Shown here piece after piece: positions 1 to 64,000 of a stretch of DNA of 64,000 nucleotides. Source of the stretch: Balanoglossus misakiensis. Taxonomy: Eukaryota; Animalia; Hemichordata. The translations under genes and the position numbers were made by a program. A model generated the notes under the pieces. That model did no database searches. It was not told where the DNA came from and saw only the letters and a list, made by a program, of their open reading frames with translations. How positions within the stretch are numbered: position 1 is the stretch's first letter; each line of letters opens with the position of its first letter. The stretch spans positions 8,669,625 through 8,733,624 of the forward strand of contig CM082579.2 of NCBI GenBank assembly GCA_040954595.2, written 5' to 3'.

Positions 1-399
1 AAGTAAATGTACCTTTAATTCGGGTCTGCATTCAATTTATTCTGACAAAAATAATTAAGCATGATTTTGACCAAAACAGGCCCAACTAAGAATGGTGTGC
101 TCACTTTCACTGACGCATGGTGGCGATATATCACTATGTGATTGTATTTGTAAATCCACAGTTCGGTGTTTTGAAAACCTCAGTTTAAAATTGTAAAAAT
201 GTGTATCTTCGTGGCCGGGCCATCGTTATGATCACGAAGAAGCACGGTATTATTGGCTTTTTCGGCAAATTACTGCTTGATTTGAATTGTGAGTCGAAAT
301 GACGCCTTGTGCAATTAGACAGGGGGGCAAAGCTTATGCACGTACTTATCATTTGCTGTGCCACCCCTCGAAATCTTCTGTTTACAAGAAATGGTTGAG

Positions 400-463
400 C
401 CCAAAGGACAAAAGCGCGATTCCGTCGTGAGGGCGCTCATCGCCGGCGTCCAAAATGGCGGCC
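400..463 (+). promoter_or_regulatory. CpG-rich proximal promoter/5' UTR of GLYR1 with a YY1-type motif overlapping the start codon
   Basis: CpG-dense stretch ending in CAAAATGGCGGCC (451-463), which matches the YY1 consensus AANATGGCGGC and contains the ATG. Confidence 0.5.
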
Positions 464-3400
464 AAGTTCAACTTGGGTGATCTTGTCTGGTAAGTTACAC
501 GCGATTTTGCACAATTCTGTGCCTCACGTCTCTTGTTTTGTGTGAGAAAACGTTCTTCAGTCCATATTTGTTCCAGTCTGACGGTGTGATTTCCATTTCA
601 GGGCAAAATTGAGCAGTTTTCCGGCTTGGCCTGGCAAGGTAAGATTTACAAACAACAGCACTGCGATGAACACGATCCATGTGTCAAACCACGGTCACGC
701 TGCGCGTGTGTAAAAGTGCACGCTTACAGTGAATTTAATCTGGAATATACTTTAAATCACGTTGGCCGTCAAACGATGCACCAACATGCAATATGTAACC
801 TAACGTGTTAGGAGATTTCAGCTCCCCTCGGCTTGTTACAAACAGAAGGGGTTGGCACTGTTTTTGTGAATGAGTTGGCCTGTATTATGCAGGCTGACGC
901 CTTATTTACACAACAATGGGGTTTACTGGGGTACCTATAAGTGTCCAAAACGACAGTCACAATGACCTCTTTTAAAATCGCCAAACTCTGTTCCCAAGTC
1001 CACACAGCCCCTCCCAGTTGCACCAGGTATGTGCCGTAATTGGGAGGCAGCAACATGGTCGTACACTTAGAAAATGCTGTCAAGCAGTTTCCTGTGAATG
1101 TGCACCAGATCAGTGATGTATGCATGCATGGTGTATGCATCACTAACTGTACATAGCAGTGGGTGTACATAGCTTCTTGTTTCCATCCATCACACGCCTT
1201 CTTATCAGTACTAAGCTCTGCATGGCAGGACTGTGTATTGGTACTGGCTACGCATCCAACCTCAGTCCTGCTGACTCTCATAGACTGAGATATGGTGTTG
1301 CTATTGTCACAGTTTCATGTCGGAAAGACTCCAACTGAAAACATCCGATTGTGAAATTTAATTGTGTGTCGGTCTGCGTTTTCGAGCACGGACTCAACTG
1401 TGCTTGAAAACTTAACAGCAATTGGTATGCAATCATTCTGTTTTCAAATGGAGAACTTTCCAACACAAAACTGTGGTGGACTGGACATATTGGTGTCAGC
1501 AGGGTTGCGATTGGAGGCATAGCAGGTAACAGTACACAACATTGCCATGTGAAGTTAAATGGTACTTCACTACAGAGCTCCATGTACCATTGAAGCCAGC
1601 TGTCACTGTGCGAAAGCTTCCTGATATATCTCTACAGAGTTCAATAGCTGTTAGTCATGTTGTTTTCAAGATAAATCATGAACATATTTTTTATTTCTAA
1701 GGTTGTGCGTCCCATGAAAAATGTGAAGAAACCAGCTGGCAAAAAACCTGTGCACTTTATCTTTTTCTATGGCACTGAAGACCAGTAAGTATCTATGTAG
1801 TGTTGATTTCAATCGGTGCACACATGAAAACAACATGTGTTTATTTCAAAGGCACATGTCGGTTTCTAACTTTGTCGACTCTTGCCAGGGCATTCACCAA
1901 TTTACATGTATTATTTTGCAATGTTCGCTTTACCTCATGGGGGGGAAATTAAAAGTTCACATCTTTTGTTTAAATTTCATACAAATATACAATGTTTTGT
2001 TTATTGTGCTGTTAAATTCTTGGGAATGGATGGTAGCTCTTAGTAAAACAAGAACTGTGCCACGGAGAGAAAAAAGTAAATAATGTAACACTTATTCTAC
2101 TGTCAGATGATCGCCCTTTTGAAGCAGACTTTGATATTTTCTTAATCTCCCATTTCAGTGCCTGGGTCAAAGATGAGAACCTGAAACCCTATCTGGAATT
2201 CCGAGATCAGCTGTCAAAAGTCAAAGGAGTGAGATTCCAACGGGCCATAGAAGCAATTGAAGATGTCGTCAAAAATAGGTCAAAGGTTAGAACTGGGGCG
2301 TTGCCTCTTTGTGAAATTCTATACAGTTTCTACTTCTGTTAAAAGACCAGTCTTAACAATTTACCACTCGAATACACAGCTCCTCAGACCTATGACACTG
2401 TGAGACATGTCTCTTAGCTGGCATGCTTTTCTAGATCATTTGCACATTTAAAATTCTTCTGACATTTTAGCTTGTGAACTTACATAGAACAAAATCTATA
2501 TTTTGCGGAGTACAGCTGGGTCTTCTTTTGAAGTGTGTCATATTTTAAATGTTGCACTCACCCTCCATACATGATAAAATTTCCCATCTTGAATTGGTGC
2601 TCTTCTTGTCAAGAATATTAATCATTTAGTTTGTTCTGCGGCCTGGATAGAAAATTACTAATTGTGCACATTTAATTTACAAAGCAAGGGTCTGTGGTGG
2701 TGTAAATGTGCACTATCGATCAAGGTCAATACCTACTAACACATTCAAATGCCAGGAATATGCAATGAGATACAGTAGATCTCAACTTCCATCGAATGTG
2801 ATACTCTCTCCTCCAGCTTCTTAGATCAAAAACTACACACTCTCACAGATATTGTTCTCGTCTCATCGTACTTTCCTAAAGGTCCTGAATCGACCCCGAG
2901 TACCCCCAGAGGGGCAGGAGGATGATATCTTCCCTCTAGCCAAACCCAAGAAGGATTATTCCAGAGTGCTGGGTAGACCACTGTCCAAAGTAAGCATTAA
3001 TGATGGCATTTTTTGTTAGCAAATATGATCATACAAACTTATAAATAACAATGCGACTTGTGAGAATTTGCAACACATTTTCTGGGCGGATGTGTTATCA
3101 GATATCCCAACCTGTCATTCTCACCAATTCTCACTGTTATCACATCATTCTCAGGATCACTCAGACACAGGCAGCCCTCCACCAGAATCACCGACCACAA
3201 CATCTAGCAGAACCACAACAGTCAAAAGGGTAAGCAAATGTTGAAGACAATCAGTCCTGTGGCTTTAATTTGGGCCCATTGAACACCTCATCAGAAGACT
3301 GAATCTCATGTTGTTCAAGATGGAATGTAGAAAGGAATAATATACATGTAATGTGAATGTGTAATCCTTTGGTAATGTCAAAGGTTACAGCATTCGTGTA

Positions 3401-6400
3401 ACTGCTATGCATGCACCAGTTGGCTGAGTCTGTTAACTGGAGAATTTGACCAATCAGTATCAACCTTATGTGACAGGCACTGTGCAACAGTCTCGTAAAG
3501 TCGTTTTTGATTGGTTACTTCCTTGTCAAGTCACTCTTCAAACAGGTGTTCTGACTACTAAACCATCCCTAAGACAGATTGTGTATCCAGTGGCAATTCA
3601 GATGAATACCCATACCATGTGCTCGAATTCTATAAGCTCTGAGATAAGCCCTTCTGAAACACTACGACACAGTGGCTAGCCAAAAAAGTGATCCATAAAT
3701 TCTGCATTTTAATTTGCAGTAGCCAAGTGAGGTTGTACATGTATCTGACTTTTCAAGGGTGTTTGTGAAGCTACATTGTAACCTTTTCACCAGGCACACG
3801 AATTAGACGACTCATGAAAGCTGACCGTCCAAGCTTCTGCATATGACCCCTGAATGGATAGCCTGTTGCATTCCACAAGAATTTCCACAGACCCCAGTTA
3901 CTGGTCAAGTAATCATAATCGTGCAATGAGTCATTCTCAGTTTCTGTTTCTCGTTTTCTTTTTGTAGGCAGCTGTATCTTCCAGGCGGAGCAGTGGCGGC
4001 AGCAGCAACAGTACGGGGCCGGCCGTCAAGAAACCAAAAACACAGATGAATCACGTCGCAACTCAGGAAACCTCGAACCCAGAGACGCCGCCGCCCGTTT
4101 CGGGGTCGGAAACAACCACAAAAGACAGAATCAGTCCAACCATCGGAAGGTGAGAGTGAAAAAGTGACAGTATTGATAGTAGTTGTTTTGGATAAAATGG
4201 CTTGACGCTAACAGTCACAGTTTTAATATTCCCGAGAATATAATCATGGCATCTATAGGTCTTACATGTATCATGGGTATATCAAGACACATCAAGACAC
4301 AATCTTGTTCCAGGGAATTTATGTACTATATTTTAATTTTGCCATTTTGAATGACCTGAGTGTGATCGAAACAGGGTGTCGCTGTTGTTGGTATTCTTGA
4401 CTTTACTCATCATTGCAAGCTTCTGCACTGGCTTTCTATTCACAGGGTTGGTTTGGTTGGCGTGGGAACAATGGGTCTCGGCATGGCCAGTACTCTCATA
4501 AACTCAGGACACACAGTGACTGTGTGGAATAGAACAGAAGAAAAGGTGAGAGCTTAAAAGAAAGTGTGTGCGTCAGAGCGCTACCAAAGATATAAGGTTG
4601 CTCGCTCTAAATAAAAAGAAAGTTAGTGTTTCTCAAAATATGATGAAACCTGAGTACTTATCATGGTTGTTTCTCTGTAAAAGTGTACACCCACAAAATC
4701 TGACGACAAAATAGTGTGATTAAAAGGGTCAATATCCAGAATTTTTGAAAAAAAAACATTCAGCAGTCTAGCAATCATTTGAGACATCTTTGTGTGTTTT
4801 TTCCGCACAGTGTAGTGACATAGTAGCCCTCGGTGGCACCAAAGCGGTGAGCGCCTCAGAAGTCGTCCAATCATCAGATATCACTTTCTGTAGTGTGTCC
4901 GATCCAGAAGCCCTTCGAGATGTGAGTATATCATGCCCAAGATTTCCTCATCTTGCTAGATTTTTGCCGTGCAGCTGTGGTTTGCGTTGTAAGCTGTTGT
5001 GTCTTATGTTATGTATCCGTGTACCTGTGTGTGATGTTTATTGTTGCAGTCTGTGTGGTTGTCACTCTTAGTTGTCTGGGCACAGTATCGGATGACTTCC
5101 TACTGATCAGCAACAATCGTTGCATTTTAAGACAAGAATGTAAACGCACCCCTTCAATGATAGGATGTAATAATTCTTCAGCTTAGACTTAGAGTTGATG
5201 AAGTCTTAGAATGCAACGTCCACCATGACGTCAAGTCTAGTGCATTGCATCATATTAAGAACTATTAACCTTTTTGTGTTGTGTCTGTTACAGGTCGTGT
5301 TCGGTCTGGGTGGTGTCTTGGAAGGCATCAGACCCGGCAAAGGATTCATCAGCATGTCCACTGTAGATGCTGAGACGAGTCGAGACGTGGCTGAGGTGAT
5401 TAATTAATCAATATTTAACAGTCAAAAGAACCAACAGCTCTCAGATTAGTACATTCACCAAATCACCGTCAACCCCATCTAGTTGTGTACTGGCCCAGTG
5501 ACAACTGAGATGGGACAAAAATTGGAAAATTGATTTAATGTACATGTACATGTATGCATTTCTATAAGTATTGGTGTATGATGATTAATTTTCAGGCTGT
5601 GACAACCAGGGGAGGCAGATATTTGGAGTCGCCGGTTTTGGGAAGCAAGAAACAATCCCAGGATGGCACGTTGATGATACTGTCGGCCGGCGACAAGACG
5701 CTATTTGAAGACTGCGAATCGTGCTTTTCTGCCATGTCAAAGAAATATATTTATTTAGGTCGGTGGCCCCCTCGTCAGTCTGAGATCTCTTTCAGAAGGG
5801 CACTTGTTGCTGCGGATGATATAACACAATGGAAATACAGTCAAACCTGCCTATAGTAGCCAGTCAAGGGACTGTGTTTATCTGGCCTTTATAGACAGGT
5901 GGCCTTTATAGACAGGTCAATAACTGCACTTGTAAAATGCACACATAGATGTGAAAAAAAATTACCACTATAGACAGGTATCCACTATATAGAGGTGGCC
6001 ATTAACACAGGTTTGACTGTTGTTGCTTCTTGTTGTCAAAGCTGTGAATCTCATAAAGGGTGCAGTTTTATATGAATGGTGGTGGACCATCCAAAACTCT
6101 CCAAGTCATCTAACTGTGTGTCTTTGTTTCTGTGCTTACAGGTGAAGTTGGCACAGCCATCCAGATGAAACTGGCCATAAACCTTTTGCTTGGGTCAGTG
6201 ACGGCGTCCATGGCCGAGAGCATGGCTCTGGCCGAACGGGCGGGCTTAGACTGCAGCGTGATGTTCAACATCTTGACAACTGGATTGATTCTGGATCCCT
6301 TGGTTAAAAGCAAAGGAAAAGGTACCAGTTTTGATTGGAATGATACCGGATGAGCTCTTGTCTCTTACTACAGGAGAAATGTTTCCCACTCTGTTTTAGG

Positions 6401-7076
6401 CATATACCATACAATGGAGACTGGTCTGTTATGGAAAGATTCAGTTGATATTTTCAAAATGTGGATGTGTCACTGTTTTCTGAATCTTTATATGTTTCGT
6501 TTGTATCTGTTTTGCAGCCATGCTGAGTGACGATCATCAACTGAATTCTTCTGTGAAAAACATGCAGAAGGACATGAGACTTGTGTTAGCAATGGGCGAC
6601 GAGTACTCCCAGCCGTTACCTGTAGCGGCAGCCGTCAATGAGGTGAGGTCAACCGACATCATGGCAGTGTGTGTACGCACCTGCTGGCGGTTATTATTCA
6701 AATTTGTCCAACAGACACTGGCCAATCATTGTGTCCAAAGAACTTCAAACAGTGGTGGCGCTTTTACTCCGATTATCTTGTCCACCACTCTTAATGGTTT
6801 ATATGCTACATTTTTCATACAATATAGAGATGTGTGTGCAAACGTGCAGGTGTGTGTGCATGCATGCATGTGTGCACATGCACTCAAAAGTGGGTGAGTA
6901 TATCTCTTCCGAGGAGCATCAGAGATTTCACGTCACTCGGCTCAGATATTTTTCATATCCTGGCTAAACTATCCACATTGCAATTTTGTTTTTGTTTTCA
7001 GATGTACAAGAAAACCAAGGCACTTGGTTATGGCGACCAAGACATGTCTACTATCTACAAAGCTTATTCACAATGA
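455..7076 (+). CDS. GLYR1: GLYR1/N-PAC (NP60/NDF) ortholog: PWWP domain plus 3-hydroxyisobutyrate/6-phosphogluconate dehydrogenase-like domain, 14 coding exons, about 500 aa
   Basis: Hand-spliced exons, all GT-AG and phase-consistent (1503 nt): 455-489, 602-638, 1702-1784, 2159-2285, 2882-2989, 3155-3229, 3968-4149, 4446-4545, 4811-4921, 5294-5395, 5596-5758, 6142-6321, 6518-6642, 7002-7076. Translation: MAAKFNLGDLVWAKLSSFPAWPGK...FIFFYGTEDHAWVKDENLKPY (PWWP); RVGLVGVGTMGLGMASTLINSGHTVTVWNRT (Rossmann GxGxxG); GGRYLESPVLGS; QKDMRLVLAMGD; ALGYGDQDMSTIYKAYSQ*. Matches N-PAC architecture as I recall it. Confidence 0.95.
5838..6019. mobile_element. Tc1/mariner-pogo-type MITE in GLYR1 intron 11
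   Basis: Perfect 12-bp TIR CAGTCAAACCTG (5838-5849) / CAGGTTTGACTG (6008-6019), preceded by TA (right flank reads TT). Internal repeated TATAGACAGGT(GGCC) units. Confidence 0.8.
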
Positions 7077-9479
7077 ACACCTATGACCAGGGAATTCTGC
7101 CCTCACTGGTGAAATCAGACAAGGAAAGAAATGGCATATTTTGTCGTGGTAAAGTTAAAAACGCCAGGTGAAGTCTGACAGTGAATAGAGTTACAGTTTC
7201 AAAACTGTGGAGTTTTGTAAAAAAAAGTTATTATTCAAACAACTACAACAGTGTTTGACGTGTTAATTCGATTTGTTACATGTACGTATCGTACATCAGA
7301 TTTCGTAGTTCATCTTTTGTATGGCAAAACAAAGTACATTTTTTTTTATAATCTGATGCGAACTGATTGCCAAAAGTGTATAGGAATCATTCCAAGGTTT
7401 AGGAGATGTTATTTTAGTTGAAATGATTTGTTAGTTTATTGTTACTAGTACATTATATGAAGAAGAAGTATTTTATTGACTTATCGTTGTACATTGTATT
7501 TTCTTTATTGTTCAGTTAGAAAAAAAATGTCTCCTGTTCTACATCATGAAAAAAGTATTTTAAACGCCGACAATTGACATTTTGATGCAGTAAATGTGTT
7601 ATTTTTTCATCAGATTAACTTTGTACAGAAAATTCACTAGGAGTTAGAGATATCACATGTATTATATGATTGTTTCTATCGCCAACACTTATGTGTGTTT
7701 CTCATGTCTTGTGACAGCAAAATTTGTTTTTTGTGTACCTTTTTCTGCTGGTCATATAAGCTTACACAGAGCCTGAAATCTAGGTAAATGGGCATGCAGC
7801 CTAAGTTGGAAACAGTCATCCAGTAACCTCAGTCAGACACTCTTGCAAAACCCACCCCATAATAATCACCTGATATTTCCAGGGTTCATACTTATGTTAA
7901 GTTTTGGAAAAGTCCCGTTACTTTTAAGATTGCATAATCTCAAACAGGACAAAAGGGAATTTCTTGTGTTTTTAGTTTTGACCAGAGTAATATCAATGAG
8001 TTGTTACCCCAACTCTGTCTCTCAGACACCATTTATCACAGTTGTTTGGAACTGAGAGAATAGAATGGTTACCCTCATATAAATTGCTGTTTTATGATAA
8101 ATTTTAATATGGTGGGTAGTGACAAGTGCAGTGGGTTGAATGACCAAAAAGTATGGCTTATGTGATCAGGTAGGTTTGGGGTACTTGTTTGTTGAAATTG
8201 TGCCTGTGTTGTTCAACAAATGAAAATATAGCCAAACATTACAGATACTGGCCTTTTCATGATACGCTTGACCAGTCGAGTCCATAGAAATGATGTTGGG
8301 GCTTTTTTCGCCTCAAGGTTTGAGGCTATGTTATTTTTTAAACTCCTTGAATTGATTTATGTACTTGACAAATACTCAAAAACCTTTTTGTTCATCCTTT
8401 CAAATGAAATGAGACCGACTAATGTTGCTCTTCAACAAAATTTGTATCTGCTTCAATAATCATGAACAAGTTCACAATATTGACTCATTTTCCCCTTTGA
8501 AATCCCTCAATAAAATCTCAGTTAGTGACTATCTGGTGCAGCTTTCTTATACATGCATACAATCCTCGGTGCATTGCATGCATACAGTATACTGCCATCC
8601 TGCAGGCTGCAACCTAAGCTGTCGACATTCGCCTGTGCTATTTATTTAGTCTTTGTTTCACGTATGTAACCGTGCGAAGCAATGTTGGGCAGTTTAGCTG
8701 GCTTGTGCCTCCAGTACTCGGCTGTAATGTGTATAGTACTGTACAGTAGAATTAGTTATGTTCATACAATACAGAACTCAGCTATGACAAATGGTTGCAT
8801 CATTGTGTAGACAAATCAGGTGTGAGCAACTGTCGGCAGTCGATCTACTGGCATTCGTTCCAACCCAATCTCTCCGCATAGGTCCAGCAACTGTGTTAGA
8901 AACATTGGCATCCAACTTATGAAAGTACTGTTGGGACCAATCTGATTGAAAGCAGATGTAGAGTTGGCTCGATTTTTACATTTGCTGGTTTGTTGCTGTT
9001 CTTTTCTCTCGTGTCTGCCTCTGAGAACAGAAGAGCAAAGAACCAGCAAATGATCAGATCGAACCAACTCTACATCTGATTTTAATCAGATTTTGGTCAG
9101 ACACCGTTCTTCTCTGGTGGTTTTTATAGTGGCACTCTGACAGTCATATTGAATTGTAGAATTAGAAGCCATGGACAACTCTGAGATGGGATTTGATTAC
9201 ATGTATTTAAATTTTGCAGTCATTTCTGAGAAGTTTTTTTGTCTTGTAGATCAGTAAAGCGCATCATCTTTCATAGACCATTGATTGTGTCATTGTGGTT
9301 TTGTTACTGTGGATACCAAATAATATGATTAAAACAACGTACAGCTCTTTACTTGCTCAAATTTTACACTTTTGTCGAAGAACGATGCAAAGATTAACAT
9401 GTATCACACATCGGTTAGGGCGTGTTCTGTAAAGTTGAGCTTAGTTTAGGTCTCTTTCCGGTGATTAAACCGATCGATA

Positions 9480-10538
9480 CTGAAATCAAATATACCGCCA
9501 TGTCGATCACTCAACTGGAACATTCCATTTTTGTTTGACCATGGTTTAACACGCCGGACACGTTATGTCAACTTAGAGGCAATGAATTCGCAGGCGTGGT
9601 CGCTTTTATTAGGTAATTTGGAAGATGAAAATTATATATCGTTGATATTCTGGCATTGCGGTAATTTAGGGGGGGGGGGGGGTGAAATAGCATTTTCTGT
9701 GCGTTGGTCCGTGAATGCAAAGTGCAGTGTGGGGGCGCTCCAACTCAGGTCGTCGAGTTTTATCGGGCAGACGAGTACAAATCCTGCATTGGTGAATTGT
9801 TGCATAGTTTACGTGGAACAATCACGGCATTTTAAAGAATATTAAAAGATTTAAAACAAAGTAAGGACGAACAGCTCGCAGCCGACAGAAAAGTTTCATG
9901 AAAGTGACACAAGTCGACCCAAAGTTGTGAAACAATGTAGCAAAATTATCATAATTTATGCAAATATTGAGTTCAACTCTTCACAGTAGTAAAGGTTTCC
10001 CGTAAGCCTAAGAACGTCTCTAATTTTCTCGGGACAATACTTTTGGTTGCAGCTTTTCACACATTTGAACCACAGTCCTGTGGTGGATTTTATCCTGAGT
10101 ATCGTCGACTTAAATTTAAGTGACGGCGAGATCTTCTTATCGGATCCGGGGAATCCTCCTTTCGGTTCGGCTCACGCAGCAAGTAACCATATCGAGTCAT
10201 CGGTTTTTAGTTGGAATGGTCAACTAATCGTGCTCACTCATAGGGGAAATACCCATCGTTTTTGTGTACCTTCTGAGCTGTTTTGGACTGAATTCGGTCG
10301 GAACTTCCCCAATGGACATTGTGGTTAAGTGAACCTACTTAATATTGTGGATATTGACGGATATTTTGCGAAAGTTCGGCGTGGTTTTGGTGACAACTGG
10401 ATGGACTGTGAATTGAAGATGTAAAAAGACCCGTTTGAACCCTTCGTGTGGGGTTCAATAAATCGCGGACTTCTGTACCGAATTATTGATATTCCTCTAC
10501 TTTCCTGGACTGGATTCCCAGCAAGGACGCCTTACAGT
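9480..10538 (+). promoter_or_regulatory. CpG-enriched promoter / long 5' UTR region of the AFF gene
   Basis: CpG density is clearly above the flanking intronic DNA and the region lies directly before the ATG exon at 10539. The TSS cannot be placed from sequence. Confidence 0.5.
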
Positions 10539-10558
10539 ATGTCTTCGTCTACAAAAAA
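10539..10558 (+). CDS. AFF4: AFF coding exon 1 (MSSTK plus first two bases of K)
   Basis: AGTATGTCTTCGTCTACAAAAAA|GTAAGT: perfect donor, phase 2, matching the phase of the exon at 35329; lies at the end of a CpG-rich region. Confidence 0.65.
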
Positions 10559-13500
10559 GTAAGTATCGGGGGAGGGGGATTGATTGCTGCCAGATGCGAC
10601 CCGAAAATAATCACGAATGCACGTTGAGTGCAAATTATTGGGCGCCATGTCTGTGTGGTTGAGGCATGACTGGAAGTCAGCCTAGCGACAGTTGTCACCT
10701 TTGAATTAATTCCTGTGACTACATTAGAAGCTCATGTCATAGTTTACGATTAACCAAGCTTTAACTAAGGTTACTGGCAGGATTCTGGAGACAAACCCAT
10801 GCCTGAAATCTGGGTCTGAGGTCTGTAAGAAGATATGTTCAGAAATCCGACATCGTCATGCCAGAAAATTCCCCATGCCATTGTTTACGTACACGATCGA
10901 GACCCCTCGCCCGCCGTAATGGCCAGCAGAGATAAATAAACGGCTCATTCGTTGGAAGGTTTTCTTCCACTCGTTATCGTATTGAATTCAAACAGTATTT
11001 CTCCCGAACGGAATAGAAATAGCGAACTTTCGACAGCAGCCACAATGGCGTCAGCTACGAAAGGTCGCCATATTGATGATACTTGATAGACTGACATACC
11101 CAGTGCTCATTCATTTCTCCTTGTGTCAGCAGAAAACGCTCCGAATGCGGTTTAAATCGCTCTTCAATTGGCCCATCAGCAATTCCCGAAAATATAGTTG
11201 TGTTTTCAACCGGGGAAATGTATTCAGCCACATTTACTTGTCTTTGGTTTGGGATTTTTTGGGGGACTGGCTTCATTATCTAAGCTCTCACGTATTCTCG
11301 CAATACAAAGGTCAGATGGGTATAGATTGTTTCGTCAAAAAGTGTTGACATGCTTGCAGCCAGTGCAGTACCGCACTTGAATCCGCAACCCTGGCAAGCA
11401 TTTGGTACCTGATAGTTGTTTTTTTGGGGGGAAATGTGGATGTTCTCCCTGCACCTGTTCGGTGTCAGCGTTAAAACAGGCAGCTGTGACAACTACTTGA
11501 AAACTGCACAGAAAGTTATGAAACGGATTACTGTAAAGTGTAATGTACATTTCAGTCTGACATAATTCCATTTCAAATGAGGGCAAGAAGGAAATGGTGA
11601 AAATGTGCAACAGTCCAGAGAATGACCCAGTCTGCATTTGTGAATATGTGAACAAGGAAGTTGGTGTGTGACTGATTGACGTTACAATTTTTTTTGAGGG
11701 GGGGGGGGATAACTCTAACTGAAGGCAATTTAAATGAAACATACATACACACATAATATTCATACAGTATATAGTATACACCAAAGATGGGGTTTGATTG
11801 TATGATGTAAAAAACAACAACAATGGTTGGAGTTCATCTGGAGGGCCAGGGATATTACTAAGTTACATAAATGTATGTTTTTACCAGCTGTATCTAATAG
11901 CAGATGGATTAATTAACTTCATAAATATTTCAATGGAAAACAGAGGCTAAATTGCACCACATTCACCATTCAATGTTAACGAGAACTAATGCGAGAACCA
12001 GGGATTGAAAATTGCCCCTTTAATTGACCGTTATCACACAATTGTCAAATTAAACTCAATGAAGAAGAGAGAACCCAGAGGAAATATTAATTTATTGATT
12101 ACATTGTATATTATATACAGTGTAGTTTCTCAATTAACATCAACTGCCTCAGTTGATAAAAGATCACTGCATGGTACTTTGGCACAAGTATATAGTGTCC
12201 AATTTGGTAGTTATAGTTGGGGAAGCAGAAACAAATGATAGCCCATTATCCAGAGTTATTAACAGTAGAGATTTCTCTCTGTATTTATGATGTGCACATT
12301 TGAAGTTCCTCGGAAATTAAATGAAATAGAGTCTGTGGTACTTGTTGCTTTTGGCACAGTTGCACTTACATTGGCAGGACGAGGTCATGCAAATGTGTTG
12401 CAGCTGGTTTGTCAAAAGCAATGCGTCTCACAACCCTCTAGCAACCATGGTCCTCCCACATACTGTTATTAGTTCAGACTGAGATGCACGGAAATGGCGA
12501 GAGGGGTTCAGTGGATAAGAATTATGTGTAGATTAAGTTGTGGATTGTAAATCAGAAAAAAAAACATGCACAATTTTTAGTTGGGTATTTCATAGACCAA
12601 TATGGTGTCTATAAATGAGCAATGTTCTCCCATAGACGCCATTTTGTTCTGGGAAACCCTTCACTGAAATGATGCCTCAGAAACTGGCTTAGAAGCATCT
12701 GGCTGAAGCAGACAGTCTGCATAATTCAAGAATCCAGCTGTTGCATGCATACAAACACAGGTCAAGCTAAAGCAAGCCCTTCCACACTTGTTAAGTCACA
12801 CTGCATAAATTTCATTTCTAGTGTGTGAGTGGTATTATTAGAGACAACACAACACAACAAGACCAGATGAAGGCATGTCACCCAGTATATCAGTTTATGT
12901 GTAACCCTTTCCACCCCCATTTACCGTATTTATCGGTTCAACCAGACCACATGAAAACAATTGGGTAAGACCACAGGGTTGGTGGTACAGGATAAAGGAC
13001 GCTTTTGTGTTGCATCCCACTTATTAAATGTTTGCAAACTCAGAACTGCGAGTTTTGCAGTCTGTGGTTAAACCCTTTCACCACCATGGTTCAGTCCAAA
13101 CCCGTTGTTTTCTATGGTAAGGTTGGACCTCTAAAGAGGAAACTGGGGGTGAAAATGTTAATGCCTTCTGTAACGTGTGTCATGTGATCGACATGTAAAT
13201 GATCTTCTCAATGTGTTTTGGGGGAGATTCAAAATATAAAAGTAATGCAAGGGAGTGGAACTGTAAAGTTTTCAACTGTGTCTGAACTGGACGAACCCAA
13301 GTCCAACAGTTAGCAAACTTGGCACTTCATCGTCGCATCTAATAAGCGTACAACTTACAAGTACATGTGCATCAACATTAGCACAGGCTACATTAACAAC
13401 AGAACAAGCTTCATGACGTATGATGGCAATTAGGTAACATTGGGCCAACCCATTGCTAATCCAGTGTCAGCAAATTGGAAAAGAACACTTTGGCAAACGG

Positions 13501-16500
13501 TCTGAGAACACGTACTTGATATGTGCTGTAATGTAAATGGCCTTGTACATAATATGATGAAGGTTAACACATCAGAGTTGTCCTTGAATAGTGCTGAGAT
13601 TTTACGGGGTAGACAACCCAGTTCGTTTAAATGGTATTTGAATTTTTACTGCCAGTGGCAGCCAGTGTGCTCTTGAAAACCTTGAAAATATTGACAACCC
13701 CTTGTCAAAGGGGAACCTGTCTTATAGCTATCTAATGGCTGCATATATTGAAAACTTTTATGTTTCCAATGGCCAATTAATTTTTCATCTCTGTGAGTTT
13801 CAATCAGAAGAAAAAGGTTTCTGAAATCCTTTGCAGTGGGTTTCCTGTTACTTGCCAGCAAGCAAATAATGAGATATTATTCTATAACTATGGGAAACCT
13901 AGGGAACCTTGGTTGAGGAAACCTGATTTGGAAAGCCTAAACTCTGACCTGGCAGCACTATGGTACGTATCTATGCATTGTGGATATCACTCTGCTGCCC
14001 AGTCAGATAAACATGTTCCCATAACCAGGTGCCTGAGAACACTCACTATAACCCACAGACCAACTCACTACGTACAGAAAATGGACATTGGGAGACATTT
14101 AATTTCCTAGCTGTGTTTGCTCATTTACTTTGAATGAAGGGAAAAAAAATCACAGATGTTGGCTCTTTTACATTTCCTTGCCTTTAGATATCACGTTTCA
14201 TTTAGAATCTGATGAGTTCAGTGCCCCTCAACAGAAAGGAAAACCAGTGTTGTGAGTGCGAGCATTTAAACAAGTGACATGTTCTTTTCATATTCAAGCA
14301 ACAATTTTCTTTTCAGTGTTTCACGTTTCAACCCTCTTTTGTCTACTTTTACCTTTTCACACACACATCAGCGTCATGTTCTGATTCAGCCCGAAATGCC
14401 GCGAGAACAAGGGGCAGTGCTGGCTTTAATTGCATACCTGCCTCATTACGTACGTTTGCAGCATGACAACAGTGATTGGATTAGAGCACTTATACTTATC
14501 CTATTTTATGATTTGAATCATGATCCATCTGAAAGTAATGGAGCCCTGTGAATGCTGCCGCACATTTCTCTGTACAAGACCAGAGGCAGAGCTTAGTCTA
14601 ACTGAAACTGTGTCAGTTGATGGCAGTTTCTTGATGATCTGCATTCTAAAGCACACTATGTCATAGCTGACACAAATTAATAATGATTACTGAAATATGC
14701 AGGAACATTGACCAAATGTTGATCGTCCATCACAGATATTGACAGTCTTGACAGAGCTGTTCAATCATCAATATGTACATGTACATTTAGTACTGGGGAA
14801 CACATTCTCATTCCTATCACATCTATTGCAGAGGTCATGCGACAGAGCACATGTACGTCTGCGTTTGGTCTGTGACTTGCATTCTTCACAAAATGAATGC
14901 AAGTCGCACTTCAAGAAATTGCTGCATTGGCTATTTTTAAGACAGCTCTGAGCACCTTTCATAATTACACTCAAGTCCCGGAAGAACATTGTACAGCCAG
15001 CCCCCAGCCAGAGAGGACACACATGTACAGTACATTAATAAGTGTTCTTTTCCGGTTTTACGAATGCTTGGCTAACAATGGGCTGGCCCGGTGTTGGCTA
15101 ACGGCTACTTTTGTCCGTAGCCTCGTGTAACCTGTGCTATTGTTGATGTATTTGTAGGCTTATTAGATGTGACAGTGAGGTAGTGAATTTGCTAACCCAG
15201 GTTTGCCTGACGGGACACAGTTGCTGGAAACGTCATTCTGAATTGCACTGTAGTTGTTCATCTCACACAGTGAACATGAAAGCGGGTAATGCTTGCTGTC
15301 GCATTACAAGTGATGTTTGACTCATGACGGCTAACCAGAAAGCTTGAACACAACAATAGTGTGGTTGTGTGCATGAGTGTCCCCCAAAACAAGATAGCAT
15401 GCCCACAAGATAGTATGTAGTACCACTGTCGTATCAGTTCATAAAGAAGTACAGGTAATCTCCCACTATGCCTATTGTCTTATAATAAGGTCATGAGGTC
15501 AAAGGGTAAAATGCCAGTGACTGATGTGATGTCACCCTATGCCCTAAGTTGGTGCGATGTTATGTAGAGGTCTTTGTACTCAGCTGTCTGAAGCCCATGG
15601 ATATATTTTATTAATTCATGATGGCGAGAATTGGACACCATGTACTTAAAATTAGTTCTGGTGATGTTTTTTTATTGCACAAACTTTTGACATTCTTTAA
15701 TAAAAGTTTAACTAAGTAATGTGCGTGTCGGGAGATGCAGCTGGTGCATGTCGATGCCAAACACCTGATATGCAGTGTGCACCTAGGCAAAAGAAGTATA
15801 TTTCAATCCATGGGGTCAAGATTTACACAATGTTATCTGTATTCTTGAACTTTGCGGTGTGGAATTCAGAAAAGGGCATTCATAATTTGTCTCTTGCTGT
15901 GCCATTTTTGTGGTACAGACATGTCATGGGATCGTGCACAAGTTAGCTGACTGCCTGAAGCAGATGGAAATTGCATTGTCTAGGCCAGGCATTAGGCTCA
16001 CAATCCACCGTTCCATGGTGACCTTACAGATGTGGTCTCTAGATGTACGTGCTACCAGTTGCTTTTGTTTATTTAAACTTTTGGGTACAAATACATCGCT
16101 GTGTGATGCCTAGTTTCAAAGGCATGTTATGTGGATTATTGCGGCAAATGGGGCGATGAAGTCAAACCGTACCAAATGTTTGACATTGAGTGATGACCTT
16201 GCCCGTTTCAGTCTCATGAAAACTGTGTCGCGTATATTTCTGATGCATCGAAGTCACGATGTATGATATTGTAGTACATTTTCACGTTACAACTTTGTCA
16301 GGCTTCAGACAACTTCATCAGGCTTCAAGTTCATGTGATTAGGTCCATTCTTCATAATCACATCACGGATGTTCTTTCCAGGAATTTCTGATACAGTATT
16401 GCCTAAGTTGTGTAATAATACAATTGTTTGACAGGATAATGACTTTCTGTTGTTCTCCCTACAAATTAGAGGGTATTGACTCCCTAATGCTCCCAAACAT

Positions 16501-19500
16501 TAGGTAATTCTTATGATTCTAGTTGTACAACTACAAACCACAGTTGATACCCAACACAAAAATACTGAGAAAGTTACCCAGATTTGGGGTAATACCAGAT
16601 GTAATGGCGCTTCAAAGTGATGCAAAGCTCATGATGCATTTGTAAAGTTGACCTTCATCTTCCCGTTGATGTGGATAACCCAGCAGTCTCTGACACCAAT
16701 CCATCAAAGTCACTGTGTTATGACCTTATTTATGTTGCAATCAAATTCACCAATATCGCAGGCAGGTCATGTAGTAATAGTATGTGACTTGTACAGAGTA
16801 GGCCAGCATGGTTGGTAATAACCTTGAAATTCTCATTTGGTTTTATGGCTGTTTTTATGGTCTTCGTCTCTCACTTCCCATGCATAATGATAACACTAAT
16901 TGTAACAGACACATCACGGATACACATATTGCAGCATGGCTTCGAAAGCTGAATAATGTGTTCGTTGGAATAAGTCTATTTCTCGTCCTTGTTTAATTTC
17001 GAGAATTACAAATGTACGTAGGGATTCTACATTCTTTTAACGTTTTAACTTTCAACGTTCCCCAACCATTGCAAAAACACTGATTATTGAATCTGATTCA
17101 GTTGCCCTCCTCCGTCTTCTTGACTATGAAGTTCTTCCAAAACCCTTTGGTTTGCTGTTTGGCTTGTTCATGCTGTAATTAATAGATGATAAAATTATTT
17201 AGAGTGACAGCATTTCTGTGTTGTGATTCTGTCCTGTCTGTACCCGCGTTATGGCCAACTGTTTTGTTACATGTACATGTCGTCATAGTATTGAAGTAAA
17301 GGTTTCGCTGAATTGGGCTGCGCTTATCAGTTAACAACTACCCTGAACAAGCAGTTTACAACCCATTGTGTTTTTTTTCTGAGAAAAACAAATGCCATGC
17401 ATGATGCCCAACTGTTTGATGGAGGGAAGCGGTCAGCCAGACAGTTGGCCACACATGGCTGCACTTGGCCATCGGAGTGTCTTCGCAGAAAAGTCAACAC
17501 ACTCACGTAATGAACAAAAAATATCCAATTCCGGTAATGCCCTGAAAATATCACTAACCAGTCGAGTGTGGCAGCTGAAGTCATCGGGGATTTAAACCCC
17601 TGTTTATTATTCTCACTCACTGCTCGGTCAGGCGTGCGTTATGTGAAATAGCCATATATGGAGAACCATTGTTGTGATTTTCACTCGTTGAGCAGAGTGG
17701 CTGTGCCTTGAACATTTCCCCACCCCCTGCAGCAGTATTAGCAATTTCCCATTTCATTCAGGGCGGCATTCATGATTTTTCTGGTTCAGCATTAGATTTA
17801 TGAATGATAAAATGCCATTGTATTAGGCCTGTCACATGTTTGGAGCGTGCAGGTGTTAGTGGGTCCGATCCTCGTTTGTGTCGAGTGTGTGCATGCACAG
17901 ACCGATCTGCATCTCAATGGGGGCAGGGCAGTGTTTGTAGACAGGCAACACCACCACCAATTCTTGTGTGAGAATCTGCATGTGCCGTATCCTTCAAGAA
18001 GGAATGTATGGATTGCGGAATACATTGATAACAACTGAATTTATGTCTTTTTTTTATCAGTAGAGCACCTTTGATTTGGAATATGCACGCCCTGTTGCAA
18101 TGATGGGCATATCTTAGTGTATGGCCCCTTCTAATATAGAACATGGTTTACATTCATGATCTAACCACATATCTGCTTTTGTCTACTCTTGCCCACAAAG
18201 CAAAATTAAAATCATGGATTTTGGAGAGCTGCGTGGGGATATTTTAGGTTCGATATTTATGTGCATATACATGTAATTTGTCTCGATGTGGGCTGAATAT
18301 TTACGAGGTGAGTCTAGACATCAGACTGTTCACTGCATTACACAGCCACTAAAAACACAGTTGAGACAGCTGTATTGGTGTGTCTATTTTCGAAATGCTA
18401 ATCTTGTGTAGCTAGCTGAACATTTCCAGTAGAGTGGCCACCACCCCTTCCCATCAGGATTATAGGTAGCTGTGTCCTAGATGTAGTAAAAATAAAAACA
18501 GGCAATATTTTTGGATGTTTGCTTGTTGCTGAGTTTCGAAGATAAAAATGTCATATGTCAGTCTCTTGCACACTCTCCTGTTAAAGCTCTGAGGTGGAGA
18601 GAAATCCCTAACCCTACTCGCTTGTTTCGTGAGCTTGAAAACCGTGACATTGATCCACAGATCACTCACATTCAGTTCTGCCTCGAGTCAATCGACATTA
18701 TTCCAGTATTCTTTTAATAAACATTTGCAAATTAATTAAAAGGAAAGCTGTGTTCATTATCTCTCCCAGTTAAAGTACAAGGCAGGAGATTTTGTAGAAC
18801 CTGCTCTTTGTCCTTCAGTCATCCAAGGTTAGGATGTGGTCTTTAATGGAAAATATGACCCATGAATAGGATTGATAATGGATAGCTTAGCTGGGGTTCA
18901 GTTTTGATTGAGGTGACATTGAACAGTGCATAATTTAATTGTATAAGATGTTTTATACACTGGCAAATGGCCTGTTCTCTCTTTACTGTAAGAGTGAGAC
19001 TGAGTAACTTGCCCTTGGTGCATAAACATGAATCCATGATATGTCATCAGCATATGCAGGTTCAACTGGGTGTGTAACTGTGTGTAAAAGGCCTGTGCTC
19101 TTCTTATTACTAAAATGGAGGTTTTTTGCACAACCAACGTATTTGAGGATGCCGCAATGCCTTCATTTGGTGTGAGTTTGGCACTCACGCAGACACATGT
19201 TCTAATTCCAGAAGGTTTCCAGTTTACCAAAACCCCTCCTGGTAGAGGCTGACATGTATAGGGACTTTTTGAAAAGATGTATGTTCCCCCCCTCCCTCCC
19301 CTCTTCCCATATCCATGCCCAAATAAGTAGCCAAATTGTCAGGTCCATGGTGGGAACATATGCATCAGTTCACACAATAAAATTATATTTTATTGGTTGG
19401 ATTTATTGCGTGTGTTGACGTGTTTCCCGGTAGGATCTTTATTGTGGGAACAAACTTTTAATGTATAGCAATTTTATGGCCATGAATTACTTAATGCTGA

Positions 19501-22500
19501 GGGAGACGTGAGGGAAAAAATTGAGCAGCACATAATGCTAAAACAATGCAGAAAATGTCACAAGGTCATATGGCTTACGCCAATTTACACCATCGCAAAT
19601 AAGTTGTTTAATTTGATGCCCCAGCCTGTCACAAAATGTAAAGGCATGTCAACCGAGGACATGCTAATGTGCTGCTTGTTTGATCCAGAGGAAATGTCAT
19701 TTTGTTGATAACATCTTGCAATTGTTTACTTGTAAGTGCTCTAACCAGATGAGTGATCAGCTTAATTGCTTCCTGGCTGATTGCCTGGTGTTTTTGTTTT
19801 GATCAGTGCACCAGTGAAAGTGAGAAAGAATTTCACACTTCAGTTGCTGGGTTCACGTTAGGCAGTTTACATGTCGACCCTGCACGTGGTGATTCAAAAT
19901 AACTAAGTTGTACATGCTAAACACAGTGTGCCAGAGCAGAACATGTGGTTTTGTACATACATGTACATGTCACATGTACATGGGTTAGACATTAGACATT
20001 TAATAGAGAGTCCGACGTATAGGCCCAGCCTCTGTTAAGAGCCAAGAATTTAGCGACCCCAACCAGACCCCAAATGTCCTATGTACTAGGACGGTAATGT
20101 GAACAAATATTAATAATATACACGCTGTTCAAACAAATAAACAAGTATTGGATCTAAATGTTGACTAGAAAATCAACCCGATGATGTATACATGTGTGGT
20201 AACAGTGATAAATGGAATTTGAAGTGGACATGCATTCAAGAAGGGCATAAACAGAGTCAAGGCCAACTGTGCGTTTGAATCTATGTATGACGTATTTCTT
20301 GCAAAAACATTTGATAAGTCGAAAGTTGTCAGTTCCTGTTGCACTATATGTGTATAGTTTACTTCTCTACATACGTTATATACCAGGCTTCGGTCACATT
20401 TGTTGATTACCTGAAATTGTCAGTTACTAGATGCATTACAAGGACAATAGCTGTAAGTTTAATTTTCCCTCCAGTATTTTCTGTTCTGTGTGTGTCACTG
20501 CATTTTCTTTTTATACTCCCTATGCTGTAGAATATCCACTATTCTTCTCGTCAACATCAGCTCAAATAAGGAGTGAAAGTCTGTTTTATATGTGTATGAC
20601 AGAATGGAGATTCGGGTTATTAGCTAACTAGGCTTGCAACCACCTGTGTAGTTGTGTCGTGATGTTGCTATGGAACCAACAGCCAATCAAAGTGAAACCA
20701 TTTAAATGGGGAATAACAAGACAGGATATTTATAGTATTTTTTGTATTTTTTTAGCTGACCTTCTCTGGTACGTCGTGTGTAGAGATAATAATAAAGCAC
20801 AACAGTTCTGTTATGATTCTTACATATTATGTGAATTGTTTTTCCCCGTAAAGTTACTCAGTGAGTGATGTGATATGTGGTATCTTGGTATTAAAGGTCC
20901 ATACACCTACTGTGGTATCTTAGTATTAAAGGTGCACACACCTACTGGGGTACGTATAAGCAGCAACAGATCAAGTATAGCATTGTCAGTGGACTCAGTG
21001 ATGTTGACCGGGTCAGATGACATGCAAGGTTGAGGATAAAAGATAATGTAAAACACTCACTGGACTTCAGTCTGTTTTTATGTTTCCTTTACTATAACTC
21101 TTGACTGAGCATGAGTGTTTTAATATCAATTTACAGAAATCAATAAACCAGTACATGTAGTTCAATATTTTTAAGTTTGTTGACTTTTAATCAATGGTCC
21201 CTGGAATAGCAATTTTGTAATGCAAACAGCAATTCCACAGGAGATTAGCATGGGTCACACATTTCATCGATCAAAGTATTTCAGCCTTTTTATCATTTTT
21301 GATTCGCTGTCTTTACAGTAAGTGAAGGTGTGAATTTGTAAAGCCGATTTTTTTTGGAGATCAGAGTCTTTAGTAATTGTGTTAGAATTAAAATGTAGAA
21401 ACAATAATTTACTGAAAGTGTTGAATTGAATCAGTTACATTTGTATGTCATTGCAAGTCTATAGGTTTATTATGCTTGGCTGGGGTGCAGTTAAACTCGT
21501 ACATTTTGTTGATTTCCCATCTCTTCTTCAGGAAATTAACCCATTCACCACCATGGTTCAGTCCAAACTCATTGTTTCTATGGTAAGGGTAACTGGTTGG
21601 ACCGCAAAAGAGAGAACTGGGGGTGAAAGAGTTAAGATGCAAACTTGAGACTGGAGTGGTTATTTGATTGTCTGTCTGTTTACAAGCACCTGTTCTTTCA
21701 TCAAGTGTTATGCACGTGATCTTTGCTGACTCAGGTTGAGAGGTCACACTGCATTTCTAGGCACTTGCTGGAAACTGACCAAGTATTTGTCGGAACAAGG
21801 GTGGTCACACCAGTTGATTGCTTTAAGTTTTGACCTTTCTCAGAAATCTTCTGTGCTACTATTAGTATCACGAAAGGCAGGTTATGCTATTTCTGGTACT
21901 CTCAACCGAGAAAGGGTCCATGAATGTTTGTACTAAAGGTTTTTTAAACTACTGACACGATTTTAGCATATTTTGTGCAGTGATTTTGTATCAAAACAGC
22001 TATATAAAGCTTCACAATTATCACTTTAATTGATAGTACAGCACATTTGAGCAAGAAGTTTGCAATATGTTTAGCAATAAACTGAATAGCACATTTATGT
22101 TTGTTTTATTTAAGTACATGTATCTATACCTTTAAAAACCATCAAAATCCACATCACAAGTTTTGTGTTTATCAGTCATAGTCACGGCATGTTGATATCG
22201 GGGCCATGTTTGTCCCGTTGCATCATGGGTATTTGGCCTTCCTCAAGGGTGCTGCCCGCCCACACATACATACATACATACACAGCTCTCAAAACATGCA
22301 AAGGATTGTATATATATACAATATATTTTGGGTGTCTTAATGCTCAAACCTGATGTTGTCCCAACTCATAAAAGCAGGGTTTTTAACAGGTTATGAGCAG
22401 CAAAACTTTGTTGTATAGTACAGTGAGCTTTTGAACACTAAACAAATACATTGAAGTGCTAGTGACTGCAGTCTCTTTGACTGGCGGTAGTGTGATTGAA

Positions 22501-25500
22501 CATTGCGCTCCCTTTGGTGAGGGGTCATGGATCATTGATTTCATGGAAAGTCGCAGTTTACAGTGGAAACAACATCAGTCAGTTACAACCATATCCTGTT
22601 GTTGCGCGCAGACATTGTTAAGATTGAATATTAAATGTCAGTGGCATACATTCATTAAACTCAGGTCATTCCCTCCTGGATAGTTCACAGAGTCCTGAAT
22701 TGTCAGCATGATTATTGAAAGGCCCGAAGAAAAAATATGAAATTTACTCCAGTATTATTAATTCCACTTCCCATGTCATCATAAAATGCTGGTTATTATT
22801 TTGACAGCGAATGCAGGGAAGCCAATGTGCTAAAACTGGAATAGCCTGGGAGAAAATTGAGGATATGAACCGGCTTACCCTATTTATAGATCCACTAGTC
22901 CTTGCAGCCAGAGGCCATGGATAATTTTAGTAAATCTCAGTATTTGTTCATTTAGAGTAGTGAATTGCATCACTGTGTGTGGCACGTATATTATTCCTGA
23001 GTCGGTTTGACAACACTTCATGAGAATTTTATGTACAGGTACTGCAAAAACATTTTTTTAATAATTCCATGTGATACCTGGCCTTGAAATCATTATTGTT
23101 ACCCTGTTCAAAACAGGTACTTTGATGATGCTTTGGTAATTTTTTTATAGAAAATTCTAGTTTCAATTTCCAGTTTGTAAATTTTTTTGAAGAACGCACT
23201 AACTTACATGTACATGTACATGGGTTGTTATAACTTAGTCGCTGAAAGTAAGCCTTATTTTCTGAAAATCTTTTTTTTTTTCTGTGGCAATTTCATTTCT
23301 TATTGGACTGATATTTTGCCTCATGTGCAGGTGAGGAAGACCTGTTTCAACGGAATAATTACATTTCTGTAAAAATGATTCCAAGTTATTGCAGTGTATA
23401 CAGCCTGCACATATCTTTATTACCAGACAGCCTTCAAAAATTACATATTAACGGAAGTATTTCACAAGGACCCAACTGTGAACAGAAGGTAGATTCTGTA
23501 AATTCTCAAAATGAGTTTCTTTACTTGGCCATCCAGCTTACATTCATTGTGCTCATCCTTTTGTTTCCTGCTGAAAGTGTGTAATTGTGAAGTGAGTCTC
23601 CGCATGCATTGAAGAGACATGAATGCTTTGGTACCTATCAATCAATGCTACCATCTGCTCAAATTACATGAAGTGTCAGATTTTGAAACGGGGATACCCT
23701 GATGTTATAACACTTTCAAGATGGCCGACTGCTACACATCATTATCAGATGATTGTGTGGTGGTCATTCACGTAAGGTGGATTAAACTCCCTTGATCACA
23801 GTCACAATGATCTGTGAAAAGCTTATTTCAGCCAATTGACACACTTGGTTAAATTGATGATACATAAATGGTATGCATTTTCGACCAACTGTGACCTGAA
23901 AAGCCTATATTGGCCAATTTACACACGCATGGTTCAATTAATATTACATAATGGTGAATAATTTCAACCAAATGTGACCGTGAGTTTTTGCTGTGTGTAT
24001 TACTAGTAACTTACACAGAGCAGTTATGGATATTATCTCTTTGGTTAGATCTGATGTGCTTGCATCAGAAGCATAATCCCAACTGTGCTTGCATGTGGTT
24101 TTAACCACACTGTTTTCGCTGAGATGGTTGGGTCTATATATAAGGAAATGTGGGTAAAACATAGTCCAAATATTGGGGCTAGTTTGATGTACCATAACAT
24201 AAATCATTGTGATACATGTACTTTCAAATTATGTTTAGTGTTGTGATCTCCGCTGTCTTATATTAGATGCATGCCACAAGTATACAGAATCTGTGTACTA
24301 CATAAACATCAATGCTCAAGGATATGACCAATATTATCCCTGGTGACATTTCATGGTAGCTTGTCATTTAATAATAGCTTGTCGTCAATTTCATAATATT
24401 TATATCATACATATTGCTTATTTACATATTATCCCATCCTCTTCCTTCTGAAAGTTTACGCACAATGTTTATTTTCATCACCCTTTCTTCATTACATATT
24501 TCTTTCCCAGTCACTAAGAATTTTGAATGTGTCCTCAACACTTTGGGTTTGTGTGAGGAAAAGACCACAGGCTAGAAATCACAGGAGGACAATGCGAAAT
24601 TGACATGATGGTGGATGCTGGTGTGTTTGTTTGCAAATTGTGTGACCTCGATTTCTTACAGAGGTCGTGTGTTACGTGACCAAACATAGAAATGTATTGT
24701 AATCCGATTAAATTGAGAGAAAGTGCTAATTTTGCAACGCCGAGTTCATTAGTTGACAGGACTAGAATGTTGCATAATGGTGGATGCAAGTTGACGTCAC
24801 CTGTGGAATGTGTTTTTATCCAGTGCTTCACTTGTGTCTGTCTCCGTGTCAGCTGTCCACATACACACGAAGATGATCAGTCATGTTACTGTATACCCAG
24901 ATATTCATCTGCGAGCCCCATAGATAAGTTGACGAATCGGAAATAAATGAAAAAAAATGAGCTGGGTAGACATATCTTGCATTCTACAATTACTAAACCT
25001 GTGTGGCATGCTTATGAGCATGAAGTTATGGACATAGAAGTGTACGTGTGAGAAAATCTCAATATCATTTTGGTGATGTACTGTATGCACATCCCGTTGC
25101 TTATTGATGGCAATTTTGATATTGAATTGAGAAGGTGTGACTGCAGTAATCAATAATAAATGCATCAGCCGTAAATCAAGAGGGAAAAAAATCTTTTGCT
25201 GTTGCGGGATTTGTCGTGCAACGTAAGTTGTAGTCAATGGAGAAGCCCAGTCTTATAGTACAGAACACTTATGATCTTAGGAATATTGTCAGTGTGAAAA
25301 TTGAATGACAACCACCTCACGATATTTTGGTTTGTGTTTCCTTGCGTCAACACTAAACACGCACACACACACAGACTGACAAACTGTTGTTCAGTTATAA
25401 CATTTGGTGAATGTTTTCCTGTGCGAGAGTGTTAAGCTTAACATTGACAGACGTGGACGTTGATGAACAGTTGCAAATAAATGATGCGCAATTTCCAAAG

Positions 25501-28500
25501 CTGCACACATATCTGTCAGAGAAGGGAATTGTTGATGGGAAGTGCAGCAGAATGTGAGAATTGGGTTACTAGGGTAATGAGGACATCGTGTGCACAACAT
25601 CGGGTGGTTAAAGGTAACACATTCTAGACGACTGTGCAAACCTCCTAGTGGGGACATAAATATACACGTCATGATATATCATAAGCTTGGTTTATTGCTG
25701 CGTACCAAAACCTGATCTGGTGCACATTCTAGGAAGAGCATTTAGAAGTTCGTGTAGTTTCATTTTCTATGTTGATTAAATTAGATTAGGCTTAATTTAC
25801 CCCAAAGTAGACAATTGGTTAAAGGAGATTAGACCTTGAATATGTGGAATGTGAGGTTTCCGATCGGGTGTTTTTGAATGATAGGAAATATGGAAGAGTG
25901 TGTACAGGGACGAAGCCATTGCCCATTGATAGCCAGATTTTTTTTGGCATTGAGTTTAGGTGTAGCCCCGCGAGAATGCTGAGAATGTCCGGTTATGGCT
26001 GCGCCACCTCCCATACAAATTCATGTTCAAATACAATGCAGAATGTGTGTACACATTGTGATGACTGTTGACGTGCAGCCCAAGTCACTATTTCTGCAGC
26101 AAAAAAATTATTGTTAGGTTCAGCAACAGAAAATTTAGTTTGGTTGTCATAATTAATTGTATCATGACGGTCAAAAACCTAACAAACAAAACTAGGCCAT
26201 GTTAACACCCAGTTACTCAAAACACTCCAGACCTGTAATATAATGATTCCGGGGGCATTTTGTCCAGGCTATATAACCTTTTCAGAAATAACCCTCACAC
26301 TATGTACATAGGAGAAAATGAGGTCATATTCATTGTATAGACCCCATGGGGTTTTTCAAGCTCTCTCATGCAAAGTACAAGAAGCGTTACATGTACTTGT
26401 GTCACAGGGCTTTGATCTTCCCAGAAAGAAATCATGGAAATTCTTATTTCTGAGATAATAGTAGCCCCAATCAGCAAAATAGAGATGTCAGTGTTTCCTT
26501 GTCTTGGTCTTGACTTGACTTACTGCATGCCGTTTAGCAAGGAAAGTAGTCATCGTCTATTGTGCAGTGGGGTCAGGCAATGTAGGGTCATCATTCATTC
26601 AAATGAGTGAATACATGATCTGAAATATCAAACTATATATCGAGTTCATCATAATTTACATTTAAATGACATGACCTGAGGACACGGTAAATCTTCCTGA
26701 TGTGCCCATTGTGTTCGCTTAAAGAGTATGCCCACTAGAAGTTGTCGCAGAGCGTGTGCTGTAGACATTGATGGAGCAAGACCTGGTAATTGTGCGCTGC
26801 AGATGTGGGTTGGCTGTGGTGTGGTGTGGTGTTGGTAAAAAAAGACGAGTGGGAGTCGGTGTTGTCATGGCTACCAAAAGATGCAGACAATCAGCGTAGG
26901 AGCCTGCCAGTGTCGCCCCTTTGCTCTGCTGCCTTTTAAATGTGTCACAAAAGAGCAACTGTGTTTAATACAGAAGTATTACTTTCTCCCCCATGATGAC
27001 TGGGGTCCACAGTACACCAATAAAGGCCGCCTAGACGTCTGCATGCATCTACTTTCTGTATTGATTTGACTCCGCGCCCCGAGTCAGACACGCATCTTGT
27101 TCTCTAATACAGCTGTCGGGCCTGTGAGGGGGCGGTCATGTCGCAGACGACTTAGATGCACATGTCAAGGCGTAATTTAATCCCAGTGCGCCAACCACTT
27201 CGTATGCCTCAGACAGTCTGTCTTGCTGTTATTTGATGTGTATGATATTTCTCGCCTTCATTTTGCCTGTGCAAATGTAATATGTGACCCGATTTTCAAG
27301 CCATGGGTATAATACCCATCTCCTTCCTCCCACTGGCAATTAGACACCCATCCTTTGTCAAAACATACATTTTAGTCCTATCAGATACATGTAGATGATG
27401 TACCGGATATTTGTATCTGTGTCAACACTATAGATGGGACAGTGCTGCAAGTGCAATGTAGACACCAGGTCACTCTTGATGTTTCATGTTTTGGTTGACG
27501 AAACAGCTTTTAGACAGCTACTTGTCAATGTAATCATATGCCAGCTTGAATGATTCACGACACTAGCATTTTGTGATAAAGTTGTTTTCAGCTTGAAATT
27601 ACTGTTTGTATATATCTCAGTGGTGGTGGTTGTATTTTCGAACTGTTTAGCCCACATGCAATGTGAGAAGACATGTGGGTGTGAGAGTTAACTGCAGCAA
27701 CTTCCGGTATATTGACCCTCGCTGTATATCATACTGACAGTCCCCAATACATGCTTGGAAGTTGGACACGTCAACAAACAGTAACTGTTGAACCAGTTAT
27801 CATTCAATTCATGTACATGTAGCTCAATAAGTTGTGTCCCCCGAGTGGAGCATTAGCCGGGTAGATGACTGAACTTCCACGTGAGGTCATGAGGTCATCA
27901 CAAAGCCTTTTACATTGAATCCACATGCCTCAGAACATTATCTCTGGACTACTACAAATGTAATATGGTGACAGCAAATGAGATTTTTTTCTATTAATTC
28001 AAATTTCTACATTTTCTGTAATTTGAGTGAAAGGCCACTGAAAATCACTATCAACTCTTCATTGTGTTTAATTCCAGAAAATAAGGTGGTCTTAAATTCC
28101 TTTGTCTTTATATGCGATACCAAAACAACATGAATTCAATCTGTTTACACTGTGGACCGATATCAAAGTAATGGATCAGGGTAACACATCCTCCGTTTGG
28201 GTCAAAGGTGAGCATTTCCCTAAAAGGGTGTTTACCTGCTGTGGAGTTCATTCGAGGACAACCTTTAAGCTCCAACAGGGAGAGATTTGCCAACATGTAT
28301 ATCGTTTGATATGAGAAAGGAAAGAGGTGTTTATGACGGCAGTAAATTGCAATGAACTGTGGTCTCTCTTTCCAGTGGGCCTGCTGTATGTCCAATAGCC
28401 TGGTCTCCATACCCAGTGTGTTTTAGATAGACTCACACCACATGGCCTGGACACGCAGTCAACTCTCTTGGATTTTGAAGATCTGCATGTCAATAGAACT

Positions 28501-31500
28501 GAAAATGCGATGTCACGGCAACGAGGTCACCACATGGTCTTGACTCTGACGTCTTTCAAGTCAATCACCTTACGCGACACACTTACTGATTGGCCGTTAC
28601 CATGGAACAGATTATTGCTAATTAATGCTCATTATTTTCTAATTATTAGCAACGCTCGGGTCATTGCTGAGATCTTTTCTAAATCTTGCATGACAGTACT
28701 GCCCTGTTTTGGCAGTATAACATTAGTCCAGAAGGCAGTAAAGAAACTGTGTCAAATTTCATCTGCTTCCTGGCCCACTTGTATTGTATTTTTTATGAAA
28801 CAGTGTCCTCGTTTTCCGTGTATTGCTGGAAAGACGCTGGTTAGTTTCAGACATTGTAAATGTCAAAGGGAACGTAATTTCCTTCATTTTGAATTCAGCC
28901 GGCAGCTGAACTGCTGAAAAACAAAGGTCTGTGAATCATTGCCCCTGAGGTGACCCTAGGGCCCTTCTCAATATGGCCGCCATCCCTGTCCTCAAGAGCT
29001 CATGGACTCGAAATAGATAGTTGTGCCTGCTTTGTATCGGACACTTGTAGTGTTTATGATTGATGCAAGCAATCTAAATTTGATTACGTGCACGCTGAAA
29101 ATAAGAAATAAATTTGCCACTTCCTTACTATGGAGTGATGTCATTGAGTATTCCGTTTCAGTTTACTGCTTGTAGTGGGTTAATGCAGTGTGTGAGTCAT
29201 CACCTGTCATTTGTCGCAAGAAAAAACAACAACCAACATGCTCTAAATAATCTCCCCAACGTGGCAGCCAGTCATGCTTACTGTATTCAGCTTGGTAATC
29301 CCTCAAGTCAACCTCAGTTTAGAGGAGATAATTGGCTTTGATGGTAAGATGCTATTTTATTGACATTGTTATACTAAAACTTTCTCCTTTGATGGGAGAA
29401 ATTAGTTGTAAATGTGAATTCCCTCGCAGACAGTCACGGGTGTTTGGCTGGAAGCCGTCATCAAGCATTGACTCTGAAATAATTTTATAAATGACACATC
29501 CTGAAATCCTTCAAGATCAGCTGATTGTTAGAGTGGTACTGTGAAGATCTCTGTACTGAATCTTTCAAAAGATGTCAAACACATCTTTGCATGTTGATAT
29601 CTGCAAAGCAAATCTGATTGGTCGTGTTATTCCTTCACCTGGTGTACACCTGTTTGCAGACCATTATCACCAAGGCATTGGCCAATTAGAATCAACATTA
29701 CTAGACCACTGCTCATCCAGTGCTGACTGACTGCAAGTACAAATACAGTGTGTGACTAATTCCCAAACTGCAAAAGTACATGTGACATCCGTTCTATATT
29801 GCAATGAACAGCATGTGGTGTTTGGTAAATTCTGCAGTGCCAGCCTGTCAAACTATGGGCAGTGGGACCTGTGTGCAGCGGTCTTGTTAAAGGTTGTTTT
29901 CGATTGGTCAGTTTCACACTGTCAATTCACTCTTCAAACATGGACAACAGGTGTGTGAATGTTTTAACCTATGAGGACTAAGGCCTTCTGGGGGCACTGC
30001 ACAGTGCTCCTATAGACTGTGAGGGGGCTGTTCATGGTACATGTGGTATGAATGAGGTCAGCGAGCAATGTCATGACACGATACGTGCACTTCCTGTAAG
30101 TAAGGTTGTATAGTACTCCACCTTCGAGCTATATATCTTGACGCCTGCATGACGCCAACATGTCCAATTCTGTTGTACTCTGACTCTGTCCACTACAGTA
30201 GAAGAAAGCAAGGCTTATTATTATGCGATAGGTACACTTCAATGAGTGTCTGATAACAGTGGATGGAGAATGACCTAGTCAACAGAATAGTTGGTTAATA
30301 ATTGTCTTTTCCAGATAAAAAAAAAATAATTTGTGGTGTGATGAACTTCTGCCAACAACTGGGCAGCCTGATAACCTAGAATTTCACCAACACAATGGAT
30401 GTGACACCAATGATGTCTGTAGCTGAATTTCTAATGGTCTTATTCCGAGAAGCATGTTTGTATCAGCTTGGAATGTTCCCACAAACCATACATTTGTATA
30501 TACTGTATGTTTGCCATGGATTTTTGGTATGCATGTTCAGGTGTACATGTACATGTAATCATCATGTATGATTTATAGCAGAAAAACATACTGTTCTATC
30601 ACTGTTTACCCATTGGTATAAATACTACCGGTATAACACAAGTACCAATAATCAATCAACTTATAATGTTAATATTTGGAAACTGTTTGGACGAAGATGG
30701 CAAGCCAGTACATGTACATGCAAAACTACAACTGCTTTCAACTGGATCATTTTTCCATACCTAAAAGGTGAAAACCGGAGTTTGATTTGGCAAAAATCCC
30801 ACCGTAGTCGCAAGTGAACGGTGCCCAGAAACCTTATCTTCAGAAGCAGCTTGGTGGGTCTGCAACTTCAAGGTGTCAGCAGTTATTTGAAAAGATCTCT
30901 GGCAGAGTACAATAGATTTTATCAGGTTTCTTCATCTCTGTCGTTGCAGACCTTTGTGTTGCTTTAACCCAGACCATTGTATCTGACCTTGTAATCTAAT
31001 TGAGCAGTGACTGCTGGTTTTGTCACGCCACAGACACAGCCCCAAGGACAACAAATGATGGTGGATGGGTGGCCTGTGAACTTTGCTGTCTCCCGAGAGT
31101 TCATTCGTGGATTTAGAAGTTGTTCTTGGACCTAGAAGCCCCTAGAGTGAAACGGACACTTCTCTACTAAGGACATGATTTTTCAAGCCAAAAGATACAG
31201 TTTCAATAGAATTTTAACTGGTCCATCCCAAGCAGGAAGGGGTCTTATGGGAGCGCGATACTTATGACCATAAGACCCCTTTCTGCTTGGGATGGCCCAA
31301 CTGATGTCTGGGAGATTATAGCCGCCTTTTCATAATAATATCTCTGCAGAACAATCTTTCCTTTGTGTGCATTTCTCACCCCATTTTAGTAGCATCTCTG
31401 CACGTAGAACCAATACTTAAACCGCAATTCCTCCATCTGTCAGTGTCACCCGTCCATGAACTCTCGCTCAACTGACAGGAGGGGGCAGTGCTCTCTGTGT

Positions 31501-34500
31501 ATATATAATACAACCCCCAGTACCGGGGTAATTGATTTTCAACAAGTAGGTCAATCCAAGGTGTGTTTGTAATTGTACAAAATGGAATTATAGTGTAGCA
31601 GGTGCAGAACACATTATATGTGTCTCTATCTATCGTTTTATCTCTGATTTTTAAGAATTTGATTGATTTATCCGAGCATCAATATATTAAAATGTATCTG
31701 TCACTCAGTCTCGTAATAGTGATATGGGTGTGGGGAAAATTCTACAGTGCACAGGTGTAGTGATGCTTTATCTATTGGATGTAAAGATAATCTATGGTAC
31801 AGTTCCCCCATTGATTGATGCGGCGTTTGGCTTTGATCTACTGCTTGGCCCTCCAGCAATGTGCCATCTCTTCCAGTGGGTGTCATTTTCTCTCAGAGGG
31901 ATGTTTCAGAGTGTTGGTCATTCCTGCCCCCACCTTCGTCGTCCCGATTCCCTGATGTTTTATGTGGTGTGGCTGGACCCCATTTATATGGGAATGGGAC
32001 GAAAGGGGTTTAATTCTAAATCCTTTCACTGCATGCATGTTTCTCACGTGACCACCATATGGGGATAATAGGCTTTACACTTGCCGAGTCGACATTTTAT
32101 CACCAGTGGTTTTTCTGTCTGAAGAAAAATTCAGTGGTGTTTATATCAAAATTAAACAAGGTGACCATGACCTTTTATTCTACCCGTGGACTTGATTTCT
32201 GTTTGTTGAGCTGTGTGCAAAATTTCATGAAAATGACAAAAGTAGAAGTGGGTTTTAGCAGTTTTCAATAACATTCCATGTGTGCACATACTTACATGTA
32301 TACATTTAAATACCTATACTATTAAACATACATGAGCATTACACAAAGTCTGGAGTTGATTTGCACTGTATGATAGCATATGCTTTACAGTGTAATTTGC
32401 AATATATAAGAAATGCTGCAGCATATGACCTTATGTTTCATGATTGCACTAAATGTTTCCCCCCCCCCCCCCCCATTTTTCTGCATGTAGATGGTTATTT
32501 TCTGAAGCGCCACCAGTGTCACTGATGGAGGCCGACAGTGTACTGTGTTTACCTAGTTTTCCTGAAGGCAGTGATTTACAAGGTCTGTCACTAACAGCAC
32601 TTCAGCCAATAAGAATTAGGGATGTTAATACCTCCTCATTCTGAATGATTTTTTTCCCTTTCTGTTTTGCCCTTCATGTTACTGGCAGCTGTGGATTTGC
32701 CTGGTTATATTGAAGCCATATTTGTTTCTGTTCTGCTATATTAGTGGGCAGTTGAATACAGAAAGTGAAAATAATGTTGAAAGACGGCAAATTTTGTGTC
32801 CCTACCCTTCAACCTGAAAATAATTCCTCCAGTTTGTCACTAAAAGTAGTTCCTGTATTGACAAAAAAATTATACAGGGAGAGCTCATTTTCAGTCAGTT
32901 TGTCGTTTGTTTAGGTTAGCTGGGAGGACAAGGTAAACTCATTACATAGATGATGGAACCTCATTACATACTAGATGATTTCCCCATGCAGTGAACGTAC
33001 TTTGTGGCTTGTAATCAGTCGACCTGGTTTTGTATGGAGACATCCAGTTTCACTCCTGTCTGCTCTTAGTGTGATTTACAGAGCAGCTGCTGGTTGGTCG
33101 GTTTCTGGCTCAGGATTTGTGTGTGCATTAGTATGTTCCACACGCATGATCCCCAAAGTCTTACCAGCAGTGTCCAGCATTGCTAATGTGATGGAATCAT
33201 GGCTGTTGACAGTTGCACGACATTGTTGTCCCTTGTCTGGATTAAGTTTTGGAGTTTTGCCAATTAGGTTACATGATCGGATGTGGATGCATATTTTTTT
33301 ATGTCATAAAACTGAGCTCTGTGCATACATACATGTAGCAATGACAGGGACATAGGATACTGTTCATCCATGGAACCATTTTGAATTTCTGATTTATTGT
33401 TGAGCAATGTTTAATGGTATTGTGGTAACCTTGAACCTCTTTTCCATAGTCTGATGGCAAGGACTGCATTCTGTGCCAACTGTCGGAATTCCAGTCCTGC
33501 AGCGAACTGAGGCCAAACTGGGATCACCTACATGCCCGATCGCGAATTCTTTTAATCACATTCAGTCAAATCAAACAACCATTAAAAGTCCCAACTGGTT
33601 GACTATGAATGTGGCATGAATGCATTTTGTATGTATACATGTACCGACACACGAGCTTTTAATGTCAATGACTTCTTGAGCACTGTGGAGCTGCACTGTT
33701 GGTATTTGTGGGGCTTCCTTCATTTACATATCACCCACACTTGTTAGGTGCCCAGCCAACACTGCGGAGGTCACGGGGTCACGCATGACCTCTCCTTACC
33801 AATTGCTATGCAATGTCATGTACAATCTAATAATGGCTCCAGGGATGTTTCAATCACAAGGGATACTTTCATTCATGTTGTCTGACATAAATGCGTTCAG
33901 GGCAATGGCATAGAGATTTGTGTAGTGTGTGTGACATCTCAGAAATATACCCAGTGTAACTTATACACATATGGAGTCAGCATTGTACTAGGTATAGTTT
34001 TGAAATGATATTGCTTAGTTAGCATATGGCATATGGAGGGGAAATATGATCCCAACAGGCTGCATTTAATACCAACAAGCTGGGTAAAAATATCAACGCT
34101 CTCATTTGCACAAGTTTCGAGAAGAGTGAAATAAAGCAGTGGGATTTTACAACAGAAACATGGTTTTATATGCCGAGTACAATATTTGATGTACCTAAAA
34201 ATGATAGATTTATTGTATACCAAAATATTGCAATTTAATACAACCACTGAGTTGGAAAGCCTAGTTTTATCAGGCGAAAATGACGACGCCAGCTGAAACT
34301 GTCAAAAATGGCAGACCAGCAATTTTTAGAGAGCTATTGGTGCTGCATCGGAAATAACCTGGAAATAAAAAGTGCGCAGACCTGACAGTATGTATGTGTC
34401 CAGGTACCTGGACCGTGAATCCCGTACCCTGTTTTTTTGCTATCAATAGTCTAAATTTAGTTGGCAAGGGAAGTGTTTCTTCCTGAGTGCACACATTGTT

Positions 34501-37500
34501 TCTGAAATGTCTACACAAGTGCCTGTACCTGTTTGGACTTGTGAAGCTCATTGAATTTGTATATTTTTTTGGTGAATAAATTAGGTGAATGAGTGACTAA
34601 TGGGTATAAATGGGATACGTTGGTTGATGACTGAAAAATTGTGTGATCAAACTTGTCTACTAGCCTAGTTGTCTGTAATTGAAAATGCCACTAATGATAT
34701 ATTAGAGAGGGGGTCATATTTCGGTCAGAGACCACCATTTCACCCAGTTTCTCTTGATGTAGATAGGAGTTCGTTCATTGTTGATAACAGTGAAGTCTGA
34801 TAAAAGTTTGCATAAGAGGGTTAACCTGCATTACCCGTATCCCTTGAAACAGATGAAGAGTACATTTTCTTTGCAGTTTTTATCCAGTCTTTCTTGGTTA
34901 AAATGCCATCATAAGTTTTATGTTACTGGATAACAATATCCTATTCAATTGGTTCAGACTCCGACATGTTGTATCACATTACTGATGAGTGAAATATGCA
35001 TTCCAGAAGAGAATGGTCACTGTGTGTCGCTTGGGGGCGCTATTACTTGTGTACATTAGACCTCATTATCCCTGCAAAACAAGTAGTGATGATACACAAA
35101 CAGAAAATATTCAAGTGGAGAAAAAAATAAGGAAATAACTAACTGTATGTTGATTAAAGTGAACCCATCGTCGCACCGCGCTTGTGCATAGAAGCCAACG
35201 ATACCATTTATGATCTTTCCTTTTCAGTTGTTTTTGATGTTTTTCATGCATGCTTCTTACTTAAGACATAATTAAGACATCTTCTTGTAGTAGGACTAAC
35301 AGTGTATTTGGATTTGTCTGTTTTTCAGATCAACTCCTGACAGGGATCGGGAAAGGAGAAAGGCAATGGACCAGAGAAAGAGAATTGTGGAGATGAACAA
35401 AGAACAAGATGCCCATAGACCTTTGTTTGATGCCCCAATTAAGGTAAAATATGTTTGCTTGTCAGTGTAAAATTACTGAGTATCACAAGCCACAACCTAA
35501 CGTATCAGCTGCAAGTCAGCCTTTTGTATCATACCTCGAGCACTGGCACAGCCTTGGCACTATATAACTTGTTTTTACATGTCAAGATTTCCCTGTCTTT
35601 CTTCTGTCAGGTCCACGAAACAAGAGATGACATTAGTCGACGGATTCAGAGCACGCTCGGCAGCTTTGATGCCATCCAGCACGATCTGAGTGCCAGAAAT
35701 AACTACAACCTGCTAGGAATCCCTAAGCAGCCACAAACTCCGGTCACCGGCAAGAATGCAGCGGCACCTCCGTTTCCCGACAATCCCTCCAAGCCCTCCT
35801 CGGTGGGCCTCCCCCTGTCCAACGGCACGGGGCGGCTCTCCAACCTGGACGGCAAGTTCGGCGCCCACGACATGATCAAAACCGTGCTGGCGGGGGGCAA
35901 CGCCACCCTCCCCTCTTCCCGGAAGGCGGAGAAGAAGAAGTCGCCGGGATCCAGCAGGAGGAGTGGCGGAGGTGGGAAGGCGAAGCAGGAGTACGACGGA
36001 AAGCACGTCAAGAAAGCGCTGGATCCGCACGTGGCAGACGGTCTTAGTAGCATGGATACTAATAAACACTGCGTGGAGGAGAGCAGGAGGCGGGGTGCGC
36101 CACAGCACGGTGCTAGCCCCCACCATAGAGAGCCCAAGGAGAGGGACTCGACTGCCAACGTCAAAGCGGAGGGGGAGTCCCTCAAGCCGTCTCTGGACAG
36201 GAAAGAGGAGGGGTTTCACTCCCCGCCCCCGGTGGGGAGGCCCCCGCTATTCACGCAACTGAAGCCCAAAGTGGAGAAGTCAGAGTCGAAATCGCCCAGC
36301 AAGGAGGTCGCCGCGGCCAGCGAAGCCAAAGCGGAAGCATTGGCGATGGCTGCATCGTCATCATCGTCTTCGTCCATCAAGCATGGGGACACTGCCAAAG
36401 CCAAGCTTGATGACAGGCCGAATGGTCTGCTGTACAATGGAGTGCCCAAGGAGTTGGAGCAGCCAAAGCCTGAAGGTGTACCAAAGCATGGTCACGCAGA
36501 AAAGTCCTTGTTGAAGAAGACTTTGCCAAAACTATCGCTGCTGCCACAGGTAAGTGCAGTATTGTTCTTTTTTTTACCTAAATCGCAGATATATGGTGAG
36601 TTCAGACTGGCTGTGCTAAGAAACCTTTCCACAACTCCCGACGGAGTGACTGTTGTCTTGCATTCGATAACATGGTCTGCTGTTTCAATTAGGCTGGTTT
36701 AAGAATTTATGAAATATGGGCAATGCAACAAGTGATTCTGGATCGCAAGTATTTCAGTGCTCAAGAGGCAAAAGGACCTGATACGAAACGTAGTGTACTG
36801 TCAACAGAGAGGGACTGTGAAACAGTCAAGCCTTGTGCTGTATGTCCACAGTCAACGTCACAATGCTTGGTTTCAATTCAGTGGCTGTTCAGTGTTGTTC
36901 GAACTCATCAATGGTTTGTGTCTTAAGTCATTGGGGCAGACAGTCAGTCAGTCTGTCTGTCTCACCCACTTCTTTTTAGTACCTAAACTGTGTATAATGT
37001 ATATATGAGATTGGCCTAGAAATTGTTTCAACCTGTTCTCCACAGACCCTGTGTTGCTGGCATTTGAGAACTTCAACACAGGGTTTCTGTTGTGTGAGGT
37101 GGCTCAAGGTTCAAAGGGTTATCGTGTAGTGACTTGAGATAGCCCATCAACTACACACTCAATTAGAGTGGTTTTCTTCTGAAACCCGAGTGTTGCCTGC
37201 GGTTGTCTTGAGTGCGTTTGGGCAGACCCGGCCAACACATGCAACACTGTTCCTGTGAAATTGGAGTGCACTTGGACACAGTCCATAATGAAAGGAAGTG
37301 GAAATAGTTTGTGTTCTTATACTCGGTTAATTGTCAAGTTGTTGACAGATCTGGGTAGATGTGTGTATTCCATTGTGGTGTGTGAAAAATAATGGGGGTG
37401 AAATGATCTTTCTGATAATGTCCTGTGCCTTGCTGTAAATTGCATCGAGAGAGAAGGGGGGGGGGACTGATGAATCATTGAGATTGAGAGTGGTGTGGAA

Positions 37501-40500
37501 TTTGCCTTTGTTTTGAGAATGTTTTCAAGGTGAAGCCATATTTGTCAAGAGTTTGTCTCAGGTTTTACAAAATTGACAGCATGTGTAATGTTTTGGGTGT
37601 TACACTACACTGAACATTCAGCAGTTACAAGTGACCTGGGTCTACGATTTCACAAGTTCAGTCACTCTCTGTCTGTTAAAGAGTTGTAACCTTCAAACAG
37701 AATCCCAAACAATATCCTGGGTGCCACATGTACAGAGTAATACCAGCTGTGTCAGTAAAAAAATTATCTAAAAATAACCTTCGCAGTATCTAAACTGTAC
37801 TGCATATCACATTTATATTGGTTCCAGTAAGGTTATGTGGTATCTACTGGAGGGACATTATCCCATAATTAATATTTGCCCATTCAAGCACTGTTTGTGT
37901 ACAATCAAGATCAGTATCATTTCAAATACCAAAAGGCCAACAATAAAAAGGCTGCAGTAAACTCTTCTAGGGTTTCTGTCGCATGTCATTGCTGTGGTGA
38001 CGTAGTCGTTGAGAAGCGTGTTCGAGTACATACTCATTGTGCCTGGCATCTTGGAAATGTCAATAGTGTGTGATAGAAAGTAAATGTTTCCATCCGCCAA
38101 AAAACAAGCACAGGAAGATATTAGATTGGGTTCCCAAGAATAGTAACAAATTCCACGCGCTTCCGACGTGAATGCTTAATGTATTGAATCGGGAATCCAC
38201 CGTCAGAATAAAAAAAAGGAGAGGAAAGAAACGTTATTCGTCTATTGATGATGCGACTTGTGCCGGTTTCCCCCTCAGCTCGCTTTCAATCTAAAAGGTA
38301 TTGCTTCACTGGGCTAGATATTAAATCAATAGCTGCCGGGGTCGGGAAAGGTCATTTGGGCCCCCGTCATGACTGCGCCATTATCGTCGTAAATCAGCCA
38401 CTCTGGAGCACAGCCTGGCTTAATGGAGAAATATTCCACTGGCAGCAAGTAACATGTGTTCGTGCAGGTGGAGTCGTCGGCAAACTGCCGTGTCTGCTCT
38501 GCAGACGCTGGGAATTAACTGCAGAGCCAGGAAGTATAGATTTTAATTAGGATGTGGTCAAAGTACGTGGGTCTCATGGATTTTCAAATTGCATGAACAA
38601 AAAAAAAGTGAAATTGGTAAGTTGTTGATGGTAATTTGTCAATTAAAGGCGTTCTTGTTTTGGAATGTAGGCAGCGGAGATAATCCTCCTCCATTTGTTT
38701 TAAATGATGAATGTGGTTGGCTGTACTTTGTGAAATGGCTGGCGGAGTCTGACCTGAGACTGCGTCAGGTGATATAACGGACATAAATCTGTCATTTGCA
38801 AGTGCAGAGTTGTTTTTATGGAGTCACCTGACTTTATGTACCGAGACGTTTGCCTGAGTGTTACTGGCCTGAGGATCATTGAACTTTGACACCAGGCCAG
38901 CTGACCCTTGACCTGTGTGAAAACCTCTTGAGAAATATTTTGTGAAACCTTGGTGGCATCGAAAGCAGCAGGGGTCAGTCAGGAGCAGCACTTCACAAAA
39001 TCTTGATTATTAAAGAGGACTTACATGTACACACGGACAATCTAAAAACAGGAAGAAATCTGTGTGTGCTGCTTTTTCTAAACTTAAGTACATTTAGTTC
39101 ACCAAAGAAAGCTGTAATGGACGAATTAGAGTTATCGGAAAGCTATTACGAGCTCAAATTGATTGAGTTCAGTTTAGTGTTTCCCTGGTCAGACATAATA
39201 TGCAGCATGATTATTGCTTTCAATTATCTGTTTCCGTCGGAGTACAATCTATAAAACCGTTCTGACAAGATCAATCAAACAGCTTGATTTTTAGATACAG
39301 TCAATCCATTATTGCACAAGTTTGAGAACGTTTGTAAAGTTGCAATATGTGCTATATGGCTTTTTGTGATCGGAAATGAGACCAGAAGGAAGCAGAATAA
39401 ACTCAATGTTTAACATAATGAGCCTATTTCAAAGATACTGACAAATGTAAGAAGTAAACTGCTTATAAAGCTGTATCGTGCCCAGAGGCAAGATGGCCGC
39501 CATGTCTACCTTTGAACTGAAGAGGGCAGTAGGAAGGTTTTGGAAGTGCAAGAGTAAGCATGATATTGCCATCCATCTTTTTAAATACCTACGGTATTCT
39601 GGGTAATAGTTCCTTTAATTGTGATCTGTATGTAAGTTAGTCATGGTAGTAGTGATATTTCACTTTAATCGTTGCAAGGAGTAAGCGATACGTGTATGTG
39701 ATAGCAGTAAATATATAATACTGAGCAGAATTTATTACTCATGAGTTGAGAGAGGGATAAATGCTTCACATATGCATGCTCGCATTCATGCACATACAAA
39801 TGATACATACATGTAAGTATGTACATACACTTACATGTATACACACACACATACAAACATAATACATACATTAACATACAGAAATACATACACATCCGCA
39901 CACATACAGTCAAGTGTCCTAATGGCAAGATTTATTTGAAGCCCCAATTTATTTGTTACCGTGAAGTTTCTCCTAAATCTACACACAACAGTTCTTTAAA
40001 ACAATCATGAAACATTATAAAAAGTTCAAATGTGAGTATGAGATGCACAGCCTCTTAATCTGTGTGAGATCCACTGAGACAAACTAAAAAGCAAAGACTA
40101 AAGTAAGTATTGCCATGGATTGGATTAGATTTTACTCGTAAAATGCCAAACATAGTCCAGAGGTGCAAATCTAATTTTAACGTAAACGCAGGTTAATCGG
40201 CTCCGACGGTAAATTATTTTTTTATAGCGGAGATTTTCTAATGAAGAGCAGAAACCAAATCAGTCTCTCTAGTCTGGACACAGTGCCGGGCAATTACAGT
40301 GAAAGATTTAAGTCACGATAAATTCATTAGTGTCTGCGTTTTTTTTTTATCGATACAGTCTTTCACAAATTGCTTTTTACTGCGCTGGAAAGCGAGAATC
40401 AAGTACGGCGACCTCAGCGAGTCGGGGGAATTTGTTCCCGAGCCGGCTGAAATTAGATGTCCAATCTCTGATAAACGGATCCACAATCACTCTTGTGCGA

Positions 40501-43500
40501 AGGTTCAAGCAACCACCCAGATACATCATGTCGGATTTTTTTTTCTCTCCTTCGGATTAAGGAAATTCGGCGGCGCGAGATGTCGCGCGATGTTTGTGAA
40601 GCGTGAGTGTACACGGCCGGCCGGGCCATGCCGAGTGAGATTTCCCGTGATTTGTATGCAATATCATGATTCCAATAACCTGCCCAGATGACCCTTAATC
40701 AGAGACTACAGGTTTAATTTCCTTCTCATCCCATCTTCTGCCTCCCCAGGGGGTATACTCTCTCCTCTTTTGAGTCTGATTGCTGCTGCTTGCAAATTTT
40801 TACTACAACAAGATTACGGTCTCATTTCATAGCGTTTGATTACACGTCAGATTGCTTTGGTGGCCCTACTAAATTTCTGCAAATTCGAGGAAAGAAGAAA
40901 AAAAACAGCATTTGACGCAATGATGTTATCAGAGAGCTTTATAAAAGGGCTTTATGACTTCTTGCATTGATTGTGTCAGGGCAGTAACATTTGCCATCTC
41001 TTCTACCCTCCCTCTATCATCTTTATTTTCGGCCTCCGTTAAATCACGGCAAGCTCATTTATTTCTCCAGAGTGTAACTATGGATACTAATGTGCCAATG
41101 AACTCGCCCGGTGCAAGCGTGCATGCCCATGGCAGGGATATTTTCTAATCATGCTAATCTAAAAAGGCCAAGTCTTGATAGTGAGTCTCGATAGCAAAAA
41201 TGGAGACATTATCTGGAGCTCTGGGCCTGTTTGTACACCGTAGTTTCACTATTCCAACTCTTTGATCTGTCTGTAACCATTCTACAAATAGCTCCTATGA
41301 AAACATAATCAGCTGTACGGTACACTGCAGTGTCTGAATTTCATAATGGGTGATTTCCCTAATTTGTAGCTGATAGTGCGGTATTTGCGATTTCAAGCTG
41401 ATTTAACTCATGCTTCCACCTCTCGATAGATATAGCATTCCAGCTCTTAGGTAGATCGGACTGTCACAAGTTGTAAAAGCCTCTGATTAGAAAAATTACT
41501 ATGTGAACCCAAACTGGTCATTCCGTGTCAATTCCCGACAAATCAATGGCAGTCAAGCACATGGTCCCCCCAACACGGAACTGTCAATTCTAACAAGGAA
41601 GGCAAGTCAAATAAATTAGGTTTTATAACGGTGATAGCTTGGCGCCACTGTGCTGTACTTACTAGTCCCCTGTGATTGCTGTTTTAACCCATGGAAATAA
41701 ATGTTCTAATTACTTTCCCATTTATTATTTATCATCCCCCCTGTTTCATAGCCTTTTACACGGACGGCCCCTCAGGACTTACAGCATCACTTATTTTCCA
41801 GCCAACACGGTTCCCAATATTTCTATGGTGTTGTCGGTTTTTGAAACTCATTTGTCCGTATTTTGTTCAAAGGAGAATGAAGGGGTCGTAAATGTGAGTT
41901 TGCCCCTGGGGTTGATTTGAATTTTTAGTCAGGTGTGTGCGGAAGATTAATGACCCAGGATGTGGGCATTTATGAAGACAAATTTTAGATCAATTTAGAT
42001 GCATAAAGAGAGAGAGAGAAATTCCTTGTGTGATGCGATTGCCTGTATGGCCTTCTGTTTGTACTCGTTAATATTCCATAACACTGCAGACATAGTGAAC
42101 TGTGGGTACAAGGGAGGAATTGCCTCTAGCCCTACAGCATGATATTCGTTGTTGAATATTTTGCAGACTTCCATTGGTACGTACGTGCTCCGTGCCGTGT
42201 ACGTTTTTGTGTTCGTCTGGGGTGCTCACAAGTGTATACATGCACAAGTGTGCTTAATTGTGTGCACGTGCATGCATATGTTAGCACTTGCGTGTATGCA
42301 CTCATACAAGTCCACACTCTCAAGAAGATGAATTTCACTGCATGATACATTAATTAACGAAGACACTGAAAGATGTGGCTGAAAGCCTGTATGCAAATAA
42401 GTGAGTTATTTATGATTAATCGTAACAGAAGGATTGATTGATGACATGCACTATTGATGGACAGTTGACAGATTGGATGTTGGCTCGGCTGTTGACCTCC
42501 AATTTCAGGTTGTCTTCTTTAAGCATACTATAGTAGAAGTGATCAATAAACAGTGCTTACAATCGTTTGGAATTTAAAATATTTAATAATAGTCTGTGAG
42601 TATTATTCTGTGGGATAGTAAAAATCTAAGCACTGGTATGTGCAAATTGCAATGGTAGACAATTTTATATTTTCATTACCTCTGCTTCCATCATTATCGT
42701 ATAACTTTCACTTTTATCACTCATTAAAAAGAGAACAATTTGGATAGCTGTCTGCGACACTACCCTGCTGAGTCTATTAAAAGTTCCCTTTTTGTAATTC
42801 GCTTCAGTTATTCTGGTCACACAGCTTCCGATCTTTAAATTTAGAAACTGCAACAGGTGCACATACTGGATCTGTCATCATTATGCATTTTTGAACCCAC
42901 GTCCATGTGGGTGGTAGGGGTTATTCACTCGCCACACATTCAGTACAGTATTTTTATTCGCCAGTTGAAAAAAAACGAAATGCAGTTCTGGGTTTTGTGT
43001 GTGCTGCCAAGCTGTAATAGGCCCGGAGTTTTGGACCGTTGCCTGGTTACGAGCTATTCCCTCCCCTCCCGGCGTCAACAAAGCTGGTACCGCGTCGCCA
43101 TGGAAACACAGTACCACTCGTATGCAATTTGTGGGGAACACTTGAGTGTATTCAGCCAGTTTTGTGGCTTCGTGCGCTGACATTCTCATCGGAACAGATG
43201 GTGTGTGTTTTAATGATCATTAATAGCATCTAGTTGCCGTGGAAAGAGACATGATTTGGCATGGGGCTGCAAATAGACAGCTAGTACACTTTACCTATCA
43301 AAAACAATAAAGACATAGAGGGAAAATAGTGTTTGATATATAGAAAATAGCTACCGCAGGTAGCTATTGTATCTATATAAAATATGCTTTTCCCAACATT
43401 TCCCAGAATGTTCAGTACGTCATCATGCGCGATGATGCCATAATAAAAATCAATATCAGTAGCTGAAATTTTTGCACATCAATTCTGGTAGCCATAATTG

Positions 43501-46500
43501 ATATAATAGCAATGATATCTCTTGACAGTCATGGCATTGAAAGACTTGTTTTATGTGCTGGTGTGGCTGTTGAGAACTTTTGTCAGACAACATATGTGTA
43601 AGTGAATGAATGAATGAATGAATGAATGAATGAATGAATGAATGAATGAATGAATAAACGTATGAATGAATGAATGAATGAATGAATGAATGAATGAATG
43701 AATGAATTCCTTTTGCACGTAATAGATTTGTGATGCAAAATGGCTGTGTGGGCCAGTATGGCTGGCATCTATTGGACATGTCGTAGACTGGTATTGTTTC
43801 AAATGGATGTTTGCTGCGGCAGAGTTTAGATTGACCACATCAGTTTATACGTGATTGCTTCTAATAGTAATATGCAGTTATGGGCAATTACAATCTGATT
43901 AAAATCAGATGTAGGGAATGGCCAACTTGCGTGTCGACATGTCCAAATTTGCTGCCCTCTGTTGACTGTGCATGTGTTAGGTCTCTTTCAGCAGATTTGG
44001 CACTGGTGATGCCTAGTTTGCAGTGCCATTTCTGTGTAATATCTGCCGAGCTGTCAAATGAGTGAATTCTGCGAGAGAAATTATTAGTTAGTCTCTCCCT
44101 CTGAGAACTCATTCAAACAAACAACTCTTGCCCCGAAATACATTGGACCTCTGGGACAAAATTGGTCAGAGAGCTGTCACATCATTTTCACATCCCTCAG
44201 TTCCATGATGACAGATATACTAGGATAATTCATGACTGCAGTCAGTAATAATAAAATCACACTGATGTAGGATAAATTGACACTGAAGTAGTGTCGCTAA
44301 CGATGAATATTTCAGAGAGCCCCAATTTTCAAATACTGTTATGTTGTGTAGCGTCATTTGGATTGTGTATAAGTGTGTATGTGTGTGCCCAGTTAGACCT
44401 TGCCAGAGAGAGGAACCTAATTGAATTTGCATGGTGTAATTGGAATTAGATCATTGATAGTCCAACTGCATGGGCAATGGCAATCGCTAATGTGCATTGA
44501 TTTGCATCTCTGTCTGCTCCCTGGGGCTCTTTTGCTGGATGCATTCAAGGAAAGAGGGGTGTAGGTGCCTGTATTTAGGAGGGGAGGAAGATGAAGGGGT
44601 TGGGGAAGGTAGTGATGGAGAGGAGGAGGAGGGGTGGTGAAGCTGGATGAAAGGATGGAGAGAGGAGAAGCTCCATAACAGATGCAGGCCAAAAGCGACT
44701 CCTTTTTGATCATCCCTATTTGGTGTTTTAAATTTTAAAACGTTGAAGAGCCAGTTCAGGATCTAAGGTTATTCCTCATCAACAGTTCAGAGCTGACCTT
44801 GTAAGGTGGATTCAAAATCCCCCCCCCCCCACCCCCCTGGATTCGGAGTGGAACATTCCAGTTCCCGGAAAGAGTCGGTTGTCTCCGTTCAGATGATTTG
44901 TCAGGGACGATAACCTCATGGGGACAGCAAGCGGGATTTATCTGTAAATGAATCTTGCTCCTTTTTGAGGATTAGGCATATGCCCGGCATTGCAGCAGAA
45001 TTATAATTTATGAAGGAGGTCTGATCGAATCATGCAAAAGTGGAATTAGACTTTTTGAATATCTTGCTCAGTATGGTTAAGATTTGCGTGTTAAATTGTC
45101 CCAAATTTGAGAAGATCTGTATTGTCTGACCTTTGATGTGTTGCAGTTTATTCATCATTAACACTTAATGTTCTCATAAGGATGTAGTATAATATCACCA
45201 ACATGTTAATCAGTTTTATGAGCAATCAAACGGCTTTGAAAGTCTAATGTGATTATCATTGTGAGTAGCAATAAAAGACCAGTGATCATGAATGTGTTTG
45301 GAACATAATTTGATATGAAGCTAGATCAAATGGTGAAAGTGAATATATTTTTGCTATTTTGGGTAAAAATCAAGGGTTGGTTGGTGCTGTGATGGCGTTG
45401 GGAAGGACATGAACCTCTGTCAGATATTATTTGATATAAGCTTGTCCCGTGCTGCCCTTGGATAAAATGACAGGTGATTTCAACTCCCCCACCCCACCCT
45501 CCCCTCCCCTCCCCTCCCCTCCCCCCTCTCCCCTAAAAAAATCAATTTGCCATGAATTGGGCAGGCCATCCTCCAAGCTGAAAGTCCACAGCATTAGGAG
45601 AGGCCTTACCCAGTCAGGTTGCCATAGCAACCAACAGTACCGTAGTAACATTAACTCAAGATGACATTATCTGAAATGAAGAGGAATGCAGTGCTCTTGT
45701 GTCTCGAAAATTGGCGAATTTTCGTCTTGCGACTTGCATTGCAGCGTCGCCGAATCCGTCCAATTCCTCTCGGCACAGCGACTTGCGTGCGTGGAGCTGG
45801 TTGGGCAGTAATGCAAACGCTCAGAGACATTTCCGTTTAAATGTCAGACGAGTTTCTGTGCTTGCTGCATGTACAGCTAGACTGTAATTATCGGCAGTTG
45901 CAGAACTGATTGGCTTTTCTCTTAAAGGGTCACCAAGGTTTTTAATGTCTCTGCCGAGAAAATAATTTACATGGATATCAATTTTTTGTTCATACAAATT
46001 TTTATAAGGTTAAATATACCAGCGATAATGACGCCAGACATTTTCACAATATTATTTCAAATTGCATTTGGCTCATAGATACTTCCTTTGTCAGCCATTT
46101 TACATGGGAGTCATGCAAGAAACTGTCATTGATAGACAGAACAGTACAGAAAACACTGATAAAGTTGGCAAAAGTTACAGCTAAATGGAGCCTTGATGAT
46201 AATGATCATGTCTGTTCTGTCGTCGATGCTATCAATGCGATACACTTACCAAGGTGAACTAAAATCTCAGACTCTGATGCTCACATCAGCATTGTACATC
46301 TGCATTATAATTCGTATTGAAGATGTACGATGCTAATGAGGCTAATAAGTTTGGCAAGTAAATGCTAACAAACAAAAAAAACAGCAGCTGACAGATCGAC
46401 TTATCAAGCAGTCGCCGAGTTGCCTGCTGCCAAGAGGATTAGTTTCCAATTTTATTCCCGATGACAATTATTTATGATCGTGGGTGCGTGCGGAAAGTAC

Positions 46501-49500
46501 AAGCAACTGGTTTTACTTTCCTAGACGCGGTGACACATTTCACCGTGTGAGAGATTATTACATGTGCCGTAGAAAAGTATGCCGATTGTAATTTTAGAGC
46601 CACGTTGATGGTTTTCTGACAGAAAATGGAATTTGTAATCTCTGGGAATTGATGACAGAAAGTGGCTGTGTATCTTCATTGATAGGGCCTGATATAATAT
46701 TTTTATGTCCCCGAGTCATTATCCACAGAAATGAACAAAAACAAGTACTTTGCCCCCACACAGGCAATCATATTGGGAGTAATTATAAATTGTCTGGCAA
46801 TATTCAAGCTGGATATAGTTGAGCCTCACATTTGATTTTCTGTAATCCGTCCATGTTCATAGCTTTTCCTTTAGCTTACAGTCCTCACTCAGTGTAGACT
46901 GATGTTTTAACGGCAGCACATCCTAGTTCCCATGGCAACATAGCACCTTAGAGTCTCATCCATACGAAAAAAATGTAGAGAAAGTTAATATAAATGAAAT
47001 TTTAATTTTTAAAATGTGAAAACACCATCACAGTGAGAATTAAGTCATAAAATATGAAATTTAAAACTTATTGTTATACTAAGAGTAATTACAAGCGTAT
47101 ACATGTACACCTTAATTTAACCTTCATGTAGAAAAAGGGGGGCACCAAAATATGTAGGAGTTGTGTTAAAAACCAGAAGTTAAATTTAACAATAATATTA
47201 TGCTGAATGTCAATACATAGTTTATAGTGCCATGAAAGCGGGGGAATTCTTTTTAACGAGATATCGCCCCACTGTGTTATATTTTAATGTACCGTACAGC
47301 CATCACCGGATGGTGTAATTTTATTTCAACACAGCTTCAAGTTATGCCTTTTATAAAGCTGCCGATTTGCAATTAGATTTATTCAGCGGAGTACTTCTAC
47401 ACCCTATATGGTGTATGTCAGTCAGTGGATGACGTAGGAAGCGTGACCCCAGCTTAGAAAAATCACTGACAGTCTTAATAGTTATGACAACGTGTAGCTG
47501 TAGCATATCAAGTTAACAATGGCAGCTCGTTTGAGTGGAGTAGAAGGGCCTTGACGTCACTCTTTGTTGCTTACGTGATTAAACTCCCCAATCGCCGCCT
47601 GCCTGCCTGCTTGCCTGCCCACCCGTATGCCTGCCTTCACTCACACGCAGACTCTCTCTCTCGGCGAAGCAGGCATATTAGGTATTACGGCGCTGTCGCT
47701 GGCGGTTGTACCTGACACGGTCGTGGAATTTACCGAACCCGTGGATTTACATCCAAACCAGCCCCCCCCTGCTGTCTTGGTTTCCCTACACCTGATCTCG
47801 TTGTGTGCTTAACATGAAATTGATGTGGGGGACTTGTGATGGTCGTAATGGGCGTGAAATGAGTGCACTCTGAACCTCTCGTGCCGCACAATTTCGACGC
47901 CACTGTGTATAGTGTGTGTCTGCATGTATGTGCGTGTGCCAGACAAGGGCGGCAAAGGCACGTCTTGGATTATTCACGCCGACGACAACGGCAGACGGTG
48001 ACTGCATCAACGCATCAAATTGTTGACATGTTTATGGAGTGAATAATTTTCCTTTTTCGTCTTGGATGTTACCCTGGAGTAGAAGTGAGTGCTGGAGAAT
48101 TGAGACGCTCCTACCGCAGGTAAAAAAAAAACCTTCGCTCTGTTGACAGTGTATAAACCGGCAAGATAAGTGCTTTCAAATTGATTAATTTTCATAGAAA
48201 CAGGTAGCCAAGCAGGATGTTTATCATTGATGGCTCCATGTGTGCTGCAATTACCGTCGTGATACGCACACCCACTTCTGACATAATGGAGTGGGATTTC
48301 GCCTGAGTAATGCCTGATTAAAAAAAGAAATCCGACTTGGTTTCAATATAATGCCGAATATGATGTATTTTTTTCTCCAGGGGGATATTTGTCAAGTGCC
48401 TTAATGCAAGCATATTTATCATCAGTTGGCAGAGTGTCTTTCGTCATAGAGGAGGATTTCTTCGGAGTCTGGTAAATGACACGGGCATATTGCCCTGGCT
48501 GTCTGACTGATTTTCTGTCGCCATATTTCAAGCAACATGGCTTATTGACTGCGCTGACCCACCACTGCAGTCAAATGTAACCTGTGACATTTTACTGTGA
48601 AGTTCTTTAGGGTCTGCTGTCAAAAAACAGAGAGGAATACTTTGGAATGTTTGCCTAGCGGTGTTTTGTGTGGGGATTTCGCTGTCCCCCGAGCAAATAA
48701 ACCCCCTCCAGATCTTGTCCGGCACGGTAAACAAAGTGTTGAATAGATCAAATAGAGCAACTAATGAAGATGGGGGTGTCTGAAAGGGCTTTACCAGCCA
48801 GGAAGTATTCAATTTAAAAACAGTGGCTGCTATATAAATTGCCTATTAGCAAGAGTTCAGTGCAACACTGATACGGCCGTCAGTGTGGGAGTCCGCAGGC
48901 AGGCTTGGGTATCTTTCAACCCCCGGTCTGACCTCCCTGACCTAACCCCAGACATGTATATGTGTGTGTCTGTAATCTATACTTCCCAGTACTTGTGAGT
49001 GTACGTGTTGGCAGGTTTATGCTGGACTCTCAATACCCGTGATAGTTTTTGGTGTCCCCCCGACTCTTACAAAGTGGACCGAGCTTGTGTAGTAAACAGG
49101 TCGCCGTTCCCCACCTGATTTCAATGCGTGGAGGTGTTTCGGAATATAACTGGCTGCTTCGTGTTTTGTTGTGTGTGTGTCCGCGTGTACCTTCTTTCAG
49201 CTTTTGTTGGCAGGTGTCAAAGGTCAGGCATGCCGTAACGTGACACACTTTGTACTCATTAATGAGTGACTTGCGGTCTTGGCTGCAAACGTGAGATATG
49301 CTAGGTGTGTTATTATTATTTAACAGACCCACTCATCATGATAATTGCCTGCGATGCATGATTTGACACAAATCAAGAGAACTTTCAATAATGTATTCAT
49401 AATACGTTGGGGGTATTCCAATTTCTTCCCTGATGACCAGAACTGATTTATTTTTCACACTGTGGTGTCTGCCTTTGTGAACAAAACAATGACACAACGT

Positions 49501-52500
49501 GGGTTGTCTGAAATTTGCTGCAAAGGTTGTTGAGCTTTTAAGTTTTATGGAGCAATGTTTCTAGAAATCCAGGTTAACGATGGTAGCCAAGAATGAGTCC
49601 TAGGCTATCAGAATGTCAAACAGTCACATGCATAAAACCTACTCACTCTTTCAATACTGTCTGCAACACATGTTAATTGATACATAAGTCACAATTTCAG
49701 ATTGTGTTTTATTTCCCCCTGGTTGAAAGGTTGCCCGTGGTCAGAATTCTTTGCTGCAAACTAGGCTAGCGGGTAGGGTCATCGACCCCTTTGTAAGTGG
49801 AGGCAGACTGGGAGAGGAATAAAAACTGTATTTGCAATTTGCAAGGAATTGAAATGACTCAGCGTGTGTGTGCATCCCAGCCGATGTCTAAGCACCCCAT
49901 TTGGCTGTCTGTACATCATTCCCGATATGTGAGCAGCCTACTTCTCTAAAGGGCATGTCATCGAAGTAAGATGAATGTAGCACTATGATGACTCAGCCAG
50001 CAGACAACAGAGATCACCTCCAGTGCTTCAGTGATACACTCAGTGTTATCACTTCCCCATTGAATTCTTGAGGATTTCTGTTATGCATCTTTTTATGGAT
50101 TATCCATCATCATCAGCACCAATTCCTCCACTTATATCGAAAAGATTTCTTGAGTGACATATTTTGTCAGAGATGTGATGGTTACAATTATTTTTCTTGT
50201 ACGATAAAAAGCACTTGTTCATAACATCTATTCTTTATTACATTATTATAAGCATTATCATGGGAAGCGTCACAGTGACTCTTAATGAACTGATGTTAGC
50301 AGTAAACTGGGGGTTGCCATGGTTGCAGAGAGTGTCATTGGGGTTGCCTCTCAAGGGTCTGTTTCAGTGTACATTGGCCAGCAATTGTCAACTCTGTGAG
50401 ATAAGATATGGTCATACCAGAAGCTGTACATGTACTTATGTTGGTGAGGATTCCACTATGAATTGATCTGGGCAGAATATGAGAAAGTAACGGCCAACCA
50501 GACATGTAATCTAAAAAGCTCTTTTAAATTACAACCAGCCTGTTGTTGTGGCACCGATCAAGCTGATGCATTTGATTATCAGAGCGAATTAAATGAAATA
50601 TCTCGTGGCCCAGTTCACTTCATTTTCCCCTTCCCCTGTCTTTTATGTGAGTTTCTTCCTCTTGGGGCGAGACCCCTTTGTGGCGATGGTTCTGCGCTCG
50701 TTCCAGCTTGTGCTGCATCAGTAGACTGGTCTTGCTGTGACATGTGGTGCGCCTTGTCCCCTTGTTGTCCGCTGGGACCGCATTGATGCTCACCAACTGG
50801 CTGCTCTCTGGCCGTCCACCTTACATACGGCCGTCCTCTGCACAGAGCCTCCGCCAGAGTCCAACGTCGCATCGCTTCTTCGAGGTCCCGTTCCTCCGTC
50901 TGGGTTGCAGCGGCTACGCTCGGGCAACCGGTGGCTACGTGGTGGTAGGGGAGAAAGCAGTCCTTGCACAGGTGAATGGAGCACTGCCTGCAGAGGAAGA
51001 CTGTGGTGACGAAGCAGCCGCTGGGGGTTCTCCGTCCCATCTTGATGCACATCCTGCAGCTGGCCCCTCTGCCTTCCCCCTTGATCAGGCTGTGGTTCTT
51101 GTACGTGTGTATGGGCGGCGCCACGTTCGTCACCGCCTGCCTGCGCGAGGTGAAGCCCCCGACCATGGCCGTGCCCACGTCCACCTGGAAGGCTTTGTGC
51201 GGTTTCCGCCCGTCAACCAGCTCGGCGTAGATGATCCAGCTGTTGGATATTGCCGTGTCGAGCAGGTAGAAGAAAATGTACTTCCACCACTTGTGGCTGC
51301 GCTGCGTTGCGAAGTACGATTTCAGCTTATTGGCTCGGTCGACGCCGCCCATGTACTGGTTGTACACGGAAACCACGTCGGGGGCTGGCAGGGTGTACGC
51401 AACCGTTTTCATCGACGCGGCCGACCTCATGTATCGTACCACTCTTTCGTTTTCCGTTCTATACCCCTCGCGACTGTTGGTCAGTAGAGACAGAAAGCGC
51501 GCGTCCTTGTACACAACCACCACCAAGTCGCCCTTCTGCATGGCGGCGAACTGGCCCCGCTGTAACCCGCTTATCTGCTTACTGTTTGGGTTCTTGCCGG
51601 GGTTTGTGTGTAGGGCCGGCGGGTAACCCTTGCTGGTTTGCCGTATGCTGCCGACCAGATACGTCTGGTGGTCACGGAGCAGCGTCTGTGCCAACGCCAT
51701 GCTTGTGTAGAAACTGTCGGTGAACAGCGTGTGGTAGCGTCCCCGAATTGGGCGTGCCAGCTCCACGCAGATGGCTGCGGTTCTTGAGACGTCGCGCGTG
51801 TCTTCCTCGTGGCTGCCGGTGGACATCTTAAATTTCACGTTCGCCGTGTATTTAGTGGCGCTGTCGTGGAGGGTGTAGACTTTGATTGGACGAGCCTTGT
51901 ACGCCACTACGGTTTCCCCGATGGCCACCTGTTCGTGCATGTTGTAGCACTGGCGAGACTTTGTCATTACAACGTCGAGGACCGGCGCCACTTTATACAT
52001 GGGTTGCGCCCGATGCGCCCTACGCTCCACTGGGTCTTCGATATTAGCTGGGTCTTGGTCGGCGTCGTTGCAATGGAAGTATTGCATGATCTTCTGGAAG
52101 CGATTTCGGCTCATGACGCTGGCGATGAAGTCGTTTCGAACCGCCCTGTTTGTGGACCAGTAGTCGGCCACCTCGTGTTTGGGGTCGGCGCCCATCAGTA
52201 TCAGTATCCCGATCACGGCCTGCATCTCCTCCTCGTCCACCGGGGACCAGAATCTGTCCTCCTCGGCGTTCCGACGGCTGACCCACCGAGCGTAGCTGTT
52301 GGTCTCCCGCTGCAGCCGTCTCACCAGCGAGGGCGGGAAGATCTGCTGGAAGGCGCTCAGGGGAGTGGGGTCCTCCTCCCCCAGGTCGACAGAGGCACCG
52401 GGTTCACCACCAGTGAAGGCGTGCAAACTGTGCCTTCTCAATCGATACGACCAGTCTGCATCATCGTCGTCGCTGTCACTGGGACTGTCTTCTTCATCGT

Positions 52501-55500
52501 CGCTCATGTACGTTGGTTCTGAATAGCCACTGGCGGCCCAGGTAGTTTCTATTCTGGTGAGACCGGGAGGCGACTTGCGCACACGGCGGGTCGCGCTCTC
52601 TGCCAAGCCGTCGCCAGCCGATGCTTCCTCCTCGCAGCCGGACGATGTATCGATTTCGGACTCGGGATCAGATGAGGGGACAGAATCAGCACCAGTGCTG
52701 CCGTCTTCACTGTCGCTGCTATCAAGCATTTCAACCTTGATTCGCTTTCTTGTCCCCGTAGCTCCTGTCGGGGAAGCAGATTGCCCAGTGTCTGATACGT
52801 CCATCGGGAACTCATTTCCCTGGTGTGATGTGCTGGGTCTCACAGTGACACAGTCCGAAGTGCTGGCCTCTGCACCAAAAACCACCTCTCCCTGTCCTTG
52901 CTCCTCGCTGATGTCTGGCGGAGTAGGGGTTACACGCCCATCCTTTGTATAGTACACATGTTTTCGGACAGCACCCTGTGTATTCAATTGACCTGAAATG
53001 AAGAACACTTTCTTGTTCAGTGACTTGCACAGAATGTCATTTCTTAGGCAGTGATTAGACATAGGATATAATGCAGGATGTCCGTCCATTAGAAAATGTT
53101 CACGGAAATCACAATCATTGAGCCACAGAGTTGTTTGTATGAATGTTGATATCTGGCCGCTGGGGTCAGTTCTGTATACTGTCATTGAACACTGTTGGTT
53201 GATTCAAGGACTTTGCCATTTCCACTTCTTGAAGTGTTAGATACATGTACATGTGGTTGACTTTAGCTTCCAGTCGTACAAGACACCATAAACCTGTACT
53301 CACCCCAAAAATCCATGGTACAAGTTGTGTTTGGTCAGACTGCCAGATGCTTTCTTTAACATTGACGGCTTTGTGGAGCAGTGGCAAAGCAGAGGCCTCA
53401 TGTACTGTCTAAACAGTCAAACATCTGCCCCAGTGTCAGTGTATGGGAGAACCATTTCATTTCTAGGGGAGGGAGGGGGGTGGGGTGGACAGAGGATTTG
53501 GCTTTGTCAGCAATTTTTTATCCAGCCACTGTTACAGCAATTTATTTTCTATTGCCAGTCCAAACTTTTTTTCTCACTGCATTGCTTGTAGAATAACATT
53601 CTTTTTCCTCCTAACAATCTGTCAACAATCTCCCACCCCCAAAAAATCCTCCTCCCACCCCCAGAAATAAAATGGTTCTCCTCTTAATTAAAAACTAATA
53701 CTGAGAGTTACTGGTGCCTGGGCGATTTGTGATTTGATACTACTTGGGAAGTTCACCACAGCTTGTAACTGGATACGACCTGGGAGTTAATTTGCATGCT
53801 TTTTTCTACTTGGCTGTATCTGTCATTCCGTGCACAGCTGAGTTGATCTTTAGTGTTCGGATGATGATATGTACCATAGAAATATTTTTTGACTTTATTC
53901 TGTATTCCAGTTTCCAGCTTTGAACCAAGAAGGTATACAAAAAATATTTTGCTAGGTATAAAAAAGCAACATGTTTATAGTAATACTTTGCCAGAAACAT
54001 TGTCTACACCAAATACCAGCCATGCCGTGACTGGTTATATATTCAGTCATGATTTGGTCCAGTGGTTTCGTCGTCCATCAATGTAGCAGGGAATATGCCA
54101 TTGAAAACCAACCTGTTTATATATTAATTTCAATCATTATGAAAGTGTCTTTAGCACACCATCAAGAGGATGGCCAAAACGGAAGAGCCAATTGGATGGC
54201 AAACGGCAGTGTTTGATCAACTTCACCAATCAGACTCAGTGTAACAAAACCTGTCGGACGCACCAAAACACGGATGTGGAGAATGTACTAATTTCATTTA
54301 GTGCAGAGATCAGAGCACTGTTCTAAAAATACGTTCAGTATTATAACATTTAGAAATCAGTGGACTCCGTAAGCAAGCACTTCAGTGCTCGCGGACGATG
54401 GCTATAAATAGACCGCCGAGTATTGTGACGTACGTTTCCATGGTAATGGTGATGCATTTTGTCAGCGCGTTGTACTCGGACGGAAGTGCCGTCACACGCA
54501 AGCCAGTTTCATTTGTTTGAAACCACTAGAAGGTATCTGAATGATGACGTCAAAGATGTATGGATTGGGAAAACGAAAGGTGTCGTCAGATTTTATATAA
54601 CGCATCTTTCATTTAAGTGATCAATGTGATGCCGTATCTATTCTTTGAACGACGTGTGTAGAAGCTAAATGTAGCTTGTATCCAGATGCACTGGAATTTG
54701 CTCGCGGATTTCTTACACAAAAGGAAATTGCCCGGGGGAAAAACAAACTGTCGCTAATAGTGAGTTGTGTGAACATCATTACAAAGGTGAAATTATTTTT
54801 TTGTTAAAATATTTTTTGTGTATTATAAACCGTAATAGATTTGACGCAGAAACGGGAATTGTATGACTGCCTTTGGAAACGTGGAGATCATCATTTATCA
54901 ATGGCTGTCACAAACAGTGAATGGTTGTTCAGAATTGATTGTGATATCTTGGCACTTCATAAGTGATGATGATATCGTAGTATTTCAGCTTCAGGAGTTG
55001 CAGTTGTAAATCAGTGTTTTGTAATTCCGCCACTCGCGCGAAGTGTGTCATAGGTTTTAATGAGCACAATCGGATTCTTGCGTTGTACTGTTAAATGTTA
55101 TGCGGTCTGATCCCTTTACAAAGATGCACTGTTGAAGTGGGAAGGTGGTTGTAACACCCAGCAGAGTTTCTGTTGCATTTGCGCATATCTTAGTTTAACA
55201 GTAGTTTGATCAGGGTACTAGACCTCAGAGCAGTTTTTTTTCCTTCTGCACTACGAGTGACCTACAATTTATATTGTGGCTGGGTCAGTTTGATCAGTAT
55301 TTGTTTGACTCATCCTGAGGTCATCAAAAATCATCTCTTATATAACTGCTGTCATAAATCTAATATTTTAAACATATTTTTTGTTGCTTTTGAACATATT
55401 TTTATTACAGATGTCAGATTTGAACCAAATCGTTATTAAAGTTTGATGTATATGTATCTATGGTTGATGAAATGTGCTGGTGTTTATATAATTCATTACA

Positions 55501-55575
55501 TCTTGTACCTTTCAGAGTGACTCAGCTGTAGGGGAGCAGGCTGAAGGCCAGACTGATGTGAATCACATATTGAAG
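10539..55575 (+). CDS. AFF4: AF4/FMR2 family (AFF4/lilliputian-like) super-elongation-complex scaffold gene, 5' part only (4 coding exons, 378 aa in window; continues beyond 64000)
   Basis: Spliced product MSSTKK-STPDRDRERRKAMDQRKR...RPLFDAPIK-VHETRDDISRRIQSTLGSFDAIQHDL...LLGIPK...LPKLSLLPQ-SDSAVGEQAEGQTDVNHILK resembles AFF4 (PLFAEPYKV...LSSRIQSMLGNYDE; LSKLKIP...VDEILK). Family call is strong; an invertebrate copy would be co-orthologous to AFF1-4. Confidence 0.88.
12902..12996 (-). mobile_element. Diverged, inverted copy of the ~95-bp piggyBac-type MITE
   Basis: Aligns by eye to the reverse complement of 21536-21635 (CACCCCCA..CGGTTCAACC..AAAACAAT..TGGTGGT); termini are decayed. Confidence 0.45.
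13068..13161 (+). mobile_element. ~95-bp piggyBac-type MITE, copy 1
   Basis: TTAA(A)CCCTTTCACCACCATGGTTCAGTCCAAAC...AACTGGGGGTGAAAATG-TTAA; TTAA at both ends, imperfect TIR, homologous to 21536-21635. Confidence 0.75.
20876..20952. repeat. Tandem duplication of a 35-bp unit (about 2.2 copies)
   Basis: TGTGGTATCTTGGTATTAAAGGTCCATACACCTAC followed by TGTGGTATCTTAGTATTAAAGGTGCACACACCTAC. Confidence 0.85.
21536..21635 (+). mobile_element. ~95-bp piggyBac-type MITE, copy 2
   Basis: TTAA-CCCATTCACCACCATGGTTCAGTCCAAAC...AACTGGGGGTGAAAGAG-TTAA; TTAA TSD and CCC terminus typical of piggyBac. Confidence 0.8.
23815..23980. repeat. Diverged tandem duplication, unit about 83 bp
   Basis: TGAAAAGC..GCCAATT.ACACAC..TGGTT.AATT..TACATAA(A)TGGT..ACCAA.TGTGACC occurs twice in tandem. 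Confidence 0.7.
31223..31295. repeat. Near-perfect inverted repeat (28-bp arms, 17-nt loop)
   Basis: CCATCCCAAGCAGGAAGGGGTCTTATGG ... CCATAAGACCCCTTTCTGCTTGGGATGG, with one mismatch (G-U in the + transcript). Confidence 0.9.
31926..32014. mobile_element. Degraded short inverted-repeat element, possibly a piggyBac-type MITE
   Basis: CCTTCGTCGTCCCGATTCCC ... GGGAATGGGACGAAAGGGG followed by TTTAA; left end decayed. Confidence 0.35.
35329..35443 (+). CDS. AFF4: AFF coding exon 2 (N-terminal P-TEFb-binding region)
   Basis: TTTTTCAG|A TCA ACT CCT GAC AGG...CCT TTG TTT GAT GCC CCA ATT AAG|GTAAA; encodes DRDRERRK...PLFDAPIK. Confidence 0.9.
35611..36549 (+). CDS. AFF4: AFF coding exon 3 (939 nt; cyclin T1-binding helix plus low-complexity region)
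   Basis: Lies inside ORF 35455-36702. Acceptor TTCTTCTGTCAG|GTC, donor CAG|GTAAGT, GC-rich; encodes DDISRRIQSTLGSFD. Confidence 0.92.
43603..43706. repeat. (TGAA)n microsatellite with one interruption
   Basis: Directly visible; it produces the FIHS-repeat pseudo-ORFs. Confidence 0.97.
48066..48119 (+). CDS. Candidate alternative first coding exon of AFF (MLPWSRSECWRIETLLPQ)
   Basis: ATG...CTC CTA CCG CAG|GTAAAA; phase 0, compatible with exon 55516; downstream of a CpG-rich region with a CRE (TGACGTCA at 47552-47559). Confidence 0.35.
50234..50239 (-). terminator. Candidate polyadenylation signal of the piggyBac-derived gene
   Basis: TTTATT on + equals AATAAA on -, about 380 nt past the stop codon. 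Confidence 0.35.
50615..53316 (-). CDS. piggyBac transposase-derived protein (PGBD4-like DDE_Tnp_1_7 core plus C-terminal Cys-rich domain), probably domesticated; exons 53316-53304 and 52992-50615, about 796 aa
   Basis: Uninterrupted ORF 50615-53185 with piggyBac motifs TPLSAFQQIFP, ETNSYA, YWST, MSRNRFQKIMQYFH, LFTDSFYTS, YNQYMGGVDRAN, KWWKYIFFYLLD..NSWI and CRMC..CRQCSIHLCKDCFLPYH. On the minus strand, ACCATGG ATTTTTGGG|GTGAGT (donor 53303) joins TTCTTCATTTCAG|GT (acceptor 52993) in frame. Confidence 0.9.
53445..53683. mobile_element. MITE with G/C-rich subterminal inverted repeats (possibly PIF/Harbinger-type) just upstream of the piggyBac-derived start exon
   Basis: GGAGAACCATTTCATTTTCTAGGGGAGGGAGG ... 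CCTCCCACCCCCAGAAATAAAATGGTTCTCC form imperfect TIRs. The superfamily is a guess. Confidence 0.6.
54180..54560. promoter_or_regulatory. Promoter-like motif cluster inside AFF intron 3
   Basis: CpG-rich. CCAAT (54188, 54226), TATAAATA (54403-54410), TGACGTA (54426), X-box GTTTCCATGGTAAT (54434-54447), ETS CGGAAGT (54481-54487), perfect CRE TGACGTCA (54545-54552). Confidence 0.5.
55516..55575 (+). CDS. AFF4: AFF coding exon 4 (60 nt, start of the ELL-binding region)
   Basis: CCTTTCAG|AGT GAC...CAC ATA TTG AAG|GTAAG, phase 0/0. TDVNHILK corresponds to vertebrate CVDEILK, which precedes EMTHSWPPPLTAI. Confidence 0.85.
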
Positions 55576-58500
55576 GTAAGGCTGCTATGAAAAGAAATGT
55601 TCATGCTTCATTCTTGTTCTATATAACAGACTACTTTTTGTCCCATGCGGTCACTTCGTGAAAACGTCATCACATTTACTGTCACAGTCATAGGTAACAA
55701 TACAAGAAGTATCGTTTTGAGTATCAATGTCTATTTGTCTATATGTCTCAGCACTTTCCAAGCAAATTTCGGACTCGGGTGAAATCATTCAAAGTCATTA
55801 AATTTTCCCGTGAAACACATTCACGAATCTTTACATTGAAAATAAGGAAACCCGGGCAATGCAATGAGAGAATTTTTAAGGCAAATAGAACTCAGACCGA
55901 GATACAGTTTGGGCTGCGGAGGAAGACACACTTCACTGCGTGTACTCTCTTTGGAACTGATGAAATTGTGTTTCGAAGGAATCCTGTCAAATTCAGCTTT
56001 GCGGGAATGAAATTGTACATTGTCAGTTAATTCCGACGATGTCATCTCACGTGGAAGACGGTATTGTCGGTGCCTCTTTTGATTGCCGCCTCTTTGATGC
56101 TGGTGTGTTCTGACATTCTTGGCTGGCGTGATGTCTAATAGAGAGGACAGTGGCTGCAGCTGACGACACGTTTCAATCGTTCGTCGACTGCAGTCTGCTC
56201 CTATACTTCCCACAGCGCAATGACACATTCCGTCTGTACATTGAGTGGTGCACCTTTTCTACTATTGGAATCAAATCTAGATTTCCGACACCAGCAGTGC
56301 ATACAGGTTGGTGTTGGTGAACTGAGTGTGTTGGCGATCCAACATTATTGAGAAAGAAGCAAGAAATACTGTTGAATGTCAAGCCATAACATTGAAGTTT
56401 CAGTCGCCTGTTGTTAAGTTTGTAGTGTGGTCAGGCCGGTGTTTATACCTGGACAGGCTTTCAACAGGCAACCCTTAAGCTATACAGTGCAATTTTGAAA
56501 ACTTCCAGTTCAGTGATCGTTGCCATGGCAATATAGTTATGAAATCTGTACTGCATCCCAGCCATTTGAAGAGGTGGGTTCGGCAATTGAGCATCAAATT
56601 GGTTTGAAATGAGAAAAGTGTCAACTTTTAAGCGAAGTTTTTGGAGATTTCCAGGACTTTGAATTGTGAATGTTTTCATGGTGGACAAAGCATCAAAAGA
56701 AGCCATGATAGCTCGTCAGTCTATTCATCTGGATGGATTTTCAGGGTTTGAAAGTTGAAAGAATGTCGTACGGTCTATCATTAATTGCCCCTCAGGTGTA
56801 ATTTTTGCAAAATAATCAACACGAAACCTGAATGTCAAGGCCAAGTTTCAAGGATTAGCCCGGGTATCCCCCGACCTTGAACCAGTCATTATGGCATCCT
56901 GCTGTGCAGATTAAATTGGAATGACTCTAAATTGACAGTTTCTTCACAAAAGACGGTGTTCTCAATCTCAGTTACATGTTTCAGAAAGGTTGGACAGTGA
57001 CTTTTTCCCCCTTCATCATTTAGATGCTGTGTACTTGTAAAGTAGGTTGTTGTTGTCCTAAATTAAGTCATTGCAATTTCTAAACCAGCATTTTGTCATT
57101 TGTCAACATGTGCGGAGAACAGCATTGGCTTCTTGTGTCTGGGAAAATACAAAAAAATAGCCTAGAGGAGATGGAATAGATTTGTCTCCTTGTAAAACAA
57201 ATACAAGTAGTTCCACAAAGCTGTGCATTGAAGAGCAAGGGAACGTGAATAAACAATGTGATTTGTTGAACGAAGCGGACATGTCATTTATTATTGCTAC
57301 GAGCCGCTGCAGACGCGAGAGGCTATCAGGGAAGATTACGTGTGCATTGAGACAAGCTGTCTGTTCAGCTCTCAGACAGTGCAGTCATCGAATATCGAAA
57401 CCAGATTGAGACGGGTGACCTTGCAACTGGAAGTAGCAGACAATTGCAACTGATGTCAAGGCCGTTTCTGCTTCCAACTTTTATAGAAATCAGTGCAGCT
57501 GGCATTGTGGGGACTGTATATGAGATCATCCCAAGTCATTATTGTTGTCTGTGGCCATTCATGCAGAAAACCATTGTATGTCTGCGCACAATGGGGTGTG
57601 TTGTGTCCCAGTCGTATGCCTGGTACAATACGAGCTTTGCGTATAATACCACTGTGTGTTCATGTGTGCGGTGACTTACTGTCACAGATTGTTGGTTTTT
57701 TTTTATGTGGTTAGAAGTTGGATCTCTCTGATGGTATTAAAAGCCAGGGCCCAGGAAAAGATGACTGCGGAAATGTCAAAGTTTAGAATGATGGAACACA
57801 TTTCGTAGTGCGAACTTGATATCTACCCACAATTAATCTCATCATTCATATATGGTGTCCTGTATTTTTGCAACTTTGAGTCGCATTTAAATTGAGGAAG
57901 GGAAAATATTGATGCAAGCATTAAGAGTGGTAAGCTGATAGCTTGTAATGCAAGTATTTACTGGTGATGTGATATTCTCCCCCCAAGGCATTCTGTTTTT
58001 TAATACTCATCTCCACAAAATATTTTTTTTTTCATCTTCAGTTGCACTTGAAATCTGCAAGTCTTCTCTAATGCAATTATCGCTTGTATGATATGAGAGT
58101 AAGAACTCGCCCCAAATGAATAAATGGTAGAGACCGATTATTCATTTTGGCGAGTTTTTTCACTCTCGTGTCTACAAGCGGGACGGAAGGTGTGTGTGGT
58201 TGAACATTGATTCACTAGTCTATATATCCACATGTACATTAACATAAACAGTGTCTGGTATCAAACGTAATTAATGGGAAAAGGGCAGTGAGAGGGAGAC
58301 TTTGTCCCTCTAATTGTTTAGAATTTACAGGGCTGTCTCAAGGAATTCCTGTGAAGCCGTTTGGAGAAATCCCAGTCAATTACCGCGGGTGCTACGAGAG
58401 TGAGAACTTGACAGGCCTGCTCTGAATGATCCATCACCTGCCCCAGTAATCATTACAATTAGCAATTAGAACCTATTCCCGCCATCCCGGTGGACCGACT

Positions 58501-59186
58501 TTATCCCCTGGACGGGGTTTCAGTCAAGTTCAATGTTATTCTCACATATTGCATTTTTTGCGTGTTGGTTAGTTTCGTAGGTACTATTTAATTTGGGGGA
58601 GGGAGGGGGGATGGGTTACTAAGCATTGCAGTAGAGAAATCATAGGAGTGGAATGTTCATAATCAGGCCATAAAGTTGGTTTTTATAGCACCTCCTGCAT
58701 CATATGGAATGTATTCCATCATTTTCCAAGGGAACTGGGGTTGCCACTGTTATTGTGGTTGAAAGAATGAAACCACCTTACTCCGATAAAGTTGTCCCCA
58801 AGCCATGTAAGGATATTAAAGGGGGACTTCACACTTCAGAAGATGCAGGGATGTGCTGTCCCTGCAGCGCTAAAAGGGTCAGTGTGCACCATCACCCACC
58901 TAGGGGGTATTGATCAGTCGATGCCATAAGGCACCTTCCAACCGATTGTTGAAAAATAATTGAAACTGCTACTGATAGATTGGATCCAAATAATGTGTCA
59001 TGCAGTATGTTTACATTAAATTTAATGACTAGCTGAGGAAAAAAAGAAGAAATTTTCTTTAACAGCTCCCGTAGGGAACTGTGATTTCCTGGCTAAAAAC
59101 AAACACGGTTAGGATTTTATAGCACAGATAACACAACCTAGCAGTTCACACTTCGATATCGCTGAAATCAGTGCTGTAAAATGTAT

Positions 59187-59503
59187 TATATTATACCAGT
59201 ATATTGATGGTGTAAATCACGCTATTTGATTGGTCGAGACACGACACGTGACCGTGATATATTAGCCATATACCACAGTCATATATCATAGTTACAGAAA
59301 ATGCCTTTTTAAAATGTTTTATGCAAAGTTTCAATATACTGGCATAATATAATAGCAATAAAACACCCACAGCCATGGTATACCACTCGATTTTGACCAG
59401 TTCAACTCCATATACGCACTCGCTATCGCTCGTGCGTATATGTCGTGAACTGGTCAAAATCTCGTGATATACCATGGCTGGGGGTGTTTTATTGCTTAAA
59501 TAT
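59187..59503. mobile_element. Non-autonomous element ending in a ~140-bp palindrome (resembles Crypton-type non-autonomous repeats of aquatic animals)
   Basis: AGCAATAAAACACCCACAGCCATGGTATACCACTCGATTTTGACCAGTTCA (from 59354) pairs with TGAACTGGTCAAAATCTCGTGATATACCATGGCTGGGGGTGTTTTATTGCT (to 59496); inner ATATACGCAC/GTGCGTATAT; upstream GATTGG..CCGTGATATATTAGCCATATACCAC module. Family assignment is from memory. Confidence 0.65.
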
Positions 59504-62500
59504 TCTTTGCAATAATATTCTGTGCGATGATAAGTCTTGATGGCGTGGTTTTCAGGTCATGCTGAAAATACAGGTTTTCGTTGTTGATAGACAGCTTTTA
59601 CATGAAACGTTGATAAATTTGTGTTTGAAGAAACACTGATACGAAGACGTTGTCACATCTAGTTCGTTTGTTATTGGCTGATTCAGTGCATGTCCATTAA
59701 TAATTCGCCGAGTGCGCCAGTTTGCAAAAAAAATATGATGTTGAAGACCTTTGTCATTTGTCATGTTGACTGTTCGTTCTAAGCGGACATTGACAAGTCT
59801 TCTTTAAATGTCAGAGCAGACGGTTTCGATGTTCAAGTGTGCCATGATAGGTTTACAGGACTCACTAAGGATTCTGAATGTCTCTCTGGTTTCATGCTTT
59901 GCATGAACTTGGTCAGTCTGCGGACCAGGAGAGCACAAATCAAGTAACGATTCTAAGATTTCGCATATCCTCAGAAACTACTGGTACAAATCTCCCATCA
60001 TTATGAACTGTACCAGACTGATTTTTTCATACTGCCACTCTAAGAAGACATATGTCATTTACCACTTTTTTACTGTGAGATATCTTAAACTTCTTTTCTG
60101 CAAGTGTCTTGCTGTTTGAAACTTTCTTTCCTTCAGACAAACTACTTTTTTCCAAGGAAAACATGCCAAATTTGTGATGCAGTGAGTTGCAAATAATGTT
60201 AGGTGTACATCATGAATAGTTGTCTAATACTGAGAAGAATATTACTAGTACCCCACAATAAAAAATGTTATGTATAGACTTATTTCAGTCAATAAAATTG
60301 CCAGAGAGAATTTTCCAGCAATTATGGAGAAATTATAGAAAAAAAATGGCATGGACACGCACTCACATATATGCACACATAGAGTCCTGATGGAAATTAA
60401 TCACAGATATTTCTGCTAGTAGTCAATTTAGATTAGACCATTTTTCAGCAACTTCTTAAACTGTTGAGAAGTACGGAACAAAAGTTCTAAATTCCCTGGG
60501 GGAGCAATTTAACAAGAACATTTATATTGGCTGTAGCTTTAGAATTTCCTGCACTGCGACTCTGCGACCCCGTTCTCCCGAGTTATTTTTACCACCGCGA
60601 TGAGTTCCCGGAGACATCTCTGCTGCAGCCGTTGAAATCAAGGCATTGTTTAATTATGAAATAAGAACCGTGGGTTGCATTCCCCAGGTGGAGGTGGGAG
60701 TAATTTGAAATATGCCGTCTGTATGTGTAGGCTGTGACGACGCGCGCGGTGCACAAACTGCATCACTGATTGGGGTGTGTGTGGGAGCCGAGATCCCCCA
60801 AAGGCAACTTTTTTTACATTCTATGAGTAATGGCGCATTACATCAAAATTTACTTTGCAAAAAATGTAACCACTGGAGGTGGTGTGTCTCCTCTCTCTCT
60901 TCAGCCATTGCCGCCCAACATTTGAGAACGGCATTGGCGAAATCGCAATTTTAATTTAAAAAATGATGCCGCGCTTTGTATACCGGGTTTTTCTGTCAAG
61001 TTTTCAGGAATTTTCTGTGGTTGAGTGCGTTGGTGGCATTAGTCTTAATCAGCTCAAAACGCCAGTGGCATTTAAAGAAACACATTGTCGGCAGAAAGTA
61101 CTGCCTAAATCATTTAGTCTGTCTCGTTAGCATCTGTGGAAATTAATGTGCTTGAACTACTAACATATTTTGTCATGTGTCAAGATGCACACTTGAAACA
61201 AAACAAGTTCATTTGATTGCTCCCTAATAAGACTGCGTGATGTTCATTTACTTCAAAACTTATTTTTCTAGTCATTTGAGAGGCTGAAAGAAAATTTTAG
61301 ATTTTTACTATATACATGTACAACTTCCTGTGTACAGCTCCAATATTATGTTTTTTCATGAGGTTCACGCTTGATGCATATAAATGTTGTTTGTACCGTT
61401 CTCTTGCAAGAATAAGGTAACACTCCCACTGCATGATGGGAGGTTTCCCGCATGTCTGTCTGAGGTGATCTACTCTCTCTGCAGGAGAGTCACTGCCTCA
61501 GCAAAAAACAACAACTAAGGATATTGTATGTTCTGAAAGTCACCACTGTAATTGTGATGAATGAGAAGGACAGAAAAAAGTAAAAGAAAATGAATATGTG
61601 TATTAATATCCTAATAAATCATTCCTTAGTGCGTAGGTGTGTATAATTTAGAAATATGACCAGTACTGTAGTAGGATGCAATCATCCTTTTCAATTAGCC
61701 ACATTCAAAGTTTGGTGACAGTTTTGGTAAATTTGCCAATATTTGGTTCAAAGTAAATACAATTTTTCCCGTAGGGTTTAATTTTTTGTCATTTGTAATG
61801 ATTCATCCAGGAAGAAGTGTGAAATTAAACAAGGTATTATACATTTGCTCATTGAGGTTTCTAAGGTAATATGGTCAAATTGATCGTAGAAATGATCAGC
61901 TCTTCACAAGAACAAGGAAAAGCCATGTCACGTCTATTTCCATAGTAACAACAGCTGCCATCTTGTCCCATTTTAAGTTGTACTTGGTTTATAAATGTAA
62001 TTGCTGTGTCAATCAGGGTGAAAACTGACACTTCAAGTAGCTAATGCCATGGCTTTAATAACCCATGCCTGTCACCATCATTCAGTGGCCTGACTTGTCC
62101 GACCTTGACATAGAGGAGCTAAAGTAGGGCAAGTCAGAAGTTCAAACGTTCGCAAGCACTATACATCCTGCTTTAGTATCCTAGTTTCCTTTCTGTGGGT
62201 AATATTTTGTTTCCTAAAATGATTTGACAATGATACCTATTTGTGTATATTATGTATATAGGTCTACTTGGGAGTAGTGTTGTTCTCTGAATACTGTAGT
62301 GTGAGGCAGTCATGTTGTAGCGATAAAAACAAAAAATACGGATCAACTCATAAAAAGAAGTAATACTATGTGTTTTTCCATGTTCATGTCTTTCCCCCAT
62401 GGTTTTATTTTTACCTGTTGGCAACCTTTGAAATCTAATAAATTGATAATGATCATTTCTTGAGAAACATCAATATCAAGAATACGAATACTAGAAATAC

Positions 62501-64000
62501 CTGATTTCTACAAAAAATTGATTATTAAAAAAAAGATAAAAGAGTAGAGATGTTTGAGTGAAGTATACTGCAGGGATCATGTCATATGTGCGATTCACAG
62601 GAAAAGAAGCAGAAATTTGCCAACTGTGATAAATCATGTCCGTTTGCCCGCTGGTGGTTTCTATGTATAATTGAAATTTCATTTGAGGAATTGATACGGG
62701 CATATCTCTCTGGAGGAGAGATAAAGCATTATTTGCTGAGGAGAAAAAAAGACTGAAAAGTCTCAGGGAGATACTGTCACATTTTGGGATTGTGGATTTC
62801 CATTAATGCTGTGTCAGAACAGTTCATCAATCTTCAGTGTGCTACACGGACAACCAACGTTGTAGCCGAAAAAAACAACAACAACTCTGGGACATCTGAA
62901 TGCAAAACCTCCCATTTTCTTGGGGTTGACTCATCCGTCTGCTCTGAGAAGAAATGAATCTTGCGGGTTAGCAAGTGCTTTTTTATTCGTGTGCATATTG
63001 TATGACAAAAAGCAAGTATGATTTATGAAGGTAGTTTTGTGATGATCAAGTGATCCCTGAAGATGGCTTTGATGAAATGGTTTTCCTTGTTGTGGGGGGA
63101 AAAACCAGCAAGTGACAATTTAACACTTGAATTTGTAATTTTTGTCATGTTTGTGCATTTGTGGTATGATTTGTAGACTAGGTTAGTGATGATGCTGATT
63201 CCGATTGGCGTTTATATATGCACATTTCATAGCTAAGCCAAAATAGTGCATAGTATATCAGCTTGATAAGAAATGTCACAACAATTACATATTTGTGTTA
63301 AGTGTTATTTAGGATATGTTTTCACATGACTATAAAACTCAGTCTTCATACTGAGAGCCAGGTTGTTGGAACACATTTACTCAGATTGATTTCAACTTAG
63401 GTTATTACATGATGCTAGGAGTTTCATGGAAGATCTACTCTAGGGTTTCTATTGGCAGTTTTTGCCAATTCCGGGAAAACCTTAATGTCCATTTATGGGT
63501 CATCAGTCTGTCTGGCTTGCGTACCTGTAGACGTTCTGTATCTTGTTTCGGCCAGTTTGCAGGAATCCAATCCAGTTCAGATGAATAGGACAGGGGACGT
63601 ATGCAATAGCGAGACTTTGTCTGAGGGCTAATTGCCCAGTAAAAATCTATTATGCATGGTTGTAGACAGATAATGAACTAGAAACAGTTACAAAAGAGCT
63701 CTTAGATCGCCTTAACCCAGTTTCAATAACACTCGCCCTTCCATGGACGATTAATGGTGCATGTCTGTTGAAGGAATATTAGCTGTAACTTTTGATGACC
63801 ATTTTTTTCCACTGATGACACTTCTGTGTTCTACTCTGTGAAGCATGTTAGAAAAATATTACCATACATGCCAAACATTCATGGGTCGTATAATATGCAA
63901 ATTTAGTCAGTGAAAAGCAAGCAAATCACACATTTTCAGGGGGGGGGGGGGGGGGCTGCCACAAAAAAGTGTGCCACCACATGGCATGATTTAAATTGAA

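What the first reader, a model, noticed from the sequence alone, without database searches (positions are those of the whole stretch)
50615..53316. Probable domesticated piggyBac-derived host gene nested antisense in an AFF intron
Seen: about 2.4 kb of open frame with no stop or frameshift; an ATG in ideal Kozak context (ACCATGG, 53316) with an in-frame stop six codons upstream; a canonical 311-nt GT-AG intron (53303-52993) giving MDFWG-QLNTQG...; a GC-rich coding core like the host AFF exon 3; a downstream AATAAA; no TTAA-CCC...GGG-TTAA termini found by eye; and altered catalytic motifs. Established: piggyBac transposases have been domesticated repeatedly (PGBD1-5, ciliate PiggyMac and Pgm-likes). 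Inference: this is a lineage-specific, non-mobile DNA-binding or chromatin protein gene kept by selection, possibly undescribed.
Basis: partly seen in the sequence, partly recalled or inferred. Interest (0 to 1): 0.85.

Follow-up and report, generated by a model that had tools for sequence, protein, structure and literature searches.

The report
Tamed piggyBac gene in acorn worm
An acorn worm carries an unbroken piggyBac transposase gene that has lost its first cutting residue and its target-gripping loop but kept its DNA-binding parts; it lies backwards in what is likely an AFF intron and likely survives as a host DNA-binding protein, a new case of a known kind of transposon taming.

Summary
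The minus strand carries an open piggyBac-family frame (796 aa if spliced as proposed), 14 kb downstream of a large AFF exon in an acorn worm, with no TTAA-flanked inverted ends above chance. It belongs to a multicopy, DDD-intact Saccoglossus piggyBac clade (50-55% identity). It should be unable to cut: the D268 equivalent is Gly and 16 residues of the omega loop are deleted in frame (13-residue span against 25-29 in 139 of 139 DDD-intact relatives). Constraint is uneven: 4/84 clade-invariant DNA-binding-domain sites changed against 13/69 catalytic sites (p=0.009). A decayed MITE lies 130 nt upstream of the ATG. Together these favour host selection after inactivation (about 0.7). Copy number, orthology, dN/dS and transcripts could not be tested, so formal PGBD status is open. 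Side finding: an LC8-type TQT motif behind the zinc finger is conserved across this clade. The scan had no earlier look-alike. New member of a known kind.

The parts
53304..53316 (-). Candidate first coding exon, 13 nt, Kozak ACCATGG
   Evidence: splicing not shown
52993..53303 (-). Candidate 311-nt GT-AG intron; GC 0.40 and CpG o/e 0.32; in-frame ATGs at 53185, 53089 and 53062 allow an unspliced start
   Evidence: its 70 open codons match none of 5 relatives' N-termini
50615..52992 (-). Main coding exon of the piggyBac-derived protein (PF13843, E 1e-59)
52457..52992 (-). Acidic, poorly conserved N-terminal region; first 60 aa weakly match Saccoglossus P0004
   Evidence: p=0.004 in 1 of 5 comparisons
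51932..52456 (-). N-terminal half of the dimerisation/DNA-binding domain; 0 of 53 clade-invariant columns changed
   Evidence: domain map from PMC7351741
51917..51919 (-). D268-equivalent codon, now GGG (Gly), two bases from any Asp codon
51884..51895 (-). Remnant (4 residues in place of 20) of the omega loop; net 16-residue in-frame deletion
51716..51718 (-). D346 equivalent, kept
51338..51340 (-). D447 equivalent, kept; the 4th position is Asn as in the clade
50939..51058 (-). C-terminal cysteine-rich zinc finger; Cys/His positions match the relatives
   Evidence: (PF13842, E 0.004, below cut-off)
50897..50905 (-). TQT motif (LC8-type anchor) in a predicted disordered linker before a helix
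50234..50239 (-). First downstream AATAAA, 375 nt after the stop
   Evidence: a common motif, weak
53446..53681 (.). Decayed MITE-like element, 34-nt arms with 30/34 matches, 130 nt upstream of the ATG
54381..54580 (-). CpG-rich patch with ETS-like and CRE half-site motifs; weak promoter candidate
   Evidence: 15 CpG, 4th-ranked non-coding patch in the window; motif names recalled
35329..35443 (+). AFF host gene exon
35611..36549 (+). Large AFF exon (PF05110, E 2e-5); the element lies 14 kb downstream of its donor

Best explanation
This is an unbroken piggyBac transposase gene that has lost its first catalytic Asp and its omega loop, and it is likely kept by the acorn-worm host as a non-cutting DNA-binding protein. 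Shown: the open frame, the two lesions, the missing ends, the retained zinc finger and the uneven conservation. Predicted: a well-folded piggyBac fold. From PMC7351741 and PMC5381638: D268 binds the catalytic metal and is required for all steps, and the omega loop holds the TTAA hairpin and melts the target, so excision and integration should both be lost. Inferred: it is transcribed antisense to AFF from its own promoter, dimerises through the DNA-binding domain (possibly helped by LC8 at the TQT motif), and binds terminal-repeat sequences of its parent family left in the genome, acting as a site-specific chromatin/transcription factor or as a competitor of cognate transposases.
For: Two independent inactivating lesions, one needing two base changes in one codon, in a frame with no stop or frameshift. 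Omega-loop span 13 against 25-29 in 139 of 139 DDD-intact relatives. With domain boundaries from the solved structure: 4/84 invariant columns changed in the DNA-binding domain against 13/69 in the catalytic core, p=0.0085. Three of 4 DDD-intact lineages show no such tilt, and the separately inactivated Saccoglossus P0002 shows it too (5/85 vs 22/72). All four indels that set the window's core apart from the full-length relatives are in frame. Simulated neutral survival of the frame is 3/600 at 2% divergence and 0/600 at 5% (indel rate assumed). A MITE 130 nt from the ATG has arms differing at 4/34 sites, suggesting the surroundings are old. No ends. Flanks are CpG-depleted like host introns right up to the acceptor and the stop. 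AF2 pLDDT 91, best matches piggyBat and piggyBac. Established reasoning, recalled: a dead transposase cannot be selected through its own transposition, so selection after inactivation must be at host level.
Against: No copy number, ortholog, dN/dS or transcript data. Overall change at invariant sites (18-19%) is close to that of mobile lineages (13-19%), so time since inactivation is not fixed by it. Like-for-like three-way tests give p 0.002-0.06, and one DDD-intact lineage (P0171) also tilts, p=0.04. Three changes beside the deletion may be one event. No ortholog from Ptychodera flava or Glandiceps appeared, although both have proteins in the collection; those searches are insensitive. The GC-rich core and the acceptor are shared with mobile elements. 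The nearest relative, P0183, is a short broken-looking fragment. The MITE could have been carried inside the element.
Confidence: 0.65

Rival explanations
1. A recently inserted, already dead piggyBac copy whose frame is still open by chance; its ends are lost, lie outside the window or are non-canonical.
For: The parent clade is multicopy with broken copies in Saccoglossus. At 0.5-1% divergence the frame survives in 12-35% of simulations. GC3 and the acceptor are shared with mobile elements. The control loci showed no TTAA-flanked ends in their short contigs either. Young dead copies usually outnumber domesticated genes (recalled).
Against: Needs two lesions, a second hit in the D268 codon and loss of both ends within about 1% divergence. 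It does not explain the DNA-binding-domain versus catalytic tilt or the decayed MITE beside the ATG.
Confidence: 0.2
2. A member of a non-autonomous piggyBac subfamily that carries a dead but full-length transposase and is moved in trans by active relatives.
For: Would allow lesions to be old while this copy is young. Saccoglossus holds several subfamilies with partial loop or triad loss (P0002, P0003).
Against: Mobilisation in trans needs ends, and none is seen. Nothing would keep the frame open in such a family (inference).
Confidence: 0.08
3. A host gene that keeps some nuclease or recombinase activity through D346, D447 and a substitute acidic residue.
For: D346 and D447 are kept, the Glu next to D268 is kept, and the fold is intact.
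Against: D268 ligates the metal and the omega loop positions the hairpin and target (PMC7351741); both are gone. The Glu is family-wide (invariant in alignment A4), not a new substitute.
Confidence: 0.07

Closest known systems
Saccoglossus kowalevskii piggyBac-like clade (XP_006820728.1, XP_006823874.1, XP_006813060.1, XP_077869650.1 and others)
   Same: One starred clade with the window protein (100); 50-55% identity; same N-terminal motif, 4th-position Asn, zinc finger and TQT tail
   Different: Most of these are multicopy with an intact DDD triad and omega loop, and several are broken; the window gene is whole but has lost D268 and the loop
Saccoglossus XP_077862600.1 (P0002)
   Same: Full-length, triad-defective, with the same tilt of conservation towards the DNA-binding domain
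   Different: Lost D346 rather than D268; derives from another subfamily; a clade with the window gene is rejected, p-AU 0.003, so it is a parallel case and not an ortholog
Domesticated PGBD1-5, KOBUTA and NeoPGBD (PMC5381638, PMC3902484, passages)
   Same: Transposase-derived frame without ends, catalytic motif not conserved, zinc finger kept as in PGBD2-4 and KOBUTA
   Different: Different lineage and host phylum; those have shown orthology and Ka/Ks, this has not. None of them was placed in my trees. The PGBD5 paper found no PGBD5 ortholog in hemichordates
CSB-PGBD3 exon trap (PMC3902484 and PMC5381638, passages)
   Same: A piggyBac frame with an upstream splice acceptor and downstream poly(A) signal inside a host intron
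   Different: PGBD3 is spliced onto host exons; this one is antisense to AFF and cannot fuse with it
T. ni piggyBac (6x67) and piggyBat (9c0f) transposases
   Same: Same predicted fold, Foldseek E 1e-24, TM about 0.6
   Different: Active enzymes with D268 and the omega loop; 20% identity

Membership tests
piggyBac superfamily transposase-derived protein | PF13843 core, piggyBac fold and C-terminal cysteine-rich domain | tested here: met
Mobile piggyBac-like element (PBLE) | Intact D268/D346/D447 triad | tested here: not met
   G-D-D; 139 of 154 aligned proteins have D-D-D
Mobile piggyBac-like element (PBLE) | Omega loop between strands 1 and 2 | tested here: not met
   span 13 against 25-29 in 139 of 139; mapping to T. 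ni
Mobile piggyBac-like element (PBLE) | Two terminal inverted repeats flanked by TTAA | tested here: not met
   14 kb downstream and 10.7 kb upstream searched, nothing above null; this clade's end sequence is unknown, so decayed or atypical ends could be missed
Domesticated PGBD (definition in PMC5381638) | Single copy in the genome | not testable with these tools
   no genome held; only one copy in the 64-kb window
Domesticated PGBD (definition in PMC5381638) | Orthologous position in different species | not testable with these tools
   no eukaryote genomes searchable; protein searches found no ortholog but are insensitive
Domesticated PGBD (definition in PMC5381638) | Ka/Ks showing selection | tested here: inconclusive
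   no ortholog DNA; the proxy test by domain gives p=0.0085 (four-way) and 0.002-0.06 (three-way)
Domesticated PGBD (definition in PMC5381638) | Intact frame without ends | tested here: met
Domesticated PGBD (definition in PMC5381638) | Expression | not testable with these tools
   no run was listed
PGBD1-5 orthologs | Grouping with vertebrate PGBD clades | not tested
   no PGBD1-5 sequence was in the trees; nearest relatives are enteropneust elements
LC8 client protein | TQT-type anchor in a disordered region with permissive flanks | tested here: met
   pLDDT under 50 at model residues 514-525, TQT at 521, Glu at +2, no Pro at -5 to -1 (rules from PMC6607443)
LC8 client protein | Measured or modelled binding to LC8 | not testable with these tools

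The most novel reading that the evidence does not exclude
A branch of piggyBac transposases docks the host hub protein LC8 on a TQT motif just behind its zinc finger to clamp the DNA-binding tails into a dimer. This wider lineage has been tamed several times in ambulacrarians (this gene, a separate Saccoglossus gene and a starfish gene from the sister clade), each time dropping catalysis while keeping a DNA-binding scaffold.
Probability: 0.25. Interest if true: 0.65.

Novelty: new member of a known kind. Interest (0 to 1): 0.42.

Why it matters
piggyBac domestication is well known in vertebrates and ciliates. I found no report of one in hemichordates (searches; passages of PMC5381638 and PMC3902484). 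A gene with the catalytic Asp and omega loop removed but the DNA-binding domain tightly kept would be a natural separation of binding from cutting, useful for asking what dead PGBD proteins do. The LC8-type motif is directly testable by peptide binding, and I found no paper linking LC8 to a piggyBac transposase.

Tried and rejected
No genome is held, so copy number is untested. No RNA holder was listed; this is no evidence on expression. Inverted-repeat, TTAA-pair and BLASTN searches for ends found nothing above null; the best near pairs matched 8/13, expected among 99 pairs. GC3 and the 5' intron were rejected as signs of domestication after the L001/L003/L005 control. Orthology with Saccoglossus P0002 was rejected. 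Homology of the 70 codons inside the claimed intron to relatives' N-termini: none in 5 of 5. The metagenome scan gave 11 loci at 21-36% identity, none from the close clade and none with visible ends. The 'shorter' protein search recovered P0025 but not P0024, P0026, P0027, P0032 or P0053, which one search had found, so missing orthologs mean little. ESM Atlas gave only generic PGBD4-like clusters. The supplement of PMC5381638, which lists Saccoglossus elements and may give this clade's ends, could not be read. Three look-ups in earlier findings gave nothing that bears on this locus. No complex prediction was sent: a homodimer would pass by likeness to 6x67, and no LC8 sequence was available. 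The opposite-strand ORFs over the gene are treated as shadows of its high GC3 (inference).
Full report
Host. No genome is held. The large plus-strand exon at 35611-36549 matches AF4/FMR2 proteins of Ptychodera flava (56%) and Glandiceps talaboti (37%), and an upstream exon lies at 35329-35443. The animal is therefore an acorn worm, probably nearer to Ptychodera (inference). No further AFF exon was found up to 64000 by tblastn or motif scan, and plus-strand G and T excess continues beyond the element. An intron of at least 27 kb is the simplest reading but is not shown.

Observation. The minus-strand frame is open for 862 codons, 53203-50615. The proposed exon, intron and Kozak context are as described and give 796 aa. 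Such an ATG-plus-donor occurs 4 times in 128 kb, this one included. The claimed intron has intron-like composition (GC 0.40, CpG o/e 0.32), and its 70 open codons resemble none of 5 relatives, while the first 60 residues after the acceptor resemble 1 of 5 (p=0.004). Splicing is plausible but unverified, and in-frame ATGs inside the intron allow an unspliced start.

Family. The protein has PF13843 (E 1e-59) and a weak zinc-finger hit. The AF2 model of the 540-residue core has pLDDT 91 and matches piggyBat and piggyBac structures best. The nearest full-length relatives are Saccoglossus proteins at 50-55% identity, spread over many loci, mostly with an intact triad and often truncated. A 28-row quick tree puts the window protein in a starred 12-row clade with them (the careful search did not finish). 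A 16-row careful LG+G4 tree makes a 107-aa ENA fragment, P0183, its sister (97/93) and rejects a clade with the triad-defective Saccoglossus P0002 (p-AU 0.003). No vertebrate PGBD was in either tree.

Lesions. Of 183 relatives, 153 covered enough of the core to align; with the window protein that is 154 rows, 139 of which have D-D-D. The window has G-D-D, and its Gly codon is two bases from Asp. The span from the first Asp to the Lys that ends the loop is 25-29 residues in 139 of 139 DDD-intact rows and 13 here. Through P0175 this maps to the T. ni segment after D268, the omega loop that contacts the hairpin and melts the TTAA target (PMC7351741, passages). PMC5381638 (passages) states that D268, D346 and D447 are required for all steps. 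The gene should therefore neither excise nor integrate. The 4th-position Asn is a clade trait and not a lesion.

Is it under selection? No ortholog DNA was available, so I used columns invariant in four DDD-intact lineages. With the domain limits of the solved structure, the window changed 4/84 columns in the DNA-binding/dimerisation domain and 13/69 in the catalytic core (p=0.0085); the N-terminal half changed 0/53. P0002 shows 5/85 and 22/72. Leave-one-out values for the mobile lineages are 16/101 vs 14/88, 14/99 vs 9/83, 14/99 vs 10/84 and 12/97 vs 24/98; the last tilts as well (p=0.04). Like-for-like three-way tests for the window give p = 0.015, 0.002, 0.063 and 0.024, and they overlap, so they are not independent. 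The sharper cluster around strand 1 (p=0.002) was defined after seeing the data. Total change is not above the mobile range by much (18-19% vs 13-19%). Neutral simulations (600 runs each; indels assumed at 7% of substitutions, 75% frameshifting) keep the frame open in 35%, 12%, 0.5% and 0% at 0.5, 1, 2 and 5% divergence; counting stops only, 16% at 2% and 2% at 5%. A neutral copy would have to be very young yet carry two lesions, a second hit in the D268 codon and no ends.

Ends and age. Among 5160 TTAA pairs the best inverted match was 10/13, against 10 and 11 in two nulls. A MITE-like element at 53446-53681 has arms matching at 30/34, which suggests several percent of decay 130 nt from the ATG. 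If that DNA is former element UTR, the gene has been in place long enough to have broken under neutrality; the MITE may also have travelled inside the element.

Loci L001, L003, L004 and L005 are 89-95% identical copies of a distant family, DDD-intact in the frames read (L001, L003, L005). Those three have GC3 0.68-0.70; L001 and L003 have AT-rich flanks and begin their long frame at a pyrimidine-rich acceptor. PMC5381638 reports acceptors and AATAAA in non-domesticated copies. GC content and the intron therefore do not show domestication.

LC8-type motif. Of 109 proteins with a recognisable zinc-finger end, 33 have tails of 12 residues or more; 14 of these carry TQT, TQY or VQV about 10-14 residues behind it. 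All 14 belong to the enteropneust clade (8) or one ENA clade (6), and the other 19 lack it (pattern chosen after seeing the alignment, sequences related). The flanks vary while the anchor stays. PMC6607443 (passages) defines the TQT anchor and warns that many anchors do not bind; that VQV is a variant LC8 anchor is recalled. In the model the motif is disordered and followed by a helix. Binding is untested.

Mechanism. Most likely a non-cutting dimer that still recognises the parent family's ends through the DNA-binding domain and the zinc finger, which binds end sequences specifically in T. ni piggyBac (PMC5861402, abstract). It would then act on relic ends as a chromatin or transcription factor, or as a competitor of active relatives. 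I put host retention at about 0.7 and this full account at 0.65. By the definition in PMC5381638 it remains 'PGBD-like' until orthology and Ka/Ks are shown.

Novelty. Searches for domesticated piggyBac with hemichordate, Ptychodera, omega loop or echinoderm terms (listings, plus passages of PMC3902484 and PMC5381638) showed no such gene. The unreadable supplement of PMC5381638 lists Saccoglossus PGBD-like sequences and may bear on this. It is a new member of a known kind.

Noticed in passing
proteins P0030, P0181, P0031 (not in the window): Asterias amurensis and A. rubens (96% identical) and Acanthaster planci (48%, four accessions) share a full-length piggyBac-derived protein with the second Asp replaced by Arg, from the sister clade of the window gene. 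This looks like a starfish domestication; one search listed no paper on it.
   Followed up: partly
protein P0002 (Saccoglossus XP_077862600.1): A second full-length, triad-defective gene of the same clade with strong DNA-binding-domain conservation; a candidate independent domestication.
   Followed up: partly
window 50897-50905 and 13 related proteins: Conserved TQT/TQY/VQV motif behind the zinc finger in two piggyBac clades; LC8-type anchor.
   Followed up: partly
window 455-640 (+): Two short exons with good splice sites that read like the start of a PWWP-domain gene, GLYR1-type (identification recalled, not tested); a second host gene upstream of AFF.
   Followed up: no
window 53446-53681; partial copy near 58583-58616: MITE-like element with G-rich subterminal arms. 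Its arm supplies a pyrimidine-rich acceptor near 53462 on the minus strand, so the ATG exon could be an internal exon.
   Followed up: partly
window 5836-6034 and L011 488-1179: A short repeat shared (75-85%) between the window and the flank of a metagenome piggyBac locus.
   Followed up: no
window 59346-59504, 59184-59354, 43320-43394: Further small inverted-repeat elements in the AFF intron, probably MITEs.
   Followed up: no
window 43094, 45618, 46926, 56519: X-box-like palindromes and CpG-rich patches in the AFF intron; possible enhancers (motif name recalled).
   Followed up: no
L001, L003, L004, L005, L011: A multicopy piggyBac family with an intact triad whose transposase frame begins at a splice acceptor, so it is intron-containing or exon-trapping.
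   Followed up: partly
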